Source of the DNA: Phaeosaccion multiseriatum
Taxonomy: Eukaryota > Protista > Ochrophyta, other classes
Reading direction: 5' to 3'
NCBI GenBank assembly: GCA_965112735.1
Contig: OZ218956.1
Location: 558,001-622,000 of the forward strand
Length of the DNA stretch: 64,000 nt
The position numbers and the translations under genes were made by a program. The notes beneath the pieces were generated by a model that was not told the DNA's origin, did no database searches, and saw only the letters and a program-made list of their open reading frames with translations. Shown here in pieces: positions 1 to 64,000 of this stretch. Position 1 is the first letter of the stretch. Every line of letters starts with the position of its first letter.

Positions 1-1450
1 AACGAGCTCACCCCCACCAACACGTCTCCCTCGTCCTCCAGCTCCATCATCGCCGACGGGAGCTGCACGTGAAAGCTGTCCATATCCAGCTCCGGGTTGA
101 TGCTCTCGAGGTGAAGGTTGGCGGGCACGGCGCGGTGCTGCAGCATCAAGACGGCCTTGATGAGCCCGGCAATGCCCGCAGCACCCTCCAGATGGCCAAT
201 ATTGGTCTTGACTGCACCCACTACCAGCGGGAAAGAGTCGTCACGGTTCTTTCCATACGTGGCCTTCAGAGCGCTCATCTCGATGGGGTCGCCGAGCGAG
301 GTTCCCGTGCCGTGTGCCTCCACGATGCGTACTTCGGACCCCTCCCGACTGGCCTCACGCAGCGTCGCCTCGACAAGGCTCTGCTGGGCAGCTGGGCTGG
401 GGGCCGTCAGACGGGCACTGGCTCCATTGTGGTTCACGGCACAGCCTTCAATCACAGCGAGGACCGTGTCTCCGGCAGCGAGGGCGTCATCCAGGCTTTT
501 CAGCACAACGGCACCGCACCCCTCGCCACGCACATATCCGTTGGCCGAGGCGTCGAACGTCTTGCAGCGCCTGAGAAGGTTAATGGGAACAGAGAAAGTG
601 TCGTGGATAATTCGCAGCTTGACGAAGTGCACAGAGAGGTCGGCGGCACTCCCTTACTTACAGGTAAGCACCTCGCGTTTGTGGAAGGCGGCAGTGGTTC
701 ATAGGAGGTAGTGTGAGCGGAACAAGAAGGGAACTACAGGAATCGAAGGCGAGGCAAGCACATCATACATCACAGGAGCAGAAAAACAACACGCAATGTG
801 GAGCAGCCGGTGCCACGTACCAGTCGGGGGAGAGGAAGGTCCCCGCAATCAATGACTGAAAGGTGCTCTTCCCGAGCAGCAGGTTCACGCCACCGACCAC
901 TGCCGAGTCGCACTTGCCCAGGCGGAGGTTGCTGCAAGCAGCGTCCAGAGCCACCAGGGACGACGAGCATGCTGTCTGCAGCAACGCGCTGGGACCGCAG
1001 AGACCCAGAGTGTAGGATACGCGATTCGCAATGTTCGAAGCTGTCAGGCCCATTCCGCCGTAGGCGCTCTGAGCAGTGGTATCTCCTGCCACGAAGCCCC
1101 AGTCCGTGTCCGACAAACCCACAAACACGCCGGTGTTGCTGCCCCGTAGGCTGTTCTTGCTGTGGCCCGCGCGATGGAGGGCCTGGAAGGCCACCTCCAG
1201 CATGAGGCGCTGATTGGGGTCCATTGCCTCTGCCTCGACAGCACTGATGCCAAAGTAGGCATTATCGAACATCTCAACGCCCTCAATGAACCCTCCATGT
1301 AGCTGCACCTCGCCCTTATTACTCTCCCACCTATCATTTGGCGCTGCCGTGATGCAGTCTCTGCCCTCGCACATCAACGACCAGAACTGCTCCGGGCTAT
1401 TGGCTCCACCGGGGAGGCGACACGCCATACTCACCACAGCGATGGGGGCT
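1..1450 (-). other. PKS module 3 KS domain (module continues beyond window)
   Basis: QTACSSS, EAHGTGT, KTNIGHLEGAAG; window ends at VLVGVSSF. Confidence 0.9.
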
Positions 1451-4400
1451 GGAGAGTCCGAGGACAAGTGTTGTCCTGTCAGCACCTTTTTACCCTCCTC
1501 TACATTATCCAGCACCTCAAGAATCTGGGCCTCGAGCCACGCGGCCATTGCAGACACCGATGGATACGAGAAGAAGGCGCCATTCGAAACGGGGACACCA
1601 CACCAGGCCTCGATTCGATTGCGAAACTCCACGGACGCCATCGAATCGAGTCCGGCCTCCATCAAGGGCGTCGTTGCTGCTAAGGTGAAGTCCTCGCCAA
1701 CACACTCGACTGCCATACCCGTCAGGACTTGCTCGATCCTCTCCCGCCGTGCTGACTCCGGCAAGAGCAGGAGCTCCTCCCGCACCTCGGCGTTGACGCT
1801 GTACCCTCTTGACGCCTCATCATTTTCTCCGCGGTCTGTCAATTGCCCGAGGAAATCGCTGTGCACCGGGTCCAAGCTCGCTCGAAATCTGTCCCACCTC
1901 ATGGCCGGCATGACGGCCACCTCCTGTACAACGGCTTGCGCTTGACTTGCAAGGACGGCATCCAGAGCCTTCATACCTAGCGCCGATGAGATCAGGCCCA
2001 CTCCGGTCATCTCCGCAGCTTTGGACACCATTTCAAGCCGCACCGCCATACCCACGTCGCCCCATGGGCCCCACTGAATGTTGGAAGCAGGAAGGCCAAG
2101 CTGGCGTCGGCGGTACCGCATCAGCCCGTCCAATGCAGCATTGGCCCCGGCGTAGGCGCTCTGATTGGACAAGCCAAGCAAAGCCGAGGTCGATGAGTAC
2201 GAGGCGAAGAAGTCGATCTCCTCCCTGCCGCTCGCCACCCACTCAAGGCACAGCGCGTGGAGATTCCAACCTCCCTGGATCTTGGCGGCAAAGACTTTTC
2301 GCACGTTTTGTTCCGTCTCGCCCGACAACATTCCCTTTGCGCCAGTCACACCCGCTGCGTGAATCACACCCCGAACATGAGGCAGCCCCACCAAGGCCGT
2401 TGCTACAGCATCTCGAAGCTGGCCCATATCGGACACATCGCAGGCCACGGCCACAGCGGTGAGACTTTCCATGCTCTGCAGGGCCTCCCACAGCTCTGAA
2501 ACTTCCTCTGCCGCCCGGCCGCTTCGAGAGAGGAGGAGCAAGTGTCGAGCACCCTGGGAGACCAAGTGATTCGCCGTCGCCAGGCCCAGCCCCCCCAGAC
2601 CACCGGTGATCAGGTAGGTCCCATCCTCCCTGCACGTGAAGCGATCGACTCCTGCCGACGTCAGATGGAGTGTGCTGGGCACCAGCCTCGGAGCGAGGAT
2701 CCCACACCCTCGAACCAGCAGGTCCAGGCCTCGTCCTCCGTCCTGAGCTTCTGCAGCCAGCGTCACCGCCTGGGAGACAGTTTGGCCTTCCATCTCCTCT
2801 ACTCCAGGTCGAGCATCCTCAGACTGTGGAGACGCGGCACACTCAACGTCCACGTGGCTCACGGCGAGGTCTCCCCGCTCCAGGCGTATGCTTCTCACCA
2901 GTCCCACTGCCCAGCTGTCCTGCCAACCAGCACCGCTGTACACACCCGTTGTTACCACGGTGATCGGCATCACTGCCTCGTCCCCGTCCAAGCTCTGTAC
3001 GGTTTGCACAAAATGGATTGCCCCGTCGGTAGGAGAGCACGTCCCTGACACCAGGTAGAAGAGATGGGCCCCACGCGGCTGCGCGTCCGAGCCGACCGCC
3101 TTCACCATGTGCACATCCACACCATTTGCTGTCGCCGCGCTTCGGACAGCTTCCAAGGCTCTGTGGATGTTCGAAGCGTGCTGCCCTTCAGCTGCCTCGG
3201 GAATCACGACGAGCCACGGAAGACCGCCGGTCAGCGAAGCCTGCTGCGAAGCCTCGGGCAGCTGCACCGCCTCCCACTCAACAACATATAGCGGGCCCTG
3301 CTCCGCTTCACTCCGCGTCTGAGGTGCAGCGGTAGCTCGCGCTGTGTACCAAGGAAAGACCTTACGCGTTGGGAACAGGATGTTCTCCTTGCCCTCATGC
3401 TCTTGCTGCTGCACTGTGCTCAGAGCCGCTCCAAACGAATACTCGGCGTTCTGCCCTAGCGTGAGGGAGGAGATCCACGCCAGCCCCCCGCGACGCTCGC
3501 ACTTGGCTCCCATGCTGCTCAGCACAGGGTTGGGGCCCACCTCAACGATGCTCAGGTCAGCCCCCCTCCCGTCTCCCATCCAGTGCTCCACCACCGTGTG
3601 GATGCCTTCTGCGAACAGCACTGGCGACAGCATGTGTTGCACCCAATACGTCGCCTGCGTCACCTCCTCCCCTCTCACCACCTCACCCGTCACGTTGGAC
3701 ACCAGGGGAATGCGTGGGGCGCTGAATGACACCTGCCTCAGAACCTCCTCCAGCCCACGTACAGCGGGCTCCATCAGAGGAGAGTGGAAGGCGTGCGACA
3801 CCTCCAGGGCCTTGCAGCCCACCCCATCTGCCGTGAGCTTCTCCGCCACCTTGTCCACAGCACTGCGAGCTCCAGAGATCACGCTCGCGCTCGGTCCATT
3901 CGACGACGCCAGCACCACCTCGCCTGCCCCCCCCGCAGCGTCGATGCTTGCCAAAGTCGCCTCCTTGCCTGCCCTCACTGCAAACATCACCCCCTCCCCC
4001 TCGGGGCAGGCCTGCATGGCGGCTCCTCTCATGGCGGACAGCATCAGCCCGTCCTCCAGCGACATGACGCCGGCCACGCACGCCGCCACTACCTCGCCCA
4101 GGCTGTGGCCCATCACCATGGAAGGCTCCACGCCCTCCGACTTCCACAGCTCACACAGGGCGTACTCCAGCACAAACAGGCACGGCTGGCAGTAGCGTGT
4201 CTCCTTCAGCAGCGCTTGTGCACTCTCCTCCTCCTCCTCCTCCCCGTCCTCAGCGACCGCTGGGTACATGAGCTCCACCACAGACTTGTCCAGCCAGGCC
4301 CGCTCCATGAGCAGCCTGCTGCACCGCTACACGCACTCGCGGAACACGCCCTCCTTCTCGTACAGCTCCCTGCCCATGCCCACGTACTGCGATCCCTGCC

Positions 4401-7400
4401 CTGTGAACAAAAACGCCACTGGAGTATCTGCTTGACGGGCACTAGGGCCTGGCGCACCCTCAACCCTCTTCCCATGGCTCCTCAGCAGCACGTGTGCATT
4501 CGTTCCTCCTGCCCCGAACGAGCTCACCCCCACCAACACGTCTCCCTCGTCCTCCAGTTCCACCATCGCCGACGGTAGCTGCACGGGGAAGCCGTCCATG
4601 TCCAGCTCCGGGTTGATGCTCTCGAGGTGAAGGTTGGCGGGCACCGCGCGGTGCTGCAGCATCAAGACGGCCTTGATAAGCCCGGCAATGCCCGCAGCAC
4701 CCTCCAGATGGCCAATGTTGGTCTTGACCGCACCCACTACCAGCGGGAAAGAGTCGTCACGGTTCTTTCCATACGTGGCCTTCAGAGCGCTCATCTCGAT
4801 GGGGTCGCCGAGCGAGGTTCCCGTGCCGTGTGCCTCCACGATGCGTACTTCGGACCCCTCCCGACCGGCCTCACGTAGCGTCGCCTCGATGAGCCTCCGC
4901 TGGGCAGCTGGGCTGGGGGCCGTGAGGCGGGCACTGGCTCCATTGTGGTTCACGGCACAGCCCTCAATCACAGCGAGGACAGTGTCTCCAGCAGCGAGGG
5001 CGTCATCTAGACGTTTCAGCACCACGGCACCGCATCCTTCACCACGCACGTATCCGTTTGCCGACGCGTCGAACGTCTTGCAGCGCCTGAGAAGGGCATG
5101 GGTAGCGTGAGGGGAGTTTTAGTCGGCGGCGCAGGTAAAGTCGGACGATTTGCCAGAGAGGAGCAGAACCATAAGTGCAGAGGAACAAAAAGGAAGCACT
5201 TACCAGTCCGGCGACAAGAAGCCGCTGCCCTGAATGTCCTCAAAGGCCACTGGCCCGAGCAAGCAATTGACGCCCCCGACGACAGCGGAATCGCACTTGC
5301 CCATGCGTAAGCTGCTGCAGGCGTTGTCCAAGGCCACCAGCGATGACGAGCACGCCGTGTCAGTGGTCATGGACGGGCCCTGCAGCCCCAGCACGTACGA
5401 GAGCCGATTGGCAACGCCACATTGGATGCGACCCATAGTGCGGTATACTCCAGCCCCTACATCCTTGCCCTGGTAGCCCCAGTCGCCGAGGCTCATCATG
5501 CCGATGAAGACGCCTGCCCGACTGCCCGCCAAGCTTGCTTTGTCGCACCCCGCGTTGACCAATGCCTCGTATCCAACCTCCAGCATCACTCGCTGGTGCG
5601 GATCCATCGCAGCCGCTTCGGCAAACGAGATGCCGAATACGGCGGGGTCAAACATTTCCACCTCAGCAATGAAGCTGCCTTGCCAATCCTTGCTCCCCTC
5701 TTTTCCCGCCCACCGGTTCAGAGGGGCAGTCTGAATGCAGTCAGTACCTGTGCGCAGCATTGACCAGAAGGCCTCTGGACTGTTCGAGCCCCCCGGGAAG
5801 CGGCACGCCATGCCCACAATAGCCAGGGGGGCAGTCATGCTACCTCCAGCCGGTTCAGCATTCCTCTCCTCATATTCACCCTTCTCAGCCCCCAAGACCA
5901 AGCCCTCGAGCCACACAGTCAGCGCTGCCACTGAGGGGTGACTGAAGAGCACGTCGTTGGGGACGGACACACCGAAGCGAGCTTGGAGTCGACTCCGAAG
6001 CTCCACCGTAGACATGGAGTCCAGCCCAGCCTCCATCAAAGGCCTCAAAGCGTCGAGCTCGATGCCTGCTTCCCCAATGCATGCTTTTGCCATCTCCATG
6101 ATTAAAGCCTGCAGCATGGGCTTTCGCTCTCCCTCCGAAAGCTCCAGTAGGTCGCGCTTAACCTCGGTAGTCACACTGTTGCTAGCCTTGTTCTGCGGTC
6201 CAACCATTGAAGCCTCTCTAACGAGGGCATCAAGCATCCCCGGGTTGCCAGCAGCCTCAGAGAAGGCGGGCCAGTCCATGCCAGGCAGGACCAAGAGCTC
6301 GCGCGATACCGCAGATGGGGCTGACACGCCGGCATCAAGCGCCGCCATACCCAATGCCTTACTGATGAGCCCAACGCCGGCCATCTCCAGACTGGCCATG
6401 GCAACTTCGGACCGGGCGGCCATGCCAGCTTCGCCCCACGGCCCCCACTGGAGGGCCACAGAGCTGGAGTGACCGAGACGCCGACGATGCTGCATCAGCC
6501 CGTCCACAGCAGCGTTGGCTGCAGCATAGTTGGCCTGGCCTGCATTGCCTAACACACCTGCCATGGATGTGTAGGACACAAAGAAGTCCAAGGGCCAGGC
6601 CATCTGCACCGACAGCTCGTGCAGATTCCAAGCGCCCTCCACCTTCGGCTTGAAGACCTCTTCGATACTCTCGGGCGTCTGGTCCACCAGCAAGCGATCG
6701 TCGAGCACACCAGCAGCGTGGATGACACCTCGTACGGGCGGCATGCTGCTGAGCGCCGTGCCTAGGGCCTTCTCAAGCGACTGCGCGCTAGACACATCGC
6801 ACGATACAGCCTTGGTGCTCACCCCGCCGGGCACGGTGAGAAGCTCCTCCCACAGCGACTGGGAGTCCGCCTTGACCTTTCCCCCTCGCGAGAGCAGTAC
6901 AAGATGACGAGCTCCTTTCTCAGCCAAATGCTTCGCAGTCGCCAGCCCCAGCGCCCCCAGCCCACCGCTGATGACGTAAGTCCCGTCTCGCACGACGGGA
7001 ATGCCACACTCAGGGCTACTGAGCACAACCTTCCCAATGTGCTTCGCAGTTCTGAGGAAGTTCATTGCCTCCACAGGCTCATCCCTCAAGTCGAATGTCT
7101 TCACTGGTAGCGCCTCGGCCCTGCCCGCCTCACTGTCCGCTGTCAGTTGCTCCAGCCTAGTGAACGCCCAGCCCTGCTTCTCGGCCTTGAAGTCGTCTGC
7201 TATCATGGAGTCCAGTGCAATCAGCTCGTACAACACGTCGGGCCTGGCAGCCTTCATCGCCTCCCTGGTCCACACGCCTCGCTTGCCGATCTCCACGAAG
7301 CGCCCGTTCTTCGTCAGCAGCTCCAGAGAGTAAGGGATGAAGTTGTCGGACAGGCAATTGAGCACCACATCCACCTTTGCAGCTCCCATGGAAGCCTTGA

Positions 7401-10400
7401 AGGCCTCCGCATCTCGCGACGACGCAATGTTCTTCACGCCCAGGCCTCGCAAGTAGGCGTGCTTCTCCTCGGATCCAGCAGTGGCGTAGATCTCCGCTCC
7501 GATTCGCTGAGCAATCTGCACGGCCACCAGACCCACTCCACCTGACGCGGCATGGATGAGCACCTTCTCACCACGCTTCAAGCCAGCGAGTTGCTCAAAG
7601 GCGTGCACCACTGTGAGCCACGCGACAGGCAGCGCTGCCATGTCATCGAAGGTCCTGTTGGAAGGCATGTTGGCCAGACACACGTCACTTGTCGTTACGT
7701 GGGAGCAGAAGCATCCCTTGTCCGGAAGCCCGTAGACCTTGTCTCCCACTTGAAAGCGCGAGTTTCGCGACGCTCGAGTGACCACCCCCGATAGCTCGAT
7801 GCCAGGCTGTCCAGGGTCGCCAGGGTACAGGTCGAGCACATTCAGCACGTCTCTGAAGTTGAGCCCCACCGCCTTGACACAAATTTCAATCTCCCCGTCC
7901 TGCAAGGCAGCGCGTCTCTCGGAAGGGAGTACGTCTCTGCGCTTCAAGCCTCCCTCGATGCTTCCCCTCGCCATGAGATCGAAGGAGAATGGGAGGTGTG
8001 CATCTGTTGAGGGCGTCAGCTGAGGCGTGAGATATCGTCCGTCTCGCACCCACATGTCCTGCCCCAGTGACGCAATGGCCCAGCACTTGGGCAGGTACTC
8101 GCTGCCCGCGTCCACCACCGTGATGGCCAGCGAAGGGTGCTCAACACGAGCGGTTCGAATCATGCCGTACACCCAGTGATGCATCCACCCCTCGCCGCCG
8201 CTCAGCGTGTCCTGCACTAGCACCATCAAGGGAGCAGGCCTTCGTAAAAGCTGCTGTAGCAACAAGAGGAGTGTCTGTGCCTCTTGGCTGGGGCTCTGCT
8301 GCTTGCCGCCGAACAATGTCCACACCACACGGTCCCATCCTGCTGGCGCTTCTGAAGCGAGGGTGGAGTCGTCGATGATCTTGACCTCCCTCTCCGTCAG
8401 TGTCACGGAGATGGGCAAGCTCTCTTTCGCTGCCTTGTCCAAGCTGCCACTAGCGCCGCTGGTGAGGAGCAGCCAAGCTTCTTCTCGCTCTTCCACGTCA
8501 CCTCTGCTGGGGGAGATGGAATCGTTGGGCAGCCACTCTAGAGAATACAGCGCTCGGCTGACCGGGTTGGTGCGGGAGAAGCCTCGGGCCAGCTGCATCC
8601 GGAAGTGGTTGAGCTGCACGAGCACTTGCTTCGTCTCGAAGTGTGCTATCACGACGTCGCACTCGATCGCAAGGGCTTGAGAGTCCACCTCCTTCACCAC
8701 CGCATGCACCCACACCTTCTCGCTCGTGATGGCCCCTCGCACAAGCACCTCTTCGCAGCCGGTGGGCAAGAAGACGGCGGCAAAGGCCTTGCTCGTCAGC
8801 TCCTCCGGCAAGAGCGCCAGCATGGTGTGCGCGGCATTATCCAGCACTGCAGGGTGGAGGTAGAAGCCGTTGATCTCCCACCCCGCCGATAGGCTGCCAT
8901 CCATTGCCGCCGCAACCGACAAGGCCTGTCCACTGGCGGCGAATAGGTGCTGCGTTCGGACAAAGCTAGCACCGTAGTCATAACCAGCACTGGCAAGCTT
9001 GAGGTAGAGCCCCTCGGCGATGTCCTCGTCCCCCACCGCGGCTCTCACCCGCGCCACGTCCAATGCCTCTGCCTCCGTCCTTGTGCACAATTGAAGGGAA
9101 GTCGCCTTCGCCACCGTCTCTCCAGCCTCGCCGTGGGGACCTCCGATAAACTGCACGCTGCCGCGGGCAGTGATGAAGGCACTGACTTCAGAAGCGACCA
9201 CAGTGGTGGAGCCCTCCACCGTACGGTCCACATCGGGGGCACGAGCGCCTGCAATTTCCAGTGGAGCCATGAAGACCAGGCCCTTCAGGACTACTTGCCT
9301 CTCGCCAGGGAAAGGCTTGCCCTTCAGCAAGGCGGCAAGGCCAATCTCGATGTACCCCATGCCCGGCATGAGCACCACTCCTCCCACCGCGTGATCTTGC
9401 AGCAAGCCCTTGAGCTGAGGGGTGAAGCGGCATGAGAGGAGTGTTCCTCCCTTCTTCTCGACGATGCCGCCGCTTGGGACCATCGCATGCGCCTGCTGCT
9501 CGAACCAAGGGAGCGCACGACGGGTGGGGAACAGAGGTGTGGGTTTGCCCAGCACTGCCGCCACTGCTGTGTCGAACGAGGCGGTGTCGCTCCCGTCCCG
9601 CCGCATGGACGGCTGCCACATCACGTCCGATCTCTCTCCCTCGCATTGCCGCGCCATGTTGATCAGCACAGAGCTGGGCCCAATCTCTACCACTCGTACA
9701 CCTTCAGGCCTCTCCCGGAGCAGCGTGTGGATGCCTTCTGCGAACAGCACTGGCGACAGCATGTGCTTTATCCAATACGCCGCCTGGGTCACCTCCTCCG
9801 CCTTCACCACCTCGCCCGTCACGTTGGACACCAGCGGGATGCGGGGGGGACTGAGTGACACCTGCCTCAGAGCCTCCTCCAGCGCACGTACAGCGGGCTT
9901 CATCAGGGGGGAGTGGAAGGCGTGCGACACCTTCAGGGCCTTGCAGCCCACCCCATCTGCCGTGAGCCTCTCCACCACCTTGTCCACAGCGGTTGGAGCG
10001 CCAGAGATCACGCTCGCGCTCGGTCCATTCGACGACGCCAGCACCACCTCGCCTGCCCCCCCTGCAGCGTCGATGCTTGCCAAAGTCGCCTCCTTGCCTA
10101 CCCTCACTGCGAACATCACTCCTTTGCCCTCGGGGCAGGCCTGCATGGCGGCTCCTCTCATGGCGGACAGCATCAGCCCGTCCTCCAGCGACATGACGCC
10201 GGCCACGCACGCCGCCACTACCTCGCCCAGGCTGTGGCCCATCACCATGGACGGCTCCACGCCCTCCGACTTCCACAGCTCACACAGGGCGTACTCCAGC
10301 ACAAACAGACACGGCTGGCAGTAGCGTGTCTCCTTCAGCAGCGCTTGTGCACTCTCCTCTTCCTCGGCAGCAGGATATATGAGCTTCACCACAGACTTGT

Positions 10401-13400
10401 CCAGCCAGGCCTGGTCCTGCAGGAGGTCATCGCACCGCCGAACAGCTTTACGAAAGACCTCACGCTATTGAGGCAGCGAACGAGAAGCACGCAAAGCAGA
10501 GACAAGAGAGAAAAGCATATGAGAACGAGGGTAGGTGGCCGAGGTGATGCGAAGCGACGGAGAAGACAAGAGGAGCGCTGACAGACACAGAGGTTAAAAC
10601 GAGCAAGCGAACTCACCTCATCGTAGAGCTCCTTGCCCATGCCGGGGTACTGGGAGCCTTGCCCCGTGAAGAGAAAGGCGACCGGAGATGCGGCGACCTC
10701 CGTCTTCCTCCTCGTCGGTGTCTTCGAACCCTCCCCCTCCACTCTCGGCGCAGCGCTGCTCAGCACCACATGGGCGTTGGTGCCTCCTGCTCCGAACGAG
10801 CTTACTCCTGCGTACAAGAGCTCGCTGCTGCCATTGGGGTGTCCCTCGCCACTCAAAGGGTTTAGCCTGGACGACGGGAAGGCCACCGCAAATCCATCAA
10901 TGCCCAGCTGAGGATTGAGCGTGCCGAGGTGCAGATTGCCCGGAGCAGCTCTCTGCTGAAGCGCCAGGACGGTCTTGATGACTCCCGCGATGCCTGCGGC
11001 GCCCTCCAAGTGACCAATGTTAGTCTTGACCGCTCCCACCATGAGTGGGAAAGAGCTCTCCCGCCCTTCTCCATAGGCGGCTTTGAGGGCGCTCATCTCC
11101 ATGGGGTCGCCAAGAGCCGTGCCGGTGCCGTGCGCCTCCACGAAGTGAACCTCGCTGCCCGCTACGCCCGCCTCCTCCAAGGTTGCCTCCATCAGCGTCT
11201 GCTGTGCGTCTGGACTGGGTGCTGTGAACCGCATAGAGCGTCCATTGTGGTTCACGCCGCTTCCCCGCACGACGGCCAGGATGTTGTCTCCGCTGCGCTC
11301 CGCGTCGTCAAGCCGCTTCACCACCAAGGCGCCGCAGCCCTCTCCTCGGACGTAGCCGTTAGCCGCTGCGTCGAACGTCTTGCAGCGCCTTCGGTAGCAG
11401 CACGAGGCAGATGGGGGCAGAGAAGGAAGGACAAGCCGATGAGAGGGATGATGCTTGTGTATACCTGTCAGCAAGCCCTCAATGACTGTACTCGCATTAC
11501 AGGAGCTCGATGCTCCCCAAGGCCAGCCCCCCCATTGTCCCATACGTACCAGTCCTTGGACAAGAAACCTCCCTTGTCGAGCTGCTCGAAGGAACGGGAG
11601 CCGAGTAGCAGGTTCACTCCTCCCACAACCGCAGCTTCGCACATGCCGAAGCGAAGGTAGCGACAAGCCGTGTCCAAGGCAACGAGAGAGGAAGAGCAAA
11701 GTGTATCAAGCGATATGCTTGGGCCTCGCAAGCCCAGTGCGTAGGACAGGCGATTTGCAGGGCAGCCCGCTGACTCGCCCATCATGGAGTGAGCTTTGGT
11801 GTCACCATCATTGTTGAGCGCGGCCCAGTCGCCGTGCTGCATGGAGCCCACGAACACTCCGGTGTTGCTGTTGCGCAGCGTGGCCACAGAGAAGCCTGCC
11901 TCGTGCAGCGCCTCGTATCCGACCTCGAGCATGATGCGCTGAGTGGGGTCCATGGCCTCGGCCTCGGCTACGGAGATGCCAAACGTGGCGTTGTCAAACA
12001 TCTCCACGCCGTCGATGAAGCCTCCGTGCCACTCCTTCGCCGCACCAGTGAGTCTTCCCGGGGGCATGGCGGTGATGCAGTCCCTTCCCTCCAGCAGCAT
12101 GGACCAGAAAGCGTCGGGACTGTCTGCGCCTCCAGGGAAGCGGCACGCCATGCTCACTACTGCAAGCGGGGCAGAAGCGTCGCCCCCCCCTTCAGACGAT
12201 GGCATCCTCCTGGACAGGCGCAGGCTGCTTGCACTTCCCTCCATGAGCGCCGAGCCCAACCACTCCGCCAAGGCCGCCACGGTGGGGTGGGCGAAGAGGG
12301 CGGCACTGCTAACGGGAATGTCCGTGAGCAGGTGCAGACGCTGCCTCAGCTCCATGAGCGCCAACGAATCCATGCCAGCCTCCATGAGAGGCTTGTCCAT
12401 GTCGATGCCGACAGAGCCTGCCGTGCTGGAGAGGGCGATGTCGGAGATGACGGATCGAAGCCTCTCTTGGCGTTCAGCTGGACTGACACCGCGGAGCTCT
12501 ACTGCCAAGGAGTTTCCGGCCGCCGATGTCGGTGTGGCGGGCAGCAGCTTGAAGGCCTTTCTGTTTGTGAACGGGGAGGCTCTGACGTTGGTCTTTTCTG
12601 CTTGTGATATGGCCGTCCCCTCCAGGATGACGTGGGCATTGACACCGCCAAACCCAAAGGAGTTGACGGCTGTAAAACAAGCAGAAGCAACCACCGCGAG
12701 CAGAAGGGCAAGGTGAGAACGGGTTCAGTCATCTACCATCATACGATACCTCATACACTCACAAAGTCCTCTTTCGCTTGTCTCAAGAAGTGGGTGAGTG
12801 AGAGTGAGTGAGAGTGAGTGAGTGAGTGAGTGAGTGAGTGAGTGAGTGAGTGAGTGAGTGAGTGAGTGAGTGAGTGATTTAGTGAGTGAGTGAGTGAGTG
12901 AGTGAGTGAGTGAGTGAGTGAGTGAGTGAGTGAGTGAGTGAGTGAGTGAGTGAGTGAGTGAGTGAGTGAGTGAGTGAGTGAGTGAGTGAGTGAGTGAGTG
13001 AGTGAGTGAGTGAGTGAGTGAGTGAGTGAGTGAGTGAGTGAGTGAGTGAGTGAGTGAGTGAGTGAGTGAGTGAGTGAGTGAGTGAGTGAGTGAGTGAGTG
13101 AGTGAGTGAGTGAGTGAGTGAGTGAGTGAGTGAGTGAGTGAGTGAGTGAGTGAGTGAGTGAGTGAGTGAGTGAGTGAGTGAGTGAGTGAGTGAGTGAGTG
13201 AGTGAGTGAGTGAGTGAGTGAGTGAGTGAGTGAGTGAGTGAGTGAGTGAGTGAGTGAGTGAGTGAGTGAGTGAGTGAGTGAGTGAGTGAGTGAGTGAGTG
13301 AGTGAGTGAGTGAGTGAGTGAGTGAGTGAGTGAGTGAGTGAGTGAGTGAGTGAGTGAGTGAGTGAGTGAGTGAGTGAGTGAGTGAGTGAGTGAGTGAGTG

Positions 13401-16006
13401 AGTGGGTGAGTGAGTGAGTGAGTGAGTGAGTGAGTGAGTGAGTGAGTGAGTGAGTGAGTGAGTGAGTGAGTGAGTGAGTGAGTGAGTGAGTGAGTGAGTG
13501 AGTGAGTGAGTGAGTGAGTGAGTGAGTGAGTGAGTGAGTGAGTGAGTGAGTGAGTGAGTGAGTGAGTGAGTGAGTGAGTGAGTGGGTGAGTGAGTGAGTG
13601 AGTGAGTGAGTGAGTGAGTGAGTGAGTGAGTGAGTGATCACAGGAAACGTTTCTGAATATCGGCCCCAACGCACCTCCGATTCGGGTGGAGATGGGGGTC
13701 ATGCCTCCGGGGGTGGGTAGCAGAGCGCTGTTGCCCTCCGTCTTCAGTGCAGGGTTCAGCGTGGACAGGTTGAGGTTGGGAGGCGCTTGGACATGCCTGA
13801 GCACCAGCACCGTCTTGATGAGCCCCGCAATGCCTGCCGCAGCCTCCGCGTGACCAAGGTTGGTCTTGATCGCTCCAACGACGAGACGGCGGGCTGTTGC
13901 CAGGTCGTGGTCTCCGTAGGTGCCGGCGATGGAAGCCCACTCCGTGCGGTCCCCGAGGGGTGTGCCCGTGCCGTGCGCCTCGATGAAGCTCACATCGGAC
14001 AGAGCGATGCCCGCCTCTGCTACGGAGTCCAAAACCGCGGCCTTCTGTGCCGCTTCGTTGGGGGCGGTGAGGGTCGTGCCGAGGCCCGTGTGATTGATGC
14101 AGGAGCCTCGAATCACCGCCAATATGCTGTCTTGGGCCTCCATGGCGTCTTCGAGGCGCTTTAGAACGACGGCGCCGCAGCCCTCTGCTCGCAGCCGCAG
14201 GGCACAAAGCAACATATGGAGGTGACTGGAGGGTGAGCTGTGGGGTAGTCGAGCCGTGTTCATCAGGTCTGTCAATAAAAAGAGGACAATCTTAGATCCA
14301 AAGAAACACTCCTTGCTCCCTCATTCCCTCTCCCTCTCCCACTCCCGCTCCTGCTCCCTCTTCCCCTCTCTCCCTCTCCCCGCCTCCGCCTCTCCCTCTG
14401 CCTCTCCCTCTCCCTCTCCCTTTCACCGCCCTCCTTGCTGAGCTGGAAAGGGCCGTGAGTCAGAATGCTGCGGTAAAGGCTCCTCTACATGTGTATCTCA
14501 TTCTCGTCCTTCTATTCTTCTTTGCAGTCTCGCAGGCGCCGCCCGTTCTCACCTGCCCGCACGTAGCCGTTGGCGGCAGCATCAAAGACCATGCACTTCT
14601 CCGACAGCAAGTGCAGCGAGGACATGGCGGAGAAGGGCTCAAGGCTGGTCATGATGGATACTCCTCCAGCCAGGGCCATGTCGCAGTCGCGGCTTTGGAG
14701 CCCTCGGCAGGCTTGGTGCACCGCCACGAGAGAGGAGGAAGAGGCCGTGTTGATGGTCTGCGAAGGTCCAGTCAGACCGAGGGCGAAGGAGACCCGATTA
14801 GCCACGAGAGCTTCAGAAGCGCCCGTCGCGACGTACGGTCCAGGAGCGTGGGACTGCATTTTTGACATCCAGTCTCCGTTGCCGCACCCGATGAACACTC
14901 CTGGACGTTCGAGAAGAGGACTATGTGGTGAGGTCAGCAACCACCAGTGCATCAGCCAGAGGAGTCTCTCCCTCTTGTGATTCGCTCGCTGTTTGCTTCA
15001 GTCCTCACCACTGAAAAGGATACATCGACCCACCTGTTTTGCTCTCAAGAAGAGTTTCCTTGCCAAGCCCTGCGTCGCGAAAGGTCTCGTAGGCCACCTC
15101 CAACATGACTGCGTGAGTTGAGGAGAACGGCAAGGCAGGTGAGACCTTGTTGGTGTTACTGAAGACGAAACAATTCGAGTGACACAAGGAGAGGATTGTG
15201 ACACTTTGCTTACCTCGCTGCTGAGGGTCCATTGCGGATGCCTCCGGGTCAGAGATGTTGAAGAAGGCGTTATCGAACAGCTCTACGTCGGGGAGGAAGC
15301 CCCCCCGCGTGGGGTACCCGCTTTCTCCGCGCTTGAGCTTGTCCAAGGCCGCCGCAGGCTCCCACCTGTGGGAGAGACGTGCGCGAGCGAGGGAGGAGTG
15401 ATTTTGGGAGGCGCCAGCCAGGGCAGTGAAGCAGGTAGAGGGCGGGGTGAAGGAGAGAAAGATAGTGTGAGAGCCATCAGCTCTCGACCGTGTGTACAGT
15501 GATTCTTCAGCCCTCATCCCGTCCACTACCATCCCCAACTCCCTCCCGCCCAACCACTCCAGCAAGATCTGCTGCGGTGGCAGGAGGGGGCGGGGGCAAA
15601 TTGCTAGCTAAACGCCGTGATGCACGCTGCCCATCATCTCCAAGGTTCCGTCGCTCAGACCCAGCCACCGCCCACTCACGCACCTATCTGTGGGCATGTC
15701 TGTGATGCCGCTGCCCTCCCTGCAGAGCAGGTCCCACAGCTCAGGAACGGAATTGGCACCTCCAGGGAAGCGGCAGGCCATTCCAACAATGGCAATGTCG
15801 CCACGACGATGGCCGCCTTTCTCGCTTCTCGTTGGTCCGCTGCCCATGTTTGGGTGCGTGGGGGAGAGAGGCGCCCTTCGAACCTCCTCCTCTTTGCCTG
15901 GCACTGGTGCTGCTGCTGCGGGTGTCTCCGCCGCCGGTCCGTCCCCCATACCTACTGCTGCACCCTCAGGCTGATCCTGCGCCGGCTCCTTGCCGGGCCC
16001 GGGCAT
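1..16006 (-). CDS. Modular cis-AT type I polyketide synthase, 3'-partial, 10 exons in window, one in-frame TAG at 4327-4329
   Basis: Exons with GT-AG borders that join in frame: 16006-15684, 15365-15214, 15108-15034, 14900-14553, 14184-13675, 12669-11550, 11388-10617, 10464-5204, 5086-821, 570-<1. Four KS (MACRxPGG, EAHGTGT, KTNxGH), two AT (GHSLG, HAFH), DH (HxxGGxxxxP), ER (IHAASGGVG), two KR (GGLGxLG, YAxAN), three ACP (GxDS). Start is the first in-frame ATG and is uncertain. Confidence 0.95.
1520..5830 (-). other. PKS module 2: KS-AT(malonyl)-KR-ACP, TAG near the start of the AT
   Basis: KS DTACSSS; AT GHSLG/HAFH; KR GGLGGLG, HAAGVTGA (no LDD), QSAYAGAN; ACP GLDSM. Confidence 0.9.
5900..12170 (-). 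other. PKS module 1: KS-AT(malonyl)-DH-ER-KR(B-type)-ACP
   Basis: KS DTLCSSS; AT GHSLG/HAFH; DH DHAVGGVVLMP and HPAVLD; ER LIHAASGGVG; KR HAAGVLDD and GQANYAAAN; ACP GLDSM. Confidence 0.9.
12250..15800 (-). other. PKS loading-type module: KS with active-site Ser plus ACP, no AT
   Basis: TINTASSSSLVA (Ser codon TCT at 14742-14740); EAHGTGT and KTNLGH intact; ACP motif LMEAGMDSL follows the KS after a short linker with no AT motifs. Confidence 0.85.
12790..13637. repeat. (GTGA)n / (TCAC)n array, about 210 units, in PKS intron 5
   Basis: Nearly pure array inside intron 12670-13674; splicing restores RIG-AVNSFGFGG. Confidence 0.98.
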
Positions 16007-17596
16007 TCTCTCTCCTCCTTGGCCAGATCCAACGCTGGAGGGGAAGTGAGCAAGCACGGGAGTAGCGATGGTGAGAGAGAGACCTTGCTTCTTCTCCCCC
16101 CTTGCTTGGAGGAAAGGGATCGAAAGGGAGTTATGAGGAGCGAGGCCGGGGGGGGGGGGGGCAGAAACAGAGGGTTATGGGCCGTGCAAGCGTGTAGGGC
16201 TTGAAGACACTCCTTTGGGAGTGCCGATGGCCTGAACAGCAGCGCAATTTTCCACGGAAGTATTGCGCGTATCTTGCGCGTTTGGGGCCAAGATAATATT
16301 TTTTTAAACCTCGGGTTGGAGGTTCAGCTCGTAGCTACCCACCTTTTTTCTTCCTTCTTATCCTCCTGTTCCTCTCCTCTGCCGAAGTGTAGTGTGCCAA
16401 CAAGGCAAACTCTTTATTTTTGAGGTCTTCTTGGATAATCCTTTTCGGTTTCATTTTTTTGAACCAGCTCTCAGCCCTGCGTGCTTACACTGTATGGTAT
16501 TCGATCGAAACGCACAATATTTAGAACCCGAGCAAGGGGTACTATAACAATGTAGAAAGCCGCCGACGACGATGACAGTGATTGGGACGACGAGACTTGG
16601 ACGCAAGCCGTTGCTCTGGCAGATGCAGCCGCTGCTTCGGTGCAACCAGCAACCGCCTCAAAAGCGGGCACTCAAGCGGCAGTCCTCTTCTCCTCGCCCT
16701 ATCTCTCTTTGCCTCTTTCTCTCTCTCTCTACCACCCTCTCCCTCTAGACTGAGCTTGCGACAATCGTCGCAGCACAGGAGGAGAGGCGGAAACAATTGC
16801 AGACAGCTAAGCAGAGATTGAAAAACGAGAAGGCGGCCGGCTGTAGAAGCTGCTTACAAAGTTCGAGGAGGACGAGGCCGGCCCCTGAAGGGAATAAGGG
16901 AGAAGCTGCGGTTGATTGGTGCAGCTATGAAAGGAATTGATGAGGATTTGCTGCCCCCAGTGGAGAAGGAAGAGAAGCGAAAGAAGGAGAGAAGCGCAGA
17001 CAGGGTAGACGTTGCAAGTAGTGACCACTTAAGAGGTACGGCCGTCTAAGCGGTACGTTCTCAATTATCTCCTCTTCCTTCTTGATGCCTGGCTGCTCTT
17101 GTCTACACCCCCCACCCCCCTCTTGGGCCTCCCTTTCTGAACATACCTTGACACACTTCTTCCCCCTGTTGTTCTCGCCCCCTTTTTACATGTGCTAACA
17201 GGGGTAAGACAGACGAAGATGAGGACGAGGAGGATGGAAGTACGGGCGAGGAGGGGGGCGGTGGTGGTGGGGGGGGGGTTGGGAAGAAGAATAGACCACC
17301 AGCGCAGACTGAGTTCATCAAAGTAGCACTCGAGGCGGCAAGGGATCCAAAGGAAGGGTTGCCTACCTGGCAAACTCCCTACTTCAGGGCCTCGGATGAT
17401 CGGCCTCGACGCCAAGCCGCCAGTCTGAAGTGGGAGTTACGCCCAGCTAACGTGACGTTTGTCTGGGGCCCCCCACCTCTTCCACAACCTTGGAGAGGAC
17501 CACCAGTAGCCTCTTTGCGCATGGCATGCATCGTCACAGTGTGTGCAAGCTTATGGGTGGACGTCGCCGCAGCGGGCTGTGTCTGTCACCAGCTTC

Positions 17597-17760
17597 GAGG
17601 AGGAGGAGGAGGAGGAGGAGGAGGAGGAGGAGGAGGAGGAGGAGGAGGAGGAGGAGGAGGAGGAGGAGGAGGAGGAGGAGGAGGAGGAGGAGGAGGAGGA
17701 GGAGGAGGAGGAGGAGGAGGAGGAGGAGGAGGAGGAGGAGGAGGAGGAGGAGGAGGAGGA
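17597..17760. repeat. (GGA)n microsatellite, about 54 units
   Basis: Direct observation. Confidence 0.98.
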
Positions 17761-18871
17761 TGAGGAGTAACAGCAGGAGTGGGAGTAGCAGGTGGTGCTG
17801 CTGCTGGAGGAGAAGGGGGGGGGGAGGAGGAGGAGGAAGAGTTGCAGGTGCTGCTGAGGCTGGAGAAGGGGGGGGGGGAGGCGGAGGACGAGGAGGGGGA
17901 GGAGTAGGAGCAGCAGCAGCAGCCGCAGCACTGTGGCCCGCACGGGGAGGATCAGGGGCAGGAGCATCTGTAGCGCCTGCAGAGGCTGCTGCTGCAGAGG
18001 GTGGTGTTGCTTTCGGAGGAGGTGAGAGTACCCACGAGAAACAGCTATGGAAGAGGAGGGAGGCCGCGAAAAGGAGAAAAGGAGAGGCAGGCGAGGAGGG
18101 AAAGGAGAAGGCGAGGCTCCAGAAAAAGGCAGCGCGGGAAAGGGAAATATTACAGCAGGCTAAGCACGGGCCTGGAGGATGATGTACTCGTTTCTGTGTA
18201 CATCGTATTGTATATACAACACTTAGGTCTTCCACAGTTGCCTCTACTTTGGTGAGGACAAGGAGAGTCGATAGAGAGGGGCGGCGCCGCAGGCGGGGAA
18301 AATTTCTAATTTCTTTTTGTTCTCCTTTTTTGGGCCGACGGTCGACGCCACAATGAGCCGACTTCCCACCCCCCTGGGTACTTCGGAGCGTTGGCCGCCC
18401 AATCTGTTGGGCAAAGCCAGTAAGCCAATTACACCACACAAAATGTGCGAGCGAGAGGCCAGACCAATTCAAGTACTTGAGTCCGCAAGGCACATGTGTG
18501 CAGTAACGAGAGCGTGGGCCCCGGAGTGCTGACATACGCGTTGGCGCCTGACTACGTCGTCGTCGCCAGCAGGGGGCACGACACGGTTCTCACGGTTCTT
18601 CAGCCGTCTCTAGCAGCCCCCACAAGCCACTCCTGCCCGCACCAACGTTTCTGTCCATCCTCGTCTCCAGTCTGCCTTCAACGCGTCCCTCGTACCTACC
18701 TACACACCTGCCCTGCCAGCCAGCCGACAAGCAGCAGTTGGTGATACAGCCGAAGTCGGCGATACAGCAGCAGTTGGAGATACAGCAGCCGCGGTTGGCG
18801 ATACAACAGCAGCGGGAGAGAGGCTGGAGGACCCCGGGGGTGGCTACCTCACACTCACGCACTCTCACGCA

Positions 18872-21926
<3,055 letters not shown>

Positions 21927-22258
21927 GATCGCAGAGACAAAGGAGAAAAAAGAGGGGGGAAGAGAGGATTATGTCAGCAAACGTATGCCTCCAACCAGGG
22001 CAGTTGAGATCGAGCGAGGGAAAAAAGAAAAATACCGGGGCCATGCCAAGGCCGACAAAGACAGTCACTTCGCCTGGGGGAACGAGGGAGCTGCACCTGG
22101 GTGGTGGGAGCGGGGGGGGAGGGCGGAAGGTGGCCAGAGACGAGAGCAGTGATGATGATCACAACAGTCACAAGCCTCAGCGACCGCCGCGGCGGCGACC
22201 ACAAGGAGGCGCGTACGATGACAGTATCTGGCGGGAGGAGCAGAGGGAAGAGGAGAAG

Positions 22259-24366
22259 ATGGAGAGCGACCTCCTTGAGCAGTTTGCAGCAGACGTGAGT
22301 GGACCATGAGTAATCTCGATGGATGAAGTGCTCCCATATCTTGGAGGGGAAGGGGGGGATTGACCGCACCTTTGGCCACTCCTTTTCTCGTCACATAATC
22401 CTAACTCTAAAGGTCTTAACAGATTCTCCCGTGTCCTCTTGTATAGGATCTCGATGCCGAGGCCCTGGCCGCCAAGTACCAAGTCCGGATGCAGTCAGAC
22501 TCCTCCTCTGATGATGAGGACGATGACGACAACCGCAACGACCAAGCCTCTCCGAGCCCGCAGCACTCCCCAAAGCCCACCGTTAGATGTAGCCACGGAA
22601 CAGCCGCAGAGGCGCTGACAGAGCTGCGGCAGCGACACGCCGCTCTGGCCGCGGAGACCCGCGAGAAGGACGCCGAGATCCGAGAGCTGGGCGCGTTTCT
22701 CGAGGCAGTGGAGCCCGTGCCAGGCCTGGACCCGGAGAGGCTGCTGGACATCCTGCAGAACGGGGAGGTGGTGGACCAGGACTATAGAGACGTCAAGATT
22801 GTGCACCTCGCCAAGAAGGTAAGTGCGTAAGTAAGGCGGACGCCACTCCAGGCGCTGCATTCCTGCGCCCCATCCGTACTTGTTCCTCGAGCAGGTAGCA
22901 GGATTCGTTGGTGGAGTGAGTGCACTGTGGGGGGTATAAGTCAATAGTCCCGGCATAACCTTCTCCCTGCCATCCCACTCAACCCCAATCCGAAAAAAAT
23001 CCAATCCTTCCCCCGAAATCATGCGTGTGCGTGCGTGTATTCTCGCTCCTGCAGATCCGAGGCCTGCGCGTGAAGGTGCAGCGGGAGACGCTCCGCGGCA
23101 ACAAGGCCGAGGCGGCGGGGCAGGCCCTAAGGAGCGAGCTCGAACCCCTGCAGCGGCGCGTCAAGGAGCTTGAGGAGGGACACGCTCGGGGAGTGGCAGA
23201 GAGTATGTCTGTCGCCGCGGCTGCCAGGGCGGGGCTTGTGGGGAGGGGGGTGGGGCAGGGACAGGGCGAGGGAGGAGCAGGAGGAGGAGGAGGAGGCGGA
23301 GGAGGTGGGGGCGGGGTGGGCAGCGGGAAGAGTAGGAGCGAGGTCGGAGGCGGGGCGGGAGGCAGCAAGCCCAGCGCAGAGAGGTTGCAGCAGCAGTGCA
23401 TCTTGCTGAGGAGGAAGCTCGTCGAGAGCGCTGAGGAGGTCAAAAAGGTTCACGTAAGTTTGCGCACGGAACGATAGGTGTGATGTGAGGAATCTGTCTC
23501 TTGTCTGAGCCCATACGCCTCCCATCACAGCTGCCTCCTCCTTCGTTCACACAGGGCACGTTGCTCTAGAGCTCTGTGCCAGCCCCTCCTACCCACCCGT
23601 CTCTCTCACGCCACGTCTGTCGGACCCTATCCAACCTGGGCTCACCCACTGCTCTCCCACATAAACTGGCCCTTCCCTCTTGTCACCCCGTCTGTCACAA
23701 TGAGCGCAGCGCTTGTTAGCCAAGGAGCTGGGGCCTCAGGAAGCAGCGAGAGCTCTGGCGTCCCTAGCAGGAGGAGGAGGAGGAGGGGCAGGAGGGGGGG
23801 GGGGGGAGAGGGGAGGGGGCGAGAGTAGCGGCCCTGCGGCAGCCGCGGCGTGGAAGGGCAGAGCACAGACGATTGTAATGTTAAAGGCCAAAGTCAAGGC
23901 TCTGGAGGGAAGGTTGCTGCAACAACAGGGCCACGATTGCAGCAGCAGGGATGGCAGTGACTACGGCGGGGGAGGTGAAGGCTCCTCGCACCACGGCAAT
24001 GGCAACGGTACCGGCTACGGCAACAGGGGAGGGAGGGAAGGGAAGGGGGGGAAGGCAGTCCACGGCCAGCACAGCGTCACAGATGTCGACGCCCTGGCGA
24101 AGCAGGACCTTGCATACATGCACAAGCAGCGTTTGGCTGCCGTGGAGAGCCTGACGGAGGAGCATGCGGCAGTGACTCATCGAGCCGCAGAGCTGAGCCG
24201 TCTCCTCGAGGCCAAGAGGGCGAGGGTGCAGGCCCTGCAGCACGACAACGCCACGCTGAGGGACAGGGTGCAGCTGCTGCTAGACAAGTCACAGGCGGAC
24301 GACCAACTTGTGGATGCGCTGCGCAGTCAGCTGTACTGCTCCGATCAGCGGGAGGGACGTCGGTAG
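22259..24366 (+). CDS. CCDC13: CCDC13-like coiled-coil protein, spliced
   Basis: DVKIVHLAKK, LLAKELG, WKGRAQTIVMLKAKVKALE, LLDKSQADDQLVDALR resemble CCDC13 blocks; exons 22259-22294, 22447-22818, 23055-23454, 23710-24366. Ends uncertain. Confidence 0.7.
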
Positions 24367-24927
24367 GTAAAAGAAAGGGAGGGTCTTTACTTAGTCTGGC
24401 AGTCAGCCCCGAAGAAGATGTGAAGAATAGGTATGATTTATGTATTTGGTACATCCGGGCCACAGAAGCGCTCTTTTGGACGTCGCCCGCGGGACCATGC
24501 ACCCACTGGCTCACAAGGACACTGCGCTAAGCAGCAACCATGCAACGGCAGCACGCCAAGAAGGGGAAAGAAGCCAGAAGAAGACGGGGCTTCCGTGCCA
24601 TGCATTTTGTCTGCCCAGCTTGTCCTTCCCCCGCCGCTCGTCCGCTCTGCTCGGGCTCTCCTACGACCCTAGCGCCTCGCCTGGCGCCTTTCTATTCGAG
24701 GCTTCGTCCCTCTCCTTCTCTTCATTGCTCCTCTGCTCCTCTTATTTACGTAGTACTTAGTAATAACTATCGCCCACCCGTCTCCTCCTCCTCCTCTTCC
24801 TCCTTCTTCACAGCAAATGCCTCTCGCTCCTTTCATCCTCCACGCCATTGCCGCGCCATCGCTCAGAGTAGTCACAGTTGGCGGTCTACCCTTGTACAAC
24901 CACCTCGTGTACCTCACACACCTAAGC

Positions 24928-26165
24928 TTACACCTTGGGCATAGGCTTGCCGATAGCATAGACGTCGAAGCCGATAGCGCGAAGCTTCTTATGGTCAAGG
25001 CACAACCGACCATCGAAGACAAAGGCCGGCTTCGACATGCTGCGGAGGGATGGCAGTGGATGGCAGTGGATGGCAGTGGGAGGGGGAGAGGAGCCAGGGG
25101 CGCGAAACAGGAGGGGTGGGGGGGGGGGTGGGAATCAGTAAAGAGGAGTAGAATCACACATGGGGGCGGAGACCCTCCCTCCTCAAATCAACACGAAAAC
25201 CACCAATACCACTGCGAAGGACATCATGTGCGGTCCATCCATCCCCTACTCGTCCTCGCCTCCTCCGCCGCTCACTCCTTCACTGCCCCTCAGTTGTTCC
25301 CGTTCTTCCGAGAGAGAAGGTCGTGTGGAACACAATACACACACAACGCCGTCCTGTAAAGTCCTTGCTCCCTTGTCCTTCCTTCTACCGCCTGTCCACC
25401 CCCCCCCACGTGCTTTTGTCCCCCTTCCCGCCTTCTTGACACCCGCTTGACACCCGCTTGACACACTCACACACGTACCTGTCGAATATTCTCTGGAAGT
25501 CGAGGTCCCTGAACTCATCCCACTCGGTCATGATGGCGATGGCGTGGGCCCCCTCCGCAGCGGCGTACGCACTCTCTGCCGTGACCACCATCTCCTCCAG
25601 CTGGGGGGGGGGGGGCGATCGGGCGGCAGGGGCAGTCAGCTTAGTGCGCACGCCCTCATCAATCAATCAATCAGTCAATCAATCAGTCTCAACACAATAG
25701 TGACTGCCAAGACACAGACGTTTCGAGGTGCTCCATTCCACCCTCAGCTTCTTCTCGCGACCCCCTGCATACCACACACCCAGGTGCTGTGACTCACATA
25801 CGAATGCCTACCTTCCGTTACCCTCCTCTCCCTCTCCCTCGCTCGCAACGGACTGCTCGCAACGGACTGACATACGTGTATGCCTGTAAACCCTTCTCTC
25901 CCCTCCACCCCAACCCCCTGCTCATCTCGACAGACGGAGGCGCTTGACTGGCTTCTGGCTTATGCACTGACGGACACAGTGCCCTTGACTGACAGGACTG
26001 ACTGACCTTCGGCATGGTGGTTGTGTTAACCTGGCATGTGTAGTCGAACTCTACGAACATTTGGTCCCGCTTCACCTGCGGGTCGTACACTTGAAGCTTG
26101 GCGCCCTCCTCGAGCAGGGCCTTGCATACGAACACGGCAGGAGTCTCGCGGGTGTCGCCTGCACG

Positions 26166-26199
<34 letters not shown>

Positions 26200-27093
26200 A
26201 GAGAAAGATAAGGCGGGCTCAGAGGCGGCGAGCGAGTTGAGTGGGAGGGAACTTGGCTGGTGTGCTGTCTGTTTCCGTCTGCAGCGGTTGCGATGTTTGA
26301 GGTCTTAGCCTTGTGATTCTGTGCTTGCTTGACCTCTCTCACCTGTGTCCTTCTTGAAGGCAAAGCCGAAGATGGCGATGCGCTTGCCCGTTACCGTGTT
26401 GAACATCACCTAACAAGCACAAGGCAAGGACGGGAGGGGATGAGGGGAAGGGGAGAGGAGGGCAGGGGAGATGAAGGGCAGGAGACCCGAGGACGGCACC
26501 TAACAGACTCCGAGGGAGACAGACAACAACAAGACGAGACGACACTCCCCGCCGCAGTCCTCCCTTCTTACTCCCGCGGCACTGCACCTGAAGCATGTTT
26601 TTGGTGAAGCGGGCCTTTTGGTAATCGTTCATGGCGATCACCTGTAGCAGTTGGTGATACGGAGGGGGTGGGGGTGAGATGCGGTGATACGGAGGGCAAA
26701 GGGGGCATGCATGTATACTCCCTCCCTCCCTCCCTCCCTCCCTCCCTCCCTCCCCGTCTCCCTCCCTCCCTCCCCGTATGCATCTAGCTGCTTACCTGGT
26801 ACCAGTAGTCGGCCACCTCCTGCAGACCGATGCTCTCACAGATGTACACAAGGTTCAGCACGTCCTTCTGGAAACAGCTGCGGAGGACGGACAAGCATCG
26901 CAAGAAAAGAGAGAAGGGAGGAGGGGCGGGTCAAGAAAAGGAGGCGTCAGGAGGAAAGGCTCGAGAAAAGACCAACGCAGAAACCCATGCCCTACCGACC
27001 CCCCGGGACGCCGCCCCCCCCCCTACCCTAACGTAGCCTCTGATCTCTCTCTGCCCTGCCCAACACACCCGCTCCCTAACCTGCCCCCGGCGC

Positions 27094-27140
<47 letters not shown>

Positions 27141-29438
27141 CCCGCCCGCCTTGCTCCTTCACTCACCTGCCCCCGAAGCCGATGCTCGCATTGAGGAACT
27201 TGCTCCCGATACGGTCATCGTAGCCTAACGCTCGAGATACCTCTGTCACGTCCGCGTCAGTGGCCTCACACAGAGCTGAGATGGAGTTGATGCTGCAATG
27301 GGAGGACATGGAATGGGTCGGTTGTTCATTACTAGGCGGAGAGGGGGGGAGGTGTGAGCGGACGTGTCGTGTGTACAGCCCATGAGCCCGCCTACTCCGC
27401 CTACTCCGCCTACTCACCTGCTAACCCTCTGCGCCAGAACGGCGTTGGCCACGAGCTTGGAGAGCTCCGAGGACCACGTGTTGGTAGTCAAAATGCGGTC
27501 CGTCGGCACCCTGTGAGTCACCCGGGGAGGGGCAGCGGACGAAAAGGGGCGTGTGGGTGAGGGGCGAGGAAAGCCAGGACGGGCCAGGACGGGAAAGGAC
27601 AATGGGAGCACAGACAAGAGAGCAGGACAGCTCTGTAGAGCACAACGCTACGTGCATTCCCCTACGGACGGCCCATCAGTTCTCTCCCCTCTCCCGTCTA
27701 CATCACTCTGCCCCCTCTTGCTCTGCTTTGCTCATTGCCTCCCTTCTTCTCTCCCCCACCCCCCTCTGCCGTCCTCTCCTCTCCTCTCCTCTCCTCTCCT
27801 CTCCTGTCCTCTCCTCTCCTCTCCTCTCCTCTCCTCTCCGTACCAATGCGCATACACGTCTACGAGTTTCTGAATCGCCGCCAGCCCTGCCGGGGTCTGC
27901 ATGCCTCCGATGAGCACTCGGCCTGGATCCTGCAGATCCGTGATGGCCGTGCCCTCCGCCAAGAACTCGGGGTTGGACAGCACCTAAGGATGGCAGTGGA
28001 TGGGGTGGGGTGGTAGTGGATGGCAGTGGACGGGAGGAGTCCGCCCAAGGGGGCGAGGTAAAGGCAAGGCAAGTGCAAGGCGAGTAGAACGCAAGGCAAA
28101 TGAGATGATGTGTAGAGGTGGCGGCAGATGGCGGGTCCACCGGAGTCTGTCTGTCTCCACACACTCAGCACGGCACTGTGCATGAGCTAGGGCGTCGGCG
28201 CTCACTTGGAGAAGGAAGCCTCCCCATCAGGCACTGAACGCAGTGAACACGTCTGTACCTACGGCAGTGAACACTTTATGTACGTAACGTACGTAACGTA
28301 CCTGGAAGTCGAGTCCCTTACTGTTGTACGAGAGTACCCTCCGCACTGCGTCGGCCGTCCTCACGGGCACCGTGCTCTTCTCCACCACAATCTTGCCGGT
28401 AGTGGCCACCTAGAGCGAAGGGAGGAGGTAAGGAGAGAGGGAGGGAGGGAGGCAGGCAGGGAGGGAGGGAGGGAGGGAGGAGGGAAGGAACGGAAGGAAG
28501 GAACGGAAGGAAGGAAGGAAGGAAGGAAGGAAGGAAAGGAAGGAAGGAAGGAAGGAAGGAAGGAAGGAAGGAAGGAAGGAAGGAAAGAAAGGAGGGGAGG
28601 AAGGAAGGAAGGATGGAAGGAAGGTAGGAAGGTAGAAGGGGGCAGTCCAGTTTCAGTCACACAAGTCCCCGCTTCACTTTCATCCGTTGGGCACGGGCTG
28701 ACTGACTGTGGTCTTCGCACTCTCACCTCCGCAATCTTGCGGGCGCAAAGCTCGCAGTTCTTCACATTGGCTGCCCTTCCTGCCCCGATACCCTGGACGG
28801 ACACAGAGAGGGACAGACAGCCGAAAGGAGGTGGAGACAGACCGAAGTTGGAGGCGAGAGGGGGGGGGGGAGGGACAGGGATTCATAACGAAGGGAGAGA
28901 GAGAAAGCGACGAAGAGGGACGCTCAGCCGGGAGGGGCTTCTGAAGCCTGAAGGCTCCATCGCCCTTCATGGACAGGAGAAGTGTCAGTCAAGAAGCAGC
29001 TCAGAGAGGGCTCCCTTCTCACCGATGTCTTGGTGGGGGTGTTGACGCTAATGAAGATGATGTCCGCCCTCTCGATCTCTCTGCTCGGAAACGGACCACA
29101 CGAGAGGGAGGGAAGGGAGGGGCAGCGGGCCACACACACACGTGCGTGCATCAATGAGTGTATGTAGCGCACTGACACAAGGGCTCCTGTCCAGGGCAGC
29201 ACAGCGCAAATCTCCCCTCCCCCCCTACTACCCAGGCTCTGGAGTAAGGGGCTCTCCTCTTACAGCCCAGCTACAGCGGCTCACTACATAGCACCTTGCT
29301 CTAGCAAATTGGTGGGCAGATAGACAGAGAGAGAGATACATGGACAGATAGACACAGATAGATAGACAAGACAGAGAGACATAGAGAGACAGATCGACAG
29401 AGAGACAGATAGATAGACAGATAGAACGATAGACAGAG

Positions 29439-29471
<33 letters not shown>

Positions 29472-30022
29472 CACAGATAGATAGATAGATAGATAGATAG
29501 ACAAAGGGATAGAACGATACAAAGGTTGATCGATAGACAGATAGCCTGGCACCCACGTACGTGTCAATGTCTGTGCTGAAGAAGAGGTTCTTGCCCCGTG
29601 TCTTCTCCACCACTTCCTGCAGACCGGGCTCGTAGATGGGCAGCTCGCCACTGCCGGGGTCAGTACAGAGAGCGGGGTATAGACCGGGGGAGGAAGGGAC
29701 GGAGGGGGGGGGACGAGACGAGAGAGGGGGAGGCAAGGGAGGACAACAGAGCTAAGGAGAGAGATGCAATACAAACACAGAAAGAGTGGGTAGGTGGACA
29801 CATCGGATGACAGAGAGGAGAAGGGGGAGAGAGGGGAGGGGGGGGGGGGGGGCAAGGAATGGAGCGCACGTACCTCTTCCACGCGTCAATCTGCTTCTGA
29901 CTGAGGTCCACGACACAGACCCGCACATCTGGACAATTGTCCGCGATGACCGCCATGGTGGGTCCACCAACATAGCCGGCGCCCATACAGCATATCTTGA
30001 GCTTGAATTGAGCTTCAGCCAT
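24928..30022 (-). CDS. UGD: UDP-glucose 6-dehydrogenase, spliced
   Basis: [84 protein letters not shown]; ends ...GKPMPKV* (TAA 24930-24928). Confidence 0.97.
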
Positions 30023-31135
30023 GGTCTATGGTGTCTCCCTTTTCCGCTCAAGGTTCTATCTGTGGTCCTGTCTTCCTCCAGCCACCACTGCTGCTGTGAA
30101 GGCGTGCGAGGCCCGAGCAGCAGAGGAGCAGGAGGAAGAGGGGCGGTGCGGGAGCAAGAACGGGGTGCGTAGGTGTAAAGAGAGTGACGAGGAGAGAAAA
30201 GGGGCAGCAAAATGTAAATGGAGGATGTACATACACCGTCAAATCATGAGTACCCAACATCGAGCACGCGTCGAGCACTTCAGTGGAACAGAAGAAGGCA
30301 TGACATGTACACCAAACCTCCCATGAAAAGGGAGCTTGTTCCATCCCCGCAAGAGGGAGCTCCTTCCCCTCCAGGCGGCTCACACATCTTCTACCCTCCA
30401 AAGATAAGGAACACGACCAGACCTCCGCACGCAGGGAAAGTGCTCATGCAAAGGTTCCCCTAACAACCCTCCCCTGCTGTTGAAATCATGCAATCATCGG
30501 CGCTGGCAAGAGAGGAGTCGCCCTACTGCAAGAGGGAGCGGTCAAGGGGGGAGGAGGATCCGCAAGCATATTCCTCTGCTGCCAAGCACATTGCTCCCAT
30601 GCCAGAGTCACCAGCACCAGCACGAGAATAAGGGATAGAGGGACGACCCATTCTTTGAGAAGAAGCAGCGCTTACCTCACGGATTCCTTCCAAAATAATA
30701 AATGAGCACGACGCTTGAAGCCCCCTGGGGGAATTTATTGGCATATTGTTTACCGCTTGGGTGTGGGCCACCTCCCCCTTCCTCATGCCCACGGATGGGC
30801 GCCCACGTCTAGAGTGCTGCTGCCCTCTTCCTGTACACCACTTCTACCGCCAAGAGCGCTCGTACTCAGTCTTCCCTCTACTGATGAAGACCTCGAGGAG
30901 GAGGCAGCGGGCTCAATTCCTCAACGCGGAATCTCCCATAACACCACTACCCCTCCAGCCTTGAGCATCGGCCCCGCCTCAGTCGAGTAAGCCCTCCCCT
31001 CACTAGTCGAGAGAGAGAGAGAGAGCATTCTAGTCTCCCCTCACAAACGATGGAAGAGAAGCCTCAGTTCCCCTCACAGACGAGGAAGACCATCTCATCA
31101 CCTTTGTCCTCCCTCCTCTCTCCCCTCTGTCCAGC

Positions 31136-31665
31136 CTAGTCGAGGAAGACCTCAATGCCCTCGTACTTGAAACCGTCGGTTATCTCCGTCTCTTCCAGCA
31201 GCACCACACCGTCGAGGGTGAACACTGTGATGAAGGACGTCTGAGAATCGTCAGCCGCGAACTCAGCGCTCTTCAGGGCCACCACAACCTGAGCAGAAGG
31301 ATGGATGGAGGGAGGGAGGGAGGGAGGAGGGGAGGGAGAGAGGGAGGGCAGGAGCACACGACGAGAGGGGAGAGTAAGGTAACGGACCGCACCAAATGCA
31401 CAACAACTGCAACCACTACTGCTACTACTAAATGCTGCTCCTACCCCCTCCCCCCTAGTACTCATCCTACTACAAGTACTACTTATCGCCGCTACCACTT
31501 CTACAGGCATGACTTCTCTTCCCGCCTAAAGGCCCCCGCTTGCACCACAGCCGTACCTGGTCATTGGTTCCCGGGACGAACTTGCACGAGCTGAAGCCCC
31601 GCTCGGGGGTGATGGTGCCCACCTCCCTCACCTCAATGTGCTCGAAGGCCTGGACGGGGAGGGCG

Positions 31666-31716
<51 letters not shown>

Positions 31717-33867
31717 CAGAGAGAGAGAGAAAAGAGAGAGATTAAAGGCGGGGGGGAGAGAGGTGGGGAGCGGGAGTGAGAGAGAGAGAGGGATAGAGAG
31801 ACCAAGGCAGAGAAACAGAGAGCAAAAGACAACAGCACGAAGGGAGCAGGATGGTGTATGTATGGGATGGTGTTAGTACCTCCCTCAAGGCAAGGGGCTC
31901 CTCTCCGATCACGCCACACGCCACACAACCCTCAAGCACCTACAGACACGCGTCTCCTTTCTCAAACACAGACGCCTCTCTCTCTCTCTCTAACACCCGC
32001 AAGGTGCCTCGGACTCCTTCAGTCGGCCTTCCGACCCCATAGCCCCATCGGAGTCGAGCTTGTCCGTCGCTTCCGCGGCCCTACAATCACACAGAGAAGC
32101 CCTCTCTCTCTCTTCTGGGCTGTCCTTCCCACACCCCCACGAGCCTCTCCCTCCCTCCCTCCCTCCCTCCCTTCCTTCCTCCCTCCCTCCCTCCCTTCCT
32201 CCCTTCCTTCCTCCCTCCCTCCCTCCCTCCCTCCCTCCCTCCCTCCCTCCATGCCCATGACACACGGCCCTCCAATGCCCCAGCCGCGTGCGCACCTCGT
32301 CCACTATAAGTATCTTGTTGGTGCCCATGCGCTCGTCCTTTCCATCGTCGTAGGGGTCTTGGCTCAGCCGCCGCGGCAGGAATACCCATTGACGCTGGAG
32401 CGCGCTCCACAGTCCCTGTGCGGGGCAGGAGGAGGGAGAGGAGGAGGAGGAGGAGGAGGGGGGGGAGCAGGAGGACGAGGATAAGAACGATGAAGACGAC
32501 AGACCAGACGGGGAAGGGTTCTGGAGCACAAGAGAGAGTCTCTTCGTGGAGCCAGCATGTGCCCAAGTTAGGCCTGGGCTTGGCATTGGTTCTGGCTGGC
32601 TCACTCGTACCGCTTCGTGGATCATGTACCCAGGGAACTTGGCCCCCGCTGCGTTTCGAAGCTGCACGTATCGCTCCGTCCAGTCCTCGCGACTTGCTCT
32701 GTGTGTGTGCGTGTGTGTGGGGGGGGGGGGGGGGAGATGACGTCAGTCGGGAGATATAGAAAGTTGGCATGAAGGGGCAAAGCCGAGCGGGCAGGCCGAC
32801 GGATGCATAGATGGATGGAGTTCACCGACGCCGAGCTTCGCTGACCTACACGTCACACGGTTACGTAACTCTTAGGATGATTCCCATAAGTCAATATATT
32901 CCCCCCCTCCCTCTACCTACCTGCCTTCCTTGTCCATAATGTCTATCCACATGTTATTGGTGTTGACGACGGTGCCCTCTGAGTTGGTGTACTCCTTGCC
33001 GAAGCTGCCCAGGATGAGCTCTCCGTCCTTCACAGTGGCCCACTCGAACTTCATTCCCTTGGCCACGGCACCATTGCCCTCCCCAAACACATGGCGGGGT
33101 GCGGCCACCCAGGTCGAGTCTTTGTCGTCCTTGTCGGGCCCCATCACCACCTCAAACACAATGCCCGTGCGGTCATCCATGGTCATGACGTGCCCGTTGA
33201 AGTTGACAAGTTCGCTCAACTCCATACCCCTCCCTGCCTCGTTGAGCCCGCTCTTGAGAATGCGGTCGTTGGTCCACTCCACCTCGTACTTCGACCCCTC
33301 GGCACTGCGCTTCAGCCTGCCCTCCTTCATGGGCGCTTCCCACACCTTCTCACTCCTCTTACTCTGCTTGTCGAGGTCGGCAATGAGGATGATGCGGAAG
33401 TCCGAGACTATGTGGGCGTGGGTGTGGGCGGAGGCACGAGGAGAAGGATTGTGGCGCGACAAGAAGAGAGTGGGAGCAGCAGGGAACCGTCAGGTCCATG
33501 TCAAAGGAGGGCGTGGGCCGGCTGCTTCGTCATAAAGATTCTTTCCGCAGAAGGGCACCTTTCTTGAACACATGCTGGTACGCCCATGTTGCTCCCAAGC
33601 TGCCCAAAGAAGCGACGGAATGAAGTTTTAAGTATCACCTTGCACCCCGCTCCTCCCCCGACAGCACTCACCCTTTGCCAGTTCCGCATTCAGATGGACA
33701 AGGTTACCACTCTCTGACCCCACCATCCGCCATAGCAAGGGGAGGCTAAATAATCCCACCACAACGAGCGCCAAGCACACAGCCAAGCTCCGAAGCCGCT
33801 GAGGGTTCTTCTTATCGTACGATGCAAACACCGAGGCGGGCCTCGAGTTGTTGTACTTGGGCAACAT
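31136..33867 (-). CDS. CANT1: Calcium-activated nucleotidase/apyrase (CANT1 family), N-terminal membrane anchor, spliced
   Basis: IADLD, GRGMELSEL, DDRTG, KFEWATVKDG, GSFGKE, GYMIHEA, FLPRR, RGFSSCKFVPGT, KYEGIE then TAG shortly after. Confidence 0.92.
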
Positions 33868-34528
33868 GGCTCTCCGCTACTAAGTGATGATAGTGTTGTT
33901 CCGTTCTTCCTAGAGGTCGCTGTTTGTCATGTTGTTTTTCTCATTGTTCTCGGTTCTTCGCCTGATTTACGTCGTTCCAAGTCCCCTGCCCTTCACCTTC
34001 CCCTCACTACCGCACGACAGCTTCTGGCACAAGCGTAAAGGAAACAATGGAGCAGAGAGGAGTGTCTTCTTTAAGCGAGCAGACAGACACAAGGAAAGAG
34101 AGAGGGAGGGTATTGAGGAGAAGGAAGACGTCGCACATTATTGCCTAGGCTTGGGCCGACCCTCCCTCCCACAAGGGGTTTTCCTCTTTATTCATGCTAT
34201 CTTCGAGTAAGAGAAGAGGACAGTGATATATAGAGCGGAACTATTACTAGATTCGGAAGCAGGAGGAGAAGGACCGGAGGTGAGAAGTAGCATACCTGCA
34301 GACCTGCGTGGCTTCCCATCTTGCTTCAGAAGAGAGGGTCTATCACTTCGGCCCGTTCTCCCGTCTCGGGTACACCGGAGCGGGAAGGGCCGGCGGCGCA
34401 GGAGGAGTGACAAATGACGGGATAGTCCCAAAGATTAGGTGCTCCGGCCGCGGGGGTCCAGAAAGGCGAGCTGGGCAGCAGGACCGAAAGTATTCCATCC
34501 AGCCCTCGAGCTCTGGTCAGGCACAGCA

Positions 34529-37454
34529 ATGTTTGCGGCCAACCCCCTCCTTCCAGCGGAGGCATCCAATGCCATCCTGATGCTCACCATCTCGGCCGGC
34601 TTGGTGTGGCTATACACAGTGTACCAGAGGTGGTGGAACGTGCTGGCGCTGCGGGACGCCATCCCGGACGGCACCTTTGTCCTTCTGCGAGGACTGAGCC
34701 ACCACGTGTCCAGCTTCCACAGCATGACTCGGAGCCATTTAACGGCCCTGGTGCACACCAGACAAGCGGCCCCGCCTCAGGAGGTCCCGCGGCTCAAATC
34801 GCCTTTCTCTATCTCCGAGCCGAAATGCGAGGCCTTGGGCGGAACTGGAAAGGTCGGGGTCTCCTTTGAGGTACGCAACTCTCTCTCTGGGCTTACGCGT
34901 AACTCTCTCGTTACTGGCTGGACTAATGTTGGATCTGCTGGCAGAAGTTGGCCCCCCACTACTTCTCTTCATTCGATTTACCCACTGCGTTCCCTTGTTC
35001 GCTTTGGTGCTGCTGCTGCTGCTGCTGCTGCCGCTGCCGCTGCTTCTGCTGCTCCTACTCTGCTGCATGTGCTCTTCGTCCTCCCACCCCCCAGCTGGAC
35101 AGCTCGGTGCCCTGCTCTGTGCAGCTGGTGTGGGATGTGTCTGACCGGGACCTGGCCGCGCTCATGGGGGTCGAGCCCAAACAGCAGGCCGAGGCCGCAG
35201 GGGGGGACAGGCGCCAGCAGCGGGGGGGCAGCGGGTGGCAGCCACGACACCGCACCTCGCGTAGAGGGTCGGTTCTCCGCTACCGTCCGCCTTCATTAGC
35301 CAATGCCAATACAGCGTCATCTGCTGATAGTGCACCCGCCCCGGCCGATGCGTCGGAGCTGGAGGCAGGGGTGGCATCGTCCATCTCGACCATCGCTTCG
35401 GGAGAGATGGGCGCTGCGGATGGTGGTAGTTCGCTACCTCATTCGTCGCTAGGAGACGAGGAAGAGGCAGGAGCAGCGGCAGGAGGAGCGGCAGGCGGAG
35501 CGGCAGGAGCAGCGGCAGGAGCAGTAGTGACCCCCTCCTCCTCTGCAGAAGAGGTGTCACCGCCGCGAGGCAGAGGAGGATCAGGGAGATGGAGAGCTCT
35601 CGGTGCCGCGAATAGGTCAGTGGGTAAGGCTCTGTCTGCCTGAGAGGGTGTATGGAGAGGGAGGGACAGCACCCACGACTCCGCTGGACCAGTCTGTGCA
35701 GCAGGAGTACAAAAGCATCGGGCATATCCCTCTATGTATCGCGTTGCTGGCATGTGTTGTGTTGTGCATTGTGACTGTGACTGAGGTGAATGTGCTGCCC
35801 CCCCCCCCCCGCCTATGTGTAAACACCCTCCCGTGCCCTCCCTTCTGCACTGAAGATTCGGCATCAGCTTAGGTGGTACCGGCAGCAGCTCTGCCGTGAG
35901 GAGCAGGCCTCCCATCAGGCCTGCCGCTTTCGAGTCGGGTGAGTGAATCGCCCTGTTGTCGCTACTTTGATCGGCGCGCGTGTGTGTGTGTATATGGATC
36001 GCCGGCTTGAGAGGTTGTGACCGAGACGCGGCCCTCCGTCCCCCCTCCCGTCCCCCTTCCCCCTTACTCCTTCCCTCCCTCCCCGGTCTTCTGCTTGCCT
36101 CAACGTATCCTTCGGTCCCGCAGTGCCTCGCATCATGCCTGCGGGGAAGCAGACGTTCACGGCTACGGAAGAAGAGTGTTCCCCCCCGCCGGTGCTGATG
36201 GGGAGAGACTTGTATCGGGCATCCCTTTTTTCGACGGTGACGTCAGTGCCCGCCGCGACGCTCGGCAGTGAAACGGCACCGCTGGTGAGTACTCAGGGCT
36301 TGCTTGGGGGGGGGGGGGGGGCTTTCGCCGCCTGGGACGGTTGGTAGGTAGGCAGGTAGCAAAAGAGTGTCTCGTGTTGTAACACCCCTCTCTCGTCTCT
36401 CTCGCCTCTTCTCGCACAGAACCCGGCGGAGCAGCAGCAGCAGCAGGAGGAGGAGGACCAGGCAGGGCAAGAGCAACAGCCAGAGCCGGAGCCGCAGCCG
36501 GAGCCGCAGCAGCAGCAGCAGCAGCAGCAGCCGCAGCAGCAGCGGCGGCGACGGCGGAATGTCGTGGTGAGACACAACCTCGTGGTGGTGGTCAAGTCGC
36601 TGGAGCCGGAGGGGGCAAGCCATGAGATCGGAGCGCCCACCGGTGGAGGCGAGAGTACGAGCAGCAGCAGCAGCGGCCGAAAGAAGGCCGTGCGACCGTG
36701 GCGCATCAGGAACATGAGCACTGCAATCAAGTACTCTCGACGAGGCCAAGTTTTGCCTGCAGCCCCAGGGGGTCAGGGGCCTCTTCCCGCGAGCGAAGAA
36801 AGAGCCCGAGCGCCAGGGGCAGTGCATATAGCAGAAGCAGCGGCGACGGCGAGAATGGCGGCGATGGAGGGTGATGTGTTCGATGTTCAAATCACCAAGC
36901 AGAGCCTCGCTGTTGAACACCCCAGCTTCTCGGCGGGGGGCGGAGGGGGCAGCGGCAGCAGCGGGATGGAGTGCACGCTGTACACAGTAGGGGAGGTGTA
37001 CGGTATCGACGGTGGAGAGGACGGGGAGGACGAGGAGTGCATCATTTGCTTGACGGACCCCAAGGACACAGTGCTGCTTCCCTGTCGCCACTTGTGTTGC
37101 TGTGCCGAGTGTTTCCCTCACATAGACAAGTGTCCGGTCTGTCGGGCACCTTTTAACGACTACATTGTGCAGCAGCCGAGGGAGGTGGGGGAGGGGGGGG
37201 AGGGGAACGCCACAGCAGTAGGGGCAGGGGCAGCAGTTGGTGATACAGTAGCAGCAGGAGGAGGAGGAACTTCGCACCACGTGTCGCAGATGGCGACGCC
37301 CCCGCAGCAGAGGGCTTTGGAGAATGAGCGGCTGCAGGCAAGCGGCTTCTACGCACAGAGCCACAGCATCCCCCAGCACGATGTCGAGGGTGGCTGTGGA
37401 GAACGAGGAGGAGGGGGGCGGGGGGGGGGGGGGGAGCGACGTGGGTCCTATTGA
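34529..37454 (+). CDS. RING-finger E3 ubiquitin ligase with N-terminal TM (CGRRF1/MGRN1/LOG2-like), spliced
   Basis: Hydrophobic AILMLTISAGLVWLY; EVYG...CIICLTDPKDTVLLPCRHLCCCAECFPHIDKCPVCR. Confidence 0.85.
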
Positions 37455-37759
37455 GGCCCTGTCCTCACCAGCGGGAGGACCTTCGACAGCGCCAGGACAA
37501 GCGGTCCTGTGACAGCGCCACCCTCTCTGCTTAGACGAAAGACTTTTCTTAGTTTTGGCTTAACTTGGCTTTTATTATTTTTGTGGTCTCTATAAAACAT
37601 AAATTAAACGGGCGCAGCAGCCGAGTCTCGAGTGCAACTGCGACGGTTGGTGATACAGGAGGGCTGCCCATCACGCTGCCCACTTCGAGCCCGTTCCAGC
37701 GTATCGGGCGCTCACACTCTTCCTCCCGGTCGCACTCACACTGGAATTCACACTGCATC

Positions 37760-38171
37760 TCACACCGACTGGTAGGCCGGGGCATGTCTAGGCCATGTCT
37801 TGCTGACATAGAACCCTCCTGCTGCGAAGCCAACAGCCGCGCCCACCACTAACACCACGAGTCCTGACGCGGTCATGGAGCCTGCAGCCCCCCCCCCCCC
37901 GGTGGCCTCGCTCTCCCCTGCCCGCGTTGTTGCTGCCTCCCCTCCCACGGCGTCGAGGGCCTCCGTAGCGATGAAGTAGTCTGTGAACTTTTGCCACACA
38001 CGCACGCTCTTCACGGACAATGCGCTGTCTTCTTGCCAAGTGCTGTACACGTCACAGTTACAGATAGAGAAGAGGGGGGGGAGGAGGACACGGTGCCCCG
38101 AGTAAGTCACTCAGTCACACACAACCATCCACCGCCATCCAGTCCATCCGCTGCCATCCAATCCCACCCGT

Positions 38172-38211
<40 letters not shown>

Positions 38212-39310
38212 ACTGACCTGTACCACTCGGCTGTGGTGTTGTGAAACTTCATCATCGCATCTGCGTCGGAGTCCTCCCACGGCTTGTTGTCCTCTCCATC
38301 GGGGAAGTAACCTGAGAGCCCCCCCACGCTCACGTCGATCATGAGGAAGAACTTCTCATCGAAGGGAGCGGACTTGTGTCCGCCCTTCCAAGGGTTGTGC
38401 TGGCCTGTGCCAGAGAGGCCTGCTCGCGCATCGGTGGAGGTGTTGAAGTGGGTGTGGACGAGTTTGTTGTCTTCGTTGTCGACGTAGGTGTACAGCTCCT
38501 TCTCGTTCCACACCAGTCCTGTGGTGCGATGCAATACGTTACAATAGTGTACAAGGGGTACAGGAGAGGAGAGGAGACAAGAGGGGCGAATGAGTTACAT
38601 CCTCCAATACATCACACTTCCCACGTCACTCCCTTCCTCCCTCCCCTCCCCCGCTCCCTCCCTCCCTCCCTCCTCCTCACCGAACAGGTGGAAGTCATCG
38701 TTGAATGTTCCTTCCTCAAGCGTGTATGACCCTGTCTCTGACGTTGTTTGTGTGAAGTGCGGTCCGAAGCGAATAGCGGACTCGACGGTGTCAACGCCCC
38801 CTCCCTTGTACCCAGGGGCGTTACCGCGGCTCTGGACCTGCACACAGGGGTAGTAGAGAATGGAGATGATGTCACAGGAGAGGGTGGGGGGGTGAGTGGC
38901 CAAAGAAAAGAAAAAAGTGGGTGGCAGTGGATGGCAAGACTGGCAGTGGATGGCGAAGCGGACGAGCACAGGGAGGGCCAAGAGGCACATCCGAGAGGGG
39001 CAGAGAAGTACCCGAGGGGGGCAGAGAAGTACCCGAAAGGGGCAGAGGAGTACCCGAGGGGGGCAGAGGGGTGATAGCAGGGAGGCGGTGGGGTGAGCTG
39101 GACTCAGTGACTTACGAGGTCGATCTCTCCGGAGGCGGGCCAGGCGCCGTACAGGTTCTTCTCGGGCAGCAGCCAGATGGAGGGCCGCAGCCAGTCCCCC
39201 TTGGGCAGCTTGGCCTCCACCTCCAGACGACCGTACCTGCACCAAGCGGGCCGCCGCACAACCGCAAGCAACAGCAAGAACAAGAGCAAGAACAACAAGA
39301 ACAACAACAA

Positions 39311-39370
<60 letters not shown>

Positions 39371-39867
39371 GCATACGTGCGTGAGTAAGTGAGTGAGGGG
39401 CGCTCCGCTCCACTCCAAAAACATGTGACGTGGCAGTGAATGCACCGCATCGCGAGCGATAGTGAGATGCTCGCGGATCCCCTCCCTACCCACCGGGATG
39501 GACTATTGGTTCATAATGAACTGAAGTGAACGAGCTACTGACTACTCACTTGAAGGAGAAGCTGCCCACCGTCCTCAGCCGGGCGCTGGTGACGGGGTTG
39601 AGCGCCATGTTGGCTAGCGAGTTGGACATCCGCATGCAGCCGAAGAACTGGTTGCTGGTGCACTGCCATTTGTGTGGAGGGGGGGAGGGGAATGGCAGCG
39701 GATGGGGTTGAGAGAAGCTCACGCACAACCCTCTTTTATTTTGCTCCTTCCCTCCCTCCCTCTTTCTCTCTCTCTCTCTCGCACAAACAGACCCTTCTAC
39801 TTAAGTGTCTTAGTTCTCACTGACCTGGTCCGCGGGCGTTGAGCCCCAGATGTCGAGGCTAGAGTGG

Positions 39868-39930
<63 letters not shown>

Positions 39931-40783
39931 CGTGGGCAAACACGGAAAGCAATGTCTACCACAGGAGGCGGGAAGAGAAGGGAAGTGTGTCCTGTCTGGA
40001 GCAAGCAGGAGAGGCAAGCAGCGAGGCAACGACGAGGCTGTTGCCCTTTGACTTTTGAGAATTTTCCCTTCCTCTCCTCCCCCTATACCTCGTGGGGGTC
40101 TTGCCGGAGACGCCCTCATCCCCAAAAGTGTCCGCGGTGAGCACGGGCTGGATCTTCAGCTGGCCGTCATGGATGAAACTCTGTGGTCGAATGAGGGGGG
40201 GGGGGGGGGTTGGAGTCGTCCGGGGTCGGGGAAGAGAGCCCTCTCGGGGGAGAAGTTTTACTTCGCGTAGAGCGTGACAGCTAAGCACCACTTGGCCTTT
40301 TCTTACCGAGCTGCGATTGTTGGCGTAGTATTGGAACTCCCAGCTGCATGTGTTGGCCGACGCAAGAGGGAAATATGACGGTCAGCATTGTCAAAGGGTG
40401 GAGAACATAAGGGACTCCCAGCTGCATGTGTTGGCCGAAGCAACAGGGAAAGGTGACGGTCAGCAGTGTCAAAGGGCGGAGAACAAAGGGAAAAAAAGCC
40501 TAAGAGGAGGGACAGATTGTACTTACTTGCCCCCCCGAACTCCGCCGGCAGTGAGGTCATGGCTCCAGACGTCGGGGTTGATCTGGAGGGAGAGAGAAAC
40601 GCCATTTAAAGCAATTACGCTTATTTACTTACCTCCGCAACTTCCTCTCACCTTGGCATCCTTGAACTCTTCGTCAAAGATGAGCACCTCCTCCGAGGCC
40701 CATCGATCAGCGAAGTGAGGAGAACCATGAGAAGGCACCAACCATAGTGCCAGAAGCACGCTGAGGACTGCTGGGCTCATCAT
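37760..40783 (-). CDS. GH16 beta-1,3-glucan-binding/laminarinase-like type I membrane protein, spliced
   Basis: Signal peptide MMSPAVLSVLLALWLVPSHG; LIFDEEF, GGNWEFQYY, NPVTSARLRT, YGRLEVEAKLPKGDWL, YGAWPASGEIDLVQSRGN, APFDEKFFL; C-terminal TM and YQSV tail. Confidence 0.92.
39265..39370. repeat. (CAA)n intronic microsatellite
   Basis: Direct observation. Confidence 0.95.
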
Positions 40784-41071
40784 TTATCGAGTGTGAAATC
40801 GAGAGCGAAGGGAAGAAGGAGGAGGGAATGGGAAAAAGTCTCGTCGCGGAAACGCAAACAGGTTTTTTCCTTTTTCCCTGCCGTCGAGGAAGTACATGCC
40901 GTCGAGGAAGTATATAAGATAGTGAGGATTGTGAAGGGCAGGAGGTGGGGAGAAGATTGGGTTCATCTAAAAGAACGAGAAACTTGGAAGGAGGGAAGGT
41001 GTTCCCTGTGTGGGTAATGCAGCGACGCATAGTAACGCAGTAGGGCGTGCGTGTATAGAGGGGGGGGGGTG

Positions 41072-44000
41072 ATGGCGGCCATGGCGGATGTCATCCCCGG
41101 CGAGCTTGATCGCACGGAGGGGGACGAGTCCTCTCCGGCAGCGGTGGGAGGAGGCGAAGCTACGGCGGGCATAGATGGGGGCGGTGGCGTCGGTGACGGG
41201 GGGGAAGGGGGCGACCGTGGAGGAGGGGCGGTCTCGGCAGCAGGGGGAGTGGGACCTAGAGGGGGGAGGGGGAGCGGGAAGCAGACCGCGCCCATATCTA
41301 GCTACGAGCTGCTGTCGGCGGCGTTTCGAGAGATTCGAAGCAAAGGTAAGTCGACGGCCGCAGTGGCAGTGCTGACCGGAAGCCGCATATCCAACGCATG
41401 GCTTGACCAAGTTCGCCGAAGTGAATGACCAATAGGCCCTCTTAAGTTTTGACTCGTATCGCGTGCTACCCCCGTTTGCCGCCTCGTACGTCCAGGCTTG
41501 CATTCGACGGGCCTCTTCCGGCAGGCCGCCGCCGTGACGGACATCCGAGAGCTGGACGCGAGGGTGAAGGAGGAAGGCCTATTTAAGCTCAAGGAGGAGG
41601 AGAGCCCCTACTTACTAGGAGGTAGGAAGAGATAGAGAGCGGCATGGACCCGTTGTTGCTTCTCCGTCTGCTCCTTCCATGCTGGAAGCACTCCATACCC
41701 TCTCCTCTCCTCTCCTCTCCAGGTGGTTCTGGTTTGGATGTACCCGCCCTATTCAGCCCCTGACAAGGGAGCCAACAGCCAATTGCTCACCAATCAAATC
41801 GAATGATGCATTGCCCTTGCAGGTCTGGTGGTGTGGCACCTGCGCAACCTACAGGAGCCGCTCATCCCCTTCAGACTGTACGACCTCGTCGTGCACGCAG
41901 GGCAATGCGGCCTCAAGGAGGAGGGAGAGGGCGGGGGTGGGGAGGACGGACAAGGTGTGTAACATGTCATGTAGCATGCCATGTGGTGCAGGGGTAGGAG
42001 GAGGGTAGCATGAGGCAGGCGGTGAGGTGGTGATATGGTAATGTGGAGGGGCGATGCACACGCGGTCGCTTTGCGCGTGTGTGTGTGTGCCTTTCCCACT
42101 CCCACTGCTCTTCCTCCTTGTGCGCACCTCCATCGGGATCTGTCTGATGCTCCCCTCTGTTTCTCTCTCTGCGGCTCCTGTTCTTGTCTCAGGGGATTGC
42201 AAGGTGAGCGACGCCTCAGACGATGAGGACGACAATGAAGAGGACGACGGCGATGACAACAAGCTCATGGGCATGCAAACACGGCGGAGGGGGAGGGGGA
42301 TGAGGGCGGGGAGGGGGGCGGACAGCGACGGCAAGTACGGCAGCGATGAAGAGAGGTGCGTCGTGCGTGGGCGTGTGCGTGTTCATGGGCAGGCGGTAGA
42401 CGAGATGGAGGAAGGAGGTGCCCAGGGACGGGGACGAACGGGAGGCAGGCAGCGAGCACACCCCGCCTTGTGCCCTCCTGCTGGGCAGTACCGAGGCAAT
42501 GGGCAGTACCGAGGCAATCGTCCTCCCGTCGGCACTATCCAGTCCCTGGCGCTCTTGCTGCCGTCGCTCCTCACTCTCTCCCATTCTCCCTCTCTCTCTT
42601 TCATTCTCCGCCTCTTCCCCCCCCCCTCTCTGCTCCGAGCAGCGAAGGCAGCAAGAGCGCCGAGGCGGAGGACGCTGACGCGGACATGTCTTCGCTGGAC
42701 AGCCGCGACAGCGCAGACAGCCACAGCCCGAGAGGGTCAAGAGGAAGGCAACACAGGTGCACCTACTTTCCGGCCTACCTACCTACCTACCTACCTACCC
42801 ACCTACCTACCTACCTACCTTCCTTCCTACCTGTCTACCTACCTACCTACCTACCCACCTACCTACCCACCTACCTACATACCTACATACCTACCCACCC
42901 GCCTATCCACATACCTGCCTGCTTGCCTGCTTGCGTGCCTTCCTGCGTACCCACCTTCCTGCCTTCCTACCTACCTACCTACCTATTTACCGACCTACCT
43001 ACCTACCTACCCACCTACCTGCCTGCCTGCCTGTCTGCCTACCTACCTCTGGCCTGGCCGACTGCCGCCGCTGTCCCAAGTGACGCGAGCTTACCCCCCC
43101 TCAGCCCTATCCAGTCGCTTACATTATACCCCTTGCCTTCTCTCTCTTGCTCCATCCTTCTCTTTCTCCGCCCCCCCCCCCCTCCCCCTCCTCTCTCTCT
43201 CAGAGCCATCTCCAGCCGACTGTTACAGAACTTCGTGGCGCAAATGCCCGAACGCTCTTGCCAGCTGCTGTACCTGCTGCTGGATTTCTTGCATCAAGTA
43301 GCGAGCTTGAGTTATGTCAACGAAATGCCCGCAGACGCCCTTGCCCAAGTGTTCGCCCCCGTGCTGTGCCGCCCCCAGGGAAGCGCCTTCATGTCTCTGC
43401 GGCATGTGCAGGTGTGTGGGCTTGGGCCTGGGTGGGTATTCTTGGATGTTGTCCACCTCGATTCGCCGTCTCGATGCCTTGATTGATAGGCGGATGGATG
43501 GATAATAGATATGTGATAGATACTGACAATTGAGGAAAGTCATTCGAACGGAAGCTGAAACTTGGAACCTGTCACCTCTAAATGACACACTGCAACTGCA
43601 AACTGCACACCGAACCCTGTGACATGCTGTGTGCACCACAGGACCTCAAGAAGATCCATCTCGTGGTGCTGGCGCTCATCGAGGATCCTTCCGTCGTGGA
43701 ATACAACGACCTTCGGGCTCTTCAGCTGCTGCAGCACAGCACCCCGGACAGGAGGGACCATGACCACACGGGGCTGTTGTCGCTCTCTCCGCCGAGGAGT
43801 CCGGGCGGCGGGAGGGGGGAGGGAGGGTTGCATTTGTCGCTCACACGCACCTCCATGTCGGGGAGGGTGCGCAAGAGTGGGCTGCATGAGATCAATCTGT
43901 TGCAGAGGCTGCTGAATGACAGGTGAGTGAGTGAGTGAGTGACTGACTGACTGACAGAGTGGGTGGGTGGGTGGGTGGGTGGGTGGGTGAGTGACTGAGG

Positions 44001-45168
44001 GCGTGAGGGAGGGAGTGAATGGGTGAGTGAGTGACTGAGTGAGTGACTGAGTGAGGGAGTGAGTGAGTGGGTGAGTGGGTGAGTGAGTGAGTGGGGGTGG
44101 GGTGGAATGGTGAGGGGGGGGGGGTTGAGGTCAAGTCACCAGTCGAATGTCAGCCAGACACCAGTCAGATGTTAGCCAGACACCAGCCTGTGTGGTTTGG
44201 TCTGGTCTGGCCGCGGGGAGGAGGGACGTGGGTGGGCTGCTGCTGGCCATCCATCGGAGGGGGGCGGCACATACACCAGTGCTGCAAGCATGGAGAGAGA
44301 GCCTGAGGGAGCGAAGCTCGTACCCCCCCATCTCACGCCTTAATCCTCCAATCCTCTTAACCTTCCTCCCTTCCCCCTCCCTCCCCTCTTACCCGCCCTT
44401 GTCCGGGTCAGTGTGAGTCTTCTCTTCTATGACGACCTTTCCGATGGCGACGACGAGGAGGAGGAGGATGTGGTGGTGATGGGGGAAGCCGGGGCGAGCC
44501 GAGTCGGGCAGGAGGGAATGCGGACAGAAGGGGAGGAGCAGGACCCAGAGGTTGTGAGGGAGAGCGGAGACAAGGGCGCAGGAGGAGGAAGGGGAGGAGG
44601 AGGGGTAGCAGATCCATCAGGAGTGTTGGATATGGTGACCAGCCCCGGGAGTGGGGATGGAGGGGATGGAGGCTGGACTAGAGACAGCCGGGGAGGCGGT
44701 GAGGGCAGCAGCCAAGGGAGAAGAGAGGCCTCCTCCTCGTCGTCCTCCTTTGGAGGAGAGGGGGGGAGGGCCGGAGGACGTCCCTTCGAAAGGAAGAGAA
44801 GCCGCAGAGGGATGGCGGCGGTAGCCATCGGAGCCAACGGAGAGGGGAAGGAGCAGCAGGGAGGAAGTGGGAGCGGGAGTGGCGGAGGCGGGAGCCGCGG
44901 CTATTCAATGAGCGTAGTGACGGGCAAGTCGAAGCTACTTCAGCTGATGAAGGCCCCACCGCCGCCGGAAAGGGGCACCCCCGAGTACCATCACCACCTC
45001 AGCACCACGAACTCGGCGTCTTCGCTCAACAGCGGTGGAAACTTGCATCACTCTCTGTCCCACAGTGGGCATCACGGCCATCATCACGACGGAGGAGGAG
45101 GAGGCAGGGACCCCTCGGGCCTTAGGTGAGGGAGAGGCATGGAAGGGAGAGAGGGAGACAGACAGAGT

Positions 45169-45232
<64 letters not shown>

Positions 45233-45691
45233 GGCGGGGGGCATTCACTCAGCTCGGCTCTGATCATGTCATGCCTTGCCTTGCCTTTTCCTCCATTCGG
45301 GGCTTTGCCCTTTGCCTCGATTCAATGCTTGGTGCCTGAGTGCCTTATTCCTCCTCCTTGCCTCGCCCGCCACTGACGGTCAACCCCCCCCCCCCCCACC
45401 CCATCCACTGCCACCCTCCAGCTACAGCTTCCTGTGCGTGGAGGACACTCTGGAGGGTCTGACGGACCGCAGGAGGATGGTCAAGGCTTGTCGAGCCTTG
45501 CGCTCGCAGATCAGGCACTATGAGGACGCCTTCCTCGGCATGCACGGACACCTGCCCAAGGGTGAGTGAGCAGCCCCACACTAGACCGGGAGTCTCTCTC
45601 TCTCTCTGTGTCTCTCTCCCTCTCTCTCTCTCTCTCTCCCGCTCTCTCTCTCTCTCTCTGTGTCTCTCTCCCTCTCTCTCTCTCTCTCCCG

Positions 45692-45722
<31 letters not shown>

Positions 45723-45793
45723 CCTCTCTCTCTCTCTCTCCCGCTCTCTCTCTCTCTCTCTGTGTGTCTCTCTCCCTCTCTCTCTCTCTCCCG

Positions 45794-45840
<47 letters not shown>

Positions 45841-48644
45841 GTTCGCGACCACCGGCGCCCGCCCGACTATTGCCCACTCTTTCAATGCTGTCCAGCTACT
45901 CACTTGATTGGCCCCCTTCCCTTCCCTTCCGTCCAATGTGCTTGCCGACTGCCCCACACGACGCCCGCGCACGCGCGTGTGTGTTGTATGTGTGTGTATG
46001 CGTACACTGGTGGTATGTGTGTGTATGCGTACACTGGTGGGTATGTGTGTGTATGCGTACACTGGTGGTATGTGTGTGTATGCGTACACTGGTGGTATGT
46101 GTGTGTATGCGTACACTGGTGGTATGTGTGTGTATGCGTACACTGTGTACACTGGTGGTATGTGTGTGTATGCGTACACTGGTGGTATGTGTGTGTATGC
46201 GTACACTGGTGGTATGTGTGTGTATGCGTACACTGTGTACACTGGTGGCCGTAACAGGGAGAGAGCGCGCTCCGCTAGCCTCGACGTACGCCCAGTACAA
46301 GCGCTGGAAAAAGCTTGTGAGGAACGACGCAGCTACGCAGGTTAGTGAGCAAGCGAGGACGCGGCCAGAGAGGGAGAGAGGGAGGAAGTTAGTGGGGGGA
46401 AAGGGAGCAACGCAGAGACGTGGTGCTACGAAGTCCTGCGAAGTGCTGCTCCTCTTTTTTGTGTGTGTGGCTTTGCATCATCTCCTCTCTCTCTTTCTCT
46501 TTCTTATCCCCCTTTCTCTCTCTCCGTTTCGCTCTTTCTTTCTCTCCGTCTCTGTCTCCCCCCTCTCTCTCGCTCCCTCCCTCCCTCCTCCCCCCCCAGA
46601 TGCAAGCCCTCGTGCGAAGGTTCCTGGTGCGTAAGGCCTACCCCGGCATGTCCAAGAAGAGCCGAAGCGAGAACAAGAACAGGATGTGGTTTGTCAATCG
46701 AAGGGGCAAGACCAGCTCCAGGCAGGCGGGCGCTGAGGCTGGCGGAGGTGGGGCTGATATGGTGGCAGGGGCGGCCGCAGGGGCAGCGGCGGCAGCAGCA
46801 GCGGCGGTAGGAGGGGCGGCACGGATGGATCTCGATGAATCCTTTGGAGAGCCGCTCTCCCCCGGGCCGGGGTTACAGACACCGAGAACTGCGAGCAGGT
46901 GAGCGAGAGGAAAGCCCGTCTGTCCGTCATGCAGTGTTTGTCTGTCTGTCTGTCTGTCTGTCTATGTGTGTGTGTGTATGTGTGTGTCGCGGTCTGTCCG
47001 TCAGTCGATCTTTACTTGCGTGTGTGACACGGCACGCTTCCTGGACTGGTAGGGGAGGGACCGAGAGATTCAAGAGGCGTAACAAGGCCGTGCTTGCCGG
47101 ACACGGCACTGCACTGCCCAGCGCTGTCCACGACCCAAGGCCCCTCAAAACAATACCCGATCCCCCCTCCTCACTCTATCTGCGTTGGTTCACGCGTTGG
47201 TTCTCCCATTGTTCTATCGTCTGTCGTCTGTCTCGTCTCTCTCTTGTCCGCCTAAGGTACTGGGAGGAATTCATGTCTTCAACAAGAAGCAGCTCCGATG
47301 TGGGCGGACACATGTCGCCCCTCCCCACCGGGGTCATGCGCATCAGTGCCAGCTCACCAAGAGGGGACGCTGCTGTCTCTTCGCCTCTGCCGCTGCAGCT
47401 CAACGGCATTCGCAAGGACGGGGAGGGAGGAGCGGGAGGGGATGGGGCCCTCGCCAGCAGCAACAGCACTTTCGGCTTGGGGGATGGGGGGGGGGTGTCT
47501 GCCGGGGGTGTGCTGCAGCGGGACCAGCAGCAGCAGAGCAGCGACGGAGGGGGGGGGGGTATGGGTGATAGTAGCAGTAGTATGGGGATGGAGGGAGGAG
47601 CGGCAGCAGCAGGGGCGAGCACGGGGGGGGCGAGTGCCGCCGCCGCAGCAGAGGAGGACCCTGCCCTCAAGCTGCAGGTGCGTGCGTGTGTGTGTGCGTG
47701 CGTGTGTGCGTGCGTGTGTGCGTGCGTGTGTGCGTGCGTGCGTGTGTGCGTGCGTGTGTGCGTGTGTGCTTGCGTGTATGGGCGTTCCGAGTGGGCGAGG
47801 CTGGTGAAATGGGCTCCCTTGGGAATTGGGGGTGGGGAGGGTGTGCTTCTCTGTGGGTACATGGGCGGGAGATGAGGGAGGGCCTGCCTGACACCTAATG
47901 CCTGCTACCTTACCCTTGACACCCCACGGACCTGTGGTATCTGACACCTGCTACTACTACCTTTATAGGCCCTGATGGAGGGCAAGAAGGAGGTCAAGGC
48001 CAAACTCAAGGAGTTCGACATGCGCTTCTACGAGGCGGTGAGTGCGTGAGATAGCCTCACAGATGGTGGGGGAGGGAGGATTGGCCCCTACCTTACCCTT
48101 TACCTCATGTGATTCACACACGACCTTACCTTTTCGGCCGTCCACCCTCCCTCCCATTCATCCCCTCTCCCTCCCTCCCTTGCAGCACCACCGGCTGCCC
48201 ACCAAGTCGGAGAAGGAGCCCATGCGAGCGCTGTACGACGAGTACAACCGGCTGAAGGACGGCATTAGAGAGACAGAGACAGCCATCAAGAGGGCAGCAG
48301 CCGCAGGGGCAGGGGCAGGGGTGCCCGTGGCCGTGCCCGTCTCCGGCGAGTATGCGATTGCAAGTACTGGCGGTAAGGGGGGGCGGCTGGCGGTACCAGC
48401 ACCTGCTGCCGATGGTGCTGCTGCTGCTGCTGCTGGTGGTGGTGGTGGTGGTGGTGGTGGTGGTGGTGGTGGTGCTGCTGCTCCTCCTGCTGCTGCTGCT
48501 GCCGTGAGCGAGCCAGCTGCGGCTACTGCTGCTGCTGCTACTACGGCAGCAGAAAGTGCTGCCACTGTGACCGAAATGGAAGTAGACACGGATGTACCAC
48601 CAATAACGAAGGTCAGCAAGGCAGCAATAGCGGGGGGCAGCGGC

Positions 48645-48681
<37 letters not shown>

Positions 48682-50956
48682 CGGGTACTGTCAGTATGGG
48701 TACTGGGGGTATGGGCGAGGCGGCGAGTGCAGCGAGTGCGACGACTTCGGCGACTGAGCAGCGGGGGAGGCGGAGTGGGAGCAGGACAGGCGCCGCAGAG
48801 GTACGGCGTGTCAGGACAGGGAACGGAGAATGTAGAGGTCGATATGTGGGCTCGATTTTGGCATGTAGAGCTCCATATTTGACCCCTCTATTTGGTCGAG
48901 GTGGGGGGGGGGAGGACTACGCTGCGCTCATTGCTCTGCCCGCTTGCTTGCCCCTTCCTCCTGCCCCTTATCTTCTGTGTCTGTCTGTCTGTCTGTCCGT
49001 CTGTCTATCTATCTGTCTCTCTGTCTCTTGTGTGTCATCTCCTCAATACGACGATCAGGTGGATGTGGAGCAGCTGAAGCGCGACAAGAAGGCACTCCAT
49101 GTCATGCTCAAAGCCTTTGAGAGGGACTTCAAGGAGAGGACAGGAAGAGAGGTGAGACATCTTCACAAGGGAATGTTTCACTTGTCACCAGGGAATGTCT
49201 CACTTGTCACAAGGGTGTGTCTCACTTGTCACAAGGGTGTGTCTCACTTGTCACAAGGGTGTGTCTCACTTGTCACAAGGGTATGTCTCACTTGTCACAA
49301 GGGTGTGTCTCACTTGTCACAAGGGAATGTCTCACTTGTCACAAGGGTGTGTCTCACTTGTCACAAGGGAATGTCTCACTTGTCACAAGGGTGTGTCTCA
49401 CTTGTCACAAGGGAATGTCTCACTTGTCACAAGGGTATGTCTCACTTGTCACAAGGGAATGTCTCACTTGTCACAAAGGAATGTCTCACTTGTCACAAGG
49501 GTGTGTCTCACTTGTCACAAGGGAATGTCTCACTTGTCACAAGGGTGTGTCTCACTTGTCACAAGGGTATGTCTCACTTGTCACAAGGGAATGTCTCACT
49601 TGTCACAAAGGAATGTCTCACTTGTCACAAGGGAATGTCTCACTTGTCACAAGGGAATGTCTCACTTGTCACAAGGGTGTGTCTCACTTGTCACAAGGGT
49701 GTGTCTCACTTGTCACAAGGGTGTGTCTCACTTGTCACAAGGGTATGTCTCACTTGTCACAAGGGTGTGTCTCACTTGTCACCAGGGTATGTCTCACTTG
49801 TCACAAGGGTGTGTCTCACTTGTCACAAGGGTGTGTCTCACTTGTCACAAGGGTGTGTCTCACTTGTCACAAGGGTGTGTCTCACTTGTCACAAGGGTGT
49901 GTCTCACTTGTCACAAGGGTGTGTCTCACTTGTCACAAGGGTGTGTCTCACTTGTCACAAGGGTATGTCTCACTTGTCACAAGGGTATGTCTCACTTGTC
50001 ACCAGGGTATGTCTCACTTGTCACAAGGGTGTGTCTCACTTGTCACAAGGGTATGTCTCACTTGTCACCAGGGTATGTCTCACTTGTCACAAGGGTGTGT
50101 CTCACTTGTCACAAGGGTGTGTCTCACTTGTCACAAGGGTGTGTCTCACTTGTCACAAGGGTGTGTCTCACTTGTCACAAGGGTATGTCTCACTTGTCAC
50201 AAGGGTGTGTCTCACTTGTCACCAGGGTATGTCTCACTTGTCACAAGGGTGTGTCTCACTTGTCACAAGGGTGTGTCTCACTTGTCACAAGGGTGTGTCT
50301 CACTTGTCACAAGGGTGTGTCTCACTTGTCACAAGGGTATGTCTCACTTGTCACAAGGGTGTGTCTCACTTGTCACAAGGGTGTGTCTCACTTGTCACAA
50401 GGGTGTGTCTCACTTGTCACAAGGGTATGTCTCACATGCACGGCCATCAGGAGGTGACAGACAGGGCTTGGGGTGGCTTTCATTGGATCGGAGGTGGCGT
50501 GGTGCTTACTTAACTTTTTTCAGATGCCAGCCCTGTGGCTTGCTTCATTCACAGTGTATGTATGCTTACGTATCCCACCCCCAACGAATGACCAACTCAC
50601 ACAGGTGGCAAGTCCAGAAGACATCCGCAGCGTGGAGGCCGAGTACCAGCGCTATAAGGAAATCAAGGTACGTAACGGTGGTAAGGTGACGTAAGAGAGA
50701 CCCTCCAAAGGCACACTATCTTGTCTAGTCAATCTGCCGCAAGCCGCAGTTGCTGCTCGAGCCCCCCTCGCTGACTTACTGAATCCCCTCTGACGAGCTC
50801 TCCGCCTCCTCGCCTTGCGCTTCCTTCCTTCCTTGCTTCCTTCCTTCCTTCCTTCCCACATACCCGGCCATCTGGACCTGTTTGTCCTCCTTCGTCTGTG
50901 ATTTGATTTACAAACAACAGCGGAAATTGGCCCGTCTCTCCACAGCAGGGCATTGA
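41072..50956 (+). CDS. FAM13-like RhoGAP protein with IQ motif, spliced
   Basis: GLFR arginine-finger segment, VNEMPADALAQVFAPVL, three FAM13-type repeats (e.g. KKALHVMLKAFERDFKERTGRE|VASPEDIRSVEAEYQRYKEIK), AATQ|MQALVRRFLVRK; last exon RKLARLSTAGH*. Confidence 0.8.
45986..46247. repeat. 27-bp minisatellite (tatgtgtgtgtatgcgtacactggtgg), about 9 copies, just before an acceptor
   Basis: Direct observation; preceded by a (CT)n-rich block at 45593-45840. Confidence 0.93.
49163..50434. repeat. 22-bp minisatellite TGTCTCACTTGTCACAAGGG(TG/TA/AA), about 58 copies, in intron 49152-50604
   Basis: Head-to-tail units with no spacers. Confidence 0.98.
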
Positions 50957-51393
50957 GGGGAGGAGGAGGAGGAGGAGGAGGAGGAGAAGGAAAATGGAGG
51001 AGAGCCCGGAGGAGGAGCCTATCAACGAGGACCAAGGCGAGCGAAGCAACAGTAGCAGTAGCAGCAGCAGTTGGTGAACAGCAGCAGCAGCAGTTGGTGA
51101 ACAGCAGCAGCCCAGATGTCCTGCAGGCTTTCTTGACTCAACTCAGGCGAAGGAGTGTCTACCTCTGCATCCTCTCTATAATCTTCCTTCTCGCAGCGTG
51201 AGTGGGCCGCATCGTAGTGCGAAAGGCTCCCTCGTCTTGAAGCACGTGGGGGGCTGCGCGGGGGGTAGCGCCTCTACTGAACGGCCGTGGCTTTCACTGT
51301 CAAGTCCACAAAACTGTACTTCAGTCAATAAAACATAACATTACTTACTCGAGTTTGTCTCTGTGAAATGAAACAAACGAAGCACCACCCTCT

Positions 51394-52508
51394 CTACCTC
51401 CACACCTCTCCTCTGCCTATGCGCCCTGTGGGCGTGTGCGTGGGCGAGTGTGCGGTGAGGGGAGCGCGCCTAACGGGACTGCGGCTTCGTGAGTGTGTGG
51501 GCGTGTGCGTGCGCAAAGGGGAGAGCGAGGGCGAGGCAGAGCGGCGCCCCAAGGGGCTCTGACTCGGGCTTCGTCTCCGAGTGGGAGTCAGGCTCCGTGC
51601 CTCGCCTCTCTCTCTCCGTCTGCCACCACCGAAGAAGGGCCTGCTCGACTGTTCGTGGTCTCCATCCTCCTCCTCCTCCTCCTCCTCCTCCTCCTCTCCC
51701 TCCCTCTCCTCCGCCAGGTGATGCTGGTGGGAGGGTGAGAGCAAAGGGTAAGGCAGGTTGAACGAGTGCTGTTCCATCTTGCGGCTCTTCCTTGTGTGCT
51801 CTCTCCACAGATGCATTGCCGTCGACTCATCGTTCACATGCAAACTCAAGCTCTGCCTCTCGAGCGAAGACAGAACACAGCGCCTCAGCTTCTGTTGGCG
51901 AGTCCACCCCCTCAGCTGCTGCTCGGTATTCTTGAGCGAGGCCGCGATACTCAGTTGCCTTGCCCGCCTTGCCCAGCGGTCCAGGGCGACTGCCAGTTGA
52001 CACCGCTGGCGACGGCGGAGGAGTACATCCCTCAACACAATGAGCCTCCTCCTATTCGCCGCATGGTCCTTCTCCTCCTCCTCCTCCTGCTGCTGCTGCT
52101 GCTGCTGCTCCTGCTGCGCCACCTCCAGAGGCTCCCCCTTCTGTTGCCATCCCTCGGTGCAAATCTCTCGACGAGCGGCCATGAGGAGCGCGGCAGTCTC
52201 TCTCGCCTCTTCGTGCCCTGCGCTGCTGCACTCAGAGAGTGGGCTCCGACTCCCAAGAGAGGGCACCCCATCTCCCCTCGGGATTGAAGCAGTCAGCAGG
52301 CTGTTGGCGGGGGTGGCAGAGGCAAACGCAGACTCCATCCCCCCCCCCTCTTCCTGCCGCCGGTGAGCCTCGCCGGCAAGTCCTACCCGTTCTGTCCCAA
52401 CCCCTCCTCCCCCTCCCCCTCCTCCTCCCCCTCGTCCCCCTCCTCCTCCTCCCCCTCGTCCCCCTCCTCCTCCTCCCCCTCGTCCCCCTCCTCCTCCTCC
52501 TCCTCCTC

Positions 52509-52539
<31 letters not shown>

Positions 52540-53441
52540 TCCACCACCTCCTCCTCCTCCTCTTCGCCACCTCTGCCACGCCAGACGCAGTCTCCTCACG
52601 TTGGCCCTCCGAGTAGCACGCTGCAGCACTTGTGCAACAAAGAAGTACCCCTCCAGAGCACTCACCTCCGCCCTCCCAAGGGCCTCTGTCTCGCCGTTCC
52701 ACTTTCGAAAGGCCCTCCTCATCGGGGCCCTCTCCTCTCCGTCTGCCCTCCGCACCAAGATCCGTGCTAGGGCTCCGTATGATGCCACTTGTCCGTATGA
52801 TGCCACTTGTCGCGCTTGCGCTCGTGCCGGGGTGGGGTCGAGGAGGCGCCCCCTCTCCCTCTCCCTCTCCCTCTCCCTCTCCCTCTCCCTCTTCCTCTCC
52901 CTCTCCCTCTCCCTCTCCACCTCCACCTGCACCTGCGCCCCTCTCCCGTCGTGGAGGAGCCTCCTCCGTGCCTCCGTCTCTGCGCCATGTTCCTCCGACA
53001 GCCGCGGAACCCGTCCAAGCGCTGACGTCAGCACCAAGGGCTCCTGTTCAGGAGACCTCGAGCCCCTCCCTTCCGTCGCCTGTATCACCAACTGCCACAG
53101 GTGCCAGGCCCTCGCCACTTGCCTGCCCTGCACCCGCCTTGCCACTCTACCGAGCACCTGAGCGAGGAAGAAGCGCCCCTCAAAGCCGCGCAGCTCCGCT
53201 CTGGCCTGTGCAGCGGCGTCCTCTCTCCATAGCCTGTTCGTTCGTTCGTTCGTTCGTTCGTCCGTTCGGGGTTAAAAGGAATGAAAGAGGGAGCAAAAGG
53301 AAAATTGACGAGTAGACAAGTTAGTGGCCAACAAGGGAAAGAGATGCTAAGTGATGCGGGGGCATTTGCGTTTGCGTTTGCGAGAACGAGAGGATGGAGG
53401 CCACCAAGGCCGCTATCGAAAAAAGAAAGAATAAAAGAGCG

Positions 53442-53498
<57 letters not shown>

Positions 53499-55115
53499 GG
53501 GCTTCGGGACAAGATTCAGCCCCTCGACGGGAGGGCAGAGGGCAGAAGGCAGGAGGCAGAAGGCAGAAGGTAGAAGGTAGAAGGTAGAAGGCAAAAGGCA
53601 GAAGGTAGAGGACAGAGGACGTGCGAAGTCACTCACTCACCGAAAGGCATTGCCCATGCGCTGTTTGACGGCACTCCGCAAGCACTGCACTGCCAACCTC
53701 GCCGCCGCGGCCTTGGCCCCCTCCCCCTGCTGCAAGCGTACTGCCTGCCGCATCTCGGCCATGGCAGTGGCGCGCCTCCACACCGCCCAGGCCCTCTGAA
53801 GTGCCCTCCTCTGTCGTCGCCGGTCCGTCCTGCCCAGGAGCTGTGCAAGGTGGAAGTATCCTTCCGTGCGACGTTCCTCTTCCCTGCCTTGGGCCTGCGT
53901 CTCCTCGCGCCAGATCCTGACACCCATCATAGTGAGAGGCGCAAGGCCAAAGGGGGGAGGGGGAGGGCTGAGATCGGCACTGATCAATCGATCGTTTGAC
54001 GAGGGCGAGGCAATGAACAACTTAAGGATGACTGAGCTCCAACGAGGGGGGGGGGGGGGGAGTGGCGGGCCGCCTCCCACTGACTTACTGCTACCAGGCA
54101 GACCTCACCCCAGTACTCAACATCAAACACTCAGGCAGTCCTTAGTCCTGTACCTCAACGCGCCGGCCATTCGCTGGCGGGCAGCCTGGAGCAGACAGCG
54201 CGTCATCACCGCAGTCGCCGCCGAGACAATGACATGCTTCCTGTGTGCCTCTTGCTCCCCCTGCCGCCGCTGCAACACCAACTGCCGCTCCTGCTCCTGC
54301 TGCTGCTGCTGCTGCTCCTGCTGCTCCTCCTGCTGCAACGCCAAGGCTGTTCGCCAGGCCCCTTCTCTCCACACCCGCCAGGCCCTTTCCTTGGCCCTCT
54401 GTTCCGCCCTCCTCGCCTGCCGCCCCAGCAGCGCCGCCACGAAGAAGCTCCCCTCCAGCGCCCGCCCTTCCTCTCGAGCGCGGGCAGCGGTCTCCTCCCT
54501 CCACAGGCCCCACGCGCCCCGCAAGGACCTCCTCCGGGCCCTCTCCACCCCCCGGCCCAGCACCTGAGCGAGGAAGAAGTTGCCCTCCAGCCGCCGCTCC
54601 TCTGCCCTGCCTTGGGCCTCTGTGACTTCCCTCCAGCGTCGCCAGAGTCTCCATGCTGTCCTCTTGTGGCGCAGAGCGGCGCTCATCCCCGCCCTTGCGA
54701 GTGCCGACAGCGCCGCCCCTTGCCAGTGTTGCTGCTGTATCACCAACTGCTCCTGCTGTTCCATCCTAACAATGACGCTCTCCTTGCCTGCCCTCTCCGC
54801 CTCCAAGTCTCTCCGCAGCTGCCCCGCCTCCCTCGTCTTCTCCTCAAGCTCCTTCGCAAGGTGCAGTCTCTGCCTCCTGCCCGCCCTCCTGCCCGCCTCT
54901 GCCCTCCACACACCCCACGCCCTACGTACACCTCTGTCTTCCCAACCTCGTATCACCCTCGCCACTCCCGCAAGGCGCGCCCTCGTTGCCTCCTCCTGCT
55001 GCTGCCACCCGCCAACAACAGGTGCCCCCTTCTCTACGTCGCCGTCTCCTCCCTGCTTCCCACGCCGGCGCTTTCTCCCTAACGTTACCACTTGCTCCTC
55101 CTCCTCCTCCTCCTC

Positions 55116-55146
<31 letters not shown>

Positions 55147-58100
55147 TGCTGAAGCTGCTGTACCACCAACTGCTGGTGCTGTACCGCCAACTCTGCCCTG
55201 TCAGTCGCGGCCCTCGCCTCTCGCAGCTGGGCGAGGACCTGCTCCTTCTCCGCCGCTGCACACCGCTGTCTTGCCTTGCCAGCCGCCCAGCGAAGCGCCA
55301 CAAAGCCCCTGAACAGCCTCTCCTGCCTCCTGCTGCTGTCCGGCCTCAACACCTGCCGCAGCAGGGAGCCCCCCACTTGCACATTGGTCCTGACCTGTCT
55401 TTCCCGGAGTGCCTCGTAGTGCTCCTCCTTAGCTTTCCACGTCCGCAGCGCACACACCTCCGCCTCGCTCTCTTGTGGCAGCGATGCACACTCCTTGTCG
55501 AGGGCCTCTTGGAGTCGCTTCTTCTCTCTCTCCGCGCTCGCGAGCTGGCGCCTGATACACATGAGTGAAACTTCGTCCTTCACTTTGGTCTCGTGATACA
55601 CTTGCAGCTCCCTCAGAGCCTCGTCCCTCGCCGCCTCTGCCTCCCTCAGCCTCTCTTGCATCCCTTCCCGGCCTTCCTCCTCCCTCTCCTCGGTCTCCCG
55701 ATATGCCTGCAGCTGACTTCGAGCTTCTTCTCTCGCCGCCTCTGCCTCCCTCAGCCTCTCTCGCATCTCTTCCCGACCGTCCTCGCCCTTCGCCTCGGTC
55801 TCCCGATATGCCTGCAGCTGGTTCAGAGCCTCGTCCCTCGCCGCCTCTGCCTCCCTCAGCCTCTCTCGCATCTCTTCCCGACCGTCCTCCTCCCTCTCCT
55901 CGGTCTCCCGATATGCCTGCAGCTGACTTCGAGCTTCTTCTCTCGCCGCCTCTGCCTCCCTCAGCCTCTCTCGCATCTCTTCCCGACCGTCCTCGCCCTT
56001 CGCCTCGGTCTCCCGATATGCCTGCAGCTGACTTAGAGCCTCTTCTCTCTCCGCCTCTGCCTCCCCCAGCCTCTCTCGCATCTCTTCCCGACCGTCCTCG
56101 CCCTTCGCCTCGGTCTCCCGATATACCTGCAGCTGACTTCGAGCCTCTTCTCTCTCCGCCTCTGCCTCCCTCAGCCTCTCTCGCATCTCTTCCCGTCCTT
56201 GCTCCTCCCTCGCCTCCCTCCATCTCTGCATCGCGATCCGCATGGCCCTGATTCTGCTCCTCTCCACCGCCCGTCGCAGTGCCCCCTCCACCGCCCGTCG
56301 CCGCTCTCTGCCCTCCCTCCAAGACCCCAGCGCGTCGCTCAGCGATTGGCGTGTGCGTCGCTCTCGCCCCTCCTTTGCTGTATGGTACACACGAGTCCTT
56401 TGTCTCCAGCGGCGGAAGGCCCCTCGGCTCTCCTCTCTGGCCCGCTTCTCTCTCCAGATGCGTGCCCCCAAGTCATGGGCCTTGCTGAGACTCAGTCGGG
56501 CGTGAAGGCCCTTCCATGTTGACAGTGCCTGGAGGGAGGGAGGGAGGGAGGGAGGGAGGGGGGGGCGTGTTTCGACGGCCGGAGAGGTTGGCAGATGACA
56601 GCAGAGAACGCGAAGCAGCGTGACGGTGGACCCGCGCCAGCGCCGCTATTGGCGTGACAGAAGCAGAGAGATGAGAGAGAGGAGACAGGTGGAGGGAGAC
56701 AAGGGCAAAAAACAAACAAATCGGCCCTTCCCCACCTCCGTCCCACGGCACCCAACCCCACCTGGCTCTTCCATACGCGGTTCCTCGCCCGTGTCTCCAC
56801 GGCGCAGGCCAAGGCATTTACCCGCTGCCCCCTCTCCTCCATGGCGATGAGCGCCGCCCCCTTCAAGCGTTGCAGAGCCGCCCCCACCCGCCAGTGCTGC
56901 AGCGCTCTCTCCAGGGGCCGCTGCCACCGCCGCCGGAGCAGGTGCGCCAACGCGAAGGCGGCCCCCTGCCGCCGCGCCATGTGCTCTCGGAGCCTCTCGC
57001 TTGCGGCATAGCCCCTCCACTGCATCAAGCGCGTCCTCAGTCGGCCTGCCTGTCTAGAGGAAAGGACTCGGCACACCTGCGAGGCGGCGCGAAGGCGCTT
57101 GCTCCGCGTGTGCGCGCTGCTGCGGAGGCGCTGGAAGGCCCACTGCAGGCGCTGCCGCCGCGCCCCTCGCTGCCGGGCCTTGCAGAGAACAGACAGGGTC
57201 AGCGGCAGCATTGCCCCTCGCCCTTCAGCCGCCTCTGCCCCTGCCTCCGTGGCTGCGCGCCCCCCCCTCCGCCCCGCTTGCCCTTCCCTCTGCTCCTGTT
57301 GCTCCTGCTGTATCACCAACTTGTCTCGCTGCCTCTCCCTTGTCGCTTGGGCCCACCGCGCCCACCTCCGCCTTAACCTCCCCTCTTGCACCCTTCGAAC
57401 CCCGCTCGCCAGCAGCCTCAGCGCAGCCAGGACGACCCTGTCCCGCGCCCTCCCGCTGACGGCACTTGCTTCACGGGTCGCACGGTCCGCCGCTGTAAGA
57501 GCCGCCGCCGCTGCTGCTGCTGCTGCCGCTGCTGCCGGTGCCGTTGGAGTATGCTCCTTGCTGCCACTGGCCGTGTCGTCAACACCTTCCGCCGGCCCTC
57601 CCTCGCGTTTGGTTTTGGCCGCCGCGACGGAGGCCCTCCACCTGCGAAACACGACTTTGCTCGCCCTCAATCGGTGCCGCGTCTTCTTGGCCGCCAGCTT
57701 CTCGACCAGCACCAGACGGTGCTCCTGCAGGCTGTGGACGTGCCTCCTCATACTAGACAGCTCCGCAGCGCTCGCCTGTTGTTGACTCGCCACTCGGAGG
57801 CTGAGCTCTTTCACTGTGCGTCGGTGCTCCCTCTCCATCTCACTCTTGGACCGCAGGACCCGCTTCATCGCCCTCCTCAACCTCTGGTGGCCTCTCCTAC
57901 CCCCGCTGTCCACCAGCCGCTGCAGCACTGCCCGCTGGGCCCTCAGGCTCTCCACGTCCCTTCTTAGCACCGCCACTCGCTGCTCAATCTTGAGGCTCTG
58001 GCGCTGCTTTGCCCCGTGAAGCTCTCCCACCTGCTGCTCAAGCAGGTCGGTGGCGGTGCGCTCCTGCTCCTCCACTCTGCGGAGGTCCACCGCTGCCTGC

Positions 58101-58541
58101 CTGAGCTGCTGTTGCTGCCACGATGAGGCCACTACGTGTGCTTCACGGCCAGCAGGAGCTCCGCCTTCTCTCTCGTCACGCTCACCTCCAAAGGCAGCGG
58201 CACCGGCGGTCCCCAGAGTCCGCTGCGGTAGGGACTGCGGCTCCTTAAGCCCTTCGCCTCGAAAGCCCTCGCCTCGAAAGTGCACCACACCTCTCTCCTC
58301 ACTCCCGTGCTGCTCCTCGGGGGCGGGAGCGAGTGGCAGCGATGGGGAGTGAGCCTCAACCTGCTGCCTCCCCCTCTGCTCCGCAGGTCTGGAGGGTCTC
58401 CCGTCCAGCCCTCCTCCTCCGCCGCCTTCCTCCTCCCTCCCTTCGAGGGCAGAGAGGAGGTGCTCATTGGCCCCCTCCAGGCGACCAATCTCCCTCTGCA
58501 ATTGCTCGAAGTCCTCGGCCTCTCCCCCCTCGGTAGCTGCC

Positions 58542-58582
<41 letters not shown>

Positions 58583-59424
58583 GGAGGGAGGGCACCAAAA
58601 TGCGGTCCCCCAAGTGCCTGTCCCTGCACCTTGGGCATCTTGGTCGGGGGTGTAGGATGCAATGCTCTCCACAAAGGCGTAATTGCCGACAAATACACCC
58701 CCTCTTCCTTCTCTTCCTTCCCCATCCCCCCCAGGCCCGCCCAACACTTCGAGGGTCTCACTCGCCAAGTGGTTGCGGAGTGGAGAAGGCTGGTCGCGGT
58801 TTTCTATCTCAGCGTTGTAGCGGGCTTCTGCCTCGGGGGACGTCCTGCCCCCGCTACTCTTCCCGCGTGCGCCTCCCATCCTTCCACTACTTCGCCCTCG
58901 ACTCTGCCCCTGCCCCTGCTGCTGCCGGTGATGATGGTGGTGATGGTCATGATTCAGCTTACGTAGAGGACTCCTGGATGAGCAGGAGGTGTTTGCTTCT
59001 CCTTCTCCTCCACCTCCTTCTCGCCCGTCCCAAACACCGTACTGCATCTGCAAGGTATCCATGGTGTCTCGAGCGGTGGCGAGAGCTTCATGCAGCTGCG
59101 AGGGGTGCGGTAAGTGTGGACAAGCATACGTTTGGGTAATGGTCCGGTGTCAAACCCGTCCAATCCTCGACTGTCCCAAACGTTGCATACCTCGTCGTCG
59201 AGCGGGGGGGGCTCCTGCCGTTGGTAGCAGCCCTCTTCCGACCCATCCGGGCTGTCTTCCTCCTCAATCCTTCGCCGTCGCCGCCGTCGCCGCTCCCCTC
59301 GTCTACCATCTGCTCCAGACGTCGCAGATCGGGTGGAAGTTGGCGCCCTGCCGTCGGGGAGGAGGCGTCGCTTTGCAGTTCGCAGTGTCGGCGCTTGCCC
59401 TTCGCTCGGGGGCGGGACTACCAT
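51394..59424 (-). CDS. Large coiled-coil protein with Sfi1-like repeats (RRAW/F-x-x-WR), spliced
   Basis: Long ORFs 56492-59062, 54123-56471 and 51394-53157 with recurrent A[FW]xxW[RK] motifs; exon 1 from ATG 59424 splices in frame. Family call is tentative. Confidence 0.6.
55580..56200 (-). repeat. 105-bp (35-aa) coding tandem repeat, about 6 copies
   Basis: Unit REEMRERLREAEAAREEARSQLQAYRETEAKGEDG; anchor cggtctcccg at 55691, 55796, 55901, 56006, 56111. Confidence 0.95.
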
Positions 59425-59601
59425 GTCAAACGCTCAAAAGCGCTTACTTACACATAACTACGCTCCCGAAGGACTCTCTCCCTTCCCATCTCTCGTCTTA
59501 TACCATACAGTACTGAAACAGGAGAGAGGGGGAGGAGAGGAGAGACATCACATCGAAATGATGATTTCAAACGAAAAAAATCCATCTAGTGCCATCCAGC
59601 A

Positions 59602-59916
59602 ATGGCCGACTCGTCTCTCTCGGCCACCTCGCCACCTCCTTTCTTAGGGGGGATGGACGATTGGCTTATTGATAACGGCAGATCTCTCGCCAGTATAGCG
59701 AAGAGGATCTTAAGTCCGATGAGCTCCTCGCACGACCTCGGGAACGCCGCGGATGAGGAGCTCAAGGGGATGAAAGTGGAGAAGGGGAGGGGGGAAGATC
59801 GGGCGAAAGAAGGGATGGGAACCAGCGGGGACAGCTCGGAAAGTGATACCGCAGCGCTTGAAGAAGCAGAAGCTTCATCAGCGACGGCGGCGGCAGCAGC
59901 AGAAGCTGAAGCAGCA

Positions 59917-59953
<37 letters not shown>

Positions 59954-62121
59954 CAAGGAGAGCGAGCCAGAAAGTACGAGAGGGACAGATACAGGACGCC
60001 CTAGAACGGCTCCTACGATCCCTAGGTCAGCAGCCTAGTGTAGGAAGGGGACTTCGTTGCAAGGTCGCCGGGCGAGGGGATGAAGTCCAGTCTTCCAAGG
60101 AGGGAGAGGTGGCAGGGAGCGCGACGACAACGCTCTCAGCTTGCACCTCAATGTCAAGCGTGAGTGAGTCTGTTTCTTCGACAGAGCCCCCTTCTAAAGC
60201 CGCAGCAGTAGTAGCGGAAGGAGTGGGAGGCAGGCCGGCGGCGCAGAGCCTCCCCCCCCTGGCCTCGGGCATGGCAGGAGGGAGGTCGAGATCTGCTCCA
60301 GGCTCGTCGCCGTACTGCCTGGCTCAAAGCTCGCAAAGCGCACGGCAGGGTAGGGACCATCTGTCTCCCTCGGCTCAATCTGAGAAGGAGGCTACTTCTT
60401 CCTCTTCCTCTTCTCTTTCAGCAATCGTCACCGCCGCGCCGACCGCTGCAAGCCTCGATGACGCAAACAGCGGCGGAGTGCTTTTGCCCTTTGCAGAGGA
60501 GATGAGCTTCTTCATGGACTATCTCTACCCTTCCACAGAGGAGCAACAAGCCCGAGCAGAGAGCACCGGCAGCAGCGACGGAGAGGGGCCTCGGGTGGAG
60601 GATACCGAAGCCGTGCTGCTTTCGAACCCTACCTCGCCGAGCTTCTCGCCCCCTGAGGTTGGTGGCGCGAAGGGGGGAGGGGGAGGGCTAAAGAGGAGGA
60701 GGACGATGAGCTCTTCCACTGGCTTGACGAGGACCTCCTTTGGCTTCTGTGGGCGGCTGGAGAAGCTCCAGCCGCGCTATCCATCGCGGCGCTCCACGTC
60801 CATGAGACACGCCCGCCCCCGCTCGCCCCCCGCCAAGGAGGCAAAGGAGGGTCAACAGGGCCAGCACCAGGGGCAGACACAGGGGCAGGGGCAGGCGGAA
60901 ACGCGGAAGTGGGGGGGGGGGGGGGGGGGCCCGACAGAGCTCAGAGAGAACTCTTGGGCCCAATCGTGGATATCATTGCGGTGAATGGGCTGGACCCCGT
61001 ACCCAAGGGTTATTCCAAGGTAAGTCTTACGTGAGGGGTATACAGACAGCAGTGGGTGGGCGGCGGCTCTTCCTATTATGTTGTGCTACTTGAACTCTGT
61101 GTGGCTGTGTGGCTGTGTGGCTGCTCTTGATGGGTGGAGACTACAGAGAGTGGGGCCTCCTCCTACCTGTCCCTAATCGTGCTCGAACGCTGGCCAGCTG
61201 ATATTACTCCTTCTCCTTCTCCTCCTCCTCCTCCTCCTCCTCCTCCTCCTCCTCCTCCTCCTCCTTCCTCCTCCTTCCTCCTCCTCCCTCCTCCTCCCCC
61301 TCCTCCTCCTCCCCCTCCTCCTCCTCCCTCCTCCTCTTCGTCACCACCCCCACCCCAGATCGAGGCCACAGTGGGCGGTCACCGAGCCGAGCTCAACCAC
61401 GGGGCTGGAATCGGCAGCAGCTCCTCCCCTTCCTCCGTCAGCCCGCTAAACCAGGTGTACTTGTGTGTCAAGAGGCACGAGGGGTGGGCTGACTGGACAG
61501 GCTCTGCCGTTACGGGCCTCACAGTCGTGTTTGAGGAGCAGGCGGAGTTCGTTCCGACCACCTTCTGGTGCGTGTGTCTGTGTGCGTGTGTGTGTGTGCG
61601 TGTGTGTGTGTGCGTGTGTGTGTGTGTGCGTGTGTGTGTGTGTGCGCGTGTGTGTGTGCGTGTGCGTGTGTGTGTGTGCGACCGTATGTGTATGTGTGCG
61701 TGAGTTCGGAGGATCAATGGCGTGTCAGTCGTTCAGAGTCGATGAAAGGGGGGGCGAAGCGACAACGGCGATTGTCAATGAGCCCTCCCCTCCTCCCTTT
61801 AATCAAGCCTTGGCCTTAGCGTTGGCCTTAGCCTTGGCCGTGGTGTGCAGAATCAGAATCTCTGCTCCCGCCCTCACACCTGTCCCCCCTCCTGTTCTCT
61901 CCGTGGCGCCATACACACGAACGCACGCGCGCACAGCGTGGTGAAGCGTCGTTCGCTGAACGGTACTTCTCAAATGATGGACTTCAACGCCAACGGACAC
62001 TTCAACAGACCGTCCCCCCGGGGGCACTCCACCTCCCCCTGGTCCAGCAGCTCCTCCCCCTCTGGGCACGGGCTCTACTTGTGCTTCAAGAGAGGCGTCG
62101 GCAACCCCATCTGCGACATTC

Positions 62122-62163
<42 letters not shown>

Positions 62164-62197
62164 GGGTGTGTGGGTGGGTGGGTGTGTGTGGGTGTGG

Positions 62198-62228
<31 letters not shown>

Positions 62229-62271
62229 GGGGTGGGGGGGTGGGTGTGTGGGTGTGGGTGTGTGGGTGGGT

Positions 62272-62356
<85 letters not shown>

Positions 62357-63281
62357 GGTGGGTGTGTTTGTGTGTGTATATGGGTGTGTGTGTCTCTCCT
62401 CTGTCAGTCAGTCAGTCAATCAGTCAGTCAGTCCGCTTTGCACCTATCTTGCCCTGTTTCCTGCCTCCCTCCCGCCGCCCCCGCCTGCTGAAGCGTCGAG
62501 ACTGACTGCTGATAGGCTGCGTGTGCTCCCTGCCATAAAGTCTGAAACGGCTCTCCTCCCTATTACGAAACTGAAAGTCAAGCCACCCTCTCGCCTCCGC
62601 AGGTCCGCATCCCTATACTTAGCGAGGCCGGAGAGGAAGTGCCTCAGGGCTATTGTGAGATCGACGAGAGCCCCAGTGGGAGAGTCGCCAACTTCGGTAA
62701 CCATAGCACCAACGCGGGCACTGCCGTTCGAAGGCTGTGCTACAAGCAGCACTTCATCTCCCTCCTTCCCCTCCGAGCCGTCCCCCGCTTCTGGTGTGGG
62801 GCAGCGATGGGAACGGAGGGGAGGATGGCAGAGAAAGGGAAGATGGCAGTGGAGGACAGGATGGCAACAGAGGGGCAGCAAGCACAGGCGAGCGAGGAGC
62901 AGCAGCAGCGAGAAGAGGAGCAGGAGGGGGCAGAGGGGTGCTTCCTTGTGAAGCACCAACACGCTCCCCTCCTGCCCTTGGGCTGGGACGTGGAACTCGT
63001 GGAGGCGTGCAATATCGCCTCCGTCATGCTTCTCATTGACACAAGCGGGGCAGCCCGCAGGGGGCAGGGGGGGCAGTTGGTGATACAACAGCGGGGAAAG
63101 GAGGGAAGGCAGCTCAAGGCAGCGCGAGGAGAAACGCCACAGAGCCAAATGGGAGTGAGCTGCGGCGAGGAGACGGAGCAGCAGAAGGGGGGGCGCCGAA
63201 GCCTTTCGCTACCTCCCCCCCCTCGGAATCGATCTGCGAGCTCTTGGGGGGGAGAAGGTGATACCGACGCCGCTGCTGCTG

Positions 63282-63314
<33 letters not shown>

Positions 63315-64000
63315 ATGCCCCTCCCTCTCCCTCCCCGAAGCAACTGGAAAGACTCATGTCCCCCCTTCTCGGCACCAGACAGAGGCTGGGGACAGACACC
63401 ACATTGATGGATGATGAAGCTGCTGAAGCTGATCAAGTCGAAGCTGATGAAGCTTCAGCCGCGATGGCGATGGCAGGAGTGTTGGAGGCTACGGGGACTG
63501 CGGGGAGTGTCAGTGTCAGTTCCAACAGCGCCAAGGAAGAGCACAGAGCCGAGGGGCAAGGGCGAGAGCAAGAAGGAGGCGTCGTCGCCAACGGAGCGGC
63601 TGCGGAGGAAGACTCCTTTGTCTGCTGCCATCCCCTCGCCGGGGAGGTGGTGGTGAGCATGGTGTGCGGGAGGGGAGAAGCAGCATTGCGGCTGGGGGAG
63701 GGGATGGCACCGCATGGTGGGAGAGGGGGGGACGAGCAGCTTGGAGGGGGCTCCGAAGAAGGAGAGGCGGTGTGCGCACGGGTCCGGGAGGCGCTCTTCC
63801 TTCTGCTGACGGCAGTGCAAGTCCGGCAGGGGCCGACCTCGGCTCTGGCTGTGGAGGCTCTTACTGACTTACTGGAGAACACCTCTTTCTTTGACGAGGA
63901 CGTGGGGGTGCTTGATCGGGCCGTGCTCAGAGTGAATGAAGGTACAGGAGGGAGGGAGGGAGGGAGGGCAGGCAGGGAGAGGGGGAGACAAGGGAGGGAG
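59602..64000 (+). CDS. MABP (MVB12-associated beta-prism) domain protein, 3'-partial, apparent frameshift at poly-G 60911-60929
   Basis: Three MABP-like blades across exons: PIVDIIAV...VPKGYSK|[13 protein letters not shown]...VYLCVKR; VTGLTVV...VPTTF...LYLCFKR; PICDIQ|...[21 protein letters not shown]...LCYK. Confidence 0.7.

Follow-up and report, generated by a model that had tools for sequence, protein, structure and literature searches.

Multimodular polyketide synthase (PKS) genes of microalgae are described, in the sections of Shelest et al. 2015 on which we draw (PMC4661987), as growing via module duplication and AT loss or displacement, and the same sections report >50 fragmentarily annotated KS domains in the heterokont Aureococcus. 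A word search of that source finds introns only in a figure legend and nothing on intron positions. The PKZILLA genes of Prymnesium parvum, three in number and with far more modules, contain 34 introns in total, and RNA-seq showed one major transcript per gene (10.1101/2024.01.29.577497). In bacterial assembly-line PKSs, recombination hot spots lie at the KS-AT linker, the post-AT linker and the updated module boundary (PMC6718629; PMC8256042), and sections of PMC1592344 also treat recombination in these synthases.

We analyzed a 64,000-nt stretch of the Phaeosaccion multiseriatum genome (hereafter the window) and find that the gene in it is a multi-module cis-AT type I PKS of a stramenopile alga. 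Repeated KS-AT-(DH-ER)-KR-ACP sets share one reading frame, and matches to PF00109, PF02801, PF00698, PF14765, PF00107, PF08659 and PF00550 are far above the Pfam cut-offs and ordered along the exons. The gene resembles the algal multimodular type I PKSs, as covered in the sections of PMC4661987 cited above, in its growth through module duplication; unlike in those accounts, duplications here can be followed base by base, and an intron recurring with module periodicity marks the KS domains. With PKZILLA it shares the character of an algal giant modular PKS whose GT-AG introns are small and whose exons are very large, but no intron-per-KS periodicity was reported there, whereas here almost every KS has an intron. 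The parts of the gene in the window are as follows.

14515..14997, minus strand: KS1 exon, without the shared intron; LLSEKCMVFD is uninterrupted, and a different intron lies ~11 codons downstream
11550..12169, minus strand: KS2 N-half
11389..11549, minus strand: KS2 intron of 161 nt (GT-AG), which splits the Trp codon of FLSKDW|RCKTFD in phase 2
10617..11388, minus strand: 772-nt exon, KS2 C-half through to the beginning of AT2
10465..10616, minus strand: AT2 intron, phase 0, GTGAGT..TAG; present in all KS2-type sister-cluster modules, absent from AT3
5204..10464, minus strand: 5261-nt exon, remainder of AT2, DH, ER, KR, ACP2 and KS3 N-half
5087..5203, minus strand: KS3 intron, 117 nt, GT-AG, phase 2, same Trp codon as the KS2 intron
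821..5086, minus strand: 4266-nt exon, KS3 C-half, KS-AT linker, AT3, KR3, ACP3 and KS4 N-half
3417..5086, minus strand: KS C-half + AT block, which matches the block following the KS4 intron at 94.6% identity
4327..4329, minus strand: in-frame TAG in AT3 (RECV*RCS)
571..820, minus strand: KS4 intron of 250 nt (GT-AG), phase 2 in that codon too; putative seam between two module types
1..570, minus strand: beginning of the following exon (KS4 C-half)

The gene extends ~29 kb past the window start, through KS5-KS8. An earlier sequence-only reading had placed the introns of KS2, KS3 and KS4 (11389-11549, 5087-5203 and 571-820) in one Trp codon, and we confirm their codon, phase 2, GT-AG ends and minus strand. 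All three interrupt a TGG codon between its second and third bases, with junctions GACTG|GTACGT...GAAG|GCGCTGCAAGACG for KS2 (11549..11389), GACTG|GTAAGT...TCAG|GCGCTGCAAGACG for KS3 (5203..5087) and GACTG|GTACGT...TCAG|GCGCTGCAAGACG for KS4 (820..571). The length and content it gave for exon 5086-821 (4266 nt, the domains of one module) are borne out, as is the preceding unit of 772 nt (11388-10617) and 5261 nt (10464-5204), which the AT intron splits. Exon 5086-821 is a single open frame save for the TAG at 4329-4327, and it is a mosaic with an internal post-AT junction near 3417; the block at 3417..5086 has 0.9-0.97 identity to modules of one type (L024-type) in other clusters. The near-identity claimed for the KS3 and KS4 C-halves also holds: with the AT they are 94.6% identical over 1679 nt, and as proteins the C-halves are ~95% identical, versus only 62-65% identity for the N-halves. 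The KS3 intron has homologues of 95-119 nt in six sister clusters, and full-length homologues of the KS4 intron (~80% identity) occur only in two sister clusters, on contig C2.

The shared intron is not peculiar to these three domains. As the earlier reading had asked of the KS domains past the window, KS5-KS8 are also cut at the shared codon. Across the whole 67-Mb genome, 117 of 121 Pfam PF00109 matches stop at the intron site, ending at profile positions 220-243 of 252 and resuming at 218-224, and only 3 of the 121 continue through to position 252; stops reported within KS matches are introns read through. Base-by-base inspection of 50 loci plus this gene found GT..AG ends, phase 2 and a GGN or TGG codon in 54 of 56 KS. 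The remaining two have the same donor, and the KS7 acceptor was located by eye. In all, 67 distinct KS of about 121 in this one genome were parsed. The rule is not absolute, given that three KS (L002, L004 and L010) and KS1 lack the intron.

We consider it quite probable that an ancestral intron was copied with each KS, later served occasionally as a recombination seam, and is spliced constitutively. A single phase-2 intron splitting the Gly/Trp codon of LSxD(G/W)|RCKxFD, a KS motif, would have been copied at each KS duplication, both within genes and among roughly twenty related clusters. Its recurrence reflects homology and not chance or special design, as nearly every KS of the genome has it. 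On this reading, KS2-KS8 are all cut at one codon, and every inter-intron stretch is a multiple of three, because the intron was inherited with each KS copy. The divisibility by three stressed in the sequence-only reading is thus true but not independent evidence, since any coding stretch that keeps one frame and is flanked by introns of equal phase must have a length divisible by three. The intron has no counterpart in Chrysoparadoxa australica, the nearest relative available for comparison, where five KS sites are uninterrupted (L054-L056; proteins 44-62% identical), and it appears to be lineage-specific relative to those KSs. A word-searched protein database held no protein >62% identical to the KS C-half, so the age of the intron is bounded by Chrysoparadoxa only.

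At the DNA level, we propose that this intron has occasionally acted as a recombination seam, with KS N-halves and C-halves (the latter together with the following AT) re-assorted across it in about three events, all from a single genome. One such case is KS4, in which the N-half and at least 2.3 kb of upstream KR-ACP of one type are joined to the C-half and AT of another. The upstream 2.3 kb has 0.9-0.97 identity to one module type (L047/L053/L039), and identity to that type falls to 0.75-0.4 downstream; against KS3 and L024 the pattern is reversed, with 0.5-0.65 upstream of the intron and 0.9-0.98 downstream. The best break points for KS4 lie at -8 to +27 nt relative to the intron, and over the re-paired KS cases at -28 to +27 nt. 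Eleven other members of the KS4 N-half type have a different C-half (0.69-0.71 identity), and two others share both the arrangement of KS4 and its long intron. Between KS3-type and L024-type KSs, the N-half has been swapped without its upstream ACP and KR. Discordance was judged family-wide by an explicit type table, a simple excess-of-type-combinations measure being uninformative. In the table, a single C-half type is found with N-halves of three types, and a single N-half type with C-halves of two; within the N-half exon itself, the two halves show no comparable discordance. As in exon shuffling, the same exon-bounded unit is found with different partners and with its junction at an intron. 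The ends of the KS4 intron provide modest evidence that the junction lies inside intron sequence, as resemblance to one parental type is confined to the first 20 nt (z 3.4-5.2) and resemblance to the other to the final 19 nt (z ~2.2); the interior aligns to neither parental intron type. From these patterns we infer that the identity breaks were caused by recombination, by way of crossover or of a gene conversion tract that terminates in the intron.

A conceivable, if doubtful, alternative has no crossover in the intron at all: gene conversion would homogenize the C-half + AT, and its tracts would stop at the intron as a passive barrier because intron sequences are too diverged to pair. The same C-half + AT block is indeed present at 0.9-0.97 identity in at least 21 KS with three N-half types, two KS (L006 and L029) have in common just a 300-nt patch that starts at the acceptor, and a comparable AT-core tract in module 2 begins and ends without regard to the AT intron. 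KS-AT conversion is also widespread among bacteria (PMC8256042). However, the KS4-type intron is ~100 nt longer than either parent and its interior is unmatched, which fits non-homologous joining better, and sister clusters arrange their intron-to-intron units in a different order, which conversion alone leaves unexplained. We rejected the broader idea that introns are general barriers to conversion, as the module 2/3 AT-core tract starts ~110 nt past the AT intron site.

Recombination at the intron is one route among several in this family. The newest duplication in the gene comprises modules 4/5/6, which are essentially 100% identical over 7.0 kb with a period of 6287 nt, and it starts and ends inside the AT rather than at the KS intron. 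BLAST HSP ends had placed the start of this repeat at the KS4 intron, a placement rejected by sliding identity: identity is only 62-73% over the first 750 nt, and the 100% block begins in the AT. In a second example, divergence within tandem KS pairs, L024/L025 for instance, sets in at the KS end (+612 nt). Duplicated blocks do not, as a general rule, begin or end at the KS intron. The earlier proposal that the exon is the unit of module duplication is therefore partly sustained: the recurrent seam at the KS intron (KS4 and the re-pairing of C-halves) speaks for it, but the newest duplication breaks inside the AT, tandem KS duplicates diverge at the KS end, and the N-half swap between KS3-type and L024-type KSs left the upstream ACP and KR behind. 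The majority of the remaining junctions fall in KS-AT or post-AT linkers, as in bacteria. Like bacterial PKSs, the family has junctions at the KS end or KS-AT linker (~+600 nt) and after the AT (near 3417), and homogenized KS-AT blocks common to otherwise different modules. Unlike bacterial PKSs, whose genes are without introns, it has a third junction class inside the KS, at the intron ~30 residues before the Pfam N/C boundary.

The TAG in AT3 and two one-base deletions downstream of it, beyond the window, raise the question of whether this copy is a decaying pseudogene in which all three changes are real and module programming is moot. The TAG stands where paralogues have CAG: all of the about 30 parsed paralogues with this AT encode Gln at this site, save one with Leu. 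The deletions lie at C7:554024 (window -3976) and C7:551868 (window -6132), and both are C6-to-C5 homopolymer differences within otherwise 100% identical repeats. Such a change is a typical long-read consensus error, which suggests that the two frameshifts are assembly errors; the TAG may be one as well. Outside the three sites the gene retains open frames of 1187-2065 codons and its domains have normal scores, and we regard decay as rather unlikely. Read depth at the TAG is dominated by paralogue contigs. Two other explanations of the TAG were rejected: it is not a sense codon, given open frames of up to 2065 codons without another in-frame stop, nor does it lie in a small overlooked intron, given flanks that align codon for codon to paralogues.

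Phase-symmetric exon shuffling, and repeat number set by alternative splicing, are familiar from modular genes such as titin, in which units between same-phase introns can be inserted, deleted or skipped without loss of frame. The sequence-only reading had proposed a splice-programmable assembly line of this kind, in which joining donor 5204 to acceptor 570, or other long-range pairs, would give a shorter synthase and chain. Here, too, the flanking introns are all phase 2, so that an exon skip would keep the frame, although this is automatic for homologous introns. In addition, the exon sequences behind the acceptors are identical for >30 nt, the hybrid KS would be near-native given C-halves of KS3 and KS4 that are ~95% identical as proteins, and a skip would drop the TAG at 4327. 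However, the donors (GTAAGT/GTACGT) and acceptors (pyrimidine tract and CAG or AAG) are strong, and the introns are 117-250 nt against a 4266-nt exon, a geometry that favors pairing across the intron; weak or regulated splice sites and an exon short relative to its introns, as expected of a cassette exon, are not what we find. The same geometry in about 117 KS points to inheritance rather than design, and the PKZILLA genes, the best studied of the algal giants, gave one major transcript per gene (10.1101/2024.01.29.577497). Exon skipping is described as rare where short consensus-site introns flank large exons, as far as the sections of PMC6142364 on which we partly rely go. A search for RNA runs with this sequence yielded four runs from one sample, which cover the intron at single-copy depth; these runs behave as DNA, because their contigs span the whole 250-nt intron. 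Their sole long-range joint, 518 to 5033, was rejected as a splice junction, as it has a depth of 7.9, non-GT-AG ends and the character of a repeat chimera. Unlike titin-like cases, the units here are 4-6 kb and bounded inside a catalytic domain, not between domains, and their symmetry is a by-product of duplication. We find a splice-programmable synthase highly unlikely, and there is equally little chance that in-frame module-exon skipping occurs often enough to yield a family of shorter-chain products or rescues the TAG-bearing transcript here; most likely, the KS introns are removed constitutively.

Parallel gain, in which the site is a hot spot where introns inserted independently across many KS domains, is very unlikely, to the point of being negligible: introns of different KS types are largely unalignable, but old introns are expected to lose sequence similarity, all 54 introns resolved at both ends agree in codon position and phase, and homology among the introns is clear inside each KS type and partial across types.

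What this family appears to add is an intron-located junction class, beside the KS-AT-linker and post-AT classes shared with bacteria. If the intron has indeed been a seam, these genes hold a naturally occurring intra-ketosynthase junction at LSxD(G/W)|RCK. It unites N- and C-halves of modules only 62-73% identical and has been retained in several clusters. D(G/W)|RCK would then be a candidate tolerated fusion site for PKS engineers, and introns would give eukaryotes a route of their own to the mosaic evolution known in bacterial assembly lines.

A giant cis-AT type I PKS gene, split by introns and recognized from Pfam matches and long open frames, has its 5' part on the minus strand within the first 16,000 positions of the window; the genome measures 67 Mb in 22 contigs. 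The gene extends about 29 kb past the window start, taking in the ketosynthases KS5-KS8 (negative positions lie before the window start on its contig, C7, where the window spans 558001-622000). Exons were searched singly against databases and not as a joined spliced protein; for KS identities, both exon halves of each KS were placed side by side and stops were entered as X.

Domain order along the gene, from Pfam
KS1 C-half, minus strand
ACP and KS2 N-half, minus strand
KS2 C-half and AT start, minus strand
AT-DH-ER-KR-ACP and KS3 N-half, minus strand
KS3 C-half and AT start, minus strand
AT-KR-ACP and KS4 N-half, minus strand

A microsatellite with a 12-nt repeat unit covers about 850 nt (12789-13637, minus strand) of the stretch separating the KS1 C-half from the ACP exon; whichever of the three frames is read, it gives (SLTH)n, and its GC skew is strong. 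It is probably intronic, since no KS end motif lies ahead of it. A long low-complexity tract (17550-18160, minus strand; poly-Leu, poly-Ser or poly-Pro by frame) lies upstream of the gene.

The introns of KS2, KS3 and KS4 are where the sequence-only reading placed them (11389-11549, 5087-5203 and 571-820, minus strand), and all are GT-AG and interrupt the TGG codon of FLSxDW-RCKTFD between its second and third bases. The exon lengths are also as claimed, 4266 nt for 5086-821 and 772 + 5261 nt for the preceding unit, with an extra phase-0 intron (10465-10616) in AT2. Their divisibility by three is true but has no evidential weight, because a coding stretch between same-phase introns is necessarily a multiple of three. 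The AT2 intron, after ELYDE, is a second positional intron, shared by all KS2-type modules in sister clusters of this genome (loci L014, L016, L017, L021-L023, L034, L035 and L048); other ATs are without it.

A genome-wide search with Pfam PF00109 gave 121 KS N-domain matches. We find that 117 of these stop at profile positions 220-243 of 252, with the rest of the profile restarting 100-470 nt later; three are continuous to position 252 and one is truncated. At base level we parsed 56 KS from 50 fetched loci and the subject gene, and in 54 a phase-2 GT..AG intron splits a GGN or TGG codon at the shared site; the bacterial motif DGRC has Gly here, of which TGG is just the local variant. The other two use the same donor, and the KS7 acceptor was located by eye before the variant motif RTASFG. 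All four downstream domains, KS5-KS8, have the intron, so the absence there that, by the sequence-only reading, would weaken both of its claims is not seen. The FAAL-primed PKS class of P. multiseriatum (L001, L008 and others) has the intron too. A three-member KS subtype, reading ..LLSKVGRCAAYD.., is uninterrupted at the site. KS1 (14515-14997, minus strand) is likewise uninterrupted there (..LLSEKCMVFD..), with another intron about 11 codons further on. KS1 reads ..TINTASSSSLVAV.., with the active-site Cys replaced by Ser. KS7 (about -18109, C7:539891) has the shared intron with RTASFG instead of RCKTFD, and may be a non-condensing KS.

By word search, the closest proteins outside this genome are from Chrysoparadoxa australica (44-62% identity). 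At five KS sites looked at in its loci L054-L056 (GCA_964200425.2), the codon is continuous in all five. One 2000-residue PKS model of that species is a single 6000-nt exon. Given that these sites are continuous, we infer that the lineage of this PKS family gained the shared intron, or alone kept it, before the family expanded.

In single-break-point scans of 52 KS, one cluster of break points lies from -28 to +27 nt of the intron. For instance, KS4 upstream of the donor, over at least 2.3 kb (KS N-half, ACP3 and KR3), is 0.9-0.97 identical to the sister-cluster loci L047, L053 and L039, whereas directly past the acceptor identity drops to 0.75 and then 0.4. Against KS3 and the L024 type the pattern is reversed, with 0.5-0.65 upstream and 0.9-0.98 downstream of the intron. 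The claimed near-identity of the KS3 and KS4 C-halves holds (94.6% with the AT, over 1679 nt). In eleven further members of the KS4 N-half type the C-half is always the other one, at 0.69-0.71 identity, and the intron measures 140-160 nt. Because L073 and L074 on contig C2 match the KS4 arrangement and its long intron (254-258 nt, about 80% identity over the full length), this arrangement represents one event predating the split of three clusters. In a second example, KS3 N-halves are 98-99% identical in six sister clusters, with homologous introns of 95-119 nt; the positional homologues in three other clusters (L036, L038 and L019) differ from KS3 only in the 600-nt N-half (0.43-0.9), being 0.94-1.0 identical upstream and 0.91-0.98 downstream. 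The KS3-type N-half was thus swapped without its upstream ACP and KR, contrary to the suggestion that these travel together. In a final example, L006 and L029 have a common 300-nt patch, 0.92-0.98 identical, beginning at the acceptor.

A table of N-half and C-half types for 67 distinct KS shows one C-half type combined with three types of N-half, the N-halves being 0.64-0.73 and the C-halves 0.91-0.96 identical, and one N-half type with two C-half types. When the N-half exon is itself cut in two, none of the 67 has a discordance of that order between the parts; within the C-half there are two cases. Judged from these comparisons, the intron appears to be a third, recurrent junction class beside the KS-AT and post-AT linkers, on the strength of about three events in a single genome. 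The KS4 intron is similar to one parental intron type over its first 20 nt (z 3.4-5.2) and to the other over its last 19 nt (z about 2.2), with an interior like neither, a modest indication that the KS4 junction may lie within the intron. That gene conversion makes the seam merely by halting where intron homology ends is a live alternative to exchange within the intron; a comparable tract in AT2 disregards the AT intron.

As a recurrent seam the intron retains part of the proposal that exon 5086-821 is the unit of module duplication, but the newest tandem repeat joins in the AT and others at the KS end. A tandem repeat (period 6287 nt, 2.1 copies, essentially 100% identical; -917 to -14208, C7:543792-557083) makes up modules 4, 5 and 6 and adds one entire module in the assembly; -917 to -7920 and -7204 to -14208 differ by a single base. 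Its junction zone is in the C-terminal AT, 1520-2239 nt past the KS acceptor and away from the intron, and over the first 750 nt past the KS4 intron, identity with the corresponding part of module 5 is no higher than 62-73%. Tandem KS pairs elsewhere, such as L024/L025, are identical over N-half, intron and C-half and diverge where the KS ends, at +612 nt. The KS3 block stops near 3417, some 100 nt past the AT match. In bacterial PKSs, recombination hot spots are the KS-AT and post-AT linkers (PMC6718629), and gene-conversion tracts are commonly homogenised KS-AT blocks (PMC8256042).

The in-frame TAG (4329-4327) is present as claimed and replaces the CAG (Gln) of paralogous ATs (about 30 parsed, one with Leu). 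Placement within an intron and use as a sense codon here were both rejected; read depth at the site is dominated by paralogue contigs. Outside the window, one-base deletions at -3976 (C7:554024) and -6132 (C7:551868) shift the reading frame of modules 4 and 5. In each case a C6 homopolymer is C5 within an otherwise 100% identical repeat, likely a long-read consensus or assembly error. All three sites were left uncorrected.

The sequence-only reading also proposed that skipping of this exon could tune chain length. A search for sequencing runs with this DNA gave four, all of one sample, and no RNA run. Contigs from the four (window 1-6000) cover the whole 250-nt KS4 intron at unique-sequence depth (for example, a 275-nt contig, 552-826), and the runs are therefore DNA. 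Only one long-range joint occurs, from 518 to 5033 (depth 7.9, 21-nt anchor, ends CC..CG); it connects homologous positions of near-identical KS C-halves, and we rejected it as a splice junction and regard it as a contig-graph chimera of repeats. Donors read GTAAGT or GTACGT and acceptors are rich in pyrimidines; the exons, 4-6 kb long, are flanked by introns of 117-250 nt. With such short introns and long exons, splice sites pair across introns. This geometry argues against module-exon skipping, and we consider such skipping highly improbable. Exon skipping is rare as a general pattern where short introns flank long exons (PMC6142364), and PKZILLA genes each have one major transcript by RNA-seq (10.1101/2024.01.29.577497).

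Module duplication in algal PKSs (PMC4661987) and mosaic evolution of bacterial PKSs via recombination and gene conversion (PMC8256042, PMC6718629, PMC1592344) are already known. Because a literature search for intron positions tied to PKS modules found no such paper, the periodicity of one intron per KS and the half-KS seam look like a novel form of this known PKS evolution. What the present analysis adds is the intron's genome-wide count, its lack in Chrysoparadoxa and the study of the junctions.
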